Assembly (NCBI GenBank): GCA_017479425.1
Contig: JAFVCD010000036.1
Location: 12,130-76,129 of the forward strand
DNA: 64,000 bases
Direction: 5' to 3'
Source: Oscillospiraceae bacterium
GTDB lineage: Bacteria; Bacillota; Clostridia; Oscillospirales; Oscillospiraceae
Shown here in pieces: positions 1 to 64,000 of the stretch. Numbering within the stretch: the first letter of the stretch is position 1; each line of letters opens with the position of its first letter. The position numbers and the translations under genes are program-made. The notes beneath the pieces were generated by a model. That model ran no database searches. It had not been told where the DNA came from and saw only the letters and a program-made list of their open reading frames with translations.

Positions 1-276
1 AAGGATCTCCGCCTCCCGCTCACCGAGGAGCAGGTCAAGATCGAGGCGGCTCGCTGCCTCGGCTGCGGCGCTACCGTAGTCGACGTCAACCGATGCATCG
101 GCTGCGGACTCTGCACCACCCGCTGCGAGTTTGACGCTATCCACCTCAGCCGCGATCTTCCGGACGCCTCCAATATGATCCGCTGCGAGGATAAGCTCCC
201 CGTGGTAGCCGGCTACGCCGTAAAGCGCATCGCCAGAACTGCGTTCAAGAAGAACAACACCTCTAAGTACGAATAA
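1..276 (+). CDS. 4Fe-4S dicluster domain protein, C-terminal fragment (5' end outside window)
   Basis: Frame 1 is open from base 1 to TAA at 274-276. The translation contains CLGCGATVVDVNRCIGCGLCTTRCEFDAI, i.e. CxxCxxCxxxC ferredoxin-type motifs. Confidence 0.7.
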   Translation, partial: KDLRLPLTEEQVKIEAARCLGCGATVVDVNRCIGCGLCTTRCEFDAIHLSRDLPDASNMIRCEDKLPVVAGYAVKRIARTAFKKNNTSKYE

Positions 277-290
277 TACCTGTATAGAGT

Positions 291-653
291 ATGCATGAGA
301 TGGGAATAGTGCTGCATCTCGCCAAGACGCTTGACGAGACTGCAGCGGAGGAAAAGCTAACTAAAATCGGCTCGGTCACGCTTCAGGTAGGAGAGGTCAG
401 CGGAATTATGACCGACCTCTTCGTTGATGCGTGGAACTACTTCAAGGTGCGCCATCCGATTCTCGCAGAGAGCGAGCTGCGGCTCGAGACGATACCGGCG
501 GTAACTTGGTGCGACGGCTGCAAGTCGGAATACCCCACCGTTCAGTACGGCAAGATATGCCCGAAGTGCGGAAGCGAGGAAACCTGGCTTGTACGCGGTA
601 ATGAGTGCATCATAAAGGAAATCGAAGCCGAGGGCGGAGAAGAAACCGAATAA
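291..653 (+). CDS. hypA: hydrogenase nickel-insertion/maturation protein HypA
   Basis: N-terminal MHEMGI motif. Paired zinc motifs CDGC...CPKC. About 120 aa, typical of HypA. Confidence 0.85.
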   Translation: MHEMGIVLHLAKTLDETAAEEKLTKIGSVTLQVGEVSGIMTDLFVDAWNYFKVRHPILAESELRLETIPAVTWCDGCKSEYPTVQYGKICPKCGSEETWLVRGNECIIKEIEAEGGEETE

Positions 654-654
654 G

Positions 655-695
655 AAAAGGCTCCGGGTCATAATGACCCGGAGCCTGAATTTTTA
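655..695. terminator. bidirectional Rho-independent terminator between convergent hypA and the S-component gene
   Basis: Hairpin ggctccgggtc-ataat-gacccggagcc (659-685), flanked by an A-run upstream and a T-run downstream. Confidence 0.7.
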
Positions 696-702
696 TCTTG
701 TT

Positions 703-1260
703 TTATTTCAGCTTATTCCATAGATTCGCCTTCTCAAGCACCGGCTTGAGTGCAAAATACAGCACCGGCGCGACTGTCATCGCAAAAATCGCGTTTATCG
801 TGCTTGCGATTATCTTCTCGCCCATGATTATGAACGTCGCCTCGATGGTAAGTCCGTAGACAAAGTGGCGATAGATAAAGGTTTTAAGCATATAGAGGGC
901 AACGTAAGTCCACGCGCCGATGACCGCTCCGCCGACGACGGAGGCGTGGTTTCTGCGCGCTTCTCCGCCGGCTATGAGTGCGGCGACAGCCGCCATAGCA
1001 AACTTTGAAGCAAAGGTTATAAGCGCCTCATCAACGCCGTAGCCGTAGATGAAGTCGAAAAGTCCCGAGCCGATGCCAGCGGCAAGACCGCCGTACACCG
1101 GGCCGAGCAGAAGTCCCGACAGAATGCACATTGAATTTGCAAAATGCACGCGGCTTCCGAAGAGCGGAATTTCAATAAATAGCGTAAGGACGAACACGAT
1201 AGCCGCCATAAGTCCGGTCACAACTATCTTATAGGTGCTTTTAGAGCTGTTCTGTTCCAT
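703..1260 (-). CDS. ECF-transporter S component-like membrane protein (substrate unknown)
   Basis: Small protein with about 6 TM segments and Gly-rich helices (GLLLGPVYGGLAAGIGSGLFD) typical of ECF S components. ATG at 1260 is preferred over GTG at 1269 because GGAAGTGA lies 8 nt upstream of it. Confidence 0.6.
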   Translation of the reverse strand: MEQNSSKSTYKIVVTGLMAAIVFVLTLFIEIPLFGSRVHFANSMCILSGLLLGPVYGGLAAGIGSGLFDFIYGYGVDEALITFASKFAMAAVAALIAGGEARRNHASVVGGAVIGAWTYVALYMLKTFIYRHFVYGLTIEATFIIMGEKIIASTINAIFAMTVAPVLYFALKPVLEKANLWNKLK

Positions 1261-1309
1261 GGGGTTCACTTCCTTTTTTTGGGTATATGCCTATTATAAC
1301 CCCTGTTTC

Positions 1310-1756
1310 CTACTTGTCAAGTAGGTTTTCTCTGATATATCTGTCAGCCTTCTCAACAAACTCGCCGTAGTACTTCGGGTCGAGGAGCTTCATCGCCTCC
1401 TCCTTGGTTTCCCAGCGATATTCGCGCACCTCCTCCTTCTGCGCGGTAATGGGCGAATCGTCGCACTCCGCGGTGAAGAAGTGGTTGACCTTAAGAGTAC
1501 CGTGGCGCGTCGGATAGCACACGTCACCGATTAGCACGGGGTCGATTTTCGGTCTGAGGCCGGTCTCCTCATAGATTTCGCGCGTTGCGGTCTGAAGCTC
1601 GGTCTCGCCTTTTTCCATGTGACCCTTCGGCATAGACCAGCGGCCGCTCTTGACCTGCAGGAGAATAAGGTATTTGATTCCCTCCGGCGACCTTTTCCAG
1701 CAGGCAGCGCCGGCGGATACCTCGCGGGGTAAATTTTCGTACATTTTCATCACCAT
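1310..1756 (-). CDS. NUDIX hydrolase
   Basis: Nudix box GHMEKGETELQTATREIYEETG. The long N-terminal extension in the ORF track (to 1951) runs through a repeat element and a promoter, so the start is placed at the ATG cluster 1742-1756. Confidence 0.8.
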   Translation of the reverse strand: MVMKMYENLPREVSAGAACWKRSPEGIKYLILLQVKSGRWSMPKGHMEKGETELQTATREIYEETGLRPKIDPVLIGDVCYPTRHGTLKVNHFFTAECDDSPITAQKEEVREYRWETKEEAMKLLDPKYYGEFVEKADRYIRENLLDK

Positions 1757-1760
1757 TTGT

Positions 1761-1789
1761 ATTATATTCCCAAGCGGCGACATAGTCAA
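1761..1789 (-). promoter_or_regulatory. sigma-70-type promoter for the NUDIX/S-component genes
   Basis: On the minus strand: TTGACT (1789-1784), 17-nt spacer, TATAAT (1766-1761). The -10 element ends only 4 nt before ATG 1756. Confidence 0.5.
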
Positions 1790-1898
1790 GGTATAATTGC
1801 CTATTCTGCCGTAAGTGGATTTTTTCACTTTTCTCATAATCCCGAAACAGCGGCATAATATAGCTGAAAGAGCTCCACGCAAAAACGTGGAGCTCTTC

Positions 1899-2060
1899 AA
1901 TGCGTCGACAAAGTCTCCGCATCGAACATATTTTGCGCTCTCGGAGTGCAAAATATGACGCCTGCGGGCGGGTTATGCGACGTGAAGGGGCCTCTTGGCC
2001 GGCCCCTTCACAGATCCCCGCCTCCTTTATCCAACGCTTTTTCTTTTTTGCCTACAGTCT
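1899..2060 (+). mobile_element. MITE-like structured repeat, copy 1 (162 bp), flanked by a duplicated terminator hairpin
   Basis: About 90% identical to 57291-57452 and to the reverse complement of 28457-28617. Flanked by direct repeats 1866-1898 and 2061-2094 (gaaagagctccacgcaaaaacgtgGagctctt(t)c). Internal hairpins at 1927-1957 (14 bp) and 1982-2011 (11 bp). Confidence 0.75.
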
Positions 2061-2120
2061 GAAAGAGCTCCACGCAAAAACGTGAAGCTCTTTCTGATAT
2101 GGAGGGAGAAATGATGGTGA

Positions 2121-2552
2121 TTAGTTCTTTGCGCCTCTGAGGAAGGAGGCTACGATCACGAGCACGCTGCCGCCTATAAAGCCCACAGCGGATACGACCA
2201 TTGCGTAGAATACGCTCCAGCCGACCATGTTCTGGGAGTTATAGGAGAAGAGTCCGGCGATCATGAGGATTCTGTCGGAGATCTGAGCGCCGATAACGTA
2301 CATATAGAGTGCGATGGCACCGATAGCGGCGAAGGTGCTGATGTAATCGTGGTTGCCGAATCTGGTCTGAGACCAGATAGCGGCGAGAACGAGGACTATA
2401 CCGCAGATGCCGGCGCAGACGAGCAGGCCGAGATCTTTATAGGCATAGGCGGAGTTGATTGTGGAGCCGACGATGAGCGCGATGACTCCGACAAGCCCGA
2501 ACACTGCGGCGGCGCAGTTAATATAAGCGCCGATACTGAGCTTTTTAAGCAT
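2121..2552 (-). CDS. small integral membrane protein (4 predicted TM), function unknown
   Basis: Hydrophobic 143-aa ORF. GGAGG lies 9 nt upstream. The start is 1 nt after the GH3 stop codon, so the two are co-transcribed. Confidence 0.6.
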   Translation of the reverse strand: MLKKLSIGAYINCAAAVFGLVGVIALIVGSTINSAYAYKDLGLLVCAGICGIVLVLAAIWSQTRFGNHDYISTFAAIGAIALYMYVIGAQISDRILMIAGLFSYNSQNMVGWSVFYAMVVSAVGFIGGSVLVIVASFLRGAKN

Positions 2553-2553
2553 C

Positions 2554-5500
2554 TTACTTATCCTCCTTTTTCTTCATCTTGGCGATAACGTAGAGCGCTG
2601 CGAAGCCTACCATAAGGATGCCGCTGACCCACTCGGTCGCCTGATATGCGGTTCTCCAGAATACGGGGAGCTTAACGACTCTCGTGGAGGCGTCGTAGCG
2701 GTTCATGAGGTTGGACTGGCTCATTGCGAAGAGGATCTTGTGGACAGAAGCCTTGATGGCGTTCTGAGCGTTGGCGTCGCCCTTGAATACGGTGGCGTTG
2801 ATCTCAGAGCCGTCGACCTGACCGGCGAAGCGGCCGCCGTCGAGAGTGGTCTGGGTGTAGAAGCCGGCCATACCGCGGGTATCGTAGCAGGTAACACCGG
2901 AGGTGAGAACTGCGCCGTAGATGTCCATATCGTCGTAGATATCGGTTACTGCGTAGCCGCGGAAGCCGAACTCCTTGGCGAGGATGTTGGTCATAAGTCC
3001 GACGGAGGCGGTGCACTCAACGGGACCGATCTTGGAGAAGGAGACCATGAGGCCGCGCATACCCTGATCGAACTCGGGAGTGTCGTACTTGGTCGCCTCA
3101 AAGGCGTACTGATAGGCGCGGAGCTCAACCTCACGGGCGCGCTGCTCGGTCATGTAGGGAGCGACGCCGGAGCGGTTGGTCTCCTGATCGTTGAAGGCGT
3201 AGTGCTTCGGAGCTGCGATAAGACCGTACTTAAGAGCGCCGACAGCAAACTCCATAGCGGTTACGCCGGAGAGGATCGGATCCTCGGAGTAGTACTCGCC
3301 GTTACGGCCGTTGTAGGCGTGACGATGGGTGTTAAGACCGGGGCCCCAGAGGATGGGGATACCGACGAAGAGGGACTCCTCGCCGACGAACGCGCCAAGC
3401 TTGTAGCAGAGCTCGGGGTTGAAGGAGGAAGCGGTAAGCGGGCTGTTTCCGAATACCTCGGGATGCCAGTTGCCGTTCGGGTCAGACTCGGGGATGTTCC
3501 AGGGAGCGTCAGAGTCCTTGGAGGCCGCAAGACCGACGTCAACGCCGTTGCCTGCGTTCTCAGTCATGTAGGTCTCGACAGTGCCGATGGTGGATGCGCC
3601 GGGGATGGAGGGTCCGCCGTAGGTTGCGAGGTACTGAGCCTCTTCGAGAGTCATATTGTTGATAAGCTCTTCCCACTTCGGATCGTCAAAGTCAACGCCC
3701 CACATCTCATAGAACTTGGTGCCGTTGCCCTCTTCCCAGGTGATGGTGGAGGTATCGTCGGTGGTGTTGATGGTGTAGTACTTGCCGTTGAGGAGATCGA
3801 TGAGCTCCTGATTCTTGAGGGTAAGCTCATAGGTGTGAGGCCAGGTTGCCTGCCAGTCAGCGCGGCTGAGGTAGGTGACCTCGCCGTCCTGGAAGTAGTT
3901 CCAGTCAGCATACGGGAGCCGGTTGACTATCTTCTCGCCGGTCTTTGCGACAGAGAAGGCAGTGCGGGAAATGAAGCTCTCGTCGATATTCTTCTCGCAG
4001 ACGATGCCTGCGTTGCCGCCGACGGAGTGGCCCTGCTTCTCGAGAACGTTCTGAACAGCCTCGTGAGAGCCGTTAGCGGCGGTGAAGTAGTAAGCGCCGG
4101 GATCGAGAACGTAGCCGCCCTCGCCGTTATTGAGAGAGGAATCGTAGGAAGCGATGTACTGGAGGTCGACCTCGACCTTTACTGTCTCGCTTGCGCCGGG
4201 CTGGAGAACGCCGGACTTCTCATAATTGAGGAGCTGGATCGCGCTCTTCTCAAGGCCGCCGCGGGTGTAAGGAGCGGAGCCGTAGATCTGAACAGGCGTC
4301 TTGCCTGCAACAGAGCCGGTGTTGGTGACCTTTACGTTGAAGGTCGCGGTGCCGGTTACGGAGCCGTTGTCATTCTTGACTGCCTTGAACTCAGGCTCGC
4401 CTTCAAACTCGAAGGAGAAGGTTGTGTAGCTGAGACCGAAGCCGAAGGGATATGCAACCTCTTCGTCATAGTTCCATGCGCCGGTGGAAGCGTAGGTGCC
4501 GGCTGTGGAGGCGGCGTTGCCCTCGCCTACTACGGTGTCATAGTAACGGGTCTCATAGTAACGGTAGCCGACATAGATGCCCTCGGCCTCCATGATGTAA
4601 CGGCCGGTCTGACCGCCGAACATACCGCCGCCGCGGGTTACCATCTCAGCAGCGTTGGTGTAGCCGTAGTTGCCCATGTTCTGCATCGCGGGAGCGGACA
4701 TATTCTGGGCTGCAAAGATATCGAAGAGTCCGCCGGAGGGGCTTACTCTGCCGCAGAGGATGTCGGCAACGCCGAGCATACCGTAAGCGCCGGGTGCGCC
4801 GATCCAGAGGATAGCGTCGATGTCGGGATCGTTCTTGAGGTCAGCGATCTCAACAGAGGTGGAGGAGTTGACAAGCACGATGACCTTGTCAGAGGCTTCC
4901 TTGGCAAGTGCGATCGCGTCGCGCTCGTTCTTGGAAAGAGCGAGAGGCTCATCCATGCCGAGACCCGGAACAACTCCGCCGGGGAGATAGTCGTGGCTCT
5001 CGCCGGAAGCACGGGAGATGACTACGATGGCGGCGTCGCCGTACTGCTTGAAGGAATCCTTGTAGCTCGCGTTAACGCCTGCGATATCGTCAAGGCTCGG
5101 CTCGCGGGGGTCAAAGACCTCCTCGGCGCCCTCGTTGTACTCGTGGTGGTAGGTGGCGAGGAGCTTGTCGTAGATATCGATCATGGTCGGGTTTACGCCG
5201 TAGCCTGCACCCTCGAAATCGAACTCATCGCCGGTCCAGTCGGACATGGTGGGAGCAATGGTGGTCTCGCCGGTCTGCCAGTTGGTGGAGGCAGAGTCGG
5301 ACATCGTGTGCGCGAAGTCGGTGCGGTTGTCACGAAGAGCCTGCTCGAGATTGATGACAGCGCCCTTTACCTTGACGCCGAAGGCGGAGCCGAGGATGGG
5401 CTTGTGGCTGCGAATACCGAGAAGGGTGACGTTCGCGCCGGATGCAAGAGGCAGAACGCCGTTGTTCTTAAGAAGAACGCTGCCCTCATACGCCTGCTCG

Positions 5501-5748
5501 CGGTTGAGGTCGATCGCCTTCTGGATAAGAGCGTGGCTGTTGCCGGTTCCGTCAGAGTTGAGTACCTCTGCGGAGGGAACAAACTTGTCGTACAGAGCAC
5601 CGTCGGAAACTACCTTCTCCGACTGAGTGCCGAGGAAATTGTCGATCGGCTGGGCGTTCGCTTCAAGAGCGTTCCCGGCGATGATCGAGAGGGCGAGAAT
5701 GAAGCACATAAGGCTTGAAAGTCCTCGCCACAGTCCGGTTCTTTTCAT
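2554..5748 (-). CDS. glycoside hydrolase family 3 (beta-glucosidase/xylosidase-like), secreted with a C-terminal TM anchor
   Basis: GH3 motifs are present: VLLKNNGVLPL, FGFGLSYTTF, SEDPILSG, KHYAFNDQETNR, GYAVTDIYD. There is an N-terminal signal peptide and a C-terminal hydrophobic helix followed by KKKEDK. Confidence 0.9.
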   Translation of the reverse strand: MKRTGLWRGLSSLMCFILALSIIAGNALEANAQPIDNFLGTQSEKVVSDGALYDKFVPSAEVLNSDGTGNSHALIQKAIDLNREQAYEGSVLLKNNGVLPLASGANVTLLGIRSHKPILGSAFGVKVKGAVINLEQALRDNRTDFAHTMSDSASTNWQTGETTIAPTMSDWTGDEFDFEGAGYGVNPTMIDIYDKLLATYHHEYNEGAEEVFDPREPSLDDIAGVNASYKDSFKQYGDAAIVVISRASGESHDYLPGGVVPGLGMDEPLALSKNERDAIALAKEASDKVIVLVNSSTSVEIADLKNDPDIDAILWIGAPGAYGMLGVADILCGRVSPSGGLFDIFAAQNMSAPAMQNMGNYGYTNAAEMVTRGGGMFGGQTGRYIMEAEGIYVGYRYYETRYYDTVVGEGNAASTAGTYASTGAWNYDEEVAYPFGFGLSYTTFSFEFEGEPEFKAVKNDNGSVTGTATFNVKVTNTGSVAGKTPVQIYGSAPYTRGGLEKSAIQLLNYEKSGVLQPGASETVKVEVDLQYIASYDSSLNNGEGGYVLDPGAYYFTAANGSHEAVQNVLEKQGHSVGGNAGIVCEKNIDESFISRTAFSVAKTGEKIVNRLPYADWNYFQDGEVTYLSRADWQATWPHTYELTLKNQELIDLLNGKYYTINTTDDTSTITWEEGNGTKFYEMWGVDFDDPKWEELINNMTLEEAQYLATYGGPSIPGASTIGTVETYMTENAGNGVDVGLAASKDSDAPWNIPESDPNGNWHPEVFGNSPLTASSFNPELCYKLGAFVGEESLFVGIPILWGPGLNTHRHAYNGRNGEYYSEDPILSGVTAMEFAVGALKYGLIAAPKHYAFNDQETNRSGVAPYMTEQRAREVELRAYQYAFEATKYDTPEFDQGMRGLMVSFSKIGPVECTASVGLMTNILAKEFGFRGYAVTDIYDDMDIYGAVLTSGVTCYDTRGMAGFYTQTTLDGGRFAGQVDGSEINATVFKGDANAQNAIKASVHKILFAMSQSNLMNRYDASTRVVKLPVFWRTAYQATEWVSGILMVGFAALYVIAKMKKKEDK

Positions 5749-5911
5749 GGTTATCCTCCCTATTTCATAATTCAGGCATTACGCCCGATGTGGTGACTAT
5801 ACAATATCAAACCGGGGTTCAACTTAAAATAGGGTCGGAATAAACTGCACTTTTCACAACATAATTTACATTTTCGGTTTTTTGTGTTATCATATTGCCC
5901 AAAGAGGTGAG

Positions 5912-6628
5912 ATGATGAGGAATTACACCGCGTTTATAATCGAGGACGACGACGCATACGCAGAATACCTTGAAAAATGCCTGAAGCAGTACGGTGCCGA
6001 GAGCGGCTCGCAGTTTGTCGTTCGCCGCTATAACAAGGGCGAGAGCTTTCTTGCCGCCTACACTCCGCCCGCAGATATGATCTTTATGGACGTTGAGCTC
6101 GGGGACGGCTTTATGAACGGCATTGACGCGGCGAAGGCTCTGCGCGAGAAGGATACGATGTCGCTTCTCTTTTTCGTCACGAATATGCCGCAGTATGCCC
6201 CGAAGGGCTACGACGTCGACGCGATAGACTACATTCTCAAGCCCGTTAACTACAACTCTCTCAAAATAAAGCTCCAGAAGGCCGAAAAGATACTCCGGAG
6301 CCGCACCGGAGTGCCGGTAAAGATCCGCGTAAAGGACGGAATCCGCATAGTCCCCTCCTCCGATCTTCTTTATATTGAGGTAATGGGTCACGACCTTGTT
6401 TTCCGCACCTATGACGAGATGATCTCCGCCTACGGAACGCTCTCAGACCGCGAGCCGGAGCTCACAGCACACGATTTTGCTCGGTGCAGCGCGAGCTGCC
6501 TTGTGAATCTCCGCTATGTCCGCGGGCTTTACGGCGATGAGATACTCGTCGGCACCGAGCGCAAGAAGATTGGCCGCTCCAAGAAGAAGGAATTTATAGC
6601 CCGGCTGAACGCATACCTCGGAGGTTAA
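5912..6628 (+). CDS. LytTR-family response regulator
   Basis: REC domain (IIEDDD...MDVEL...ILKP) followed by a LytTR-type DNA-binding C-terminus. AGAGGTGA lies upstream of ATG 5912. Confidence 0.85.
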   Translation: MMRNYTAFIIEDDDAYAEYLEKCLKQYGAESGSQFVVRRYNKGESFLAAYTPPADMIFMDVELGDGFMNGIDAAKALREKDTMSLLFFVTNMPQYAPKGYDVDAIDYILKPVNYNSLKIKLQKAEKILRSRTGVPVKIRVKDGIRIVPSSDLLYIEVMGHDLVFRTYDEMISAYGTLSDREPELTAHDFARCSASCLVNLRYVRGLYGDEILVGTERKKIGRSKKKEFIARLNAYLGG

Positions 6629-6771
6629 AAGGTTGAAACAAGTTTCAACCTTATTGAAATCCAAGCCGTTTTTCTCGCCGCAAGCGGCAACCGAAAAACA
6701 TGGCGCTTTATGACCATTCCTTTTATGGCCATTTTGTGCCTTTAACATTTGTGAAAGGAATGGTCATAATT

Positions 6772-8076
6772 ATGGCTTCCGTTACAATTTTCGGGAGAGA
6801 AATCCCGCTCATGGCGTTTCTGTACTTTGCCGAGCTTGTTTTTGCTGAGCTGATTTTCTGCTGGGGCTTCAAAAAGCGCCGCCTTTTCTGGCTCATTATG
6901 CCGATCTCCGCGACAGCTCTCGGCTTTCTCAGCCCTTTTCTCAACCTTTATAATATCGGGCCGGGCTTTGTGCGCTTTCTCTCGCTGCTTCTGACTATCG
7001 CTATGTCGGTTGCCGTTATGCTCTTCTCCTTCGAGGGCGATTGGGTCGCCATAGTCATCAGCTCGATCGGCGGCGTGGCGGCTCAGCACATCGCCTCCAA
7101 GGCGTTCAACGCTCTTCAGCTCATACCCGCCGCAGAAATGCTGCGCGGTGGCGGAATAATACCGCTTATCGCTGAATTTCTCGTTTTTTGGGCGGTCATG
7201 GCGATAATCTATGCGATTTTCGTCAACAATCTGCGTTCTGTCAGGCCGGGGCTGAATCTCGGCATCATTTCCGCCTCGATCATCGTTCTGTGCATAGGCG
7301 TAAACCGCCTCGCCACGGATTTCGATCTCGTTACGCTTGAAGCGAAGCTTGCGACATATCTCTACGCGATAATCTCCTGCGTTTTCGCGCTCGTTATTCA
7401 GGTCTACATCGCAAAATGGCAGAACGAAAAGACCGACTCCGCCGTTATGCGCCGCCTGCTCGTTGACTCCGAGAAGCAGTACGACCAGTGGAAAACCTCA
7501 GCGATGGAGCTGAACGTGCGCTACCACGATATCAAGCATATGCTCGACAGAGTCGAGCGCCTCGCGGGCGAGTCGAACGTCAAGATACCCGATATTGGCG
7601 CGCGCAGGCGCTCGGTCGAGGAGCTTCAGCCGGTAGTTCGCACCGGAAACGACGTTCTTGACATTCTCTTCCGCAATATGGACGATCTCTGCCGCAGAGA
7701 GAACATCCGCCTCCAGTGCATCGCCTACGACGATGATCTCGGGCACTTCGACGGCATTCCGCTCTACTATCTCTTTGCCAACGCCATCGACAACGCGATC
7801 GAGGGCGCGCGCGGGGTCAGCGACCCGGATAAGCGCATAATAGACATCTCCATCCGCCGCTTCGGCGACAGCGTAATCATACATATCTGGAACTACTTTT
7901 CCGGCTCCGTAAGGTTCAGTGACGGACTTCCGGTTTCCTCCGGCGGTGACGAGCACGGCTACGGAATGCGAAGCATAAAGCTGATCGTTGATAGCCTCGG
8001 CGGCGCGCTCAGCGCCAGCGTCGACGGTGAGATCTTCAATCTCGACGTGATCCTGCCGATAAACGTGGAGGAATAA
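6772..8076 (+). CDS. AgrC-like GHKL sensor histidine kinase (polytopic)
   Basis: Six to seven N-terminal TM helices. H-box RYHDIKHML, N-box LFANAIDNAIEG, G-box GYGMRSIK. The start is uncertain (6700, 6760 or 6772). Confidence 0.8.
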   Translation: MASVTIFGREIPLMAFLYFAELVFAELIFCWGFKKRRLFWLIMPISATALGFLSPFLNLYNIGPGFVRFLSLLLTIAMSVAVMLFSFEGDWVAIVISSIGGVAAQHIASKAFNALQLIPAAEMLRGGGIIPLIAEFLVFWAVMAIIYAIFVNNLRSVRPGLNLGIISASIIVLCIGVNRLATDFDLVTLEAKLATYLYAIISCVFALVIQVYIAKWQNEKTDSAVMRRLLVDSEKQYDQWKTSAMELNVRYHDIKHMLDRVERLAGESNVKIPDIGARRRSVEELQPVVRTGNDVLDILFRNMDDLCRRENIRLQCIAYDDDLGHFDGIPLYYLFANAIDNAIEGARGVSDPDKRIIDISIRRFGDSVIIHIWNYFSGSVRFSDGLPVSSGGDEHGYGMRSIKLIVDSLGGALSASVDGEIFNLDVILPINVEE

Positions 8077-8100
8077 AATTTCCCGCGCTTTAAACGCTCT

Positions 8101-8131
8101 CTGGCGGGCTATTGGCCCGCCAGCTTTTTGT
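8101..8131 (+). terminator. Rho-independent terminator of the two-component operon
   Basis: ctggcgggc-tatt-ggcccgccag followed by ctttttgtt. Confidence 0.7.
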
Positions 8132-8132
8132 T

Positions 8133-8169
8133 CATTCTCTCTCTTTCTGCGCAAGAAAGAGAGAGAATG
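8133..8169. repeat. perfect 16-bp-stem palindrome
   Basis: cattctctctctttct-gcgca-agaaagagagagaatg, immediately after the kinase terminator. Confidence 0.8.
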
Positions 8170-8335
8170 GAACCAAGAGAGAGATAAGAGGCTTTGGAAG
8201 TGACCATCACACTTACCGGGTCGTTTTGCACGGTGTCCTTTGTCTGATTGGCGAAGCGTCTAACCCGCTTAGCCGCTCCCATTGTACTATATCTTTGTGC
8301 CTGCTCCTTTTTCAGTCACCGCGCCTTGCTCAGAA

Positions 8336-8373
8336 GGCAAAAACATGCGGCTGTGAGAAAACCTCACAGCCGT
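8336..8373 (-). terminator. Rho-independent terminator at the end of the recJ...kinase operon
   Basis: On the minus strand: cggctgtgag-gtttt-ctcacagccg followed by catgttttt. Confidence 0.7.
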
Positions 8374-8378
8374 TTCCC

Positions 8379-9311
8379 TTAATATTCGTAAATACCGCCG
8401 CCGATAAATTCCCGCAGGAGCGAGCCTATCGGGCAGCAGTCGCTTTCCATCGGCGCGATTGCGCGCAGAACGGGAAGCATATTCTCTATCTCGTCGTACC
8501 CCGCGATGTCGGGGCTGAGCTCATCAAACAGCGGAAGCGCGTGATCGCGCATAACGGCGAGCTCATAGCCGATAGACGAGTCGAGCCTCAGCTTCGCCTT
8601 GCCGATATATGGATCAATAAAGCTCTTTTCGCCGCGCATTACGTTTTTCCACATCGAGAGCGTCATCTCCGCGTCCGCTCCGCGAAAATTGTTGTCGCGC
8701 ACGACTCTTCTCACAAGCCTCGTGAGGCTCGGCGCTATCTCACCCTCTCCGAGAGTGTAGTGCGTTTCCGGCGAAATATATAGCCCGAATGCGTCCGGAT
8801 TCTTGTCGGTAAATACGTCGTTGAGCGCATGGATTCCCTCAAAAATAGCGACCTCGTTATCATTGAGGCGCATCGGCTTCCACTTGCTCGCGCTGCGCTT
8901 CTGGCGCGAGAACATAAAATACGGGATCTTTATCTCCTTGTGATTTGCGAGCATATCGAAATGCTCGTTCAGAAGCTCTATGTCGATGAGCTCCGGGCTC
9001 TCAAAGTCTATATCGCCCTCCGGCGTTCTCGGCGCGGTCTTCTGATTCATCGTCTTGTAATAGTTATCCATCGAAACTGTGTGCGTTTCGATGCCGAGGC
9101 GGTCGAGATAAAATTCGATTTTCATCGCCGTCGTAGTCTTGCCGGCACCGGAGGGGCCGGAGAGCAGGACTATCGGACTGCGGTGCATATTCTCGATTAT
9201 CGCCCCCGCCGCGCGCTTTATGCGCTCATCGTAATCCGCCTCGCACTCCTCGGCGAATGCCATCGGGTCGCGGCGCACTTTTTCGTTTAGCTCAAGAACG
9301 TCAACATTCAT
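8379..9311 (-). CDS. P-loop nucleoside (uridine)-kinase family protein
   Basis: Walker A GPSGAGKTT. Uridine-kinase-like length and layout. ATGA overlap with hemZ. Confidence 0.7.
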   Translation of the reverse strand: MNVDVLELNEKVRRDPMAFAEECEADYDERIKRAAGAIIENMHRSPIVLLSGPSGAGKTTTAMKIEFYLDRLGIETHTVSMDNYYKTMNQKTAPRTPEGDIDFESPELIDIELLNEHFDMLANHKEIKIPYFMFSRQKRSASKWKPMRLNDNEVAIFEGIHALNDVFTDKNPDAFGLYISPETHYTLGEGEIAPSLTRLVRRVVRDNNFRGADAEMTLSMWKNVMRGEKSFIDPYIGKAKLRLDSSIGYELAVMRDHALPLFDELSPDIAGYDEIENMLPVLRAIAPMESDCCPIGSLLREFIGGGIYEY

Positions 9312-10771
9312 CTTATCACATCCTGATAAAATTCGGCAATTTTCTCCTTGTCCGCGAGGGTCTTTTCTATACCCTCGACGTACTCCTTCGGGTACTTATA
9401 ATCGAAAATACGCTCGATTCTCCCCTTTTTCGGGTCGACAAGCTTAGTGCTCGCACCGCCGCCGGCGGCGAGAATAGTGCAGAGCTCCTCCATTATAAGC
9501 ACGTTGTACGGACTTATTTTATTATCCCTTGCCCAGCCGATATTCTCAAACCCGCCGGACATAAATTTCTGCCTGTAAAGATAGTAGGGCCTGTACCCCG
9601 CCGACGAGAGCGCCTTCGCCGCGTAGTCGAGCATCCTTCCGACCTCGGCTTTGTCGGGTATCGGAGAGCCCTCGAGCGTTATGCGCGAGCCCTTTTTAAG
9701 TGCGAGGGTGTGGACTGTGATATTCTCCGGCGCCATCGCAATAAGCTCGTCGAGCGTCGCCCTGAAGGACTCGGCGCTGTCCGCGGGAAGTCCCGCGATG
9801 GTGTCCATATTTATCTCGCCCGAGAAGCGCTCGCGCGCCGCTCTGTATGCCTCGCGCACCATATCGGCACTGTGACTTCTGCCTATCGCGCGCAGTACAT
9901 CGTCTGAGAGCGACTGCGGGTTTACGCTTATGCGGGTCACTCCGGCTCTCTCCATCGCGTCGAGCTTTTCCGCCGTTATCGTGTCCGGTCTGCCGGCCTC
10001 GACTGAAAATTCTCTGAGATTACTTAAGTCGAAGCTCTCTCTGAGCCAACCGAACAGCTCTGTAAGCTCCTCAGCTGAGAGCGTTGTCGGCGTGCCGCCG
10101 CCGATATAGATGGCTATCGGATTCAGCCCAAGCTCGCGGACTATCTCACCTATCCGCTCTATTTCGCGGCGAAGAGCCTCAAGAAACGGCGGAATGAGCG
10201 CCATGCTCTTGCCAACCGAGGCGCTCACGAAGCTGCAATAGGCGCACCTTGTCGGGCAGAACGGTATGCCGACGTAGAGTGCGATGTCGTTCGGCTTCAG
10301 CGAAGCCTTAAGCTCCAGAGATGTGCGCGACGTGTCGGCGAGAAAGCCCGCTCGCTCGGGTGAGAGATCATAAAATCGCACCATCTCGCGCTTTGCGCAC
10401 TCCTCGCTCATGCCGCTCTCGAGATATTTTGTGAATATTGTACCCGGTCTTATGCCGGTTATCGAGCCCCAAACGGGCTTCGGTACGATTTTTACCGCCG
10501 CGCGGTAGAACGCGAGCTTTACGCAGGTCTGGAGAAGCGAATCGCGCTTGAGCTTACTCGTCAGCTCCTCAGTCGCCACCCTCGCCCTGCCGGTCGCCGT
10601 TTTGCCCGCATATCGTATCGTGCAGTACGCGGTTGCAAACCTTTTGCCCTCGTTAAGGCTGATTTTTGCCTCGTTTTCCGAGTTTTCCTCCGGTTTTTCA
10701 GCCGGAAAAACGCTCATCATAATCTGCTCGGCAGCGTAGCGGTAATCGTGATTTACTAAAGTCAGCTTCAT
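9308..10771 (-). CDS. hemZ: radical-SAM coproporphyrinogen dehydrogenase-like protein HemZ
   Basis: CxxxCxxC motif (PFCPTRCAYCSF). HemN-family layout of about 490 aa, in the conserved Clostridial position after dtd and the MBL gene. Confidence 0.8.
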   Translation of the reverse strand: MKLTLVNHDYRYAAEQIMMSVFPAEKPEENSENEAKISLNEGKRFATAYCTIRYAGKTATGRARVATEELTSKLKRDSLLQTCVKLAFYRAAVKIVPKPVWGSITGIRPGTIFTKYLESGMSEECAKREMVRFYDLSPERAGFLADTSRTSLELKASLKPNDIALYVGIPFCPTRCAYCSFVSASVGKSMALIPPFLEALRREIERIGEIVRELGLNPIAIYIGGGTPTTLSAEELTELFGWLRESFDLSNLREFSVEAGRPDTITAEKLDAMERAGVTRISVNPQSLSDDVLRAIGRSHSADMVREAYRAARERFSGEINMDTIAGLPADSAESFRATLDELIAMAPENITVHTLALKKGSRITLEGSPIPDKAEVGRMLDYAAKALSSAGYRPYYLYRQKFMSGGFENIGWARDNKISPYNVLIMEELCTILAAGGGASTKLVDPKKGRIERIFDYKYPKEYVEGIEKTLADKEKIAEFYQDVIR

Positions 10772-11379
10772 TCTTTGCTCAATCTCATGTAATAATTCGT
10801 CGCGCGCTCGACATTGAGGGTCGAGGGCGCCTCGTGCCCGGGGTAGATCTCAAGGTCGCCCGGAATATCGGCAAGACGACGCAAGGACGCCATAAGGCGG
10901 TCATAGTCGCCGCCGGGAAGGTCGGTCCTGCCAGCGCTGCCCCGGAAAAGCGTATCGCCGGTAAAGAGCGCGTCCTCACAGCGGAAGGTCACGCTGCCCT
11001 TGGAGTGTCCGGGAGTTTCAAGCACGCGGAATCTGAGCTTTCCGACCTCGATTATCTGCCCATCCGCAATATACCTCGTGCCTTCTATGGGCTTCCAGCG
11101 GAAATCCTCATACTGCTCGGAGGTATCGTCCTTACTTATGTAAACCGGCGCGCCGGTCTCCTCGTGTATAGCTTCCACCGCACCTGTGTGGTCGAAATGA
11201 CCGTGAGTCAGGAGAATTGCCACCGGAGTGAGGTGGTTTTCTTCGATATAATCAAGTATGGTGTTCGACTCGTCGCCCGGGTCGATAACGGCGCAGAGAA
11301 GGCTGTCCTCGTCCGTAACGACGTATGAGTTTTCCTCCATCTGCCCGACTGTCAGCGTTTTAATGAGCATAATGTTCAC
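10768..11379 (-). CDS. MBL-fold metallo-hydrolase (glyoxalase II-like)
   Basis: THGHFDH metal-binding motif, about 200 aa. Confidence 0.85.
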   Translation of the reverse strand: MNIMLIKTLTVGQMEENSYVVTDEDSLLCAVIDPGDESNTILDYIEENHLTPVAILLTHGHFDHTGAVEAIHEETGAPVYISKDDTSEQYEDFRWKPIEGTRYIADGQIIEVGKLRFRVLETPGHSKGSVTFRCEDALFTGDTLFRGSAGRTDLPGGDYDRLMASLRRLADIPGDLEIYPGHEAPSTLNVERATNYYMRLSKE

Positions 11380-11813
11380 TCCATATCGAAAAGTATGGTC
11401 ACGGGGCCGTCGTTTACGCTCTCTACCTGCATATCCGCTCCGAACTCACCGTGCTGAACCTCAAAGCCGAGGCTCATAAGCTCAGACATAAAGAGCTCAT
11501 AGAGCGGCACAGCCTTGTCTGGGCGCGCGGCATTTGTAAAGCCCGGTCTGCGGCTCGAGGTATCGGCGTAGAGCGTAAACTGGCTCACGCACAGCACGCT
11601 TCCGCCCACCTGCGCGAGCGAGAGGTTCATTTTGCCGTTCTCATCCTCAAAAACTCTGAGGTTCGCTATCTTCTGTGCCATTCTTTTTGCGGTTTCTTCA
11701 GTATCGTTCAGCCCGACTCCGAGGAGAACGAGATAGCCCTTTTCAATTTTGCCGTTTACCCTGCCCTCTATCGTAACAGACGCGGAGGAAACTCTCGTTA
11801 CTACTGCTCTCAT
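11376..11813 (-). CDS. dtd: D-aminoacyl-tRNA deacylase
   Basis: MRAVVTRV...LVLLGVG...SQFTLYAD...RPGF motifs, 145 aa. Confidence 0.9.
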   Translation of the reverse strand: MRAVVTRVSSASVTIEGRVNGKIEKGYLVLLGVGLNDTEETAKRMAQKIANLRVFEDENGKMNLSLAQVGGSVLCVSQFTLYADTSSRRPGFTNAARPDKAVPLYELFMSELMSLGFEVQHGEFGADMQVESVNDGPVTILFDME

Positions 11814-11815
11814 GG

Positions 11816-14042
<2,227 letters not shown>

Positions 14043-14050
<8 letters not shown>

Positions 14051-15746
14051 TTTCTTCACCCCGGTTTATTACTGCGTCGATAAGGTTGAGCTGCACCGTT
14101 CTCTTTCCGCGGAACTCATTGACCTGCGGATTGAACGCCGCGTCGACCCTGTCGCCGGACTTGAATTCCAGCTTATCCGGCTCCTTGCCGAAAAAGAGCC
14201 CGTCAAATACCATGCCTGACTTTTCAAGCCTCAGCTTTGTGTGCTTCCCGCCGGAGAGCGGCACCACCGCCTCGACGGTCATATTCTTCATACAGAGCAC
14301 CGGCGCGGGATTGCCGGTGCCGAAGGGCTCGAGCTCATCGAGCGCCATAACGTTTGCAACGCTGAGAAGCTCCGGCTTTATTACCTCAAAGTCTATCGCA
14401 AGCGTCGGCTCCGGAATATCGTCCGATGCGGCGACGTAGGCTTCGCCGAGGCGAGTGCGAAGCTCGCTCACGTTCTCAGCGCTTATCGTGATGCCCGCGG
14501 CAAGCTCATGGCCGCCGAAGGAAAGCAGTATATCTCTGTTTGCGCTGAGCGCCTCAAAGATGTTGTACCCTCCGCTGCTGCGACAGCTTCCGCGCCCGAT
14601 CCCGTCCTTGACGCAGACCATTATCGCGGGCAGATTGTATTTTTCCGAAATGCGGCTTGCGACGATTCCGGCGACGCCCTGATGCCAGCCCTCGCTCATA
14701 AGAACGATCGGCCTGCCCATCGGCGGCTCCTTTTCGAGCATCTCCGTCGCCTCGTCGACCATCTCAGCCTCTATTCTGCGGCGCTCCGTATTGAGGAAGC
14801 AGAGCTGCTTTGCAAGCTCCTCCGCTTCGCCGGAATTCTCGGAAAGCAGAAGATTTACCGCAACGTCCGTTCCGCCGAGCCTGCCCGCAGCGTTTATCCT
14901 CGGCGCGAGGGTGTAGCCGATGCCGGTGACGGTCATCTTCCTGCGGTTGGCGCCGGCGGCGTCGATAAGCTTGCTGAGACCTGGTCTCGCGCCGTCGCGT
15001 ACGAGCTGAAGCCCGCGCTTTACAAAAACTCTGTTCTCACCGATCATCGGCATAACGTCGGCGATAGTTCCGACGGCGACGAGGTCGGCGTAGCGATTGA
15101 GAAGGCTCTCGGTGTTCTGAACTCCGTCCACCGCGCAGATGAGCTTGAACGCAACTCCGACTCCCGCCAGCATCTTAGCCGGCGAGGGGCAGTCCGGTCT
15201 TTTCGGATCTACCACCGGGCTTGTCGGGCGCTCGCCCGAGACCTCGTGGTGGTCGGTGATGACCATATCCATGCCCAGAGAGGCGGCAAAGCGCTTGTTC
15301 TCTGCGGCGGTTATGCCGCAGTCGACCGTGATAACGAGGCTGACGCCCTTCTCGGCAATCGTCTCCAGCGCCGAATCCTTTACTCCGTAGCCCTCCTCAA
15401 GGCGCTCCGGTATGTAAATGTCGCACTCGATCCCTCTGGAGCGGAGATAATCCGCAACCACGCAGGAGGATGTTATACCGTCGACATCGTAATCGCCGTA
15501 GACGGCGACGTGCTCGCGGTTTTCTATGGCGCGGCGTACTCTCTCAGCCGCCTTGTCCATATCCGCCATCAGAAACGGATCGGAGATTGCCGAGAGTTCA
15601 GAGCTTGTGAGAGCCTCGATTTTGCTCTCGCTCGTAGCGCCTCGAGAGGAGAGGAGCACGCTGACGAGCGGATTTATGCCGCTTCGCGTAAGGCGCACCG
15701 CCTCCGCGCGGTCATACCCCGCAACAGACCATTTCGGTTTTGTCAT
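14043..15746 (-). CDS. recJ: single-stranded-DNA-specific exonuclease RecJ
   Basis: DHH motifs (GDYDVDG, DHH in VITDHHEV) and a DHHA1 region (GGHELAAG). Confidence 0.92.
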
Positions 15747-15779
15747 GCTCTCACCTCACTTTCAAATGATTAACAATTC

Positions 15780-15808
15780 ATTATAGCACAAAGAATACTA
15801 TATTGCAA
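15780..15808 (-). promoter_or_regulatory. sigma-70-type promoter of the recJ-relA-dtd-hemZ operon
   Basis: On the minus strand: TTGCAA, 17-nt spacer, TGcTATAAT (extended -10), about 30 nt upstream of the recJ start. Confidence 0.55.
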
Positions 15809-15813
15809 ATTAT

Positions 15814-16833
15814 TTATATAAGAGTATGCCGCAGCGTAAATGCGCCGCCGGAAAGCTCCGCCTCGCCTACCGCGCCGGTGATTATCGGCATCGCAGGCGG
15901 CAGGTGGCCGAGGTCAGCGTCGAGAATTATCGGCACGCCGAGCCTGCCTATCGCACCCTCTACAGCCGTGTGCATATCGAGCCCTTGCTGGTTTTCGTCG
16001 ATGTGTACCGGTCGCCCGATTATAAAGCCCTTCGCCGTGTCGAACCACCCCGCCTCGCGCATCGCCCAAAGAGCACGGCGCACGTCCATCGGGTGGTGAT
16101 CGCAGAACTCGATAAACCATAGCGTTCCGTCGTCCTTATAGCGCTCGTTGAACTCGCGCACCCGGTCAAAGCGCGTGCCGAGCAGGGTAAAGAGTATGTC
16201 GCCGCAGCCGCCTAAAAGTCTGCCGCGAATTTTGCCTCCGGTGTAGTTAAGCGAAGAGTACACGGTTCTCTCCGTGAGATTGAGGGGCGCGAGCGGATCT
16301 TCCGTTTCAAGGCCGCACCTTTCCCACATCGGGTAGCCCGAAAAAGCGAGCTTTCTGCCGTGAATAAGCTCCAGCGCGTCGGCTGTTCCCTCGTCCGGCG
16401 GCGTAAAGCCGAAGGAGCCGAAGCAGGGACCGTAGATCGCCGCGGTGTCCGCGAGAGTTGCCGAAAGAAAAGTGTAGTTCGTGTTGTCCGAAAAGCCCAT
16501 GTACCACTTGGGCGCGGCATTTCCGATCGCCTTGAAGTCGATGTGAGGCACGATCTCGCACATCGTCTCGCCGCCGCCGACGCTCATTACTGCGGCGGCG
16601 CTCTCGTCCAGAAGCGCCTCCGTAAGCTCTCTGCCGAGGGTGTCCTCAGCTCCGGAGCGGCCGAAATCCTCGCAGAGGCGGACGTGCGGCGCCTCAACTA
16701 TCTCGTAGCCCATCCCGCGAAATTTCTTCTCAGCGCTCTCAAGTCGCGTTACATACGGCTCGAAGGTGCAGCCATAGGACGGCGCGACGAGTCTTATTTT
16801 ACCACTTCCTGTCAAAAATTCGGGATATCTCAT
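15814..16833 (-). CDS. LD-carboxypeptidase (peptidase S66, LdcA/MccF-like)
   Basis: S66-type layout: IRLVAPSYG, GFSDNT (nucleophile Ser) and a C-terminal DLGH-type His region. Confidence 0.8.
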   Translation of the reverse strand: MRYPEFLTGSGKIRLVAPSYGCTFEPYVTRLESAEKKFRGMGYEIVEAPHVRLCEDFGRSGAEDTLGRELTEALLDESAAAVMSVGGGETMCEIVPHIDFKAIGNAAPKWYMGFSDNTNYTFLSATLADTAAIYGPCFGSFGFTPPDEGTADALELIHGRKLAFSGYPMWERCGLETEDPLAPLNLTERTVYSSLNYTGGKIRGRLLGGCGDILFTLLGTRFDRVREFNERYKDDGTLWFIEFCDHHPMDVRRALWAMREAGWFDTAKGFIIGRPVHIDENQQGLDMHTAVEGAIGRLGVPIILDADLGHLPPAMPIITGAVGEAELSGGAFTLRHTLI

Positions 16834-17582
16834 TTGTAATCCTCCATTCTTATGGATATTTCTCCGGTTCTGAGCGTTTCTTCCCCACCATCGTTGAGTT
16901 CAACTATGAGACCGCCGCGGGAGTCAATATCCCTAGCGCGCGCCCTTTTCGGCGGCTCTGAGGCGGAGAAATACGTTATTTCTTTTCCTAAAACGATGCT
17001 ATGCGCCCTGTATTTTTCGATCATATCCGGCATTTTTCCCGCAAGAAAACGCAGTATGCCGGCGCAGGAGAGCGCCGCGAGCGCTTCATGGCTGCACTCT
17101 TTTCCGAGCGAAGCCGCCTTTTCCGACAGTTCTCCCGAAAATTCCGTGGTAATATTTATTCCGATACCGACGATGACGCAGCCGCCGACAGCCTCGGCGA
17201 GGATGCCACAGACCTTTTTACCGCCGAGATATAGATCGTTTACCCATTTTATGCCGCAGCTGAGCCCCGTTTCGCGCTCTATCGCCTCGCGCACAGCGAC
17301 TGCGGCGGCTGTGGTGACGAGCGTTGTGTTCTCGAGGCTGCCGTCAGCGCGAAAGGCAAGTGAAAAGTAAACCCCGCTCCCGTCCGGCGACTCAAAGCAG
17401 CGCCCGAGCCTGCCTCTTCCCGCGGTCTGCCCGTCGGCGATCACGAGCTGCGGAAGAGCGCAGCCGGCGGCTATGCGCCGCTTCAGCTCAAGGTTTGTGG
17501 AATCTATCGTATCATAAGCCGCGACGGGGCAGGGACAGCCCTCGCGCTCCATTATCTTCGCGGCGAGAATTGCGTCAAGCAT
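16830..17582 (-). CDS. birA: biotin--[acetyl-CoA-carboxylase] ligase (no HTH domain)
   Basis: GQTAGRGRLGRCFESP biotin-binding motif and KWVNDL. 250 aa, i.e. class I BPL. Confidence 0.88.
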   Translation of the reverse strand: MLDAILAAKIMEREGCPCPVAAYDTIDSTNLELKRRIAAGCALPQLVIADGQTAGRGRLGRCFESPDGSGVYFSLAFRADGSLENTTLVTTAAAVAVREAIERETGLSCGIKWVNDLYLGGKKVCGILAEAVGGCVIVGIGINITTEFSGELSEKAASLGKECSHEALAALSCAGILRFLAGKMPDMIEKYRAHSIVLGKEITYFSASEPPKRARARDIDSRGGLIVELNDGGEETLRTGEISIRMEDYK

Positions 17583-17605
17583 AAAATCAACTCCTTTACT
17601 CCGGC

Positions 17606-17634
17606 ATTATACCAAAAATCCCGTCCTTTAGCAA
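17606..17634 (-). promoter_or_regulatory. sigma-70-type promoter for birA-ldcA
   Basis: On the minus strand: TTGCTA, 17-nt spacer, TGgTATAAT. Confidence 0.5.
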
Positions 17635-17641
17635 ATTATAC

Positions 17642-17670
17642 TTTAAAAATAATCTCAAAGATGGTATAAT
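17642..17670 (+). promoter_or_regulatory. candidate extended -10 promoter for the U32 gene
   Basis: TGgTATAAT at 17662-17670, with a weak -35 element (tttaaa). Confidence 0.4.
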
Positions 17671-17691
17671 AGTTTAATATACTGGAATTAT

Positions 17692-17750
17692 CAGACTGTA
17701 AACAAAAAGCGTCGGACAAAGTTGGCGGAGACTTTGTCTGCGCATCGAAT
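17692..17750. repeat. miniature relic related to both termini of the 162-bp repeat family
   Basis: cagactgtaaacaaaaag matches the reverse complement of the family 3' end. gcgtcggacaaagt and gcggagactttgtctgcgcat match the family 5' end in both orientations and together form a hairpin. Confidence 0.6.
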
Positions 17751-17775
17751 TATTATGCAAGGAGATCTTTTGCCG

Positions 17776-19830
17776 ATGGCAAAGCTCATTTCTTACGTCG
17801 ATACTCCGGAGGCGGTTTCAGCCGCAGTTCAGTCCGGAGCTGACGAGATTTACGTTACCATCGCCGTGCCGCCGGTTGCCGGCGTGAGTCTCGGCGATTT
17901 TGCGGGCGCCGCCCGCTTCTGCCGCGTGAGAGGCGTGAAGATTTACGCTATGCTGGACTTTTTCCCGAAGAGCGACGCTCTCGGTGAAGCGCTGAACGCT
18001 GCTGTCGAGGCGTGGAAAGCCGGTGCAGACGGCGTCGTTGCCTCCGATCCGGGGCTGATCCTCGCGCTTCGCCGCTCCCTGCCTGACGCGAGCATCTTCG
18101 GCGGCAGGCTTCTTAACGTCCACTCCTCGGGCTGTATGCTTGTAGCCTCCGCGATGGGTCTGCACCGCATTTCGATCGCCTCTGAGGTCGGGCGCGAGGA
18201 CATAAAATCCATGCTCTCCGCCGCGATGGTGGAGACTGAGGTCATTGTACACGGTCCCATGAAGCCCGGATTTGAGGGACTAAATCTCCTCGCCGCGGTT
18301 TCCGGCCTCGGAAGTGAGAGGCGCGGAACGTCAAGCCGCGCTCTCTACGGCGATTTTACCGCCGGAGCGAGGGCTGCAAAGCCCTTCGTGATGCCGGATA
18401 TCTGTCTTTTCAGCCACATTTCAGAGCTCATAAGCCTCGGCGTCGGCTGCATAAGCGTCGATTGCCGCGGAAGAAGGCCTGAATACGCCGCGATGCTCAC
18501 CGGAATTTACCGCAGAGCGGTGAGCGGAGTTGCTCCCGCTGAGGGCGAATTTGAGCTGCTCGGCAAAATCGAGCCCGCCGTGGGGCTCTTCGACGGCTAC
18601 TACACCGGAAGGTTCAATATCTCCGCTCCGACCGATATTCCCGCAAAAAGCGAGGATCCTCAGCTTCTCAATGAGGTGCGGAAGAGCTATCTGAGGCGCG
18701 AATTTCAGCGCGTTCCTGTCTATTTTACCGCCTCCGTCGAGCTCGGCGGCCCGCTCAAGCTGACCGCTGAGGACGATCTCGGAAACAGCGCTTATATCGA
18801 AACCGGCTCCGCAGTTCCGGCGTTCAGTGAGGACTTCACGCAGGTCGCGCTTCAGACCGAGCTTTACAAGACCGGCGGAACGCCGTTTCTCTGCTCCGGC
18901 GTGAAGTGTGCCATACAGCGCGGCACATATCTGCACCAGAGCATTATCGCCGAGGCGCGCGACAAGCTTCTCGAGGAGCTCATGGTCAAGCGAGAGGAGG
19001 CGCCTGCAAGACACGGCGCCGCAGTTTTGCCTAAGGAGCGCGGTGATAAGCTCACCGAGCCGCCGTTGCTGACGGTTTCCGTTCAGTCAAGGGCTCAGCT
19101 TACCGCAAGGCTTTTGGAGCTTGCGCCGCCCGTTATCTATTTTCCGCTCGAAAAGCTCAAGGGTTCAGCCTCCGCGCTTGCGCCCTTTGTTGAAAAAGAG
19201 GGTATCTCCGTCTGCGTCAGCCTGCCTGCCGTGATTTTCGACTCGGAGCGCGCAGAGATTGCGGAGATGCTCAAATACGCGCGCTCTCTCGGTATAAATG
19301 AGGCGCTTGCCGCATCCTTCGGTCAGGCGCTCGGGCTGAAAAAGCTCGGCTTCACCGTTCGCGGCGACTTTACCATCGGTGCCGACAGCGAGGCGAGCCT
19401 CACGGCTCTTTCAAGTCTGCACTTCGCTTCCGTAGCGCTCTCCCCTGAGCTTACGAGCGAGGAGATCAGCGCCATGCAGAAGCTCTCGCCCGCGGAGCTT
19501 ATCGTCTACGGCAGGCTGCCCGTTGTGCAGTCGGCTGTCCCATTCGCTCGCTACGTCACGGGAGTTGAGGGAAATGAGCTCACCATCGGAATTGAGGATG
19601 AAAACGGCTATCCGATGCCGGTCATCCCTGCCTTCGGCGGGCGAAACACCGTATATTCAGGCAAAAAGCTCTATCTCGCCACCCGCGAGCATGAATACAT
19701 AGCCTCCGGTCTCTGGGGCGTGCGTCTCAGCTTTACTACCGAGTCGCCGGACGAGGTCGACGCCGTCTGCGAGCGCTATCTCGACCTCGGCAGAAACGAC
19801 CCGCCGGTATATTGGAGAGGCTTATATTAA
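17776..19830 (+). CDS. U32-family protein (fused two-module form)
   Basis: Two U32-like modules (GADEIYV...VASDPG...IVHGP and a second ...LIVYGRLP). AAGGAG lies 11 nt upstream of ATG 17776. Confidence 0.7.
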   Translation: MAKLISYVDTPEAVSAAVQSGADEIYVTIAVPPVAGVSLGDFAGAARFCRVRGVKIYAMLDFFPKSDALGEALNAAVEAWKAGADGVVASDPGLILALRRSLPDASIFGGRLLNVHSSGCMLVASAMGLHRISIASEVGREDIKSMLSAAMVETEVIVHGPMKPGFEGLNLLAAVSGLGSERRGTSSRALYGDFTAGARAAKPFVMPDICLFSHISELISLGVGCISVDCRGRRPEYAAMLTGIYRRAVSGVAPAEGEFELLGKIEPAVGLFDGYYTGRFNISAPTDIPAKSEDPQLLNEVRKSYLRREFQRVPVYFTASVELGGPLKLTAEDDLGNSAYIETGSAVPAFSEDFTQVALQTELYKTGGTPFLCSGVKCAIQRGTYLHQSIIAEARDKLLEELMVKREEAPARHGAAVLPKERGDKLTEPPLLTVSVQSRAQLTARLLELAPPVIYFPLEKLKGSASALAPFVEKEGISVCVSLPAVIFDSERAEIAEMLKYARSLGINEALAASFGQALGLKKLGFTVRGDFTIGADSEASLTALSSLHFASVALSPELTSEEISAMQKLSPAELIVYGRLPVVQSAVPFARYVTGVEGNELTIGIEDENGYPMPVIPAFGGRNTVYSGKKLYLATREHEYIASGLWGVRLSFTTESPDEVDAVCERYLDLGRNDPPVYWRGLY

Positions 19831-19844
19831 AAGGACATGATAAT

Positions 19845-20429
19845 ATGCAAATCGTTTTAGCGTCAAAATCTCCGCGCAGGATACAGCTTCTCACAGAGCT
19901 CGGCATGGAGTTTACCGTTATCCCCGCAAAGGGCGAGGCAAAGCCCGATCCCGCGCTTGACCCCGGCAGTGCGGTCGAGTTTATCGCCGCGGAGAAGGCT
20001 CTCGACACCGCCGGAAGGTGCGCCCCCGGAGACCTCATAATCGCCGCCGACACCCTCGTTTACATTGACGGCGAGCTTCTCGGCAAGCCGCACACCGAGG
20101 ATGAGGCGAGGAGTATGCTCTCGCGCCTCTCCGGCCGCAGCCACGAGGTCTACACCGGCATAGCTCTCATCTTCGGCGGCAAAAAACACGTTTCTCACGA
20201 GCGCACGAAGGTCACCTTCGCAGCTCTCTCCGAGTCCGACATCGCGTGGTACGTTTCTACTGGCGAGCCGATGGACAAGGCCGGCGCTTACGGTGCTCAG
20301 GGCAAGGGCGCCGCGCTTATCGAGGGCATCGAGGGCGACTTCTTCAACGTAATGGGTCTGCCGGTGCACCGCCTTGTGCGTCTTATCGAGAGCGCCGGCT
20401 TTTCACTTTCCGATATCATCAAGAGGTAA
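19845..20429 (+). CDS. maf: Maf-like nucleotide pyrophosphatase / septum formation protein
   Basis: MQIVLASKSPRR...DKAGAYGAQG motifs. Confidence 0.9.
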   Translation: MQIVLASKSPRRIQLLTELGMEFTVIPAKGEAKPDPALDPGSAVEFIAAEKALDTAGRCAPGDLIIAADTLVYIDGELLGKPHTEDEARSMLSRLSGRSHEVYTGIALIFGGKKHVSHERTKVTFAALSESDIAWYVSTGEPMDKAGAYGAQGKGAALIEGIEGDFFNVMGLPVHRLVRLIESAGFSLSDIIKR

Positions 20430-20434
20430 CTGCT

Positions 20435-21280
20435 TTGAAGGACATTGTTACTAAAAAGGGTATAATCATCGCCGCCATCGCCGTCGTGATAGCGCTCGTC
20501 GCCGCCATCAGCATAGGCATAACGAACGGCAGAGCCGACCTTGCGACCATCCTCTCGGAGCCGGTTTTTACTCCGGTCAAGAGCGTTATGACGAGCGTTG
20601 TCGGCACGCTCGAGAACATCTACGGCTATCTTTACCGCTACGATGAGCTTGCCGCGGAGAATGAGCGCCTGCGCGCGCGAGTTGCCGACCTTGAGGAGCA
20701 GTACCGCGAGTACAGCGAGGTCAGCGAGGAGAACGACAGGCTCCGAGAGCTTCTTGATTTCACGAGCCGCCACTCCGACGACGACTTTGACCTCGAGGCG
20801 GTAACGCTCATAAGCTGGACAAGCTCGAACTTCGCATCGAGCTTCACCGTAAACCGCGGCGAGAACTCCGGCATCGCAGTCGGCAACGCGGTCATATCCT
20901 CCGGCGGCTATCTCATCGGCACCGTGACGAGCGTCGCCGCGACAAGCGCGACCGTCACGACAGTTCTTGACACCACCATGAGCATCGGCGCAAGGCTCTA
21001 TTCGAGCGACGATACCGGCGTTGTGGAGGGCGATTTCAACCTCTTCCGCCAGGGAAAGTGCCGTCTCGGCTACCTTGAGTTCGGCTCGAACGTCGTCTAC
21101 GGCGACCTTGTCGTCACCACCGGGCGCGGCGGAGAGATACCCTCCGGCCTCATAATCGGCTACGTCGACAGCGTTCTCGACAACCCGAGCGGCAACGAGT
21201 ACGCCGCGGTAGTGCGCCCAGGAGCCGAGTTTTCAACCCTCGCCAACGTCTACGTTATAAAGAGCTTTGAGGTAAACTGA
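20435..21280 (+). CDS. mreC: rod shape-determining protein MreC
   Basis: N-terminal TM helix, coiled coil (ENERLRARVADLEEQ, ENDRLRELL), then a beta-rich domain. TTG start at 20435 lies 8 nt after AAGAGG. The longer ORF-track extension overlaps maf. Confidence 0.85.
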   Translation: MKDIVTKKGIIIAAIAVVIALVAAISIGITNGRADLATILSEPVFTPVKSVMTSVVGTLENIYGYLYRYDELAAENERLRARVADLEEQYREYSEVSEENDRLRELLDFTSRHSDDDFDLEAVTLISWTSSNFASSFTVNRGENSGIAVGNAVISSGGYLIGTVTSVAATSATVTTVLDTTMSIGARLYSSDDTGVVEGDFNLFRQGKCRLGYLEFGSNVVYGDLVVTTGRGGEIPSGLIIGYVDSVLDNPSGNEYAAVVRPGAEFSTLANVYVIKSFEVN

Positions 21281-21780
21281 TGAACACTCTGAAAAGCAAG
21301 AGCGTCATACGCTCTCTGGCTTACATTCCGTTCCTGCTTATGCTGTTTTTCATTCAGGCGGCGATACTGCCGAGAGTTCCGATTTTCGGCGTAAAGGCCC
21401 AGCTTCTGCCGCTCGTTGTCGCCGCGGCCGGAGTTTGCGGCGGAGTCATTTCCGGCGGCGTTGTCGGTCTTTTTGCCGGAATGCTTATGGATATCTCCTT
21501 CAATGAGCCGACGATAGTCTACACTCTCGTTTTCTGCTTTCTCGGGCTGTTTATCGGCTACCTGTGCGATACAATCCTCATCAAGCGCATCCCGACCTAC
21601 CTTCTTATGACCGTTCTCGCGCTTGTCGTCTCCGGAATAACGGAGCTAATTAAGGCGATTTTCGCGCTCGGCGCGGGCGTTGCGCCGATGCTGTGGATAT
21701 CGCTGTTCGAGGGGATCTTCAGCTTCATTTTCGCACTTCCCGTTTATCTTATCACCCGCTCAATCGAAAGGATAGAATGA
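21280..21780 (+). CDS. mreD: rod shape-determining protein MreD
   Basis: 166-aa polytopic membrane protein directly coupled (TGATG) to mreC. Confidence 0.8.
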   Translation: MNTLKSKSVIRSLAYIPFLLMLFFIQAAILPRVPIFGVKAQLLPLVVAAAGVCGGVISGGVVGLFAGMLMDISFNEPTIVYTLVFCFLGLFIGYLCDTILIKRIPTYLLMTVLALVVSGITELIKAIFALGAGVAPMLWISLFEGIFSFIFALPVYLITRSIERIE

Positions 21781-21781
21781 C

Positions 21782-23818
21782 GTGACACTTAAATTCACGC
21801 GGCTCGCGTTTATATTCCTGCTGATATTTGCAATGGCGGCCGGCTTTATCTACGTTATATATGACCTCACAGTCGTCGACGCGGAGAGCTACGTTATACA
21901 GTCGGCAGGCTCGGTTGCGACGGTCGAGACCATACCCTCGGCGCGCGGCGCAATCCTTGACCGCAACGGAACGCTGCTCGCCTCAGACAGAACCGTCTAC
22001 TCCGTGACTATCAGCCGCTCAAGGCTGCTCGAGGAGAGCCTTGAGGATCGCAACAGCATAGTTCTGAGCCTGATACGCGCCGCCATCGACAACGGAATAG
22101 ATTACAACGACTCCTTCCCCGTGACGATGTCGGCCCCGTTTCAGTACACCGCGCTGAGAACAGAGAGGCAGGAATCGCGCCTTGCCAAGTTTCTCGAGCG
22201 CTACCACGTCGATCCCGATATCTCCGCGCCGGATCTTATGAGCTGGATGCGTAAGCACTATGACATCAGCTTCACGACCTCCTCCGAGGATGCGCGTAGG
22301 ATTATCGGCGTGCGCTACGAGCTCGAACTTCGCATTGTTATAAACACCACAGATTACGTCTTTGCAAGCGACGTGCCGGTAGACTTTGTTACCTACATCA
22401 AGGAGGAGCGGCTCAGCCCCGTATCCGTGACAGTCGCCACAAAGAGAGAGTATCACACCGACTATGCGCGCCACATTCTCGGCACTGTCGGCTATATCTC
22501 CAAAGAATTTCTTGACGCGCACCCCGACGAGGGCTATACGATCAACTCCATCGTCGGAAAGAGCGGCGCGGAGAGCGGCTTTGAGGAATATCTCCGAGGT
22601 ATTGACGGAAGTGTGCGCACCTACCGCGATAAGAACGGCAACGTGACCGATATCGAGATGATATCTGAGCCGAAGGCCGGCGGCAACGTGTACCTTACAA
22701 TAGACTCGTCCCTCCAGAAATCCACCGAGGACGCGCTCAGCACCGGTATCGCGCAGCTCAACACAGACCGCGACAATGAGGAGCTTGCGAAGGCTATCGA
22801 GGAAAATCGCGAGCCGCGCACCCTTGAGCACGCCGAGGGCGGCGCCGCGGTTGTAGTTAAGGTCGGCACCGGAGAGGTGCTGAGTATGGCGTCATACCCC
22901 GATTACGACGTTTCGATGTGGAACCGCGCGGTTCAGGGCACCTACGAGCCGGGCTCGACCTTCAAGATGGTGACCGCGCTTGCAGGTCTGAATATGCACA
23001 AGATTACGCCCGAAACGCGCATTTACGACGAGGGCGAGTTTACAGAATACAAGGAATATTTCTACACCCCGCGCTGCTGGATCTACCCCGGCAGCCACGG
23101 CAGTCTGGACGTCATCGGCGCGCTTGAAAACAGCTGCAACTACTTCTTTTATCAGGTCGCGGACGACACCGGTATCACAGCCATCGCCAACACCGCCGCT
23201 GAATTCGGCTTCGGTCAGAAGAGCGGCATTGAGCTTGATGAAAACATCGGCGTAGTCGCCTCGCGCGAATCGAAGCGTGAAATTCTGAACGACGGCTGGT
23301 ATGACGCCGATACTCTTCAGGCGGGCATAGGTCAGAGCATACACCAGTTCAATCCCCTTCAGATTGCAAACTACTGCGCCACCATCGCCACCGGCGGCAA
23401 GCGCTACTCCGCTACGATACTCGATTATGTCACCACAGCCGATTATTCCGCGACGCTCGTCGATAAGCAGCCCGAGCTCGTTCACATTATCGACGACAGC
23501 GAAGGCTATTTCCCCATTATACAGAAGGGCATGGAGGCGGTTGCAAAGACCGGCACCGCGCGAAGCGCGTTCCGCGGCTTCCCTATCTCAGTTGCGTGCA
23601 AGACCGGTACCGTTCAGTCGGACAGCACCTCGGTCAATAACGCGGTTTTCGTATGCTACGCCCCTGCGGACAACCCCGAGATTGCTATTGCGGTCGTCGT
23701 CGAAAAGGGCGGCTCGGGCTCGAGCCTGACAACGATTGCCAAGGATATTCTCACAGCTTACTTCTCAACAGTGTCCGAGCGCGAGACAGTACCTTATGAG
23801 AACACGCCCGTCAGATAA
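21782..23818 (+). CDS. mrdA: penicillin-binding protein 2 (class B transpeptidase)
   Basis: SxxK (STFK), SxN (SCN) and KTGT motifs. N-terminal TM anchor. Confidence 0.9.
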   Translation: MTLKFTRLAFIFLLIFAMAAGFIYVIYDLTVVDAESYVIQSAGSVATVETIPSARGAILDRNGTLLASDRTVYSVTISRSRLLEESLEDRNSIVLSLIRAAIDNGIDYNDSFPVTMSAPFQYTALRTERQESRLAKFLERYHVDPDISAPDLMSWMRKHYDISFTTSSEDARRIIGVRYELELRIVINTTDYVFASDVPVDFVTYIKEERLSPVSVTVATKREYHTDYARHILGTVGYISKEFLDAHPDEGYTINSIVGKSGAESGFEEYLRGIDGSVRTYRDKNGNVTDIEMISEPKAGGNVYLTIDSSLQKSTEDALSTGIAQLNTDRDNEELAKAIEENREPRTLEHAEGGAAVVVKVGTGEVLSMASYPDYDVSMWNRAVQGTYEPGSTFKMVTALAGLNMHKITPETRIYDEGEFTEYKEYFYTPRCWIYPGSHGSLDVIGALENSCNYFFYQVADDTGITAIANTAAEFGFGQKSGIELDENIGVVASRESKREILNDGWYDADTLQAGIGQSIHQFNPLQIANYCATIATGGKRYSATILDYVTTADYSATLVDKQPELVHIIDDSEGYFPIIQKGMEAVAKTGTARSAFRGFPISVACKTGTVQSDSTSVNNAVFVCYAPADNPEIAIAVVVEKGGSGSSLTTIAKDILTAYFSTVSERETVPYENTPVR

Positions 23819-23868
23819 TAAACCAACAAAAACATCCGAATTTGTATAGTAATATCCGTCATTGGCAC

Positions 23869-23897
23869 TTGATTTTGTTCAGATAATAATGTAAAAT
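23869..23897 (+). promoter_or_regulatory. sigma-70-type promoter upstream of minD
   Basis: TTGATT, 17-nt spacer, TAAAAT. Confidence 0.5.
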
Positions 23898-23958
23898 AAT
23901 TATGTCAGAGTGTGACATTGTTTTGTGGCACTTTGCGGCAAAGACGAGGAAGGTTAAG

Positions 23959-24699
23959 ATGGGTGTAAAAATCGTTATCACCTCCGGAAAGGGCGGCACC
24001 GGCAAAACAAGCTCAACCGCGGCGATTGCCGAGGCGCTCGCGATCATTGGCAAGCGCGTTCTGTGCGTGGACTGCGACGTCGGGCTGCGCAATCTCGACC
24101 TCGCTCTCGGTGTTCAGGACGAGGTGCTGTTCGACTTCTACGACGCGATGGCGGAGAGAGTCGAGCTTAAGGACGCAATTATGCACCACCCGGATATTTC
24201 AAATCTCGATTTTCTCTCTGCGCCGAGCGATATGGCGCCCGGCGATATTGACGAAGCGGAGTTCAACAGACTTTTTGACTCCGCCGCAGAGGATTATGAT
24301 TTCATCCTCTTCGACTCCCCGGCCGGTCTCGGAGCCGGTTTCCGGCTCGCCGCCACCCCCGCCGACATGGGCATCGTGGTTGCGACGGCGGACGCTACGA
24401 GCCTGCGCGACGGGCAAAAGACCGTAAATGCCCTCAAGGAGCGCGGAATTGAGAATGTGAGGCTCCTCGTTAACCGCGTTCAGAAGCGGCAGTTCCGACG
24501 CATAAGATCGTCCGTTGACGATATTATCGACTCCGTCGGCGCGCAGCTTATCGGCGTTGTCAGCGAGGATGAGTCGATACCCATCGCCGCGAACCTCGGA
24601 GTGCCGATAATGCGCTACGGCGCGAGGTATGCGTTTGATCAGTATGAAAGAATAGCCCGCCGTATCTGCGGCGAGCGAGTGTATATCGGAAAAATATGA
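23959..24699 (+). CDS. minD: MinD/ParA-family septum-site ATPase
   Basis: Deviant Walker A SGKGGTGKTS. MinD-like length. GAGGAAGG lies upstream of ATG 23959. Confidence 0.8.
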   Translation: MGVKIVITSGKGGTGKTSSTAAIAEALAIIGKRVLCVDCDVGLRNLDLALGVQDEVLFDFYDAMAERVELKDAIMHHPDISNLDFLSAPSDMAPGDIDEAEFNRLFDSAAEDYDFILFDSPAGLGAGFRLAATPADMGIVVATADATSLRDGQKTVNALKERGIENVRLLVNRVQKRQFRRIRSSVDDIIDSVGAQLIGVVSEDESIPIAANLGVPIMRYGARYAFDQYERIARRICGERVYIGKI

Positions 24700-24715
24700 A
24701 AGGCTGGTGTTAAAA

Positions 24716-25114
24716 TTGAACATTGCAATCATGGCGCACGACAGGAAAAAGGAACTCATGGTCCAGTTCTGCATCGCATACTGCGGAATCCTTGCAAACC
24801 ACTCGCTATGTGCTACTAACTCCACCGGAAGACTTGTTTCCGAGGCAACCGGCCTGCCCATAACGCTGTACCACTCCTGCGAGCAGGGCGGCGCGCAGCA
24901 GATCGGCGCGAGGATCACTTATAATGAGCTCGACCTCGTTCTCTTCTTTGAGGATCCGAGCAAGGAGCAGGCGACTGAGGTCAGCTATCTCTGCCGTCTG
25001 TGCGATCAGATGAACGTCCCGTTTGCGACGAACGTCGCCACCGCTGAGGTGCTTATCCGCGGTCTTCAGGACGGTCTTCTCGATTGGCGCGATATCGTCA
25101 ACCCGAAGAAATAA
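24716..25114 (+). CDS. mgsA: methylglyoxal synthase homologue (active-site residues substituted)
   Basis: Colinear with MgsA (IAIMAHDRKK..., QQIG, NVPFATNVATAE). The start is TTG 24716 or GTG 24707. Confidence 0.8.
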   Translation: MNIAIMAHDRKKELMVQFCIAYCGILANHSLCATNSTGRLVSEATGLPITLYHSCEQGGAQQIGARITYNELDLVLFFEDPSKEQATEVSYLCRLCDQMNVPFATNVATAEVLIRGLQDGLLDWRDIVNPKK

Positions 25115-25201
25115 TGCAATACTAATCCCTAATCAAAATCTTCAATTCGCGCTTGCCCTTTTCAGCGATTAGCATAAATGCGCGAAAAATCGTTGTTTTA
25201 C

Positions 25202-25229
25202 TTGAAAAATATTCATATTATGCTATAAT
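25202..25229 (+). promoter_or_regulatory. sigma-70-type promoter of hisS-aspS
   Basis: TTGAAA, 16-nt spacer, TGcTATAAT. Confidence 0.55.
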
Positions 25230-25281
25230 TATGGGCGGGTTTTTGCGACCCGTCCTTATGCTTATTTTTAGGAGAATTCTA

Positions 25282-26640
25282 ATGGCAAACGTTACACCCC
25301 GTACCCTTTCCGGGTTTATGGAGCTGCTTCCTGCCCAGCAGCAGCAGTTTGAGAAAATCGCGGAGGTTCTGCGGAGAGTCTACTCTCTCTATGGCTTCAC
25401 CCCGCTCGACACGCCGATAATCGAGTCGAGTGACGTCCTCTTGGCGAAGGGCGGCGGCGAGACCGAAAAGCAGATCTACCGCTTTCAGAAGGGCGACAGT
25501 GATCTCAGTCTGCGTTTTGATCTCACTGTTCCGCTCGCAAAATACGTCGCGATGCACTATTCCGAGCTCTCCTTCCCCTTCCGCCGCTTCCAGATAGGCA
25601 AGGTTTACCGCGGCGAGCGCGCTCAGCGCGGGCGCTTCCGCGAGTTCTATCAGGCGGATATCGACGTAATCGGCGACGGTAAGCTCAGCATTATGAACGA
25701 GGCGGAGATCCCGAGCATAATTTACCGCGTTTTCAACGAGCTTGGACTGAAGCGCTTTGTTATCCGCGTCAACAACCGCAAGATTCTCAACGGCTTCTAC
25801 GCGCTTCTCGGTCTTTCAGAAAAGTCCGGCGACGTTATGCGCACCGTGGATAAGCTCGATAAGATCGGCGCCGAGAAGGTCAAGGCCATCCTCTGCGAGG
25901 ATTTCGGCGTAAGCGAGGAAAATGCGGACGATATTCTGAAGTTTATCGCCATCAAGGGCACAAACAGCGAGGTGCTCGGCGCGCTCGAGGCTTACAGAGG
26001 CAAGAACGAGACCTTTGATCTCGGACTTGACGAGCTTCGCGAGGTTTGCCGATATCTCGCCGCCTTCGGAGTGCCCGAGGAGAATTTCCGCGTCGATCTC
26101 ACTATCGCGCGCGGCCTCGACTACTACACCGGCACCGTCTACGAGACGACGATGCTCGATTATCCCGAGATCGGCGCCATCTGCGCCGGCGGAAGATACG
26201 ATAATCTCGCCGGATATTACACCGATAAGGAGCTTCCCGGAGTTGGCGTCGCCATCGGACTTACGCGCCTCTTCTTCGTACTCGACGACTGCGGGCTTCT
26301 CAATAACGAGCTGAACACCGCGCCGGCAGACGCGCTCGTGATCCCGATGACGGACGATCTCTCCGCCGCTATTGAATGTGCCTCAGCGCTGCGTGAGAGC
26401 GGCGTGCGCGCGCAGGTTTATTTCGAGGATAAAAAGTTCAAGCAGAAGATAACTTACGCTTCTAAAACCGGCATCCCTTACGCCGTTTTCCTCGGCGAGG
26501 ACGAGATAAAATCCGGCACAGTCGCAGTCAAGGATCTCTCCACCGGCAGGCAGGAGACGGTTCCGGCAGGCTCGGCTGCGGAATATATAAAGGCAAAACT
26601 CGGTGAGCGCTTCACCGGTTCGATAATTACGGAGGGGTAA
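25282..26640 (+). CDS. hisS: histidine--tRNA ligase
   Basis: Class II aaRS motifs (FRYQRPQ-like FRRFQIGKVYRGERAQRGRFREFYQ, GGRYDNL). AGGAGA lies upstream of ATG 25282. Confidence 0.92.
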   Translation: MANVTPRTLSGFMELLPAQQQQFEKIAEVLRRVYSLYGFTPLDTPIIESSDVLLAKGGGETEKQIYRFQKGDSDLSLRFDLTVPLAKYVAMHYSELSFPFRRFQIGKVYRGERAQRGRFREFYQADIDVIGDGKLSIMNEAEIPSIIYRVFNELGLKRFVIRVNNRKILNGFYALLGLSEKSGDVMRTVDKLDKIGAEKVKAILCEDFGVSEENADDILKFIAIKGTNSEVLGALEAYRGKNETFDLGLDELREVCRYLAAFGVPEENFRVDLTIARGLDYYTGTVYETTMLDYPEIGAICAGGRYDNLAGYYTDKELPGVGVAIGLTRLFFVLDDCGLLNNELNTAPADALVIPMTDDLSAAIECASALRESGVRAQVYFEDKKFKQKITYASKTGIPYAVFLGEDEIKSGTVAVKDLSTGRQETVPAGSAAEYIKAKLGERFTGSIITEG

Positions 26641-26644
26641 AACT

Positions 26645-28417
26645 ATGTCTTATTACAGAACACACAACCTCGGCGAGCTGAGGATTGAGAACGTCGGCGA
26701 GCGCGTTACGCTCTCAGGCTGGATGGAAAATGTGCGTATGGTCAGCGCCAATCTCGCGTTCGTCGTAATGCGCGACTTCTACGGCACAACCCAGATCGTC
26801 TGCGAGACTGAGGATATGATCGCCGCCATCAAGGGCATAAACAAGGAGTCCACGATTCAGATCGAGGGCGTTGTCCGCGAGAGAAGCTCCAAGAACCCGA
26901 AGCAGGCGACCGGCGATATCGAGGTCGTTCCCGATAAAATTACAGTTCTCGGCAAGTGCCGCTACAACGAGCTGCCCTTTGAGATCAATCGCTCCCGTGA
27001 GGCCGACGAGCAGCAGCGCCTTAAGTACCGCTATCTCGACCTGCGCAATCCCGAGGTCAAGGATAAAATCGTTATGCGCTGCAACGTGGTCGCGGCGCTT
27101 CGTCAGGCGATGACCGAGCACGGCTTCCTTGAAATCACCACCCCGATACTTACCGTATCAAGTCCCGAGGGCGCGCGCGATTACCTCGTTCCCGCCCGCA
27201 AGCACCCCGGCAAGTTCTATGCTCTGCCCCAGGCGCCGCAGCAGTTCAAGCAGCTGCTTATGACCTCGGGCTTTGATAAGTATTTCCAGATCGCGCCCTG
27301 CTTCCGCGACGAGGACGCACGCGGCGACCGCAGCCCCGGCGAGTTCTATCAGTTGGATATGGAGATGGCGTTCGCCACGCAGGAGGACGTTTTTGCCGTT
27401 ATCGAGGACGTTCTGCCCCCGATCTTCGCAAAGTTCGGCAAGTACGATATCGCCTCCAAGCCCCCCTTCCGCCGCGTAAAATACCTTGACGCGCTCGAGA
27501 CCTACGGCTCCGACAAGCCCGATCTGCGCATCGACCTCACCGCGAAGGATGTCACCGCCGAGCTTTCAGACTGCGGCTTCGAGCCCTTTGCTTCCGGCGA
27601 AATCAAGGCAGTTGATATTACAGGCTGCACCCTCACCCGCAAGCAGATAGAAAAGCTCCTCGCTGACTGCGAGGTTCAGGCGGGCGTAAAGAGCTACTGG
27701 TTCAAGGTCGATGAGACCGGCGCGATTGCAGGCGGCGTAGCCAAGTTCGTAGCCGATAAGAAGGACGCCCTCAGCGCGAAGCTCAACCTCGCGCCGAACA
27801 CCCTCGTCGTTCTCTCCGCGGGTAAAAAGAGCCTCGCTCAGAAGGCTGCCGGTGTTGCAATCAAGACCTTCGGCGCTAACGTTCCCGGTCACATGGACAA
27901 GGAGCGCTATGAGTTCTGCTGGATCGTCGACTTCCCGATGTACGAGATCGGTGAGGAGAGCGGCGAGCTTGAGTTCTGCCACAACCCGTTCAGTATGCCG
28001 AAGGGCGGTCTTGAGACGCTTCTAAAGGCTGAGCGCGGCGAGATCGACCCGCTCACCATCGAGGCGGATCAGTACGACATCGTCTGCAACGGCATCGAGC
28101 TCAGCTCCGGCGCTGTCCGTAACCACGACCCCGAGATCATGGTCAAGGCATTTGAGTTTGTCCGCCTCGGCGAGGAGGATGTCAAGGCAAAGTTCCCCGC
28201 AATGTACAACGCCTTCTGCTACGGTGCGCCTCCCCACGCAGGCGTCGCGCCCGGAGTTGACCGCATGGTCATGCTTCTCGCGGGCGTTGAGACCATCCGC
28301 GAGGTTATTCCGTTCCCGATGAACAAGAACGCGCAGGACGTTATGATGGACGCTCCGAGCGCCGTCACCGATAAGCAGCTTGAGGAACTCCACATCAAGT
28401 GCGTTCCGGTCGAATAA
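26645..28417 (+). CDS. aspS: aspartate--tRNA ligase
   Basis: OB-fold N-terminus, FRDEDARGDRSPEF-type motif 2, and GGLD/GVDR motif 3 (APGVDRMVMLL). Confidence 0.93.
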   Translation: MSYYRTHNLGELRIENVGERVTLSGWMENVRMVSANLAFVVMRDFYGTTQIVCETEDMIAAIKGINKESTIQIEGVVRERSSKNPKQATGDIEVVPDKITVLGKCRYNELPFEINRSREADEQQRLKYRYLDLRNPEVKDKIVMRCNVVAALRQAMTEHGFLEITTPILTVSSPEGARDYLVPARKHPGKFYALPQAPQQFKQLLMTSGFDKYFQIAPCFRDEDARGDRSPGEFYQLDMEMAFATQEDVFAVIEDVLPPIFAKFGKYDIASKPPFRRVKYLDALETYGSDKPDLRIDLTAKDVTAELSDCGFEPFASGEIKAVDITGCTLTRKQIEKLLADCEVQAGVKSYWFKVDETGAIAGGVAKFVADKKDALSAKLNLAPNTLVVLSAGKKSLAQKAAGVAIKTFGANVPGHMDKERYEFCWIVDFPMYEIGEESGELEFCHNPFSMPKGGLETLLKAERGEIDPLTIEADQYDIVCNGIELSSGAVRNHDPEIMVKAFEFVRLGEEDVKAKFPAMYNAFCYGAPPHAGVAPGVDRMVMLLAGVETIREVIPFPMNKNAQDVMMDAPSAVTDKQLEELHIKCVPVE

Positions 28418-28456
28418 GTCAATATACGACGAAAGCTCCCCGATTCGGGGAGCTTC

Positions 28457-28617
28457 AGACTGTAGACAAAAAGGAAAAGCGGTGGATAAAGGAGGCGGGG
28501 TTCTGTGAAGGGGCCGGCCGAGAGGCCCCTTCACGTCGCATAACTCGCCCGCAGGCGTCATATTTTGCGCTCAGAGAGCGCAAAATATGTTCGATGCGGA
28601 GACTTTGTCGACGCATT
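28457..28617 (-). mobile_element. MITE-like structured repeat, copy 2 (161 bp, inverted), flanked by a duplicated terminator hairpin
   Basis: Reverse complement of the family consensus. Flanking direct repeats are aaagctccccgattcggggagctt at 28432-28455 and 28618-28641. Hairpins at 28505-28534 and 28559-28589. Confidence 0.75.
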
Positions 28618-28646
28618 AAAGCTCCCCGATTCGGGGAGCTTTTTTG

Positions 28647-29141
28647 TTAGTCAAAGGCGCGCGCCTCGACGTAGGTCATCAGCTTATTGTTCAAAACGGC
28701 ATACTCAACAACGCCCAAAATGATAACCGCCGCAATTATTATCGGGTTATGCGCGAAAAAGCCCGCGCACAGAGCAATATTTGTACAAACGCCGATAAAA
28801 ATCAGAAGCGCCAAATGCTCTTTGAGCCATTTCATTTTGAAATACTCTGTTCTTTCTGACAGTGTGAAGCCGGATTGCGCGACCGCCGATTTGAGGTTTT
28901 CCTCGGCGGCGGCGGCATATTCGCTGCTCTCAAGCCTTTTTCCGCTGAGAAGCTCATTTATGGTTACGCCAAAAAGCTCGCTCAGTTCTTTAAGCGCCTC
29001 AACCGGCGGGAGATACGTTCCCGTCTCCCAACGTGATACTGTCTTATTCGTCACGCCGAGCCTCTCGCCGAGCGCCTCCTGCGTGAGATTCTTTTCCTTG
29101 CGCAGCAGCGCGATGAATGCTCCGATTTTTACTGTATCCAT
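28647..29141 (-). CDS. XRE-family HTH regulator with a C-terminal membrane domain
   Basis: HTH_3 motif (LRKEKNLTQEALGERLGVTNKTVSRWETG) followed by two hydrophobic helices. Confidence 0.8.
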   Translation of the reverse strand: MDTVKIGAFIALLRKEKNLTQEALGERLGVTNKTVSRWETGTYLPPVEALKELSELFGVTINELLSGKRLESSEYAAAAEENLKSAVAQSGFTLSERTEYFKMKWLKEHLALLIFIGVCTNIALCAGFFAHNPIIIAAVIILGVVEYAVLNNKLMTYVEARAFD

Positions 29142-29209
29142 AAAACCGCCTCCTGTTTGGTTACATTCTACCTCACAGCGGCGCGTTTGTCTTTACCATA
29201 AACAGCGAA

Positions 29210-29992
29210 TCACAGATATTCCTTCAGCTTTTCAAGCACGTTATCGCAGTTCGGGAAGAGAGCTCGCAGCTCAGCGGAGCTGGTTGACATAATATATCCA
29301 GTTCCCGCCGCCTCGAGCATAGGCACGTCGTTCCAGTTATCACCGAAGGCGACCGTATCGGCGGTGTCAACTCCGAGAGCCTCGCAGAGCGCGATGAGAC
29401 CGTCGCCCTTGTTCGCGTTGTTGAAATCCCACCACGTCGGGCCGGCGCACGCCATGTGTATCTTATCACCCCACATTGGGTGCAGAACGCTCTCAGCATC
29501 TTCAAGATTGTGCGGGCAGTATGCCGCCATCGAAGCGATCGGGCCGCGGATCTCATCCCAGTCGTCGATGAGGTCGAGCTTATTTGAGAGTCCGTCGCGC
29601 AGAACGCTGATAAGCTCCGTCGAGCTTCGCAGGCAGTACGAGGTGTAGATATCGTTCGCAACGCAGTACGAGCCGTCGATCGCCTCAATAGAGCGCGCGA
29701 TGCCGAGCGCCAGAGCGCGGTCAATCTCTTTATAGCGCAATATCGGCGTCGGCTCCTCGGGGCCGCAGTTGTAGACTACTCCGCCGTTTTCACCAATGTA
29801 ATATATTTCGTCCGGCATTTCGCTGAACAGCACGCGCATCGAGTGATACTGCCTTCCCGAGTTCAGGACGAAGCCTATCCCCCGCTCCCTGAGCGCGCGG
29901 ACTACTGAATAGGTTTCCTCAGGAAGTCCGCCGTAGCCGTAGGGAATCAGCGTACCGTCGATATCGCAAAATACTAATTTGGGTTTATTCAT
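29210..29992 (-). CDS. Cof-type HAD-IIB phosphatase
   Basis: DIDGTL motif I, a SGR motif, and GDNWNDVPML motif IV. Confidence 0.85.
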   Translation of the reverse strand: MNKPKLVFCDIDGTLIPYGYGGLPEETYSVVRALRERGIGFVLNSGRQYHSMRVLFSEMPDEIYYIGENGGVVYNCGPEEPTPILRYKEIDRALALGIARSIEAIDGSYCVANDIYTSYCLRSSTELISVLRDGLSNKLDLIDDWDEIRGPIASMAAYCPHNLEDAESVLHPMWGDKIHMACAGPTWWDFNNANKGDGLIALCEALGVDTADTVAFGDNWNDVPMLEAAGTGYIMSTSSAELRALFPNCDNVLEKLKEYL

Positions 29993-30007
29993 AAGGCATC
30001 CCGCCTG

Positions 30008-30418
30008 TCAATTAAAGTAAAAAAGTGCAAGAAAAACGAGTGAAACGCCGAAAAACACCGCCCCGACGATGAGGATAAAGCCGTAACCCTTAATACCGCC
30101 GCGCTCGGCGCGGGCGCGGACGTAGTCGCCGTAGCTCTCGTCGCGCTTGCCGGAGTGCGGCAGAAACATACGCACAACGTAGCGAAAAGCGTAGCTGATT
30201 CCGTTGAAAACGCCGAAATTCGACACCCAGACAAGTGCGCCGGCGCTCAGCATCAGCACTCCCGGCACGAAAAATGCGTCGGATAGCACTCTCCACCGCT
30301 CGGTGGCGCTCATTTCGGCTGTTATCGGCGTTCTTACAAGCATCATAACGACGCCCGCGGCGGCAAACGCCACCGCGAGAGCGTATTTTATGAGTTTTGC
30401 GCGTTTTTCCGGTCTCAC
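30008..30418 (-). CDS. small membrane protein (DUF3899-like)
   Basis: 136 aa with 3 TM helices. The GTG start overlaps the upstream ATPase stop codon (GTGA). Confidence 0.55.
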   Translation of the reverse strand: MRPEKRAKLIKYALAVAFAAAGVVMMLVRTPITAEMSATERWRVLSDAFFVPGVLMLSAGALVWVSNFGVFNGISYAFRYVVRMFLPHSGKRDESYGDYVRARAERGGIKGYGFILIVGAVFFGVSLVFLALFYFN

Positions 30419-31473
30419 AGGTTAAATTCCTTCCTGTACTTTGCCTCCTCTGCATCGTTGCAGCGGACGAAGTGGCCGGGGATTATCTCGCGGAAGGTCG
30501 GCTGCTGAGCGGAGTAATCGTGCTCAGCGAGCGGATTGTAGACTATTCTCTTGCGGCTCTTTTCGTAGATCGGGTCGGGCAGCGGAATCGCGGAGAGCAG
30601 CGAGCGCGTGTACGGATGTATCGGGTGGGCGAAAAGCTCGTCGGACGATGCCATCTCGACCATTTTGCCGAAGTACATAACGCCGATGCGGTCTGAGAAG
30701 TATTTGACAACGCTGAGGTCGTGGGCGATGAAGAGAATCGTAAGCCCGAGGCGCTCTCTCAGCTCGTTCAAAAGGTTTATTACCTGCGCCTGGATCGATA
30801 CGTCGAGCGCGGAGACCGGCTCATCTGCAATGAGCAGCTCTGGGTTCATAATTACCGCGCGGGCTATGCCGATTCTCTGACGCTGACCGCCTGAGAACTC
30901 ATGAGGATAGCGCGAGGCGTGCTCGCGGACAAGTCCGACAAGCTCGAGCATCTCATAAACCTTCTCGTCGATGACCTTTTTATCCTTCTCGCCGCGGATT
31001 ATAAGACCCTCCGCGATTATCTCGCGGACTGTCATTCTCGGGTTCAGCGAGGCGATCGGATCCTGGAAGATCATCTGTATCTGTGTGACAAGATCCTTCT
31101 TCGCCGCCTTGTGGTCGCGCTTGGCGGAGGCGATCTCCACCTTCAGTTCGGCAATTCGCTTATCGGCGGAGGCCTTGTCGATCTCGCCCTTTTTGAGCTT
31201 TGCCTTAATTTCGTCGATCTCCTCATAGTAGCTCGCTGTGCCGGCGACGATGCGGACCCCGTCAAAGTAAACGCTGCCTGAGGAGGCGTTGTAGAGTCGG
31301 ATTATCGTGCGTCCGGTGGTCGTTTTGCCGCAGCCGGACTCGCCGACGAGGCCGAAAACCTCGCCCTTGTGGATCTGAAACGACACGTCGTCGACGGCCT
31401 TCAACGCGCCGGTGCCGCTTCCGAAGTACATTCCGAGGTGCTGTACGTCGAGAAGAACTTTGTTTTCGCTCAT
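30415..31473 (-). CDS. Opp/Dpp-type ABC ATP-binding protein (F-type), system 1, with a ~45-aa coiled-coil insert
   Basis: Walker A GESGCGKTT, Q-loop MIFQDP, signature FSGGQRQR, Walker B LLIADEPVSALD, oligopeptide C-terminal domain. Confidence 0.9.
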   Translation of the reverse strand: MSENKVLLDVQHLGMYFGSGTGALKAVDDVSFQIHKGEVFGLVGESGCGKTTTGRTIIRLYNASSGSVYFDGVRIVAGTASYYEEIDEIKAKLKKGEIDKASADKRIAELKVEIASAKRDHKAAKKDLVTQIQMIFQDPIASLNPRMTVREIIAEGLIIRGEKDKKVIDEKVYEMLELVGLVREHASRYPHEFSGGQRQRIGIARAVIMNPELLIADEPVSALDVSIQAQVINLLNELRERLGLTILFIAHDLSVVKYFSDRIGVMYFGKMVEMASSDELFAHPIHPYTRSLLSAIPLPDPIYEKSRKRIVYNPLAEHDYSAQQPTFREIIPGHFVRCNDAEEAKYRKEFNL

Positions 31474-33626
31474 TTCGACTCACCTCTCTTTACCTTCATT
31501 CTCTCAATTCTGTCTGAGATTATCTTCGGGCGCTCGATTTTCGGCGCGTCCGGGTGCAGAAGCCACGTCGCGGCGTAATGCGTATCCGTGACCTTGAAGA
31601 GCGGCGGCTGAGCCTCGAAATCTATCTGCATCGCGTACTTGTTGCGCGCCGCAAAGGCATCGCCCTTCGGCGGGTATATCATATTCGGCGGCGTGCCGGG
31701 TATTGACTCCAGCTTTTCCTTTGTATCGAGGTCGGGCATCGAGCTCAGAAGCGCCCAGGTATACGGATGGCGCGGATCGTAGAAAATCTCCTCTGCGGTG
31801 CCGTACTCCACGATCTTGCCCGCGTACATAACAGCGACTCTGTCCGCCATATTGGCGACAACGCCGAGGTCGTGGGTGATGAAGATAATGGAGAGGTCGC
31901 GCTCCCTCTTTAGCTTATTGATAAGCTCGAGGATCTGCGCCTGAATGGTAACGTCGAGCGCCGTTGTCGGCTCGTCGCAGATGAGGATATCCGGATTGGC
32001 GGCGAGTGCGATGGCGATTACGATTCTCTGGCGCATACCGCCGGAGAACTCGAACGGGTACTGGTTATAGCGCTTGCGCGGCTCGGCTATGCCGACCTCG
32101 TCCATAAGCTTTATCGCTCTGTCCTTTGCGATGCGCTTAGTGACCTTCGCGGCAACTCCGGTGGCGTTCTCCTTGAGGTAGTCGATGGCGGCGATGGTCT
32201 CAGCGGCGTAATTGCGGCTGTTTTTCTCGCTGAGAAGCTCGGCGTAATGCTCCGCGAGGCGGTCGATTATGCGGACGATGTTCGCCTTTACAAGCTCCAT
32301 ATCGGTGATGGACGCCTCCGCGACCTTCCAATCCGGAGTCTTGCCCTTAGCAACGATGCGGTCAAACTTGCGCTGCTGCTTATCGTGCAGGCGTATCGCC
32401 TTGGCGTTTTTGGAAATCGCGCCGAAATAGCGCTCAAGCTCGCTCTTTATGCTCGGGCCGAAGGTGTAGGAGAAGCTGTCCTTTACAAGCTTCAGGTGGT
32501 CGATGGTCGCCTCAACTGCGGCGGTCATCACCTTGTGCGCGGCATAAGCCTCCTTTTTATCGAGGCTCTCTCGCCCGAATACGCTCTTTTTCTCTCTGAG
32601 AACCGCTATCGCCCGCTCCATATTATCATAGGATATTCCGGCAGAGCGGCGAATGCCCTTCTCGGCAGAGGCGATAAACTCCTTCATGAAATTATCATCG
32701 AGATAGCGGAGAAGCTCCTCGTTCATCTCGGGAACGGGCATATCGGGCAGGCTCTTTCCGGAGAAAACGACGTAATAGCCCATGCGGAAGAAGTCGGGCG
32801 CGGGCTTTGCGGCCGCCTCGTCGAAAATCGCCTTCATCTTGTTGAGGTCAGCGATGAGACCCGCCGCGTCGCCGCCCTTGGCAACCGCAGGCGCGGCCTT
32901 TTTCGCGCTCTCTGCAAGGCTCATGAGAGAGCCGGATTTGTCGGAAGCCACGACATATTCGTGAAGCGAGGTCTTTGCGTTTGAGCAGATGGTATTTACG
33001 CGGAAGGCGATATCCTTAGCGGCGTTCTTTTCAAGCTCGAACGCGAGCTCCTCTATATCCTCGCTGCCCTCAACGGCGGCCTCCCTTGCTCGGTTGAAGT
33101 CGCCCTCAAGCTTGACGTGACGGAACTCAAAGGTGTCGAAATCCTTGCACATCTTGGAGAATTTCGCCCTTTTTGCCTCGTCGCCGAGCGCCTCGCCGGT
33201 GCGCTTATCGAGGTTTTTGAGGTAGGTATTGAAGTTTGCGCGGCTCTCCTTCTGGCGAGCCTTGCCCTTGAGTATCATCGCCTCTGTGAGCTGCTTGCCG
33301 ATCTTTACGATGGGGTTCAGCGAGCTCATCGGGTCCTGGAATATCATAGAAATTTTGTCGCCGCGGATCTTGTGGAAGTCCTCCTCGCTGATCTTGAGGA
33401 GATCCTTGCCGTCATAGATGATCTCGCCGGACTCGGTGATGGCGTTTGCCGCCTGAATGCCGAGAATTGCCTTGCTCGTTACGCTCTTGCCGGAGCCGGA
33501 CTCGCCGACGATGGCAAGAGTTTCGCCCTTTGCGAGGTCGAAGCTTATCCCTCGCACAGCCTGCACCTTACCGTTTGTGGTGCGGAAGGAAACGCGCAGA
33601 TCGCGCACTGAGAGCTTATTCTCCAT
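31470..33626 (-). CDS. Opp/Dpp-type ABC ATP-binding protein (D-type), system 1, with a ~370-aa insertion
   Basis: Walker [10 protein letters not shown]-loop MIFQDP, then about 370 aa before [19 protein letters not shown] and ITHD. 718 aa, against about 330 aa for a canonical protein. Confidence 0.9.
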   Translation of the reverse strand: MENKLSVRDLRVSFRTTNGKVQAVRGISFDLAKGETLAIVGESGSGKSVTSKAILGIQAANAITESGEIIYDGKDLLKISEEDFHKIRGDKISMIFQDPMSSLNPIVKIGKQLTEAMILKGKARQKESRANFNTYLKNLDKRTGEALGDEAKRAKFSKMCKDFDTFEFRHVKLEGDFNRAREAAVEGSEDIEELAFELEKNAAKDIAFRVNTICSNAKTSLHEYVVASDKSGSLMSLAESAKKAAPAVAKGGDAAGLIADLNKMKAIFDEAAAKPAPDFFRMGYYVVFSGKSLPDMPVPEMNEELLRYLDDNFMKEFIASAEKGIRRSAGISYDNMERAIAVLREKKSVFGRESLDKKEAYAAHKVMTAAVEATIDHLKLVKDSFSYTFGPSIKSELERYFGAISKNAKAIRLHDKQQRKFDRIVAKGKTPDWKVAEASITDMELVKANIVRIIDRLAEHYAELLSEKNSRNYAAETIAAIDYLKENATGVAAKVTKRIAKDRAIKLMDEVGIAEPRKRYNQYPFEFSGGMRQRIVIAIALAANPDILICDEPTTALDVTIQAQILELINKLKRERDLSIIFITHDLGVVANMADRVAVMYAGKIVEYGTAEEIFYDPRHPYTWALLSSMPDLDTKEKLESIPGTPPNMIYPPKGDAFAARNKYAMQIDFEAQPPLFKVTDTHYAATWLLHPDAPKIERPKIISDRIERMKVKRGESK

Positions 33627-35149
33627 CAGTCATCCTCTCCTCTCGTGGTCGGGTTAAAGGCGTCGCGCAGGCCGTTTCCGAAGAGGTTGAACGAAATAAG
33701 CAGAAGCGAAACGAACAACGACGGGAAGAATATCGCGTGCGGCGCGCTTGTCATGGCAACCTGACCCTGGCTCATCAGCGTGCCGATGCTGGTACCGGCA
33801 AAATCAGAGAGATTGATGATTCCGAGGTAGGTGAGCTGGGTTTCGGAGCTGATGACTCCGGGGATGACGAGGGCAACGCTTGTGATTATGGTGCCGATGG
33901 AGTTCGGGAAAATGTGCTTGAACATCAGCCTGCCGTCGGACGCGCCGAGGGTGCGGGCAGCGAGGATGAACTCCTGACCCTTGAAGCGGTAGAACTGCTT
34001 GCGCGTGAGCGAAGCCATGCCGATCCAGCCCGTCACGACGTAGGCAAAGAGGAATGACGGCACAACGCCCACCTTCTGAGCAAGATGGAGCTGGAAGAGC
34101 GTTGTTGCGACGACGAAGGGTATGCCGGACAGAATATCGGATATTCTCTCCATTGTCATATCTATCGCGCCGCCGTAATAGCCCTCGACCGCGCCGTAGA
34201 TCGCTCCGAGGAAAAGGTTTATCGCAGAAACGCAGATTGCGAAGACGATTGAGAATCTCGCGCCGACGCCGATCGCCATAAACAGATCCTGACCCATGGA
34301 GTTTGTGCCCATGAGGTACATCGGCTCGTGGCCGTAGAGATACTGATAATAGTTATAGTAGCATACGCGGCACTGAACTGCACCGCTCTTTGCGGTTGAA
34401 TAGACGTAGCTTCCGTCGTCGCCGGGGATTCTCAGGGAGTGATACTCCGCGCCTGTATTCTGAGTCTTGGTGGAGTAGACGGGAACGAGGTTGCCGTCCT
34501 TATCGGGCTGAGCCGCGCCGGAGGAATCGACCTTGTACCAGATATTCGGATGGTCGGTTATGCCGTGGATATCCGCAGGGTCGACGTAGGGATAGATAAC
34601 CTGGATCCCGGTCTCGTCCTGCCACGCCTGGATGCGATCGAACTCGTCATAGCTGAGAACGAGGTATATAACGCCCTTTTCGTAGTACTGGTTAGTCTCG
34701 ATGGTATAGGTGTATTCCTCGCGCTCCTTGCCTCGGTACACAACCGTTGTGGAGGTCGTCTCGAGGATATTGATCAGAGGATCCATACCGGTCTCCTCGG
34801 CGATACCGCGCCAATAGAGCATACTCTTCTCATTCTGGCTCGGGCGGGTTGTCGCGCCGTCGAAGATGCCGAGCTTCATATCGGCTATCTGGCGCACGAA
34901 GGGCGCGTAGGACTGATAGAATTTATCCTTCTGGTTTATCGTATAGGGCGAGATTATCGGGCTGACGATCGCAAAAACGAGCAGAAATGCGATAATGATC
35001 GCCGCTACGACTGAGGATTTATTTTTGCGGAAACGCAGAAATGCGTCCGCGAGGTAGCTGCGGGACTTAGTTTCGAGCTTTGTATCGTGAAGGCTGGCGT
35101 CCATCTGAGTAAAGGTGAACTTTTCAGCCGGAATGTGCTCATATTCCAT
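33626..35149 (-). CDS. Opp/Dpp-type ABC permease (C-type), system 1, with a large extracytoplasmic loop
   Basis: BPD_transp_1 core (EAA-like ARTLGASDGRLMFKHIFPN). About 200 extra residues between TM1 and TM2. Confidence 0.88.
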   Translation of the reverse strand: MEYEHIPAEKFTFTQMDASLHDTKLETKSRSYLADAFLRFRKNKSSVVAAIIIAFLLVFAIVSPIISPYTINQKDKFYQSYAPFVRQIADMKLGIFDGATTRPSQNEKSMLYWRGIAEETGMDPLINILETTSTTVVYRGKEREEYTYTIETNQYYEKGVIYLVLSYDEFDRIQAWQDETGIQVIYPYVDPADIHGITDHPNIWYKVDSSGAAQPDKDGNLVPVYSTKTQNTGAEYHSLRIPGDDGSYVYSTAKSGAVQCRVCYYNYYQYLYGHEPMYLMGTNSMGQDLFMAIGVGARFSIVFAICVSAINLFLGAIYGAVEGYYGGAIDMTMERISDILSGIPFVVATTLFQLHLAQKVGVVPSFLFAYVVTGWIGMASLTRKQFYRFKGQEFILAARTLGASDGRLMFKHIFPNSIGTIITSVALVIPGVISSETQLTYLGIINLSDFAGTSIGTLMSQGQVAMTSAPHAIFFPSLFVSLLLISFNLFGNGLRDAFNPTTRGEDD

Positions 35150-35168
35150 TAAAAAATTCTCCTTTCTC

Positions 35169-36122
35169 TTACTTTTTACTGCCCATTCTGATTCTCGGGT
35201 CGATGAAGCCGTAGCTTATATCGACAACTATTCCGGCGGCGAGACCGACGGCTGTGTAGAAGCAGGAGTCGAGCATGAAGATGTTATAGTCGCGCGCGTT
35301 GATGGCGTTGAGGTAGAGATTGCCGACGCCGGGTATAGCAAATATCTTCTCGATTACGAGCGAGCCGGACATTATGCCGATGAACTCGCCGAAGATCGCG
35401 GGAACGATGACGACGGCGCAGTTTTTAAGCGCGTGGCGGATGGTCGCCTGAGCCTTCGTGAGGCCCTTGGTGCGGGCAAGCAGCATAAACTCGCTCGTCA
35501 GAACCTCGGTGAGCTCCGCGCGGGTAGTTCTCGTAAAGCCTGCGATAACACCGAACGAAAGGCTCATGACCGCTGGCAGCATAGAAACGAACATATCCCA
35601 GCTCAGCCAGTCAGTGCCCGCCTTCATAAGGAACGGAAACCAGCCGAGCTTATAGCTCAGAACGTACTGAATTATAAACGCAAAGACGAAGCTTGGCACC
35701 GAGATTACGACCATCGTGACTGTGGAGATAAAGTAGTCGACCCAGGTGTTCTTCTTAAGCGCCGCCCAGATACCGAGGCCTATGCCGATGGGTATGCTGA
35801 GGATTATGGAGTAGAGGTTTGTAAAAACCGTGGCGGGCAGCTTCTGAAGGAAGATATCCGCAACATTCTGACCGAAGTACAGCTTATCGCTGAGACCCCA
35901 GTCGAATTTTGTGAAGATATTGCGAAGGAAAATGCCAAACTGCACGAGATACGGCTTATTGTAGCCCTGCGCCTCGCGCCTTGCCTCGATGACTGCGGTA
36001 TGCGGATCGTTGAGCGGCAGCTCAGCGGGCGGCAGCATACGCACAAGAACGAAGCAGATAAGGGTGATTATCAGCAGAGTAAACAGCATCAGCGCTATTC
36101 TCTGCGCAACGTATTTGCCCAT
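35169..36122 (-). CDS. Opp/Dpp-type ABC permease (B-type), system 1
   Basis: MGKYVAQRI... N-terminus and ARTKGLTKAQATIRHALKN EAA motif. 317 aa. Confidence 0.9.
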   Translation of the reverse strand: MGKYVAQRIALMLFTLLIITLICFVLVRMLPPAELPLNDPHTAVIEARREAQGYNKPYLVQFGIFLRNIFTKFDWGLSDKLYFGQNVADIFLQKLPATVFTNLYSIILSIPIGIGLGIWAALKKNTWVDYFISTVTMVVISVPSFVFAFIIQYVLSYKLGWFPFLMKAGTDWLSWDMFVSMLPAVMSLSFGVIAGFTRTTRAELTEVLTSEFMLLARTKGLTKAQATIRHALKNCAVVIVPAIFGEFIGIMSGSLVIEKIFAIPGVGNLYLNAINARDYNIFMLDSCFYTAVGLAAGIVVDISYGFIDPRIRMGSKK

Positions 36123-36202
36123 AATTTACCTCCGGTGGAGCATTCTGACTGATTTTTGCGAAAAGTCGGAGCTTCCGGCTCTTTCGCAAAAACCGGTCGC
36201 TG

Positions 36203-36245
36203 AAAACGGGAATAGTTGCAGGGGTTTTTATGCCCCTGCAACTAC
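36203..36245 (-). terminator. intra-operon hairpin (attenuator/terminator) after the SBP gene of system 1
   Basis: On the minus strand: agttgcagggg-cataaaaa-cccctgcaact followed by attcccgtttt. Confidence 0.5.
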
Positions 36246-36286
36246 ATAATTGCTGTAATTTTTAAGGAACCTCTGATTAAATCAGA

Positions 36287-38827
36287 TTAATAGGTGAGCG
36301 TACCGCCCTGGGAAGCAACATACTCAGCCCATGCGGCGTCGTCGTAGTTATATTTCATATAGGTGATGCCGCCGCGTCCCATGATCGGGTTCCAATCCTC
36401 GACAACGTAGAATACCTGCTTGGAGAGAAGCGCAGCGGAGGCATTCTGGAGCATCGGGATGTAGTCGTAGGTGCCGAGAACCTTACCCTCGAGAGCGGCG
36501 AGGATGGTAAGACGGGTCTCAACGTCTGCAATACCGTCTCCGAAGCAGTAATCCTTGCCGTTCGGAGCGGTTACGGTAGCGCCGTTAAGAGCGTCAGACC
36601 ACTGGCGGAGGTTCATAGTGACCTCCTCGCCCTCAACGCTGAGAGTGAGGTCGACCTTGGTGGCGTCAAACCAGCCGGCATCGTACTGATAGCTCGGGTT
36701 GACATAGAGGTCGGTAAGGCTGAACGGATCCATTCTGGAGCCGGACCAGCCCGCAAGAGCGGTATCAGCAAGACCGGCCTTGAGCTTGTTGGACCAGTCG
36801 TTTCCGTAAGGAGCGGACTTGGCGAAGCTGACCTTGCCCTCAAACGGAGTGCCGGCAGTGACCTCGTTCATCTTCTCGTTGAGGTAGTCGATGGTCTTGG
36901 TCATGAAGTCGGAATCAGCAGAGAGGGAGTATTCGATGACGATGGACTGATCGCACTTGCCGTCAGCATCTGCGTCGGTGATGTAGCCGGCCTCAAGTCC
37001 CTCGGTGAACGCCTCGCCGAAGAGGGTCTTTGCAGTCTCGGGATCGTAACCGGTGATGGACGCAACAGCGGCGTCGAGGTCGCCGTTGAAGGCGGCGAGG
37101 TCAACGGAGTAGAAATCGCAGAGCGCCTGCTTCGCCTGATCGGTATCGCGGTACATAGCGCCGGTCTCGGGATCATAGACGTAAGCGTTGCCGATGATCG
37201 CGTAGCCGCCGGAACGCGCCGGGGAAACGGTGGAGGCAAAGAGCTCCTTATCATAGGTAACGGCAATAGCCTTGCGGAAGTTGAGGTTCAGGAGCATCTG
37301 GAGATCGCGGGTGGCGGTGTCGAAATCGTCCGCCTTCTCGCGGCCCTCGATAGCATCCTTGTAGCCGTTGAGGATGAGGAAGAAGATAGTCTCATCCGGG
37401 GTGAAGTAAACGTAATCGGAATTGCGGTAGGTGGCGAAGTCCTCAGCCTGGAGACCGTAGCCCATAAGCTCGCCCTTGAGGAACATGAGCTTGTTGGTCT
37501 CAGCCTCGGGTACGACCTCGCACTCGATGATGTCGGTCTGATACATCTGATAGGTCTCGCCGTCCTCGGGATCGACGTAGACGTGCTTGCCGTCAGTCCA
37601 GCCGTACCAGTTCTCGTTCTTCTCGAACTTCATGAACTTGTCGGCCTGATAAACGGTCATCTTGTAGGGACCGTAGGAAGAGGTGGTCTCTACGCTGGTG
37701 TTGTAGGTGGAGCTCCATACTCCCTCGGACTCGGAGAGGTTAGCCTCATAGAGGTCTTCCTTGACGATCCAGTTGGAGCCGAGGTTGTAGAGAAGGTTGA
37801 AGCCTGCAAGGCTCTTTGCGAATACGATGGTGATCTGATATTCGCCGGACTTGTAGAGACCGACAGTGCTGTCATAGTCAAGGCCGGTGGCGTACTGGCC
37901 GGTGACTGTGTAGAGCTCATCGGAAGAGTATGCCTCGTAGGGGGCGCCTGCGCCGAGATACTCGTCATAGAGCTGCTTGCCGCTGAAGGCGTCGTCAACG
38001 TTCGCGCCGTACACGGTCTCGTCAAGGACGGAAACGTACTGCGGAAGGGCGTTGCCTGCCTCGTCAAGATAGGAGGCGTCTGCATTCCAGAAATCGTAAG
38101 CGTCTACATAGAGATCCTCAACGGCTCCGCCGTTTGCAAGGTACTCAGTGGTGGTTACGCCGATCGCGCCGTACTCGAGCTTGCCCTGATTGGCATAGTT
38201 CTCAGCGCCCGCGATGGAAAGACCCTGTGCATAGTAGTCAGCAGCGCGGTAGTTGAGAAGTGCCGGATCGAGGAGCTTCTTCATGGAGTAGACATAGGTA
38301 TCGGCGTTGATGGGGGTACCGTCCTCCCATGTAGCAAGCGGGTTGAGGTCGATGGTGTAGGCATAGCCGGCGGTAGCGGACTCGGGGATTCCGAATTCGG
38401 GGTGCTCAGCCTTAACCTGCTCGGTGACGTCAACGGGCATATCAGCCGCCATCTCCGGAACGATAACGTAACCGGTGTAGGGATCCTTGCCCTCAAGGGG
38501 GTGAAGCTCATCGTTGTAGATGAAGCTGTAAAGGCCCACGCGAAGGAAGTCGGCAGGATAGCTGTCGTCAGCGGTCTGATAGGTGTGGGGGTTCCAGTTG
38601 GTCGCCATTGTGCTTACGGAGTCCTGATAGGTGTAAGTAACAGGGGCAGCCGGGGTTTCGCTCTCTGCGGTGGTGTCGGTTTTCGGGGTATCACTGTTTG
38701 CGGGAGCATCTGTTTTCGGTGTTTCGGTCTGCGTCGGGGTGGTGGTGTTTCCACCGCAGGCGGCAAGAGCGAATACCATTACGAGCGCCAGCGCGAGAGC
38801 GATGACCTTGGTGAGTTTTTTGCTCAT
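36287..38827 (-). CDS. family-5 (Opp/Dpp-type) extracellular solute-binding lipoprotein, system 1 (846 aa)
   Basis: Lipobox LAACGG after MSKKLTKVIALALALVMVF, then a Thr/Pro-rich linker and an SBP_bac_5-like body. GGAGGA lies 9 nt upstream of ATG 38827. Confidence 0.85.
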   Translation of the reverse strand: MSKKLTKVIALALALVMVFALAACGGNTTTPTQTETPKTDAPANSDTPKTDTTAESETPAAPVTYTYQDSVSTMATNWNPHTYQTADDSYPADFLRVGLYSFIYNDELHPLEGKDPYTGYVIVPEMAADMPVDVTEQVKAEHPEFGIPESATAGYAYTIDLNPLATWEDGTPINADTYVYSMKKLLDPALLNYRAADYYAQGLSIAGAENYANQGKLEYGAIGVTTTEYLANGGAVEDLYVDAYDFWNADASYLDEAGNALPQYVSVLDETVYGANVDDAFSGKQLYDEYLGAGAPYEAYSSDELYTVTGQYATGLDYDSTVGLYKSGEYQITIVFAKSLAGFNLLYNLGSNWIVKEDLYEANLSESEGVWSSTYNTSVETTSSYGPYKMTVYQADKFMKFEKNENWYGWTDGKHVYVDPEDGETYQMYQTDIIECEVVPEAETNKLMFLKGELMGYGLQAEDFATYRNSDYVYFTPDETIFFLILNGYKDAIEGREKADDFDTATRDLQMLLNLNFRKAIAVTYDKELFASTVSPARSGGYAIIGNAYVYDPETGAMYRDTDQAKQALCDFYSVDLAAFNGDLDAAVASITGYDPETAKTLFGEAFTEGLEAGYITDADADGKCDQSIVIEYSLSADSDFMTKTIDYLNEKMNEVTAGTPFEGKVSFAKSAPYGNDWSNKLKAGLADTALAGWSGSRMDPFSLTDLYVNPSYQYDAGWFDATKVDLTLSVEGEEVTMNLRQWSDALNGATVTAPNGKDYCFGDGIADVETRLTILAALEGKVLGTYDYIPMLQNASAALLSKQVFYVVEDWNPIMGRGGITYMKYNYDDAAWAEYVASQGGTLTY

Positions 38828-38905
38828 GTTTCCATTTCCTCCAAAATTTTTTAAACGCACTCGGCGTTTTTTAACTTTTTCCCCGCCATTTTGCGGGTGA
38901 AGTTT

Positions 38906-38934
38906 ATTTTATCACAATCTCCGCGCTTATGCAA
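38906..38934 (-). promoter_or_regulatory. sigma-70-type promoter of Opp-like system 1
   Basis: On the minus strand: TTGCAT, 17-nt spacer, TAAAAT, about 80 nt upstream of the SBP start. Confidence 0.5.
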
Positions 38935-38991
38935 GGAAAAAATCCCGCATATATGCAAAACTCCCCCGCTTTTATGCGGAGGAGTGAATAT

Positions 38992-40113
38992 TTATTCAGC
39001 TGCATTTAGTGCTTCCTCGCCCTTAAGAGTATAGAGAACGGTATAGCTTCCCTTCTCCGGAGCGCAAGAGTCGAGCATTTTTATATTATGATAAGCGCAA
39101 GCGACCGGGTCGCCGCCCTCGTCGAGCGTAATTACCATAGTAAGCGGCGATCCGAACGAGCCTGTTGCGGTGAAGTACGGGCTTCTCAGTTCACCATCCG
39201 CCTCGTAATATCCGAAGCCGCGGAACATCGAAAGGCTGTCGCCGGCGGCGATGCTGATTGCGCCGATGGCTTCCTCACCCTCGCCGAAAACCTCGATCGT
39301 ACCGCCGTCGCACTCGCTCATATATACACCGAGCCCGCTCTCAGTGGCAAAGTAGCCGCGGTGCCAGTCCTCAGTTTCAAGCTCTTCTCTGACTGCTCCG
39401 AGCATATATGCGTCGCGCAGTAGATTCAGGTCAAGCGCGCCGGAGTCTATCTCAAGCTCGCTCACGAGCGCTTTATATGAGTCGGAAACAGTGAGCGCGG
39501 CGGTCAAGGTCGCCTCGTCGAGGGTGAGAGCGAAGTTCGATAAATCGTTCACAGCGCTCCGGATGGCGTCAAGGCGCGCCCGCTCGTCCTCATCGTTCGC
39601 GGGGTCATATGAGGTGGGGTCATTTGAGTAGATAATGCTGTTCCATTCGGCGTAGTAGGCGCCGGCGAACATATTGTAGCCGCGCCCTTCAAGCGTTTTC
39701 GCGTAGGCGTCCTTAAGAATGGCGAACAGCTCCGGCGAGCACTTCACGCTCTCCCCCGCGTTCAGCGCGGCGAGATTGCCGATTCCGGGATAGCTTTTAA
39801 CCGGGTCAGTTTCCTTGTACGCCTTTGCGAGCGCGGAAGAATACTGCTCCTCGATAAGGCGCAGAGCCGCCTTTATCACATCGGACGAGCCTTCCATATA
39901 GTATTCAAATCTAATGCCGTTCGCGTACATGAGCGCGTCCTCGTCAGCGGCGGCGTTTATCGTGTACCAGCCCGGGTCTTTCCTTCCGAGCTGACTTACG
40001 CCGTAGCCGATGGAGCCGGCGGCGATTACGATTGCGAGCGCAAAGAGCGCGATTCGCAGCGGCAGGTGCTTTGAGGAGACGGTTATCTCCTCGTATGGCT
40101 TTTTAGCTTTCAT
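38992..40113 (-). CDS. membrane-anchored extracytoplasmic protein of unknown function (possible degenerate ApbE-like fold)
   Basis: N-terminal TM anchor. Weak colinearity with ApbE blocks (…LAALNAGESVKCSPELFAILKDA…, …LDLNLLRDAY…), but the canonical ApbE motifs are not preserved. Confidence 0.45.
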   Translation of the reverse strand: MKAKKPYEEITVSSKHLPLRIALFALAIVIAAGSIGYGVSQLGRKDPGWYTINAAADEDALMYANGIRFEYYMEGSSDVIKAALRLIEEQYSSALAKAYKETDPVKSYPGIGNLAALNAGESVKCSPELFAILKDAYAKTLEGRGYNMFAGAYYAEWNSIIYSNDPTSYDPANDEDERARLDAIRSAVNDLSNFALTLDEATLTAALTVSDSYKALVSELEIDSGALDLNLLRDAYMLGAVREELETEDWHRGYFATESGLGVYMSECDGGTIEVFGEGEEAIGAISIAAGDSLSMFRGFGYYEADGELRSPYFTATGSFGSPLTMVITLDEGGDPVACAYHNIKMLDSCAPEKGSYTVLYTLKGEEALNAAE

Positions 40114-40161
40114 AGTTTTAAAAATGGGCGTGAGGCAAATGCCGCACGCCCGATTCCTTTT

Positions 40162-41109
40162 TTATTTTCCGAAACGCTGAGCCTTGTACTTCTCGATCTC
40201 GCTGGGAGAGCCGAATACCATATGGCCGTTTCCGATATCCACAAGGCTGGGCTGCTCCTTAGAGTAGTCGTGCATCTTCTCGGGCTCGTATACAAAGAGC
40301 TTTTTCTCCTTCTCGATGATGGGATCGGGAATAGGTATCGCGGAGATGAGCGACTTTGTATATGGGTGCAGCGGATAGCTGAAAAGCTCCTCCGTCTCGG
40401 CGATCTCCATAATTCTGCCCTTGTAGATAACTACGATTCTGTCGGAGATGAATCTGACGATCGAGAGATCGTGGGCGATGAAGAGATATGTGAGCCCGCG
40501 CTCCACCTGGAACTTCTTGAGGAGGTTCAGAACCTGCGCGCGGATTGAAACGTCAAGAGCGGAGATGGGCTCATCAGCGACGATGAACTCCGGCTCCATG
40601 ACAATGCTTCTCGCAATTCCGACGCGCTGGCGCTGACCGCCGGAGAACTCGTGCGGATAGCGGGTAAGGTGCTCCGGAAGGAGTCCGACCTCGCGGATGA
40701 CGTTCTCAACCTTGGCTATTCTGTCCTTCTCATCCTTGAAAAGGTGGAAGTTGTAGAGGCCCTCGGAGATGATATATTCGATGGTCGCGCGCTCGTTAAG
40801 CGAGGCGGCGGGATCCTGGAATATCATCTGGATCTTGCGGATGACCTCACGGTCGTCCTTGCGGCTGAGCTTGCCGGAGATCTTCTTGCCGTCGTAATAG
40901 ATAGCGCCTGCGGAGCAGGGATTTATGCGGACTATGGCTCTGCCGATGGTGGTCTTGCCGGAGCCGGACTCGCCGACGAGAGAGAGCGTTTCGCCCTTGT
41001 AAATGTCGAACGACACGTTGTCAACAGCCTTGAATGCCTTTTTGCCGCGTCCGAAGACTACGTCGAGATTCTGAATGGAAAGCAGAACCTGTTTTTCGTT
41101 ATTATCCAT
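40162..41109 (-). CDS. Opp/Dpp-type ABC ATP-binding protein (F-type), system 2 (canonical length)
   Basis: [35 protein letters not shown]. Confidence 0.92.
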
Positions 41110-41120
41110 GTTCCGCCTCC

Positions 41121-42917
41121 TTAATCATCAAAATTGACGTGTGTTTTCTGCATCTTCTCGTGGAGATTCTGGATATTCTCCGGAATATCCTGCTTCGGCG
41201 CTCTCGGATCGAGCAGCCAGGTCTTTGCGTAATGGGTGTCGCTGACCTTGAACATCGGCGGCTCCTCGACCATGTCGATCGCCATGGCGTACTTCGATCT
41301 CGGGGCAAACGCGTCGCCGACGATCTTATTATAGAGGGACGGCGGCGTTCCGGGAATTGAGAAAAGATCGGTACCCTTTTCGCTGAGCTGCGGAAGGGAG
41401 CTCAGAAGAGCCCAGGTGTACGGGTGGCGCGGATCATAGAAGATATCCTCAACGGTGCCGAGCTCCACGATCTGACCGCCGTAGAGCACCGCAACGCGCT
41501 CTGCGACGTTTGCAACAACGCCGAGATCGTGGGTGATGTAGACGGTGGTGAAGCCGAGCTCGTGCTGGAGATCCTTGATAAGGCGGATTATCTGCGCCTG
41601 AATTGTGACGTCGAGAGCGGTGGTCGGCTCATCGCAGATGAGTATCTTCGGCTGGCAGGAGAGCGCGATCGCGATAACGATTCTCTGGCGCATACCGCCG
41701 GAATACTCAAAGGGATAGTCGTTGAAGCGCTTCTCCGGGTCAGGGATTCCGACCTTGCCCATGATATCTATGGTGCGCTCGTAGGCCTCCGCCTTGGAGC
41801 ACTTCTGGTGCTTCAGAATAACGGTCTGTATCTGCTTTCCGATGGTGATGACCGGGTTCAGCGAGGTCATCGGGTCCTGAAAAACGGTGGCGATACGACA
41901 GCCGCGAATCTGCTGCCAGTCCTTTGTGAACTTAACCTTGGCGCAGTCTATAATGGCGTAGCCGTGGACGTTCTTCGTCTCCTCATTGTAGTCGCGGAAG
42001 GCTACGCGGAAGGTGGTGCAGTCAAAAATATTGTTCTTTACAGCGGAGGAATCGAGATTCTCACCGATCTCCATAGCTGTTTTGAAAGCCTTTTTGAGCT
42101 TCATCAGGTGTTTGATCTGACTGTAAAACGGATAGCGTCCGATGGAGAGGACTATTTCGTAAGCGATGAGCTTGTTGCGCTCGAGAATCTTGTCGGAAAG
42201 TCCGTTGGGATTACCCGCCTTGTCCTCCTTGGCGATCTTCTTCGCTCTGAGCTCCTCGAGCTCGTGAAGTTCCTTCTGATCCTTCGCCTGCCTTGCCGAG
42301 TCAGCCTTGTACTCGGCGGCACGCTTCTTTATAAGCTCCGCCTTTTCCTTCTCAAGGTTTGCCTTCTCAACGCCGAGGTTCTTGATTTTATCGCTGGTTT
42401 TCTGATACTCGGCGGCGTCCGCCTTCTTATTGAGAGTCCAGAGATAGTTGTTGGAGTCGACGATATCGTCCGCAAGCTCCTTGATTCTCGTGTTGTAGTC
42501 GGCTTCCTCGTCCGGGGTCATGCTCTGTGCGTACTTGATGGCGTTCTTCTTATCGACAATGGCGAGGTACTCCTTTGCGCCGCGTTCAAGGGGCGAAAGA
42601 GAGTTGAGCATATTGATAGAGTAGTTGAAAACGTGCTCGTTTTTGCCCTCGATCTTGACATTCGTCTCGGAAAGAGAGTCGTCGGAGAAGATAATGCTGC
42701 CCTGCGGGATAAAGCCGTTCGTTTCGAGCATACCGGCGAAGGTCTTTGTAAGAACTGACTTGCCGGAGCCGGACTCGCCGACGATGGCGAGGGATTCGTT
42801 TTCGTAGATGTCAAGGCTTACGTTGCGGATAGCGGTGAGTATTCTGCCGCGGACGTTGAACTTGACTACGACGTCCTTAAGGGAGAGGAGGACCTTTTTT
42901 TCATTCTGTTCTGACAT
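41121..42917 (-). CDS. Opp/Dpp-type ABC ATP-binding protein (D-type), system 2, with a ~250-aa Lys/Glu-rich insertion
   Basis: GESGSGKS at about residue 48. The Q-loop TVFQDP appears only at about residue 345. [19 protein letters not shown] and ITHD follow. Confidence 0.9.
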
Positions 42918-42929
42918 AGTCTCTCCTCC

Positions 42930-43886
42930 TTACATATGGGTGCGCGGGTCAGAGGCGTCAGCCAGGTTCTGACCGAGAACGTAGAGAATGATGGTGATAG
43001 CCGAAGCGATTGCGACCGGAGGCCAGAACTCCCACGGATAGGAGAGGAACGCGGTCTGCGCCTGGCTGATCATTCGGCCGAGGCTCGGGACCTCAGCGGA
43101 AAGACCTACTCCGATGAAGGAGAGGAAAACTTCCATAGAGATGTAGCTCGGAAGCTCGGTTGCGAGCAGCGTAACGATAACGCTCGTGAGGAACGGCAGG
43201 ATGTTCTTGTTGATAACGCGGAGAACAGGCGTTCCGAGGCAGCGGGAAGCGAGAGAATACTCTCTGTCGCGGATGATCATGACCTGCGTGCGGAAGAAGT
43301 ACGCAATTCCGAGCCAGCCGGTGATCGTCAGCGCGCATACGAAGCTCCAGAAGCCGGAGCCGATGACGTAGACGAGAACGGAAACGAGAAGCAGGTACGG
43401 AACGTTCGCAACGATATTGTAGACGACGAGCATGACCTGGTCAACTCTCTTGGAGTAGCCCCAGATTGCGCCGACGATGATGCCGACCACCATATTGATG
43501 GCGGCGCAGATGATTGCAAGCAGAAGGCTCGTTCTCGCAGAGGAGACGATACCGTACATAATGGAGTTGCCGTACGGGCCGGTGCCGAGCACCCACTTGA
43601 TATCTCCTCCGAAGCGCTCCATCGCCTGCGCGGGGTTAAGGTTGAAGGTAGTCGGGTCGGTGACGTTCTCCATATAGTCATAGTACCAGAAGTTCGGCAG
43701 TATGAAAGCGGAGAGCAGGATGAACGCCATTGCAAATATCAGGAAAATATTGATCCTTTTGCGGAAGAACACGCGGAAAACGCTCTTCCAGTAGCTGTAA
43801 CGCGGCGCCGTGATCTTCTCAGAGGATATCGTATCGCTGTCTATAAAGTGGAACAGCTCATCCTGATTGATTTTCTTCTTCGGCAT
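42930..43886 (-). CDS. Opp/Dpp-type ABC permease (C-type), system 2
   Basis: OppC-like, 318 aa, with ASRCLGTPVLRVINKNILP EAA motif. Confidence 0.9.
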   Translation of the reverse strand: MPKKKINQDELFHFIDSDTISSEKITAPRYSYWKSVFRVFFRKRINIFLIFAMAFILLSAFILPNFWYYDYMENVTDPTTFNLNPAQAMERFGGDIKWVLGTGPYGNSIMYGIVSSARTSLLLAIICAAINMVVGIIVGAIWGYSKRVDQVMLVVYNIVANVPYLLLVSVLVYVIGSGFWSFVCALTITGWLGIAYFFRTQVMIIRDREYSLASRCLGTPVLRVINKNILPFLTSVIVTLLATELPSYISMEVFLSFIGVGLSAEVPSLGRMISQAQTAFLSYPWEFWPPVAIASAITIILYVLGQNLADASDPRTHM

Positions 43887-45469
43887 CAGCGTCCACCTCC
43901 TTTATCCTCGTTAAGGCTGATTCGCGGATCGTAGGCGGCGAGCAGGAGGTCGCCGAGTATGAGTGAGATTATGGAAAGTGCGGTATAGAACACCGTGCAG
44001 GCGACGATAACGCCGTTGTCGTGGCGGTTGAGAGCGGTGGTCAAAAGGTTACCGATACCGGGAACGGAATAGACGCGCTCTGTGATGATGGCGCCGGTGA
44101 GGCATCCGAGGATGGTGGCGGGGATACCGTGGACAAGGTAGATCATCGCGTTCTTGGAGATGTGAATATTGTAGATCTCTCTCTCTGAAAGACCCTCGGC
44201 GCGGGCGAACTTGACGTAGTCGGAGTTCATCTGGTCGATCATATAGCGGCGCATCCACTTCATGAGGTTTGCAACGTCGCGGGCGGAGAGCGAGAGTATC
44301 GGCAGCACGTAGGCGAGAACCTTTACCTCGGCGTTGGCGAACTTGTACGGGAGGTTGAATACGCTCGTTCCGATGGCGGCAAACATGAAGATGTACGCAA
44401 GGCTCGGAACCGCCATGATGAAGATTATGTAGGCGTTTCCGATCTTATCGCCGAGTCTGTCCTTGCGGCGCGCCATGAGCATACCGAGAGGCAGACCGAG
44501 AGCGTAAGCGATAACAACTGCGATAAGTCCGATGACGAAGGAGTTTTCAATCATGCTGAGACCGCCGCGGGTGTACTTATAGACTGTATAGCCGTCGGTG
44601 AAGAGGCTCTTCTCGAAGTCGGAGATGGTACCCTTATTATAAGTAACGGAGTGGAAGTCTATTGCTGTCTCCTCGTACTCATCCGAGCCGAGAAGCGCAG
44701 GATACTGCTGGCGCGAGGTGATAAGGTCGCCGGTCGGGTTATTAATAACTTCAGTTATCTCCTGACCGCGGTAGGTGGTGTAGGAGGTGCCGAGGTTGAT
44801 GTGCAGCCAGTTCTGATGGATGAACGGGAAGCGGTTATTGAAGTACAGAAGGTACTTATGCGTCGTTCCCGAGCCGACTATCGCAAACGGCCCGCCGTAT
44901 GGATCAGCCTCAAAGCGGATATAGCGCTCGGTGAGATTCGGATCCTGAACATCATTCGTCGTTTCAACGGTAATGAAGTGGACGATGTAATCCCAAAGAC
45001 GGAGAAGAACGTTCTTCTCCTGAATGGCGATAAGATATCCGTTTCCGCCGGGCTTGGTCTTGCCGCTCTTGAACTTGATCGGCTCAAGGTAGCGGATCTC
45101 GTAGCCCTTGTCCTTATACTCCTTGATAAACTTCTGTACAAGCTCGTTATCAAGGTAGGTGGTGGCGTACTGAACGGACTTTGAATCCTTTATGAAGTCG
45201 GGATCGGTGCCGTAGTTCGGGCCGAGCTTTTCGGCATAGATATTTCCGACGTAGGTCGTGAAGTCAACGTAGTTCAGATACTGATACTTTGAATACTGCG
45301 TGTACTCATAGATGATGCGGTCGTTGTTCGATTTCTTGTTCCACGTGTCATCAGTCTGGAAAATGACGCTGCGCTCGATAAGCGAGAAAACGAGCACCAT
45401 AACCACGGCGATAACGACGAGGAGGGAGAATATCGAGAACAGTATGCGCTTGAGCATGTATTTTCTCAT
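43886..45469 (-). CDS. Opp/Dpp-type ABC permease (B-type), system 2, with a large extracytoplasmic loop
   Basis: MRKYMLKRILFS N-terminus. About 270 aa between TM1 and TM2. ARAEGLSEREIYNIHISKN EAA motif. Confidence 0.88.
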   Translation of the reverse strand: MRKYMLKRILFSIFSLLVVIAVVMVLVFSLIERSVIFQTDDTWNKKSNNDRIIYEYTQYSKYQYLNYVDFTTYVGNIYAEKLGPNYGTDPDFIKDSKSVQYATTYLDNELVQKFIKEYKDKGYEIRYLEPIKFKSGKTKPGGNGYLIAIQEKNVLLRLWDYIVHFITVETTNDVQDPNLTERYIRFEADPYGGPFAIVGSGTTHKYLLYFNNRFPFIHQNWLHINLGTSYTTYRGQEITEVINNPTGDLITSRQQYPALLGSDEYEETAIDFHSVTYNKGTISDFEKSLFTDGYTVYKYTRGGLSMIENSFVIGLIAVVIAYALGLPLGMLMARRKDRLGDKIGNAYIIFIMAVPSLAYIFMFAAIGTSVFNLPYKFANAEVKVLAYVLPILSLSARDVANLMKWMRRYMIDQMNSDYVKFARAEGLSEREIYNIHISKNAMIYLVHGIPATILGCLTGAIITERVYSVPGIGNLLTTALNRHDNGVIVACTVFYTALSIISLILGDLLLAAYDPRISLNEDKGGGR

Positions 45470-45633
45470 TACTAATTTAAATGGCTAAAGTATCAAAAGC
45501 TTTAGCCACTTCCTCCTTCTTCTTAGGATGGGGGTGAGCGATGTGTGAAAAGTTAAGCTCCGTCTTCAAAAGAAAGCAGCTTCTTGAAGAAAAAGCTTAA
45601 CTTTCCACTCCGGAGATCGAATATGGGCAGATA

Positions 45634-45673
45634 TGAAAACAATACATAGCTGGACCGAGGCCCAGCTATGTAT
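45634..45673 (-). terminator. intra-operon hairpin (attenuator/terminator) after the SBP gene of system 2
   Basis: On the minus strand: atacatagctgg-gcctcggt-ccagctatgtat followed by tgttttc. Confidence 0.5.
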
Positions 45674-45704
45674 CATCTTAAACTGAAACCTTAAATACAG
45701 GAAA

Positions 45705-47927
45705 TTAGAAGAGGCCGATGACTTTGGTCATGTAACCTGCGCCCTCACCGAGGAAGGTGTCGAGGTAGGTGGAAGGATCACCGTAGTCAGGACCCCAGCC
45801 GGAGCCGTAGAACATATCGAAGTTGCCGGCCTCGCCGTTGGATGCACGGTAACCGGAAGCATAGAAGTCAGCGGAGGTGGTGGCCTCAACGAGGTTGACA
45901 ACTACGTTCTCAGCGCCGAGGGTCTCCTCAACCTTTGCCTTGTAAGCATTGGCCTGAGCGGTGTTCGCATCGGAAGCGGAGTAGTAAACAACGTCGATCT
46001 TGATCGGGAAGGTAACGGCGTCGCCGAGCTCAGCCTTGGCAGCCTCGAGGTACTCCTTGGCAGCGTCAGCATTGTACCAGCCGTCTACCTGATCCTTAAC
46101 AGTGATCTTGCATCCGAGATCGTCAACGAAGGCCTGAACGATATCGCCGTAGAAGGTACCGGCAGCGAAGGTGTGACCATCATAGGTGACATCCTCGGTG
46201 ATGGAAACGAACTCGGGGTGAGTGTACATGTTGCGGAGGTTGGTCTCAGCAAGGTCAGCACCGCGGCTTACGCCGTTGTAGGTCTTCTTATCAAAGGCGT
46301 GCTGAAGAGCCTTACGGAAGTTCTTGTTGGAGAGTGCAACTGCGGTGTCGATCTTCTCCTGCTCGGTCTTCGGGGAAGCAACAGCGCCGCCCTCGAGAGC
46401 GAAGGTGCCGCGGTTGAGGTTGAGACCGCCGAAGTAAGAGGTGGAAGTGGTCTCGGAGATGTAAGCGTACTTGTCATAGTTGCCGTCTTCCTTGGCAGCG
46501 TCGAGGGTGCCGGTGGAAGCGGAGAGGCCGGTGCCGGCATATACGCCGGAAACGACGTCAGCATAGGTCTGGAGGGGGTTCTCGCCGTTATCATAGACCC
46601 AACGGACAGACTCGAGGGTAACCTTGTCTGCGTTGTAGTAGTTGGGGTTCTTTACGATGACGATCTCGGAATCCTGCTGGAGCTTCTGAAGAAGGAAGGG
46701 TCCGCAGTAAACCTGGGAAGCAACGTCCTCGGACTTGCCGTAGGTGTAGGTGTTGGTGTCAGCGGAAGCAGCAGCGAAAGCGTCGATGCCGTAAACACCG
46801 CCGTGAGCCTGATAGAAGCTGTCGCAGATCGGAAGGAAGCAGCTGTAGGTGAGCATGGTGAGGAAGTAGCTGGTCGGAGCCTCAAGGGTGATCTCGAGGG
46901 TGTGATCATCAACTGCCTTGTAGCCAACAGCGTCGAAGGAGCCGCCGGCGAGGTACTCGGAAGCACCTGCAACAACGCCCTCAACGAGCCACTCAAGACC
47001 GGCCTGAGTGTCGAGCATGTGATGGAAGCCGGCAACGAAGTCGCCCGCGGTAACGTCAGCATACTCCTTGCCCTCGGTGGTGTACCACTTAGCGCCCTCG
47101 CGGATGTGGAAGGTGTAGGTGAGACCATCGTCGGAAACAGTCCAGCTGTCAGCAAGAGCGCCGTTCATGATGTTGAGGCCGTCGTACTGAACAAGGCCGT
47201 CAACGCAGTTAACGGTGATCTCGGTATCGGACTGGGAAGAGGTGTTAAGCCAGTCGATGGTGACAGGAGCAGTCTGGAAGGTGGTAGCGTAGGTGTTCTG
47301 GATGGTGTGGCCCTTGCCGGTAAGATAAGCGGCAGGATCATACTTGGAAGCATCCTGAGCAGCTACAGCCTCGTCCCACATAGCAAAGAGATCAGCTCTC
47401 TCAGCCGGGGTAAGGAACTCGTCGGAGATGACCATGCCGAAGAGACGATCATCATCGTTGCCCCACTGAACATAAGGAACGGTACGGGGAGCTACACGGC
47501 TGATTGTGTAAGCGCCGCCCTGAGTGGTGGTCGGGATCATAACAGCGGAGTCGAGGAGATAAGCCTCAGCCTTAGCGAAGATAACAAATCTCTCGCTGAT
47601 GCTGGAAGCAGCCTTTGCCTCGTCGAGGAGAGCAGCATATCCGCCGAGAGCCCAGTCATAGATCTCTTCGTCGTCGCCGCGCTCATAGGTGCCCTCACCG
47701 AAGGTGAGATAAGCAGGCTCTTCCTCTACGGGAGCCGGCTCGTCGCTGGTGGCGGGGGTATCATTGGTAGCAGGGGTGTTGTTTGCGGGGGTATCGTTCG
47801 TTGCGGGGGTGTCGTTGGTCGCCGGAGTGTTGTTTGCGGGGGTGTTGTTGTTGCCGCAAGCAGCGAGAGCGAGGACCATTACGAGTGCCAGCGCGAGAGC
47901 GATGACCTTGGTAAGTTTCTTACTCAT
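45705..47927 (-). CDS. family-5 (Opp/Dpp-type) extracellular solute-binding lipoprotein, system 2 (740 aa)
   Basis: Lipobox LAACGN after MSKKLTKVIALALALVMVL, then a repetitive TPA(T/N)N(D/T) linker and an SBP_bac_5-like body. Confidence 0.85.
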   Translation of the reverse strand: MSKKLTKVIALALALVMVLALAACGNNNTPANNTPATNDTPATNDTPANNTPATNDTPATSDEPAPVEEEPAYLTFGEGTYERGDDEEIYDWALGGYAALLDEAKAASSISERFVIFAKAEAYLLDSAVMIPTTTQGGAYTISRVAPRTVPYVQWGNDDDRLFGMVISDEFLTPAERADLFAMWDEAVAAQDASKYDPAAYLTGKGHTIQNTYATTFQTAPVTIDWLNTSSQSDTEITVNCVDGLVQYDGLNIMNGALADSWTVSDDGLTYTFHIREGAKWYTTEGKEYADVTAGDFVAGFHHMLDTQAGLEWLVEGVVAGASEYLAGGSFDAVGYKAVDDHTLEITLEAPTSYFLTMLTYSCFLPICDSFYQAHGGVYGIDAFAAASADTNTYTYGKSEDVASQVYCGPFLLQKLQQDSEIVIVKNPNYYNADKVTLESVRWVYDNGENPLQTYADVVSGVYAGTGLSASTGTLDAAKEDGNYDKYAYISETTSTSYFGGLNLNRGTFALEGGAVASPKTEQEKIDTAVALSNKNFRKALQHAFDKKTYNGVSRGADLAETNLRNMYTHPEFVSITEDVTYDGHTFAAGTFYGDIVQAFVDDLGCKITVKDQVDGWYNADAAKEYLEAAKAELGDAVTFPIKIDVVYYSASDANTAQANAYKAKVEETLGAENVVVNLVEATTSADFYASGYRASNGEAGNFDMFYGSGWGPDYGDPSTYLDTFLGEGAGYMTKVIGLF
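47742..47852 (-). repeat. coding tandem repeat (low-complexity linker NNTPANNTPATNDTPATNDTPANNTPATNDTPATSD)
   Basis: Reiterated 15-nt units of the type ggggtatcgtt/ggtgttgtt in the DNA, translating to TPA-rich pentapeptides directly after the lipobox. Confidence 0.8.
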
Positions 47928-48272
47928 GTTTCCATTTCCTCCAAAATAAAATTTCCATTAAACGCATAGAGCGAATAATTACTGAATAAGTAAGGCGGGC
48001 TTTGCCGGTTTTATCCGTTGCCTAAGAAAAGAAAATGCAATTTATTTTTTCCGCACTTTCAAATTATAGGTGAAAATATACCCTTCCCTACGATAAACCG
48101 AATTTTAACATATCATTTTTGAAAATGCAAGCTTTTTTAAGTTACAATTAAGCTGTCTTTAAACTTTTGTCGCATATACACAAAAAATGTAGTATTGGCG
48201 AAAAATAATTTGTCATATTGCAAAATATGTGTTCATTTAAGCTCAATTACCGGCACATAATCGGCTTTTTTA

Positions 48273-48301
48273 TTGCTTTTTTATGTGGTGTATTATATAA
48301 T
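48273..48301 (+). promoter_or_regulatory. sigma-70-type promoter of the sugar ABC operon
   Basis: TTGCTT, 17-nt spacer, TATAAT, 35 nt upstream of ATG 48336. Confidence 0.55.
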
Positions 48302-48335
48302 ATTGTATATTTTTCACCGGAGGGTGGTAATCAGT

Positions 48336-49436
48336 ATGAAAGTAGCTCTCGACCATCTCACGAAAATTTATCCTTCCCGCACAAAGGGCGGCGCTCCCGT
48401 CCGCGCTGTGGACAATTTTACGTTTGAAATCCCCGACGGGAAGCTTATAGGTCTCCTCGGCCCATCGGGCTGCGGCAAATCGACGACTCTGAATCTCATC
48501 AGCGGTCTTGAAGCTCCGACGGAGGGAAAAATCTATTTTGGCGATGACGATGTCACCGATCTGCCGCCCGAAAAGCGCGGAGTCGGGCTCGTTTTCCAGA
48601 ATTACGCTCTCTACCCCCACCTCACTGTGCGTGAAAACATCCGCTTTCCGCTTGAAAACTTCCGCGGAAAGGACAAGCTGACGAACGAAGAGATGGATCG
48701 CCGCGCACTCGAGGCAGCGAAGCTCGTGCAGATCGAAAATCTTATGGAGCGCAAGCCGGCGCAGATGTCCGGCGGTCAGCAGCAGCGCGTTGCGATCGCC
48801 CGCGCGCTCGTCAAAATGCCGCGCGTTCTGCTGCTCGACGAGCCGCTCTCAAACCTCGACGCCCGTCTGAGGCTTCAGACCCGCGAGGAGCTGAGGCGCA
48901 TTCAGAACGAGACCGGCATCACGACAGTCTTCGTAACTCACGATCAGGAGGAGGCGATGAGCATCTCCGATATGATCGTAGTCATGGAAAAGGGCGTAGT
49001 CCGCCAGATCGGCGCGCCGCAGGAGGTCTATGACGATCCGAAGAACCTCTTTGTTGCGAAATTCCTCGGCACGCCGCCGATAAACGTGTTCCGAGGCAGC
49101 GTAAAGGCAGATAAGCTGATGATAGGCTCTGAGGCTGTGCTCGATATAAAGGGAGTGCCGGACGGAGATATAACCGTCGGCATACGCCCCGAGGGCTTCG
49201 TGCTGAACGAGAACGGCCGCTTTACCTGCGAGCTCAGCCGCGTCGAGGTCATGGGCCGCGATACCTCGGTCGTTTCGACCCACAAATGCATGGACGGCGT
49301 TTCCGTGCGCTCGATAATCCCCTCTGAGGATAAGGTGAAGCCCGGAAAGACAGTGCGCTTTGACCTCAAGCCCTCAAAGGTGCATCTTTTCGACTCTAAG
49401 ACCGGCGAGCGCGTTTACTACGAGGTGAAAAAATGA
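48336..49436 (+). CDS. CUT1-type sugar ABC transporter ATP-binding protein (MsmK/UgpC/MalK-like)
   Basis: GPSGCGKST, LVFQNYALYPH, MSGGQQQRVAIARAL, LLLDEPLSNLD, and a TOBE-like C-terminus. GGAGGG lies upstream. Confidence 0.92.
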   Translation: MKVALDHLTKIYPSRTKGGAPVRAVDNFTFEIPDGKLIGLLGPSGCGKSTTLNLISGLEAPTEGKIYFGDDDVTDLPPEKRGVGLVFQNYALYPHLTVRENIRFPLENFRGKDKLTNEEMDRRALEAAKLVQIENLMERKPAQMSGGQQQRVAIARALVKMPRVLLLDEPLSNLDARLRLQTREELRRIQNETGITTVFVTHDQEEAMSISDMIVVMEKGVVRQIGAPQEVYDDPKNLFVAKFLGTPPINVFRGSVKADKLMIGSEAVLDIKGVPDGDITVGIRPEGFVLNENGRFTCELSRVEVMGRDTSVVSTHKCMDGVSVRSIIPSEDKVKPGKTVRFDLKPSKVHLFDSKTGERVYYEVKK

Positions 49437-50320
49437 AAAACAACCTCAAGGGCTGGCTGTACCTGCTGCCCGCGATAGTCTTTCTAGCGGTTTTTATGGT
49501 CTACCCGCTCATCGACGTCTTTATCTACTCCGTTGAAGAGGGCTACAACTCCGCCTCGCAGACCTATTTCGGGGTCGGGCTGTTCAACTTCAACTACGTT
49601 CTGCGCGATCCGTACTTCTTGCAGGCGGTGAAAAACACGCTCATCCTCGTTGTAATCACCGTTCCGCTCTCGACGGGACTTGCACTTTTAATTTCCCTCG
49701 GGCTCAGCTCCATTAAAAAGCTTCAGGATCTGTTTCAGACGATCTATTTTCTCCCCTACGTCACGAACACGCTGGCAGTCGGCCTCGTATTTATGATACT
49801 CTTCAAGCCGACGGCATATTCCGAGGGACTTGTAAATCTTCTCATCAACTTCTTCGGCGGCCCGAGCGTCGACTTCATAGACGGCCCGTACTGGGCAAAG
49901 ATGTTCGTTCTCTGCTTCTACACGATCTGGATCGTAATGCCGTTCAAGATCCTGATTCTCACAAGCGCCCTCGCCTCTGTCAACCGCGATTATTATAAGG
50001 TCGCGCAGGTCGACGCAACTCCCCCATGGCGCGTTTTCACCAAGATTACTCTCCCGATGATCAGCCCGATGATATTTTATCTCGTAATTACCGGCTTTAT
50101 CGGAGCATTCAAGGCGTACTCCGACGCCGTCGCGCTCTTCGGCACGAATCTCAACGCCGCGGGCATGAATACGATAGTCGGATATGTCTACGATATGCTC
50201 TACGGCGACTCCGGCGGCTACCCGAGCTACGCTTCTGCGGCGGCGCTGGTGCTCTTCGCCATAGTTCTGACCATCACAACCGTCAATCTTCTTGTTTCCA
50301 AGAAGAACGTACACTATTAA
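49433..50320 (+). CDS. CUT1 sugar ABC permease (MalF/UgpA-like)
   Basis: 6-TM BPD_transp_1 protein. ATGA overlap with the ATPase gene. Confidence 0.88.
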   Translation: MKNNLKGWLYLLPAIVFLAVFMVYPLIDVFIYSVEEGYNSASQTYFGVGLFNFNYVLRDPYFLQAVKNTLILVVITVPLSTGLALLISLGLSSIKKLQDLFQTIYFLPYVTNTLAVGLVFMILFKPTAYSEGLVNLLINFFGGPSVDFIDGPYWAKMFVLCFYTIWIVMPFKILILTSALASVNRDYYKVAQVDATPPWRVFTKITLPMISPMIFYLVITGFIGAFKAYSDAVALFGTNLNAAGMNTIVGYVYDMLYGDSGGYPSYASAAALVLFAIVLTITTVNLLVSKKNVHY

Positions 50321-50333
50321 GGAGGCGGATACT

Positions 50334-51176
50334 GTGAATAATAAAAAGTCCGTTTCCGTCGGCAAGGTGCTTATCTATATTTTCCTTGCCATTTGGGCGA
50401 TAATGGTCATCTTCCCGTTCTATTGGATGGTGCTGACGAGCATCAAGAGCTACTCAAGCTACAACGGCGAGTATGTTCCGCAGTTTTTCACTCTCTCCCC
50501 GACCCTTGAAAACTACATCGCCGCGTTTACGCAGGTGCCGCTCGCAAAATACTTCCTCAACACGCTTATTTTCACGGTTATCACCACCGCAGTAATGCTC
50601 GTTGTGGTAATTCTCGCGGCTTTTGCGTTCGCAAGGCTTGAATTCAAGGGCAAGGATCTGGTTTTTACGCTGTTTCTGAGCCTTATGATGATCCCGAATG
50701 AGCTTGTAATTATCACAAACTTTCAGACTATTACCTCGCTCGGTATGCGAAACACCTTCCTCGGCCTCATTTTGCCGAGCATCACGAGCATATTCTACAT
50801 TTACCTTTTAAAAGAAAACTTCGCGGAGATCCCGGACGAGCTTTACAAGGCGGCGAAGGTCGACGGAACAAGCGATTTCAAGTACCTTATAAAGGTCATG
50901 ATCCCGATCTCTCAGCCCACCATCGTGACTATCACGATCCTCAAGGTCATCGAGTGCTGGAACAGCTACGTCTGGCCGCGCCTTATCACCGACGATGAAG
51001 CCTATTTCCTCGTATCGAACGGAATACAGGAAATCCGTGAAAACGGCTTTGGCAGAGAGAACATTCCTGCGATGATGGCGGCGGTGGTCGTAATCAGCCT
51101 GCCGCTTATAATTCTCTTCCTCATCTTCCGCAAGAAGATCATGGCGGGCGTTTCGAGAGGAGGCACGAAGGGATGA
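50334..51176 (+). CDS. CUT1 sugar ABC permease (MalG/UgpE-like)
   Basis: EAA-type loop (ELYKAAKVDGTSDFKYLIKVMIP). GTG 50334 lies after GGAGG. Confidence 0.88.
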   Translation: MNNKKSVSVGKVLIYIFLAIWAIMVIFPFYWMVLTSIKSYSSYNGEYVPQFFTLSPTLENYIAAFTQVPLAKYFLNTLIFTVITTAVMLVVVILAAFAFARLEFKGKDLVFTLFLSLMMIPNELVIITNFQTITSLGMRNTFLGLILPSITSIFYIYLLKENFAEIPDELYKAAKVDGTSDFKYLIKVMIPISQPTIVTITILKVIECWNSYVWPRLITDDEAYFLVSNGIQEIRENGFGRENIPAMMAAVVVISLPLIILFLIFRKKIMAGVSRGGTKG

Positions 51177-52750
51177 AAAAGGCTCTCTCGATCGCTCTTG
51201 CCCTCCTTATCGTTTTATCGCTCAGCGCGTGTCACGGCAACGTGAGCCGCGCAAGCTTTGTGCCGCCCGAAGAATTTGACACCTCGCGCCACTTTGAGCT
51301 GAGCTTCTGGGCAAAAAACAATACGAACAAGTACCAGACCGCCATTTATCAGAAGGCGATCGACGATTTTCAGGCGCTCTACCCCAACATCGAGGTTAAT
51401 CTTCGCCTCTACACCGACTACGGCAGAATTTATCAGGACGTCATAACTAACATCTCAACGAACACAACGCCGAACATCTGTATCACCTACCCCGACCACA
51501 TTGCGACGTACAAAACAGGCTCCGAGGTCGTGGTTCCGCTCGACGAGCTCATGGTCAACTCGAAATACGGGCTCGGCGGCAGTGAGGTAAGGTTCGACGC
51601 TCCGAAAATGGATGAGATCGTGCCGCAGTTTCTCTCTGAGTGCTACATTGACGGCATCTGCTACGCTCTGCCCTTCATGCGCTCCACCGAGGCGTGCTAT
51701 GTGAACAAGACCCTCGTTGAAAAGCTCGGCTACACGCTTCCCGATATGCTAACGTGGGATTTTGTGTGGGAGGTCAGCGAAAAGGCGATGGAGAAGGACG
51801 CCGACGGCGTTTTCAAGGTGAACGGGCAGAAGGTAATGATCCCGTTTATCTACAAATCCACCGACAATATGATGATCAGTATGCTCCGTCAGAAGGGCGC
51901 CGACTACTCCACCGCCGCAGGCGAGGTACTGATTTTCAATGATACCACCCGCTCCCTGCTCCTTGAGATTGCCGAGCACGCCGGTACACGTGCATTCTCC
52001 ACATTTAAAATATCCAGCTATCCCGGAAACTTTCTGAACGCCGGTCAGTGCATCTTCGCCGTCGACTCCACCGCAGGCGCAACATGGATGGGCACCGACG
52101 CGCCGAACATCGACATTCCGAAGGAAAACCTTGTTGACTTTGAAACAGTCGTTATGGAGATCCCGCAGTACGATACCGCTCATCCGCAGATGATGAGTCA
52201 GGGCCCGTCAGCCTGCATATTCAATAAGGAGGACCCGCAGGAGGTGCTCGCAAGCTGGCTCTTTTTGCAGTATCTCATCACAAACGACGTACAGATAGCC
52301 TATTCCGAGACCGAGGGCTATCTTCCCGTAACGCTGAAGGCGCAGTCTGACCCGAGCTACGTCGATTATCTCTCCCTGCGCGGCTCCGATGTTGACCACT
52401 ACTACGTCAAGATAGACGCGGCGAAGCTCCTGCAGACCCACACCGCAAACACATTCACAACGCCCGTTTTCAACGGCTCTGCCTCTCTGCGTGACGCAGC
52501 CGGTCAGATGATTGAGGAGGTCACGAAGGGTATGCGCCGCGGCAAAACCGTTGACGATAAGTTCATCGACGATCTTTACGCCGATATGACGAGCCTTTAC
52601 CGCCTTGACTCCATTGAGGCCGGTCAGTCCACCGAGCTTCAGCCGCTGCCAACTGAATCGAAGGTGCTTTTGGGCGCGCTTGTGGTCGTCTGGCTCGGCA
52701 TCGGCGCCATTTATCTCGCAAGAATTATCAGGAAGCGCGAAAACAGTTGA
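51173..52750 (+). CDS. family-1 extracellular solute-binding lipoprotein with an additional C-terminal TM helix
   Basis: Lipobox LSACHG, SBP_bac_1-like body, and C-terminal LLGALVVVWLGIGAIYLARIIRKR. Confidence 0.8.
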   Translation: MKKALSIALALLIVLSLSACHGNVSRASFVPPEEFDTSRHFELSFWAKNNTNKYQTAIYQKAIDDFQALYPNIEVNLRLYTDYGRIYQDVITNISTNTTPNICITYPDHIATYKTGSEVVVPLDELMVNSKYGLGGSEVRFDAPKMDEIVPQFLSECYIDGICYALPFMRSTEACYVNKTLVEKLGYTLPDMLTWDFVWEVSEKAMEKDADGVFKVNGQKVMIPFIYKSTDNMMISMLRQKGADYSTAAGEVLIFNDTTRSLLLEIAEHAGTRAFSTFKISSYPGNFLNAGQCIFAVDSTAGATWMGTDAPNIDIPKENLVDFETVVMEIPQYDTAHPQMMSQGPSACIFNKEDPQEVLASWLFLQYLITNDVQIAYSETEGYLPVTLKAQSDPSYVDYLSLRGSDVDHYYVKIDAAKLLQTHTANTFTTPVFNGSASLRDAAGQMIEEVTKGMRRGKTVDDKFIDDLYADMTSLYRLDSIEAGQSTELQPLPTESKVLLGALVVVWLGIGAIYLARIIRKRENS

Positions 52751-52809
52751 TTTTTTAAGATAAAAGGTTATAATGAGCTTGCAATAATCTCTTAGGAGGA
52801 TATTTTATA

Positions 52810-54246
52810 ATGAAGAAAACTTTAGCACTTATCCTTGCGCTCTGCTTGGTATTTGCCCTTGCCGCCTGCGGCACTGACAACAAGCCTGCTACTTCCGGTG
52901 CAAACATTACCCCGAGCGAAACCCCGAAGCAGGATACCCCCGCTGCCCCCGCCACCGGCGCAGATCTCACTCCCAACGAGACCATCGCCGACGTCATGAC
53001 CCACGATGAGTACGTTGCCGCTCCTCTTGACTCCGACGTCAAGATCGAGACCTACGTTCAGGCGACCCAGTCCTGGTGGGACGGCAAGATCACCATCTAC
53101 GCCCAGAGCCCGGACGGCGCTTACTTCATCTACAACGCCGCCTGCGCCGAGGAGGACGCTGCAAAGCTCGTTCCCGGCACTAAGATTGCCGTTGAGGGCG
53201 TAAAGAGCGAGTGGAGCGGCGAGGTCGAGATCGTCGACGGCACCTTTGAGATCCTCGGCGGCGAGCCCTTCTACGCCAACCCCGATGACGTCACCGAGCT
53301 TCTCGGCGACCCCGCTCTCATCGACCATCAGAATGAGTACGTTTCCTTCCTCGCCATGACCATCGAGCCGATCGGCGATAATCAGGCGTTCCTCTACAAC
53401 TGGGACGGCTCCGGTCAGGAGGGCAGCGACCTCTACTTCAACGCGAGCGTCAACGGCGTAACCTACAACTTCACCGTTGAGAGCTACCTCACCGGCTCCG
53501 GCACTGAGGTCTATGAGGCAGTCAAGAACCTCAAAATCGGTGACGTTGTCGATATGGCCGGCTACCTCTACTGGTACAACGGTGCAAATCCCCACATCAC
53601 CGCAGTCTCGAAGTCCCAGTTCATGAGTCACAACGACTACCTTCTCGCCGATCTTGACACCCCCGTAACCATCATGACCTACGTTCAGGCGCATCAGTCC
53701 TGGTGGGACGGCAAGCTCACCATCTACGCTCAGAGCCCGGACGGCGCTTACTTCATCTACAACGCCGAGTGCGACGAGGAAACCGCAAACTCCCTCGTTC
53801 CCGGCACCAAGATCGCAGTTACCGGCTATAAGAGCGAGTGGGCGGGCGAGACTGAGATCGTCGACGCCAAGATCTATCCCTACTCCAACGGCAACTATAT
53901 TGCTGAGCCGACCGATGTCACCGAGCTTCTTGACACACCTGAGCTTATCAGCCATCAGAACGAGTTTGTATCGTTCAAGGGCATGAAGGTCGAGCCGGTA
54001 AACGGCGACAAGGCGTTCATGTACAGCTGGGACGGCTCCGGTGAAGAGGGCAGCGACCTCTACTTCGACGTCAGTGTGAACGGCAAGACCTACACCTTCA
54101 CCGTTGAGAGCTACCTCTGCGGCCCCGGCACCGAGGTCTACGAGGCAGTCAAGAACCTCAAGGTCGGCGATATCGTCGATATGGAGGGCTTCCTCTACTG
54201 GTATGAGGGCGTAAATCCGCACATCACCTCCGTCACCGTAAAGTAA
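52810..54246 (+). CDS. lipoprotein with two tandem ~209-aa repeats (each with two OB-fold-like modules), function unknown
   Basis: Lipobox LAACGT and a Pro/Thr linker, followed by an internal duplication of about 70% aa identity. Confidence 0.75.
   Translation: MKKTLALILALCLVFALAACGTDNKPATSGANITPSETPKQDTPAAPATGADLTPNETIADVMTHDEYVAAPLDSDVKIETYVQATQSWWDGKITIYAQSPDGAYFIYNAACAEEDAAKLVPGTKIAVEGVKSEWSGEVEIVDGTFEILGGEPFYANPDDVTELLGDPALIDHQNEYVSFLAMTIEPIGDNQAFLYNWDGSGQEGSDLYFNASVNGVTYNFTVESYLTGSGTEVYEAVKNLKIGDVVDMAGYLYWYNGANPHITAVSKSQFMSHNDYLLADLDTPVTIMTYVQAHQSWWDGKLTIYAQSPDGAYFIYNAECDEETANSLVPGTKIAVTGYKSEWAGETEIVDAKIYPYSNGNYIAEPTDVTELLDTPELISHQNEFVSFKGMKVEPVNGDKAFMYSWDGSGEEGSDLYFDVSVNGKTYTFTVESYLCGPGTEVYEAVKNLKVGDIVDMEGFLYWYEGVNPHITSVTVK
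52993..54243 (+). repeat. intragenic tandem duplication (2 x ~625 bp)
   Basis: Repeat 1 spans 52993-53619 and repeat 2 spans 53620-54243. Shared blocks include YVQA.QSWWDGK.TIYAQSPDGAYFIYNA and GSDLYF..SVNG.TY.FTVESYL. Confidence 0.85.
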
Positions 54247-54254
54247 AAAAGAAA

Positions 54255-54290
54255 AATAAAGAGCTCAGCCGCGTGGCTGAGCTCTTTTTT
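54255..54290. terminator. bidirectional terminator between the lipoprotein gene and the FRG gene
   Basis: gagctcagcc-gcgt-ggctgagctc (54261-54284) with an A-run before it and a T-run after it. Confidence 0.75.
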
Positions 54291-54298
54291 ATGCTTAT

Positions 54299-55105
54299 TT
54301 AATCATTCTTAACAAAATAGTGGCGGGCTATCCATTTCGATAAACCGTCAAGGCCCGGGTAGACTATGCGCTCAGACATATTGAGCGTATCGAGCATATC
54401 GCGTATGCGCCAGCGCAGGGACTTGTCGATTATGAATTTCACCGTGTTCCCGGTGTTCTCATCGAGAAACGCCTCCATATCCTCCATACCCATCGGGGTT
54501 ACGGAGAAGAACGAGTACTGATTGACGATTCGCGCCGAGATAGACGGCGGCTCGAGGACAAGCATAGCGCTGTTGCCCATATCGCGGTCATACTCCGCAA
54601 CGGTCTCGCATATCTCGCGCAGCATATCGACGGAGAAGATATCGGCCTCGTACTTGTCTGCTACGAGCCTGTATTTCTCGGGCAGGTGCGAGTGCAGCTC
54701 CTTGACGTCGATGCGCCAGACAAGTGAATCGCGCTTGTCCATCTTCTCGAGATTATCCTCGGTGACTGCAAAGTGAAGCGCGACAAGCGCGGACTGCGTC
54801 CAGTCGAGAAGGCGCGTCGGAAGTCCGTGGTGCTGGCCGAGAATCATCTGCCGCCACACGTTATCGTAGACCTTCGGGTCCTCCATAACAGCGTATTTTG
54901 CAAAATTTTTGAGGATCGCCGGCTCGAGCTTCGCCTGAAGCTCCTTACAGTTGCGCCGGAGGCTCGTTTCAAGCCGGAACGACGCATTCGGCATACCGCG
55001 GTAGACAAATTCAGAGCGGTTGCGGCGTATATCCGCGCGGTAATCCTGCTCTGTGAGAAGCTCCGTAAGCTCCTCGATTGAGGTTATCCGATGCTCTCTT
55101 ATCAT
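54299..55105 (-). CDS. FRG domain-containing protein
   Basis: FVYRGMPNASF (FRG-type motif), GQHHGLPTRLLDWTQSALVALHFA, RIVNQYSFF, and a C-terminal IVYPGLDG. Confidence 0.8.
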   Translation of the reverse strand: MIREHRITSIEELTELLTEQDYRADIRRNRSEFVYRGMPNASFRLETSLRRNCKELQAKLEPAILKNFAKYAVMEDPKVYDNVWRQMILGQHHGLPTRLLDWTQSALVALHFAVTEDNLEKMDKRDSLVWRIDVKELHSHLPEKYRLVADKYEADIFSVDMLREICETVAEYDRDMGNSAMLVLEPPSISARIVNQYSFFSVTPMGMEDMEAFLDENTGNTVKFIIDKSLRWRIRDMLDTLNMSERIVYPGLDGLSKWIARHYFVKND

Positions 55106-55474
55106 TTACTGCGCCTGAAAGCTTGCGATCTCCTCGCTTGTGGAGTCGAACTTCGCGTTGAGCTCGTCTATTTTTGCGTCGAGCTCGTCATCGGAAAGGG
55201 TGCGCTCTCTGCCGGGGCGGTATTCGTCGGCTATCTCTGCCGCAAGGTCGGAAAGAGTTGTGAGCCCGAGGTTTGCGGTCACGCCCTTGAGCGCGTGCGC
55301 GCCCTCGAAAATCGCCTTGCCGTCACCGGCGGCAACGCCGTCTCTAAGCTTCTGGATGCTGCCATCCTTCAGAAGCTTGACCACAAAGCGCGCGACAAGC
55401 GCATCAGATGGAAGTATTTTCTTCGCGGCGTTGAAATCTCCGCCGATTTTTTCATAAAGCTCCTGTACTGTCAT
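55106..55474 (-). CDS. Hpt (histidine phosphotransfer) domain protein
   Basis: GAHALKGVTANLGL is the canonical HxLKG Hpt motif. 122 aa, all-helical composition. Confidence 0.85.
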   Translation of the reverse strand: MTVQELYEKIGGDFNAAKKILPSDALVARFVVKLLKDGSIQKLRDGVAAGDGKAIFEGAHALKGVTANLGLTTLSDLAAEIADEYRPGRERTLSDDELDAKIDELNAKFDSTSEEIASFQAQ

Positions 55475-57165
55475 TTATGAGCCTCCTTCTTTTCGAGCAA
55501 GAATTTCTCAAAGGTCTTTGCGTCCACGGGCTTTGAGAAGTAGTAGCCCTGGATTATGCTGCATCCGGCGTTTTTGAGCAGTCTCACCTGCTCCTCAGTT
55601 TCAACTCCCTCGGCGACGACCGGAACGCCGAGATACTCCGCGATATCGAGCACGAGCTCGACCATACGGAAGTTCTTGCTGCCCTCGCGCACGTTCTGAA
55701 TGAACTTCATATCCATCTTAAGTACGTCGATCGGCAGAGTTGAGAGCATATTGAGCGAAGAATAACCGCTTCCGAAGTCATCCATCTCGATCTTGAAGCC
55801 GTGATTCCGCAGGGATTCGACTACCTCGATGATGGTTCTCGCATCATCAGTGTACGCGCTCTCGGTGATCTCGAGCAGCAGCTCCTCGGGCTTCAGATCG
55901 TTCTCGCGCAAGAGGTCGAGGAGCTTATTCTCAAGCTCCGGATCGTACATATCGACCCTCGAGAGGTTTATTGAAATCGGAATCGTAATGCCGAGCTCCT
56001 CGCGCCAGCGGCGGATCTGCGCCGCGCTCTCGCGCCAGACGTAATAGTCGACGAGCTGGATAAGTCCGTTCGACTCAAAAAGCGGAATGAACTCGCCGGG
56101 GCTGACCATGCCGCACTCAGGGTGGCGCCAGCGCACCAGCGCCTCAGCGCTCGCAAGAACGGGCTTGTCACCCTCGATATTGTACTTCGGCTGATAGAAT
56201 ACAAGGAACTGCTTCTCCTCCAGCGCGCGCTGGAAGTCGTTGAGGAAGCTCTCATAGTGCATTTCCTTGTCGTGGAACTCCTGATCGTAGACGTTTATTC
56301 CCTTGGAGTACTTGCCGCGCAGGCGGTTGCAGGCGAGTTTCGCCCTCGCAAAGCGGCGCTCAGGCGCGACCTCGCGGCCGCCCATTATGCAAACGCCCAT
56401 TCTGAGGCGGACGTGAGCGTTGTCGACCTCGCGGTTGACATCCTCAGAGAGCGTTTCAAACAGCTCTTCGTAGCTCTCTCTCTTGCGGCAGAAGAGAAAG
56501 AAGGTGTCCGCCTCGAGTCGGCAGGCAATACCGCCCTCGTGTTCAATGCTGCGCTTGATGCTCGCGGCAAGCTGCTGAAGCACCTTGTTGCCGAACTCGC
56601 GGCCGTGTACCTCGTTGACGAGGTTAAAGCGCCGGATATCGACTACGACGGCGTCCATCTCCCAGTTCGGGTTATAGCGCTCGAGACGCTGGCAGTATTC
56701 ATAGAAAAAGCGCTCGTTGAAAAGGCCGGTCAGCTCATCGCGCTCCGCTGCGCGAATGAGGCTTCTGCCCTCGCTGAGCTCGATGATCCTCGCAACTCTC
56801 GCGCGAATGACCTCGGGCGCGTCAAAGGGCTTTGTAATGAAGTCTGCGGCGCCGAGCTTAAGGCTCTTGAGCTCCGCGCTCTTCTCCGCAGTCAGAACTA
56901 CGATCGGAATGCGGTGCAGACTGGGGTCTGCGCGCATGGTTTCAAGCACAGCGAAGCCGTCCATAACCGGCATTACAAGATCGAGCAGCACAAGTGAGAG
57001 CGTGTTGATGTTCTCGCGGATAAAGTGGAGACCCACCTCGCCGTTTTCAGCATACAGCACGTCATAATCGTCTTCAAGTATCATGCCAAGCAGTTCGCGG
57101 TTTATCTCCTGGTCGTCAATAACAATGACCCGGCGCTTAGCTTTCTCGCCGTCCAGAACAGGCAT
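55471..57165 (-). CDS. response regulator: REC - degenerate GGDEF - EAL (predicted c-di-GMP phosphodiesterase)
   Basis: REC domain (VIDDQ...LLDLVMP...ITKPF). The GGDEF A-site reads RLEADTF. The EAL domain has intact EALVRW, N, EITE, DDFGSGYSS, KMD, EGVE and QGYYFSKP. Confidence 0.88.
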   Translation of the reverse strand: MPVLDGEKAKRRVIVIDDQEINRELLGMILEDDYDVLYAENGEVGLHFIRENINTLSLVLLDLVMPVMDGFAVLETMRADPSLHRIPIVVLTAEKSAELKSLKLGAADFITKPFDAPEVIRARVARIIELSEGRSLIRAAERDELTGLFNERFFYEYCQRLERYNPNWEMDAVVVDIRRFNLVNEVHGREFGNKVLQQLAASIKRSIEHEGGIACRLEADTFFLFCRKRESYEELFETLSEDVNREVDNAHVRLRMGVCIMGGREVAPERRFARAKLACNRLRGKYSKGINVYDQEFHDKEMHYESFLNDFQRALEEKQFLVFYQPKYNIEGDKPVLASAEALVRWRHPECGMVSPGEFIPLFESNGLIQLVDYYVWRESAAQIRRWREELGITIPISINLSRVDMYDPELENKLLDLLRENDLKPEELLLEITESAYTDDARTIIEVVESLRNHGFKIEMDDFGSGYSSLNMLSTLPIDVLKMDMKFIQNVREGSKNFRMVELVLDIAEYLGVPVVAEGVETEEQVRLLKNAGCSIIQGYYFSKPVDAKTFEKFLLEKKEAHK

Positions 57166-57254
57166 ATTCTCACGTCCCTTTTGAGCATATATATTTATAG
57201 TAATTGTACCACAAAAAGACTCCCAACGCAACAGCCAATGACGTTAAGTTAAGA

Positions 57255-57290
57255 TAAAAACAAAAGCGGGCGGCTGTGATAGCCGCCCCC
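57255..57290 (-). terminator. Rho-independent terminator (minus strand) abutting repeat copy 3
   Basis: On the minus strand: gggcggct-atca-cagccgccc followed by gcttttgttttt. Confidence 0.65.
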
Positions 57291-57452
57291 AATGCGTCGA
57301 CAAAGTCTCCGCATCGAACATATTTTGCGCTCAGAGAGCGCAAAATATGACGCCTGCGGGCGGATTATGCGACGTGAAGGGGCCTCTTGGCCGGCCCCTT
57401 CACAGATCCCCGCCTTCTTTATCCAACGCTTTTTCCATTTTGTCTACAGTCT
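57291..57452 (+). mobile_element. MITE-like structured repeat, copy 3 (162 bp), lying between the CDF gene stop and its terminator
   Basis: Same consensus as copies 1 and 2. Perfect 14-bp hairpin catattttgcgctc-aga-gagcgcaaaatatg and 11-bp hairpin gtgaaggggcc...ggccccttcac. Confidence 0.75.
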
Positions 57453-57485
57453 GAAAGCAAAGGGAGTTTTTGTCAACTTGTTCTC

Positions 57486-58586
57486 TTAAACGTCAAGGTC
57501 CATCGCAAGCGTGAAGGCGTAATCGGGGTACGCCTTCTGAAGCTCGGCGCGGATCTCCTCGAAGAGCGCGCGGCGATCCTCTACCTCAAAACCGATGAGT
57601 ATGTCGAGATTTACAGTCTTTGCCGCCGCATCGACGTAGAAGCCGTGGGTCTGGAGAACGCCCTCATGGCGCAGAACAATGCGGTTGACCTCCGTGCGCA
57701 GGCGCTTAGCCTCGTCATCCTTCGTGTTGACGGAGTAGATGCCTATTCCGGTGAGGGCAACGCCGTGCTCGCAGAAAACCTTTTCGTATACCGTGCGCTC
57801 AAGAGCGTCGATCTCGTCAGCAGTCATGGTGTCCGGCACCTCGATATGCACAGAGCCTATCACCGTATCCGGGCCGTAGGAGTTGAGGAATAGATCGTAG
57901 GCGCCCTGAACTCCCTCAACGCTCTTAACAGTGTCCTTTATAGCGCGGGCAGTATCGGGATCGGTGCGCTTGCCGAGGATATCGTCGAGCGTTTCGGTGA
58001 GCATCTCGATTCCGCTCTTTATGATAAAGCCGGAAATCACAAGTCCGACCCACGCCTCGAGCGAAAAGCCGGTGAACGTGAAGATCAGAGCGCTCGCCAG
58101 AACAGAGGCGGAGAGCACCGCGTCAAAGGTCGCGTCGGAGCCGGAGGCGATGAGCGAGCCGGAATTCACGCGCTTACCCTCGCGCTTCACAAACGCGCCG
58201 AGCAGGAGCTTTACGACCACCGCCGCGGCGATGATTATGAGCGATACAACGCTGTACTCGGGCGTATCGCCGGAGAAGAGGCTCTTTACGCTCTCCACAA
58301 GCGACGTAATTCCGGCGTAGAGGACGATGGCGGCGACGATCATCGCAGTCAGGTACTCGATCCTGCCGTAGCCCAGCGGGTGCTTTTTATCCGGCTTCTT
58401 CGCGGCGAGCTTTGTGCCGACTATTGTGATAACGCTGCTGAGCGCGTCTGAGAGATTATTTACCGCATCGAGCATGACGGCAATCGAGCCGGAGAGGAAT
58501 CCGACGGTCGCCTTGAACGCTACGAGAAAGAGGTTTGCAAGTATGCCGATAATGCTTGTACGGACTATTACTTTTTCGCGATCCAA
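57486..58586 (-). CDS. cation diffusion facilitator (CDF) family transporter
   Basis: 6-TM N-terminal domain with SIAVMLDAVNNLSDA-type motifs and a C-terminal cytoplasmic ZT_dimer-like domain. Confidence 0.85.
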   Translation of the reverse strand: MDREKVIVRTSIIGILANLFLVAFKATVGFLSGSIAVMLDAVNNLSDALSSVITIVGTKLAAKKPDKKHPLGYGRIEYLTAMIVAAIVLYAGITSLVESVKSLFSGDTPEYSVVSLIIIAAAVVVKLLLGAFVKREGKRVNSGSLIASGSDATFDAVLSASVLASALIFTFTGFSLEAWVGLVISGFIIKSGIEMLTETLDDILGKRTDPDTARAIKDTVKSVEGVQGAYDLFLNSYGPDTVIGSVHIEVPDTMTADEIDALERTVYEKVFCEHGVALTGIGIYSVNTKDDEAKRLRTEVNRIVLRHEGVLQTHGFYVDAAAKTVNLDILIGFEVEDRRALFEEIRAELQKAYPDYAFTLAMDLDV

Positions 58587-58669
58587 AATTATTCACCTCA
58601 TAAAATTACTCTATATGGAATTATATTCCCCGTTGTCCGTTTAGTCAATAAATTATGCCTTCAAATCTA

Positions 58670-58698
58670 TTGAAATTTCGCGTTGTATTTGTTAAAAT
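58670..58698 (+). promoter_or_regulatory. sigma-70-type promoter of uxaB
   Basis: TTGAAA, 17-nt spacer, TAAAAT, 30 nt upstream of ATG 58729. Confidence 0.55.
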
Positions 58699-58728
58699 GT
58701 TATAAACTTTATAAGGAGGCCGATACCC

Positions 58729-60222
58729 ATGGACAAGTTAAATTATCAGGTTCTTAAAGACTCCGGTTATGACGGATATATCCTTGAATCCGCGCCCGAA
58801 AAGGTTCTCCAGTTCGGCGAGGGCAACTTCCTTCGCGCATTTGTAAACTACTGGTTCGACGTTTCCAACGAGAAGGCGGGATGGAACGGCAAGTGCGTTC
58901 TCGTTCAGCCCATTGCCGGAGGCCTCGCTCAGTTTATAAACGATCAGGAGGGTCTTTACACCCTTTACCTCCGCGGTATGGAAAACGGTGAGAAGGTCGA
59001 CCGCAAGAGAGTTATCTCCTCCGTCTCCCGCTGCCTCAATCCGTACGATTCCGCAGATCTCGAGGAGATGTACAAGGTCGCAGTTTCCGATGATCTCGAG
59101 TATGTAGTCTCCAACACCACCGAGGCCGGCATCGTCTACGATCCCGCCTGCAAGCTTAATGACAAGCCCGCTTCCTCCTTCCCCGGCAAGCTCACCCAGG
59201 TGCTCTACAAGCGCTGGAAGGCCGGCAAATCCGGTCTTGTGATCCTCTCCTGCGAGCTTATCGACAACAACGGCAAGGAGCTTCTCAAGTGCGTCAATCA
59301 GTACGCCGATCAGTGGGCTCTTGAGGAAGGCTTCAAGAAGTACATTAACGAGGACTGCACCTTCTGCTCCACCCTCGTTGACCGCATCGTTCCCGGCCGC
59401 ATCCGCGATCCGAAGGAGGTACAGCGCCTTGAGGACGAAAACGGCTACTCCGATCCCCTTACCGACGTCGGTGAGGTATTCGGCGTATGGAACATTGAGG
59501 GTCCGGCGTGGCTTGAGGACAAGCTTCCGTTCAAGAAGGCCGGTCTTAACTGCCCGGTAGTCCCCGACGTCACCCCCTACAAGAAGCGCAAGGTCCGCAT
59601 CCTCAACGGCGCACACACCGGCTTCGTTCTCGGAGCTTATCTCGGCGGCTACGATATCGTTCGCGACTGTATGCACGATGATACCATCCGCGGCTACATG
59701 AACAAAATGCTCTATGATGAGGTCATCCCGACTCTCCCGCTCGACAAAGCCGACCTCGAGTCCTTCGCTGCGGCTGTTCAGGATCGCTTCAATAACCCCT
59801 TCGTCAATCACGAGCTCATGAGCATCTCCCTTAACTCCACCTCCAAGTGGCGTGCAAGAAATATGCCGAGCTTCCTCGAGTATGTTGAGCTGAAGGGCGA
59901 GCTTCCCAAGTGCCTCACTATGAGCTTCGCCGCATATATCGCCTTCTACTCCAACGATATTCAGGGCCTCAGTGACACCGGACTTGTCTGCCGCCGTCCC
60001 GCCGGCAACACCTACGTTGTCAAAGACGATCGCTGGGTGCTTGAGTTCTACGATGAGCACAAGGAGGACTCCGTCGAGGATCTCGTACACGCCGTCATGA
60101 CCGACGAGCGTATGTGGGGTCAGGATCTCACCGCCGTTCCCGGCTTCGAGGCAGCTACCGTCGCAAACCTCAAGCTCATCCGTGAGGAAGGCGCTGTCGC
60201 AGCCTACAAGACCTGCCTTTAA
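58729..60222 (+). CDS. uxaB: tagaturonate reductase (altronate oxidoreductase)
   Basis: Colinear with E. coli UxaB: QFGEGNFLRAF, SNTTEAGI, CELIDNNG, FCSTLVDRIVPG, RILNGAHT. Confidence 0.9.
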   Translation: MDKLNYQVLKDSGYDGYILESAPEKVLQFGEGNFLRAFVNYWFDVSNEKAGWNGKCVLVQPIAGGLAQFINDQEGLYTLYLRGMENGEKVDRKRVISSVSRCLNPYDSADLEEMYKVAVSDDLEYVVSNTTEAGIVYDPACKLNDKPASSFPGKLTQVLYKRWKAGKSGLVILSCELIDNNGKELLKCVNQYADQWALEEGFKKYINEDCTFCSTLVDRIVPGRIRDPKEVQRLEDENGYSDPLTDVGEVFGVWNIEGPAWLEDKLPFKKAGLNCPVVPDVTPYKKRKVRILNGAHTGFVLGAYLGGYDIVRDCMHDDTIRGYMNKMLYDEVIPTLPLDKADLESFAAAVQDRFNNPFVNHELMSISLNSTSKWRARNMPSFLEYVELKGELPKCLTMSFAAYIAFYSNDIQGLSDTGLVCRRPAGNTYVVKDDRWVLEFYDEHKEDSVEDLVHAVMTDERMWGQDLTAVPGFEAATVANLKLIREEGAVAAYKTCL

Positions 60223-60237
60223 TCTGCTGATCGCATA

Positions 60238-60272
60238 ATAAATCTCCGGCTGAAAAAGCCGGAGATTTTGTT
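60238..60272. terminator. bidirectional terminator between uxaB and the esterase gene
   Basis: atctccggct-gaaaa-agccggagat followed by tttgtt. Confidence 0.7.
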
Positions 60273-61050
60273 ATTTCTGGAAGTTAAATTGATTATCGAG
60301 CCAGGTTTTGCACAGCCCGACCCACGGTGCGATCGCCGGGTACGGAGTCTGCACGTCGACGGTGCACGTGGAAATTCCGTGCTTTCCGCCGTCAAAGATG
60401 TGGCACTCGTAGGGGATTTTCTGCTTTTGCAGCTCAGTAACGAGCAGGAGCGTGTTTTCAACCGGCACGCTCTCGTCCTCTCGCGCGTGCCAGATAAAGG
60501 TCGGCGGGAAGTCAGGCGTCACGCGGTTAGGAATATCCAAAGCGTTCCTCATAACCTCGTCGCCGCCGGTTACCCACTCTATGCTCTCCTCGTGGCGGAA
60601 TTCGCCGGCAGAGAGTACGGGATAGCACAAAACGAGCGCATTAGGGCGTGATTTCTCGCCAAGTCCGACAGTCGCATCGTTCCAAAGCGCGCCGAGCGAC
60701 GCCGCGAGATGGCCGCCTGCCGAAAAACCGAGGACTGCAATTTTGGTCGGGTCGATAAAAAGCTCCTCCGCCCTCTCGCGCAGTATTTTTACGCACTCTC
60801 CGAGCTCCCGTAGCGGCTGATAATTCTTCGCACTCTCACCCACCGAGTAGTCGATGAGGAACACGTTATAACCCTCGGAAAGAAATTCGAGCACCGGCGC
60901 GTCCTTCTCTCTCGGGCTCTTCCAGCGATACGCGCCTCCGGCGCAGATAACGATCGCGGGGCGGTACTTATGCTCTGCTTGCGTCGGGTAATCTTCGCGG
61001 ATATAGCACTTAACGTCGGCTTCAAGTGCCGAAAAATGCTCAATATTCAT
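60271..61050 (-). CDS. alpha/beta-hydrolase esterase
   Basis: Nucleophile elbow GFSAGGHLA. HGxxD-type C-terminal His region (IFDGGKHG). Confidence 0.8.
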   Translation of the reverse strand: MNIEHFSALEADVKCYIREDYPTQAEHKYRPAIVICAGGAYRWKSPREKDAPVLEFLSEGYNVFLIDYSVGESAKNYQPLRELGECVKILRERAEELFIDPTKIAVLGFSAGGHLAASLGALWNDATVGLGEKSRPNALVLCYPVLSAGEFRHEESIEWVTGGDEVMRNALDIPNRVTPDFPPTFIWHAREDESVPVENTLLLVTELQKQKIPYECHIFDGGKHGISTCTVDVQTPYPAIAPWVGLCKTWLDNQFNFQK

Positions 61051-61117
61051 AGTTTTTGCCTCTTTTTATGAGAATACGGGCGGTCATAAAGACCGCCCGT
61101 TTGTATTTCGGGTCTGA

Positions 61118-61915
61118 TTACGGCTGCTTGCCGATATAGGCAAGGATACCGCCGTCAACGTAGAGGATGTGACCGTTTACGAAGTTCGACGCATCGGAGG
61201 CGAGGAACACTGCCGGACCCTGAAGATCCTCGGGAGTACCCCAGCGGGCAGCCGGAGTCTTGGCGACGATGAACTGATCGAAGGGATGGCGGCTGCCGTC
61301 CGGCTGGCGCTCACGAAGCGGAGCGGTCTGCGGGGTGGCGATGTAGCCGGGTCCGATGCCGTTGCACTGGATGTTGTACTCGCCGTACTCAGAGCAGATG
61401 TTCTTGGTGAGCATCTTGAGTCCGCCCTTGGCGGCGGCATAGGCGGAGACGGTCTCTCTGCCGAGCTCGCTCATCATGGAGCAGATGTTGATGATCTTGC
61501 CGTGTCCCTTGGCGATCATTCCGGGAATGACAGCCTTGGCGCAGATAAACGGCGCGTCAAGGTCAACGTCAACGACCTTGCGGAAGTCCGCCGCGCTCAT
61601 CTCGGTCATAGGAATACGCTTGATGATGCCGGCGTTGTTGACGAGAATATCGACGCCGCCGAACTCGGCCTCAATCTTCTTTACAAGCTCCTGAACCTGC
61701 TCCTCGTCGGTAACGTCGCAGAGGTAGCCGTGAGCGTCAATTCCGCGCTCCTTGTACGCGGCAAGGCCGCTTTCGAGATGCGCGGGGGTGAGATCGTTGA
61801 AAATAATCTTAGCTCCGGCATCAGCAAGAGCCGTAGCAATCGCAAAACCGATACCGTAGCTGGCGCCGGTGACCCATGCAACTCTGCCGTCAAGTCTGAA
61901 AGAATCGTTAATCAT
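61118..61915 (-). CDS. kduD: SDR oxidoreductase of the gluconate 5-dehydrogenase / KduD type
   Basis: TGASYGIG, NNAG, S...YAAAK catalytic triad. Close colinearity with E. coli IdnO/KduD. AAGGAGA lies upstream of ATG 61915, and the ORF-track N-terminal extension is rejected. Confidence 0.85.
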   Translation of the reverse strand: MINDSFRLDGRVAWVTGASYGIGFAIATALADAGAKIIFNDLTPAHLESGLAAYKERGIDAHGYLCDVTDEEQVQELVKKIEAEFGGVDILVNNAGIIKRIPMTEMSAADFRKVVDVDLDAPFICAKAVIPGMIAKGHGKIINICSMMSELGRETVSAYAAAKGGLKMLTKNICSEYGEYNIQCNGIGPGYIATPQTAPLRERQPDGSRHPFDQFIVAKTPAARWGTPEDLQGPAVFLASDASNFVNGHILYVDGGILAYIGKQP

Positions 61916-61934
61916 ATCGTTTTCTCCTTTTCGA

Positions 61935-62888
61935 TTATTTCTGCAAAAGATGTACTGCAAAGCCGCCGAACTCATCCTTGAGATAGATGGCGTTGAGGCG
62001 GGTGCCCTTGTACTTGGCGGTGTCCATATCGACGACAAAGCCGCGCTTCTCCAGCTCCATCATAGCCATGGGAATGGAGTTGGTGCGGACGGCGATGTGG
62101 CCGTTCTTGCCGAGATAATTGGTCTTCATGACCTCGATCGGGCCGGAGAAGGTGGAGGAATTGCCCTCCTTTACGCCGAAATCAAACGCGGCGTTGAACT
62201 TCTCTGCAACCTCAACGGAGGCGTCGCGATCCGGCTCGTTGATGCCGATGTGGGCAAGCTCGAAGCCGAGTGCCGCTGCTCTTGCGTCGAGGCAGAGCTT
62301 GGTGATCTTATCCCAGTTGCCGGCGTCGATGTCGGCCTTCGGGCAGATCCAGCTGCCGCCGACAGCGTGAATGAACGGAGCGGCGATGAATTCGCCGACG
62401 TTATCCTGAGCTACGCCGCCCGTGGGCATAAACTTCAGACCGACAAACGGAGCTGAGAGGCTCTTGAGCGCCTTGAGTCCGCCGTAGACGTTTGCCGGGA
62501 AGAACTTAACGACCTTCAGGCCGTGCTTGAGTGCCAGCATGATCTCGGTGGGGGTTACGCAGCCGGGGCATACGGGAATATCATTCTCGCAGCACCACGT
62601 AACGGTCTCCTCGTCATAGCCCGGAGCTACGATAAACTTCGCGCCCATCTTGACGGCGAGCTTCGCCTGATCGAGGTTGAGAACTGTGCCTGCGCCGACG
62701 AGCATATCGGGGCAGTTATCGGCAACAGCCTTAATTGCGTCAGCAGCGGCGGCGGTGCGGAAGGTGATCTCCATAGCGTCGATGCCGCCCTTGAGCATAG
62801 CCTCTGCGCAGGGGACAGCGTTATCCGCGGATTCAAGAACGACTACCGGAACGATGCCGGCGCGCTGAAATCTTTCAAGTGCAGTCAT
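61935..62888 (-). CDS. eda: KDPG/KHG aldolase (Eda) fused to a ~100-aa VOC/glyoxalase-like C-terminal domain
   Basis: Eda motifs: IVPVVVL, EITFRT, GAGTV, KFFPA, PTGGV. An extra C-terminal segment follows: ELAHIGIN...GHIAVRT...FAVHLLQK. Confidence 0.85.
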   Translation of the reverse strand: MTALERFQRAGIVPVVVLESADNAVPCAEAMLKGGIDAMEITFRTAAAADAIKAVADNCPDMLVGAGTVLNLDQAKLAVKMGAKFIVAPGYDEETVTWCCENDIPVCPGCVTPTEIMLALKHGLKVVKFFPANVYGGLKALKSLSAPFVGLKFMPTGGVAQDNVGEFIAAPFIHAVGGSWICPKADIDAGNWDKITKLCLDARAAALGFELAHIGINEPDRDASVEVAEKFNAAFDFGVKEGNSSTFSGPIEVMKTNYLGKNGHIAVRTNSIPMAMMELEKRGFVVDMDTAKYKGTRLNAIYLKDEFGGFAVHLLQK

Positions 62889-62906
62889 TGTTAATCTCCT
62901 TTAAGA

Positions 62907-63749
62907 TTATTTAAGCTCGGTGGGAACGAGGTTGTCCATATCGTCGAACGCCTGGTTCTCGCCGCCCATCGCCCAGATGAAGGTGTAGTTTGAGGTGCCG
63001 CAGCCGCAGTGGATTGACCAGGAGGGGCTGATAACGGCGTCAAAGTTCTTCATAACGAGGTTCTTCGTCTCATTCGGGCGACCCATAAAGTGCATAACGA
63101 TGTCATTCTCGGGCAGCTCGAAGTAGGTATAGACCTCCATGCGGCGCTCATGTGTATGGCAGGGCATGGAATTCCAGACAGAACCGGGAGCAAGCTGGGT
63201 AAGACCCATGGAGAGCTGGCAGGTCGGAAGAACATCAGGGTGGATGAACTGGTTTATGACGCGCTTATTGGAGTTTGCCTCAGAGCCGGTTGGACGGTGA
63301 TTAGCCTTCTCCATGGAGAGGAAGGTTGTCTTATAAGCGCAGTGCGCGGGCGTGGAGGCGAGGTAGAACATCGCGGGCTTCTCCTTGTCGAAGGAGCCGA
63401 ACTTGACCTCCTTTGTGCCCTTGGTGATATAGAGGCAGTCCTCATAGCCAAGCTCAAAGCGCTCGCCGTCCGCCTCAATAAAGCCCTTGCCGCCGAGGTT
63501 GAAAACTCCGGCCTCGCGGCGCTCGAGGAAGTAATTGGTTCCGAAGTTATGCCAGACGTCTATTCCCTTGTCGATGGGAACAACCTCGTTTACGGGCATG
63601 ATTCCCATGATGACCATACGGTCAACATGGGAGTATGTAGCCTTAACTGTATCAGCAACGTAAAGGTCTGTTATAAGGAACTCATTGCGAAGCTCCTCAG
63701 TTGTGTATCTCGCAACATCCTTCGGATGTGCGGAATAACGAATATCCAT
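62907..63749 (-). CDS. kduI: 5-dehydro-4-deoxy-D-glucuronate isomerase
   Basis: Colinear with E. coli KduI: CQLSMGLT.LAPG..WN.MPCHTHERRMEVY, AVISPSWSIH, FIW.M.GENQ.FDDMD. Confidence 0.93.
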   Translation of the reverse strand: MDIRYSAHPKDVARYTTEELRNEFLITDLYVADTVKATYSHVDRMVIMGIMPVNEVVPIDKGIDVWHNFGTNYFLERREAGVFNLGGKGFIEADGERFELGYEDCLYITKGTKEVKFGSFDKEKPAMFYLASTPAHCAYKTTFLSMEKANHRPTGSEANSNKRVINQFIHPDVLPTCQLSMGLTQLAPGSVWNSMPCHTHERRMEVYTYFELPENDIVMHFMGRPNETKNLVMKNFDAVISPSWSIHCGCGTSNYTFIWAMGGENQAFDDMDNLVPTELK

Positions 63750-63759
63750 AGAAATCTCC

Positions 63760-64000
63760 TTATTTAATGACTAATTCGGTCTCGCCGTCGAAGAGGTAGA
63801 CGTTCTCATAAGGAATGGAGAAGGTGATCTTGCTGTCAACCTCAGGAGTGTCATGCGGGTCGATCTTGAGGATCGCGGGAACCTCGCCGATGTTGATGTA
63901 GACGTTGGTGTTATCGCCGAGCATCTCGGTAAGCTCAACGGTGGTGGGAACCTCGTATGCGTTAGCGACCTTGCCGAGCTTCGCGTGCTCGGGACGGAAG
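63760..64000 (-). CDS. sugar ABC transporter ATP-binding protein, C-terminal (TOBE-like) fragment; 5' end outside window
   Basis: My own minus-strand translation is ...FRPEHAKLGKVANAYEVPTTVELTEMLGDNTNVYINIGEVPAILKIDPHDTPEVDSKITFSIPYENVYLFDGETELVIK*. Stop TAA (tta) is at 63760-63762. The ORF is absent from the track because no Met start lies inside the window. Confidence 0.7.
   Translation of the reverse strand, partial: FRPEHAKLGKVANAYEVPTTVELTEMLGDNTNVYINIGEVPAILKIDPHDTPEVDSKITFSIPYENVYLFDGETELVIK

Follow-up and report, generated by a model that had tools for sequence, protein, structure and literature searches.

We find that a short repeat in the window (the whole 64,000-nt stretch of Oscillospiraceae DNA analysed) is non-coding and mobile, and that its insertion prefers palindromic, terminator-like intergenic hairpins, leaving one full hairpin on each side. 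The repeat is very probably an IS1182-type MITE, non-autonomous and moved by an IS1182-family DDE transposase, with the target palindrome being engaged as a cruciform or an equivalent symmetric structure.

Copies in the window and the empty site of copy 1

The copies found in the window, and the sequences flanking them, are as follows:

1898–2061, + strand: MITE copy 1, 164 bp, CAATGCGTCGACAAAG...TTTGCCTACAGTCTG
1867–1897: target hairpin of copy 1, left, AAAGAGCTCCACG-CAAAAA-CGTGGAGCTCTT, with borders ambiguous by up to 3 nt
2062–2092: target hairpin of copy 1, right, with one G>A stem substitution
17692–17746, − strand: mini copy, 55 nt, a left terminus of 22 nt fused to a right terminus of about 33 nt
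17747–17753 and 17685–17691: 7-bp duplication ATAATTC around the mini copy, hairpin absent
28456–28617, − strand: MITE copy 3, 162 bp, in inverted orientation; inverted repeat at 95%
28618–28641: 24-bp hairpin AAGCTCCCCGAATCGGGGAGCTTT, adjoining the left end of copy 3, between convergent genes
28432–28455: second copy of the 24-bp hairpin AAGCTCCCCGAATCGGGGAGCTTT, adjoining the right end of copy 3
57290–57453, + strand: MITE copy 2, 164 bp, with a hairpin on the left only and no flank duplication
57268–57288: lone hairpin GGGCGGC-TGTGATA-GCCGCCC, abutting copy 2 on its left

The first-pass annotation had placed a repeat of about 162 bp at three of these positions, and the copies are indeed there, with pairwise identities of 92–95%; a 33-nt probe from the GC-rich hairpin had exactly three matches in the window, none being expected by chance. 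While the repeat is real, the limits given for its 162-bp core need a small correction, as the duplications place each end 1–2 nt further out, at C-(A/G)ATGCG...CAGTCTG. The imperfect terminal inverted repeats (GTCGACAAAG / GTAGACAAAA) are present as described, as are the internal 14-bp and 11-bp hairpins, conserved across 65 aligned copies, and copy 1 does lie between two copies of one 31–34-nt hairpin with a single stem mismatch. A different hairpin, again duplicated, had been assigned to the copy at 57291; this was mistaken, and it is the inverted copy at 28456–28617 that has one, of 24 bp. The state of copy 2, with its unduplicated hairpin on the left only, is the same at the orthologous site in the MAG RGIG3191 (L048), to which the window is 98.4% identical over 8 kb. 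The hairpin at 28618–28641 is followed by a T-run on the + strand and was flagged as terminator-like. A fourth, 55-nt copy in the window, consisting of the termini only, had been overlooked earlier; this mini copy at 17692–17746 was revealed by probes for both termini and is kept in RGIG3191 (L007).

Evidence for mobility comes from sites lacking the element. The 143-aa protein encoded beside copy 1 is present on nine public contigs, and four of the five contig places shown carry the element as far as the contig extends. In L005, from a Logan assembly, a single hairpin lies between the same two genes and the element is absent; L005 and the window are 98.6% identical over 1,246 nt, the sole gap corresponds to window positions 1898–2092, and its 195 bp are exactly the element plus one hairpin copy. 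Because L005 lacks exactly the element and one hairpin, the flanking hairpins are true target-site duplications. The search for empty, single-hairpin sites suggested in the first-pass annotation gave a second case in a sister species, the orthologous site in the MAG RGIG1539 (L032:6200–6240) having one hairpin and no element. The earlier interpretation of the locus-specific flanks as target-site duplications thus agrees with both of these sites and with about 50 further loci, and that of a non-coding mobile repeat with the 195-bp empty site and the lack of any gene called inside the element in the public contigs.

The family in two goat-gut MAGs and the geometry of the duplications

A 21-mer from the left end of the MITE matched 84 stretches in the GTDB genome collection and, one chance match aside, all of them come from two goat-gut Oscillospiraceae MAGs, RGIG3191 and RGIG1539, which are 85–92% identical to each other where alignable. 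Each of these copies is about 162 bp long or cut by a contig end, and no long copy with the MITE left end was found in the GTDB genome collection. The same 21-mer had no matches in JGI metagenome contigs or in IMG/VR, and BLASTN of the element against the PLSDB plasmids gave chance matches only. The two MAGs, both incomplete, contain at least 30 and at least 50 copies, and the 64-kb window contains 4. The copies lie in intergenic DNA in both orientations and measure 162–165 bp, with 1-nt indels among the 65 aligned, and have the terminal inverted repeats CAATGCGTCGACAAAG and CAGACTGTAGACAAAA (right end as reverse complement); L047 is a copy whose right end repeats the left end perfectly in inverted form. 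Many copies sit at contig ends, so the MAG assemblies are broken by the MITE repeats. The flanks of 74 non-redundant copies were classified with a strict perfect-stem test:

36 copies: stem and loop identical on both sides
9 copies: same stem, a few loop substitutions
5 copies: hairpins on both sides, stems differing by substitutions
3 copies: same hairpin, loop exactly reverse-complemented (L012, L051, L058)
15 copies: hairpin on one side only
6 copies: hairpin absent

This tabulation of hairpins and duplications for every copy, another check proposed earlier, gives the same locus-specific hairpin on both sides in about 50 of the 74 copies; in 14 of the 74, the same hairpin shows a few substitutions (nine copies in the loop and five in the stem class). 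Several of the one-sided calls, window copy 1 included, are duplicated hairpins with a single stem mismatch, and L060 adds a fourth case of an inverted loop, in this instance with one mismatch. At five independent non-hairpin sites, the duplication is only 6–9 bp. About a quarter of the copies deviate by having a one-sided hairpin, differing hairpins or inverted loops, and to explain these, secondary events or another mode of insertion must be invoked.

The geometry was studied in 47 clean hairpin duplications, with the palindrome length taken from the reconstructed empty site. The duplications are 19–34 bp long (median 26, sd 3.3), and their length correlates with that of the palindrome (r=0.65, p=8e-7); relative to the stem feet, the mean positions of the two borders are 0.8 and 1.0 nt further in, and the two offsets are themselves correlated (r=0.69), differing by at most 1 nt in 35 of the 47 cases. 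Around each palindrome centre, the cuts are placed symmetrically, and they shift with palindrome size. An intrinsic stagger of about 25 bp on B-DNA, of the IS1634/IS1549 type, would require no secondary structure, the preference for terminators then coming from composition or bending. Long, variable duplications do occur in IS4-related groups, and terminators, AT-flanked and intergenic, are places where insertions are tolerated. We nevertheless find this explanation improbable and rejected it on the duplication geometry: a fixed long stagger cannot yield borders that sit at the stem feet, symmetric about the palindrome centre and scaling with its length, when the same element yields only 6–9 bp in ordinary, non-palindromic DNA, and the 20–41-bp duplications of the full-length relatives described below are again exactly hairpins. 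The border pattern can be produced if strand transfer occurs at the base of a folded target with two-fold symmetry, and the border geometry is best read, in line with the first-pass annotation, as staggered joining at a hairpin's or cruciform's foot. We infer cruciform extrusion from this geometry alone; alternatively, the target may be a hairpin on single-stranded DNA at the fork, or the palindrome may be recognised as B-DNA.

Relative to the flanking genes, the copies show no orientation bias (12 against 13 in tandem contexts), and the commonest setting is convergent intergenic (26 of 63 sites), both counts resting on rough gene calls. The lack of bias speaks, though not conclusively, against a transcription-coupled or single-strand-specific process. 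Insertion beside single-stranded-DNA hairpins by a retroelement-type, target-primed route or by a single-strand system (IS200/IS605, IS110/bridge-RNA, group IIC intron-like) seems extremely unlikely to us, even though terminators or REP palindromes are homing sites of group IIC introns and of several members of IS110 and IS3, and a variable duplication length is typical of target-primed insertion. Those systems leave the hairpin unduplicated, and the MITE shows no strand or orientation bias; its terminal inverted repeats are of the DDE type and unrelated to intron or bridge-RNA structures (Rfam negative), and the cognate full-length elements encode DDE transposases.

IS1182-family relatives, the ends of the MITE and its internal structure

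The 16-mer at the right end of the MITE, TTTTGTCTACAGTCTG, matched 35 IMG/VR loci, and many of these are the right ends of 1,506–1,655-bp elements in which the opposite end carries this terminus inverted and the sequence just outside is a locus-specific hairpin. The inverted repeat of these 1.5–1.65-kb elements is CAGACTGTAGACAAAG (16 bp). Their single ORFs, of 459–513 aa, contain DUF772, DDE_Tnp_1 and DDE_Tnp_1_6 and score 469 and 486 bits on the NCBIfam model NF033551 'IS1182 family transposase' (cutoff 270); IS1182-family transposases number at least 8,000 proteins at E<1e-30. Further copies reached via two of these proteins have the inverted repeat CAGACTGTAGACAAAG and a hairpin abutting each end. 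The search for a longer element that shares the MITE termini and encodes a transposase, also suggested earlier, thus led to IS1182-type elements (right end 15/16, left end 11–12/16), and in several of these, on contigs that are no assembly chimeras, the hairpin is duplicated:

L108: duplicated hairpin at full-length IS, 22 bp
L115: duplicated hairpin at full-length IS, 20 bp
L127: duplicated hairpin at full-length IS, 41 bp
L128/L134: duplicated hairpin at full-length IS, 24 bp
L140: duplicated hairpin at full-length IS, 27 bp

Contigs with unlike hairpins on the left and right are most simply explained as assembly chimeras across a multicopy IS. For the IS1182 family, ISfinder gives direct repeats of 0–60 bp.

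Compared with CAGACTGTAGACAAAG, the right terminus of the MITE agrees at 15 of the 16 positions and the left terminus at 11, the latter rising to 12 of 16 against CAGCCTGTCGACAAAG, a variant found in some of these IS. As the 16-bp terminal inverted repeats belong to an IS1182-family clade, an IS1182-family DDE transposase acting in trans is the most likely mover, and it is from these ends that we infer the identity of the mobilising enzyme. The 163-bp element itself encodes nothing, including no IS1182-family transposase (NF033551), and therefore belongs with IS1182-derived or IS1182-dependent elements rather than with the IS themselves. The left inverted repeat is fairly diverged from the consensus of the IS1182 clade.

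The MAG RGIG1539, with about 50 copies of the MITE, includes the final 71 codons of a transposase gene of the IS1182 family, 77% identical over 35 aa to the protein of L108; on the 3′ side come a subterminal hairpin, then the terminus ...TTTGTCTACAGTTTG and then a target hairpin (L053:2–266), the right inverted repeat CAAACTGTAGACAAAT lying beside the hairpin. Judging by this 245-bp 3′ fragment (L053:2–245), from which it is known there, the MITE host lineage carries an IS1182-type element too. Right ends of a similar kind were also seen in a further Oscillospiraceae MAG and a contig from a bioreactor. For the rest of the RGIG1539 element, a search with the 71-aa C-terminal fragment gave matches of at best 67% identity, all partial, and the route via the neighbouring helicase ended in a cluster representative on an uninformative 2.7-kb contig. 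All full-length elements seen with the same inverted repeat lie in other contigs (IMG/VR, ENA, Logan, NCBI), not in the MAGs that host the MITE, and none with the exact left end of the MITE was found. In about 600 kb of MAG sequence, a scan for palindromic direct repeats 40–5000 bp apart returned only the MITEs themselves, and one for inverted pairs of the TIR core 0.3–3.5 kb apart returned nothing convincing. The interior of the MITE beyond the 16-bp inverted repeats resembles none of the full-length elements, and by this comparison, none of those seen could have given rise to the MITE by simple deletion. The sole match to the TIR in the literature searched, ISPsy19 (GAGGGTGTAGACAAAAT, 3-nt duplication), gave a hint of IS5/IS1182-like ends.

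The consensus of the MITE folds at −48.5 kcal/mol and keeps the three hairpins described in the first-pass annotation, and the copies, found in 3′ intergenic regions, are probably co-transcribed. One could take the core for a structured RNA gene or a cis-regulatory RNA (an sRNA or 3′UTR element), with the flanking hairpins as transcription signals. Nearly all stem pairs are invariant, however, with double changes in only 2 of 40 pairs among 65 copies and a covariation term of −0.1; the one pair that often varies is G-C in 43 copies, A-U in 13, A.C in 6 and G.U in 2. Given six A.C against two G.U and the near-invariant pairs, there is no wobble excess on the proposed strand and no real covariation support, and the G-T pair previously taken as weak evidence of function as RNA or ssDNA on that strand finds no support as such. 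Rfam 15 had no match at the gathering threshold in the whole window, and a scan of the locus at E≤10 had a best E-value of 0.43, far below the cutoffs. Further, the hairpins are unlike between loci and alike within a locus, an empty site exists, the terminal inverted repeats are common to transposase-encoding elements, and the orientation relative to genes is random. We therefore regard an RNA gene as a highly improbable reading, although the MITE may acquire a secondary RNA role after insertion. The full-length IS carry a hairpin just inside each inverted repeat as well, and for this reason, the end-near internal hairpins of the IS1182-type MITE may, speculatively, be part of the transposition substrate.

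A model of hairpin duplication and its place among known systems

The mechanism of the hairpin-duplicating transposition is only a model. An IS1182-family DDE transposase would act in trans on the MITE ends, and the target palindrome would be engaged as a cruciform that has been extruded, or as a structure equivalent to one in its two-fold symmetry. Strand transfer would take place at the cruciform base, and gap repair of the two single-stranded stem-loops would copy the whole stem-loop and create a direct duplication, the length of which would then be set by the hairpin (19–34 bp), not by a fixed stagger; in non-palindromic DNA, the same reaction would give a 6–9-bp duplication. The loop-inverted copies could result from template switching inside the hairpin during gap repair or from later flipping between the stem arms. 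Quite possible, though we put it forward with some doubt, is that the clade and the MITE use a structure-specific integration, the cruciform being read as a four-way junction and the transfers taking place at its base whatever the sequence, with the inverted loops as scars of hairpin-templated repair. If true, the approximately 85 natural insertions would amount to a catalogue of targets for a DNA insertion system guided by structure and independent of sequence, and one that keeps a terminator-like hairpin standing on either side of its insert.

With a hairpin surviving on each side, the neighbouring genes keep a terminator-like hairpin, and it is plausible that a genome could put up with tens of copies because of the retained flanking hairpins. 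An element that leaves a hairpin on each side, if not in every case a T-run, would also have a route to high copy number. The term terminator is here positional and structural, as many of the flanking hairpins had no canonical T-run in a strict scan. Related to this, the proximal hairpin copy can lose its T-run, for example at 28432–28455, and transcription would then be likely to read through into the element.

Hairpin targeting is known from IS1272, a member of the IS1182 family, which, like TnSha1, inserts in terminator hairpins verified by RNA-seq with no sequence consensus (Furi et al., PMC4923244) and targets hairpins without sequence specificity (PMC4923244, PMC5678879). In the IS1272 model, pathway a, with attack at the 3′ feet, was proposed to explain stem-loop deletion (PMC5678879), and pathway b is a cruciform model that predicts that the entire stem-loop is duplicated (Fig. 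13 of Wan et al., PMC5678879); the mechanism proposed for the MITE is exactly this pathway b. Some IS1182-family members are said to target palindromes (Siguier 2015, as cited in PMC4923244 and PMC5678879), with no detailed data on this given there according to the latter (PMC5678879). The IS1182 family (IS1182, IS1272) and the MITE have the 16-bp inverted repeat in common, at 15/16 and 11–12/16, and alike abut or duplicate locus-specific hairpins. The family encodes a DDE transposase (DUF772 + DDE_Tnp_1_6), whereas the 163-bp MITE encodes none, and published IS1272 insertions show partial stem-loop deletion and no duplication, whereas the MITE clade duplicates the entire stem-loop.

A similar scar is left by IS1630, an IS30-family element whose duplicated repeats, according to a 1999 abstract, reportedly derive from rho-independent terminators, and an IS1630-like transposase could be imagined to mobilise the MITE. 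IS1630 of Mycoplasma fermentans duplicates 19–26-bp inverted repeats (PMC2853133; PMC3317919) and ISMhom-1 of M. hominis behaves similarly (PMC7648426), the same phenotype as in the MITE. The likeness of the duplications, however, is not exclusive to IS30: IS1182-type full-length elements themselves duplicate hairpins, the MITE termini match the inverted repeats of elements whose transposases are of the IS1182 and not of the IS30 family, and the sole transposase fragment seen in a MITE-bearing MAG is of the IS1182 type. Mobilisation by an IS30-family enzyme is thus very unlikely. IS1630 and ISMhom-1 are autonomous, 1.26–1.38 kb long, with 27-bp inverted repeats and few copies per genome, and no evidence was found that ties the MITE to IS30-type ends, the transposases with matching termini all being of the IS1182 type.

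Two further systems resemble the IS1182-type MITE in part. IS1397, ISPpu9/ISPpu10 and others also insert into extragenic palindromes (REP/BIME; PMC1525189, PMC12288879); they use one palindrome family and insert inside it with a short duplication or none, whereas every hairpin used by the MITE is different and wholly duplicated. Cas1 integrases, in CRISPR spacer acquisition and in casposons, perform two strand transfers that border a unit of about 30 bp, often palindromic, which gap repair duplicates (for casposons, PMC5137440). Their targets are sequence- and leader-dependent, whereas those of the MITE have no common sequence and Cas1 is not associated with it; the likeness is a mechanistic analogy for a structure-bounded stagger, not membership.

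To our knowledge, terminator-hairpin targeting has been documented for a handful of IS, and whole-hairpin duplication only for the mycoplasma IS30-family elements. The first-pass annotation had supposed that no described class duplicates a terminator stem-loop, but the duplications by IS1630 (PMC2853133), the targeting by IS1272 (PMC4923244) and pathway b (PMC5678879) say otherwise. As both hairpin duplication by IS1630 and palindrome targeting by the IS1182 family are published, the class already exists, and the element is an IS1182-type MITE within it, not a new class. In the literature searched, no description of a MITE with hairpin duplication was found, and IS1182 and hairpin duplication are both absent from a 2024 review of prokaryotic MITEs. 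What the MITE offers is a set of scars preserved intact at dozens of independent insertions, together with an empty site and full-length elements of the IS1182 type that match it, and the data show that duplication length tracks the hairpin, the borders are symmetric and duplications at non-palindromic sites are short; the insertions are natural evidence for structure-directed transposition. Tandem duplicated terminators about 160 bp apart in Oscillospiraceae genomes are, in consequence, insertion scars and not regulatory architecture.

Ends and spread of the IS1182-type elements

The full-length IS1182-type elements, 1.5-1.65 kb long and encoding a transposase, carry a hairpin of their own just inside each 16-bp terminal inverted repeat in all cases examined (L108, L127, L138, L115 and L107), and an inserted copy thus reads, at both ends, as target hairpin, inverted repeat and subterminal hairpin. 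A partial element was found in one of the goat-gut Oscillospiraceae MAGs:

L053:1-266, contig JAFPWN010000052.1 of MAG RGIG1539: terminal (3') part of a transposase gene of the IS1182 family, with the right end of the IS

The fragment lies directly 3' of a UvrD/PcrA-type helicase gene and runs from the transposase gene 3' end through a subterminal hairpin and the terminus TTTGTCTACAGTTTG to the target hairpin; the RGIG1539 element is known from this 3' portion in L053 alone. In viral or prophage contigs (L090, L094, L097, L105, L113 and related IMG/VR loci), several further sequence families likewise end in the 16-mer TTTTGTCTACAGTCTG with a hairpin specific to the locus after it. The IS1182 clade with such ends, or further MITEs of that clade, therefore seems to be widely distributed in low-GC sequence of Firmicutes-like type.

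Reduced and rearranged forms of the MITE

Two forms retain only terminal parts of the MITE:

Window 17692-17746, minus strand (also L007:4508-4562): mini copy of 55 nt, both MITE termini only
L018:2219-2245: solo left MITE terminus, AATGCGTCGACAAAGTCTCCGCATTGA, with the rest of the element missing

The mini copy, common to the window and MAG RGIG3191 (L007), is flanked by a 7-bp duplication, ATAATTC, with the hairpin absent, and it suggests that the terminal ~22 and ~33 nt of the MITE may be enough for transposition. The solo terminus, flanked by two unlike terminator hairpins, may be a deletion remnant or else an excision footprint.

Copies also differ between orthologous sites. At an orthologous terminator in the two MITE-bearing MAGs, RGIG3191 and RGIG1539, the MITEs at L026:4916-5078 and L030:5024-5192 have opposite orientations within collinear flanks, reflecting either independent insertions into one hairpin or inversion of the element, with the inverted arms of the two hairpin copies as endpoints. 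The copy at L047:1162-1330, in one of these MAGs, ends on the right in TTTTGTCGACGCATT, which repeats the MITE left terminus perfectly in inverted form; its ortholog in the other MAG, L041, has a right end of the usual type. The two have in common an 8-bp duplication, ACGGCGAA, corresponding to the 5' arm of a hairpin found on the right side only.

The flanking hairpins themselves can be rearranged. On either side of the MITE in L012, L051 and L058, the hairpins match and one loop is the perfect reverse complement of the other; the same holds for L060 with one mismatch. Template switching in gap repair is a possible explanation for this loop inversion, as is a flip that took place afterwards between the two arms of the stem. 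L044 possibly has a loop-inverted pair as well.

Promoter-like match and other repeats in the window

Window 1905-1934 (plus strand) and 28582-28611 (minus strand): sigma-70-like match inside the MITE left end, reading inward
Window 52994-54213: two adjoining ~627-bp units, 78-83% identity (repeat families D2, D7 and D13)
Window 47743-47862: G/T-rich repeat array with an 18-nt period
Window 38738-38847 and 47838-47947: 110-nt segment in two copies, 86% identity, 9.1 kb apart

The sigma-70-like match is weak (TCGACA and CATATT/TATTTT with a spacer of 16-18 nt, 9/12) and probably due to chance. The ~627-bp units look like a tandem duplication inside or between coding sequences. Both the 18-nt array and the 110-nt repeat are close to paralogous genes for ABC-transporter-like ATPases; these genes also occur as repeats, at about 30.5-33.5 kb and 40.3-42.8 kb.
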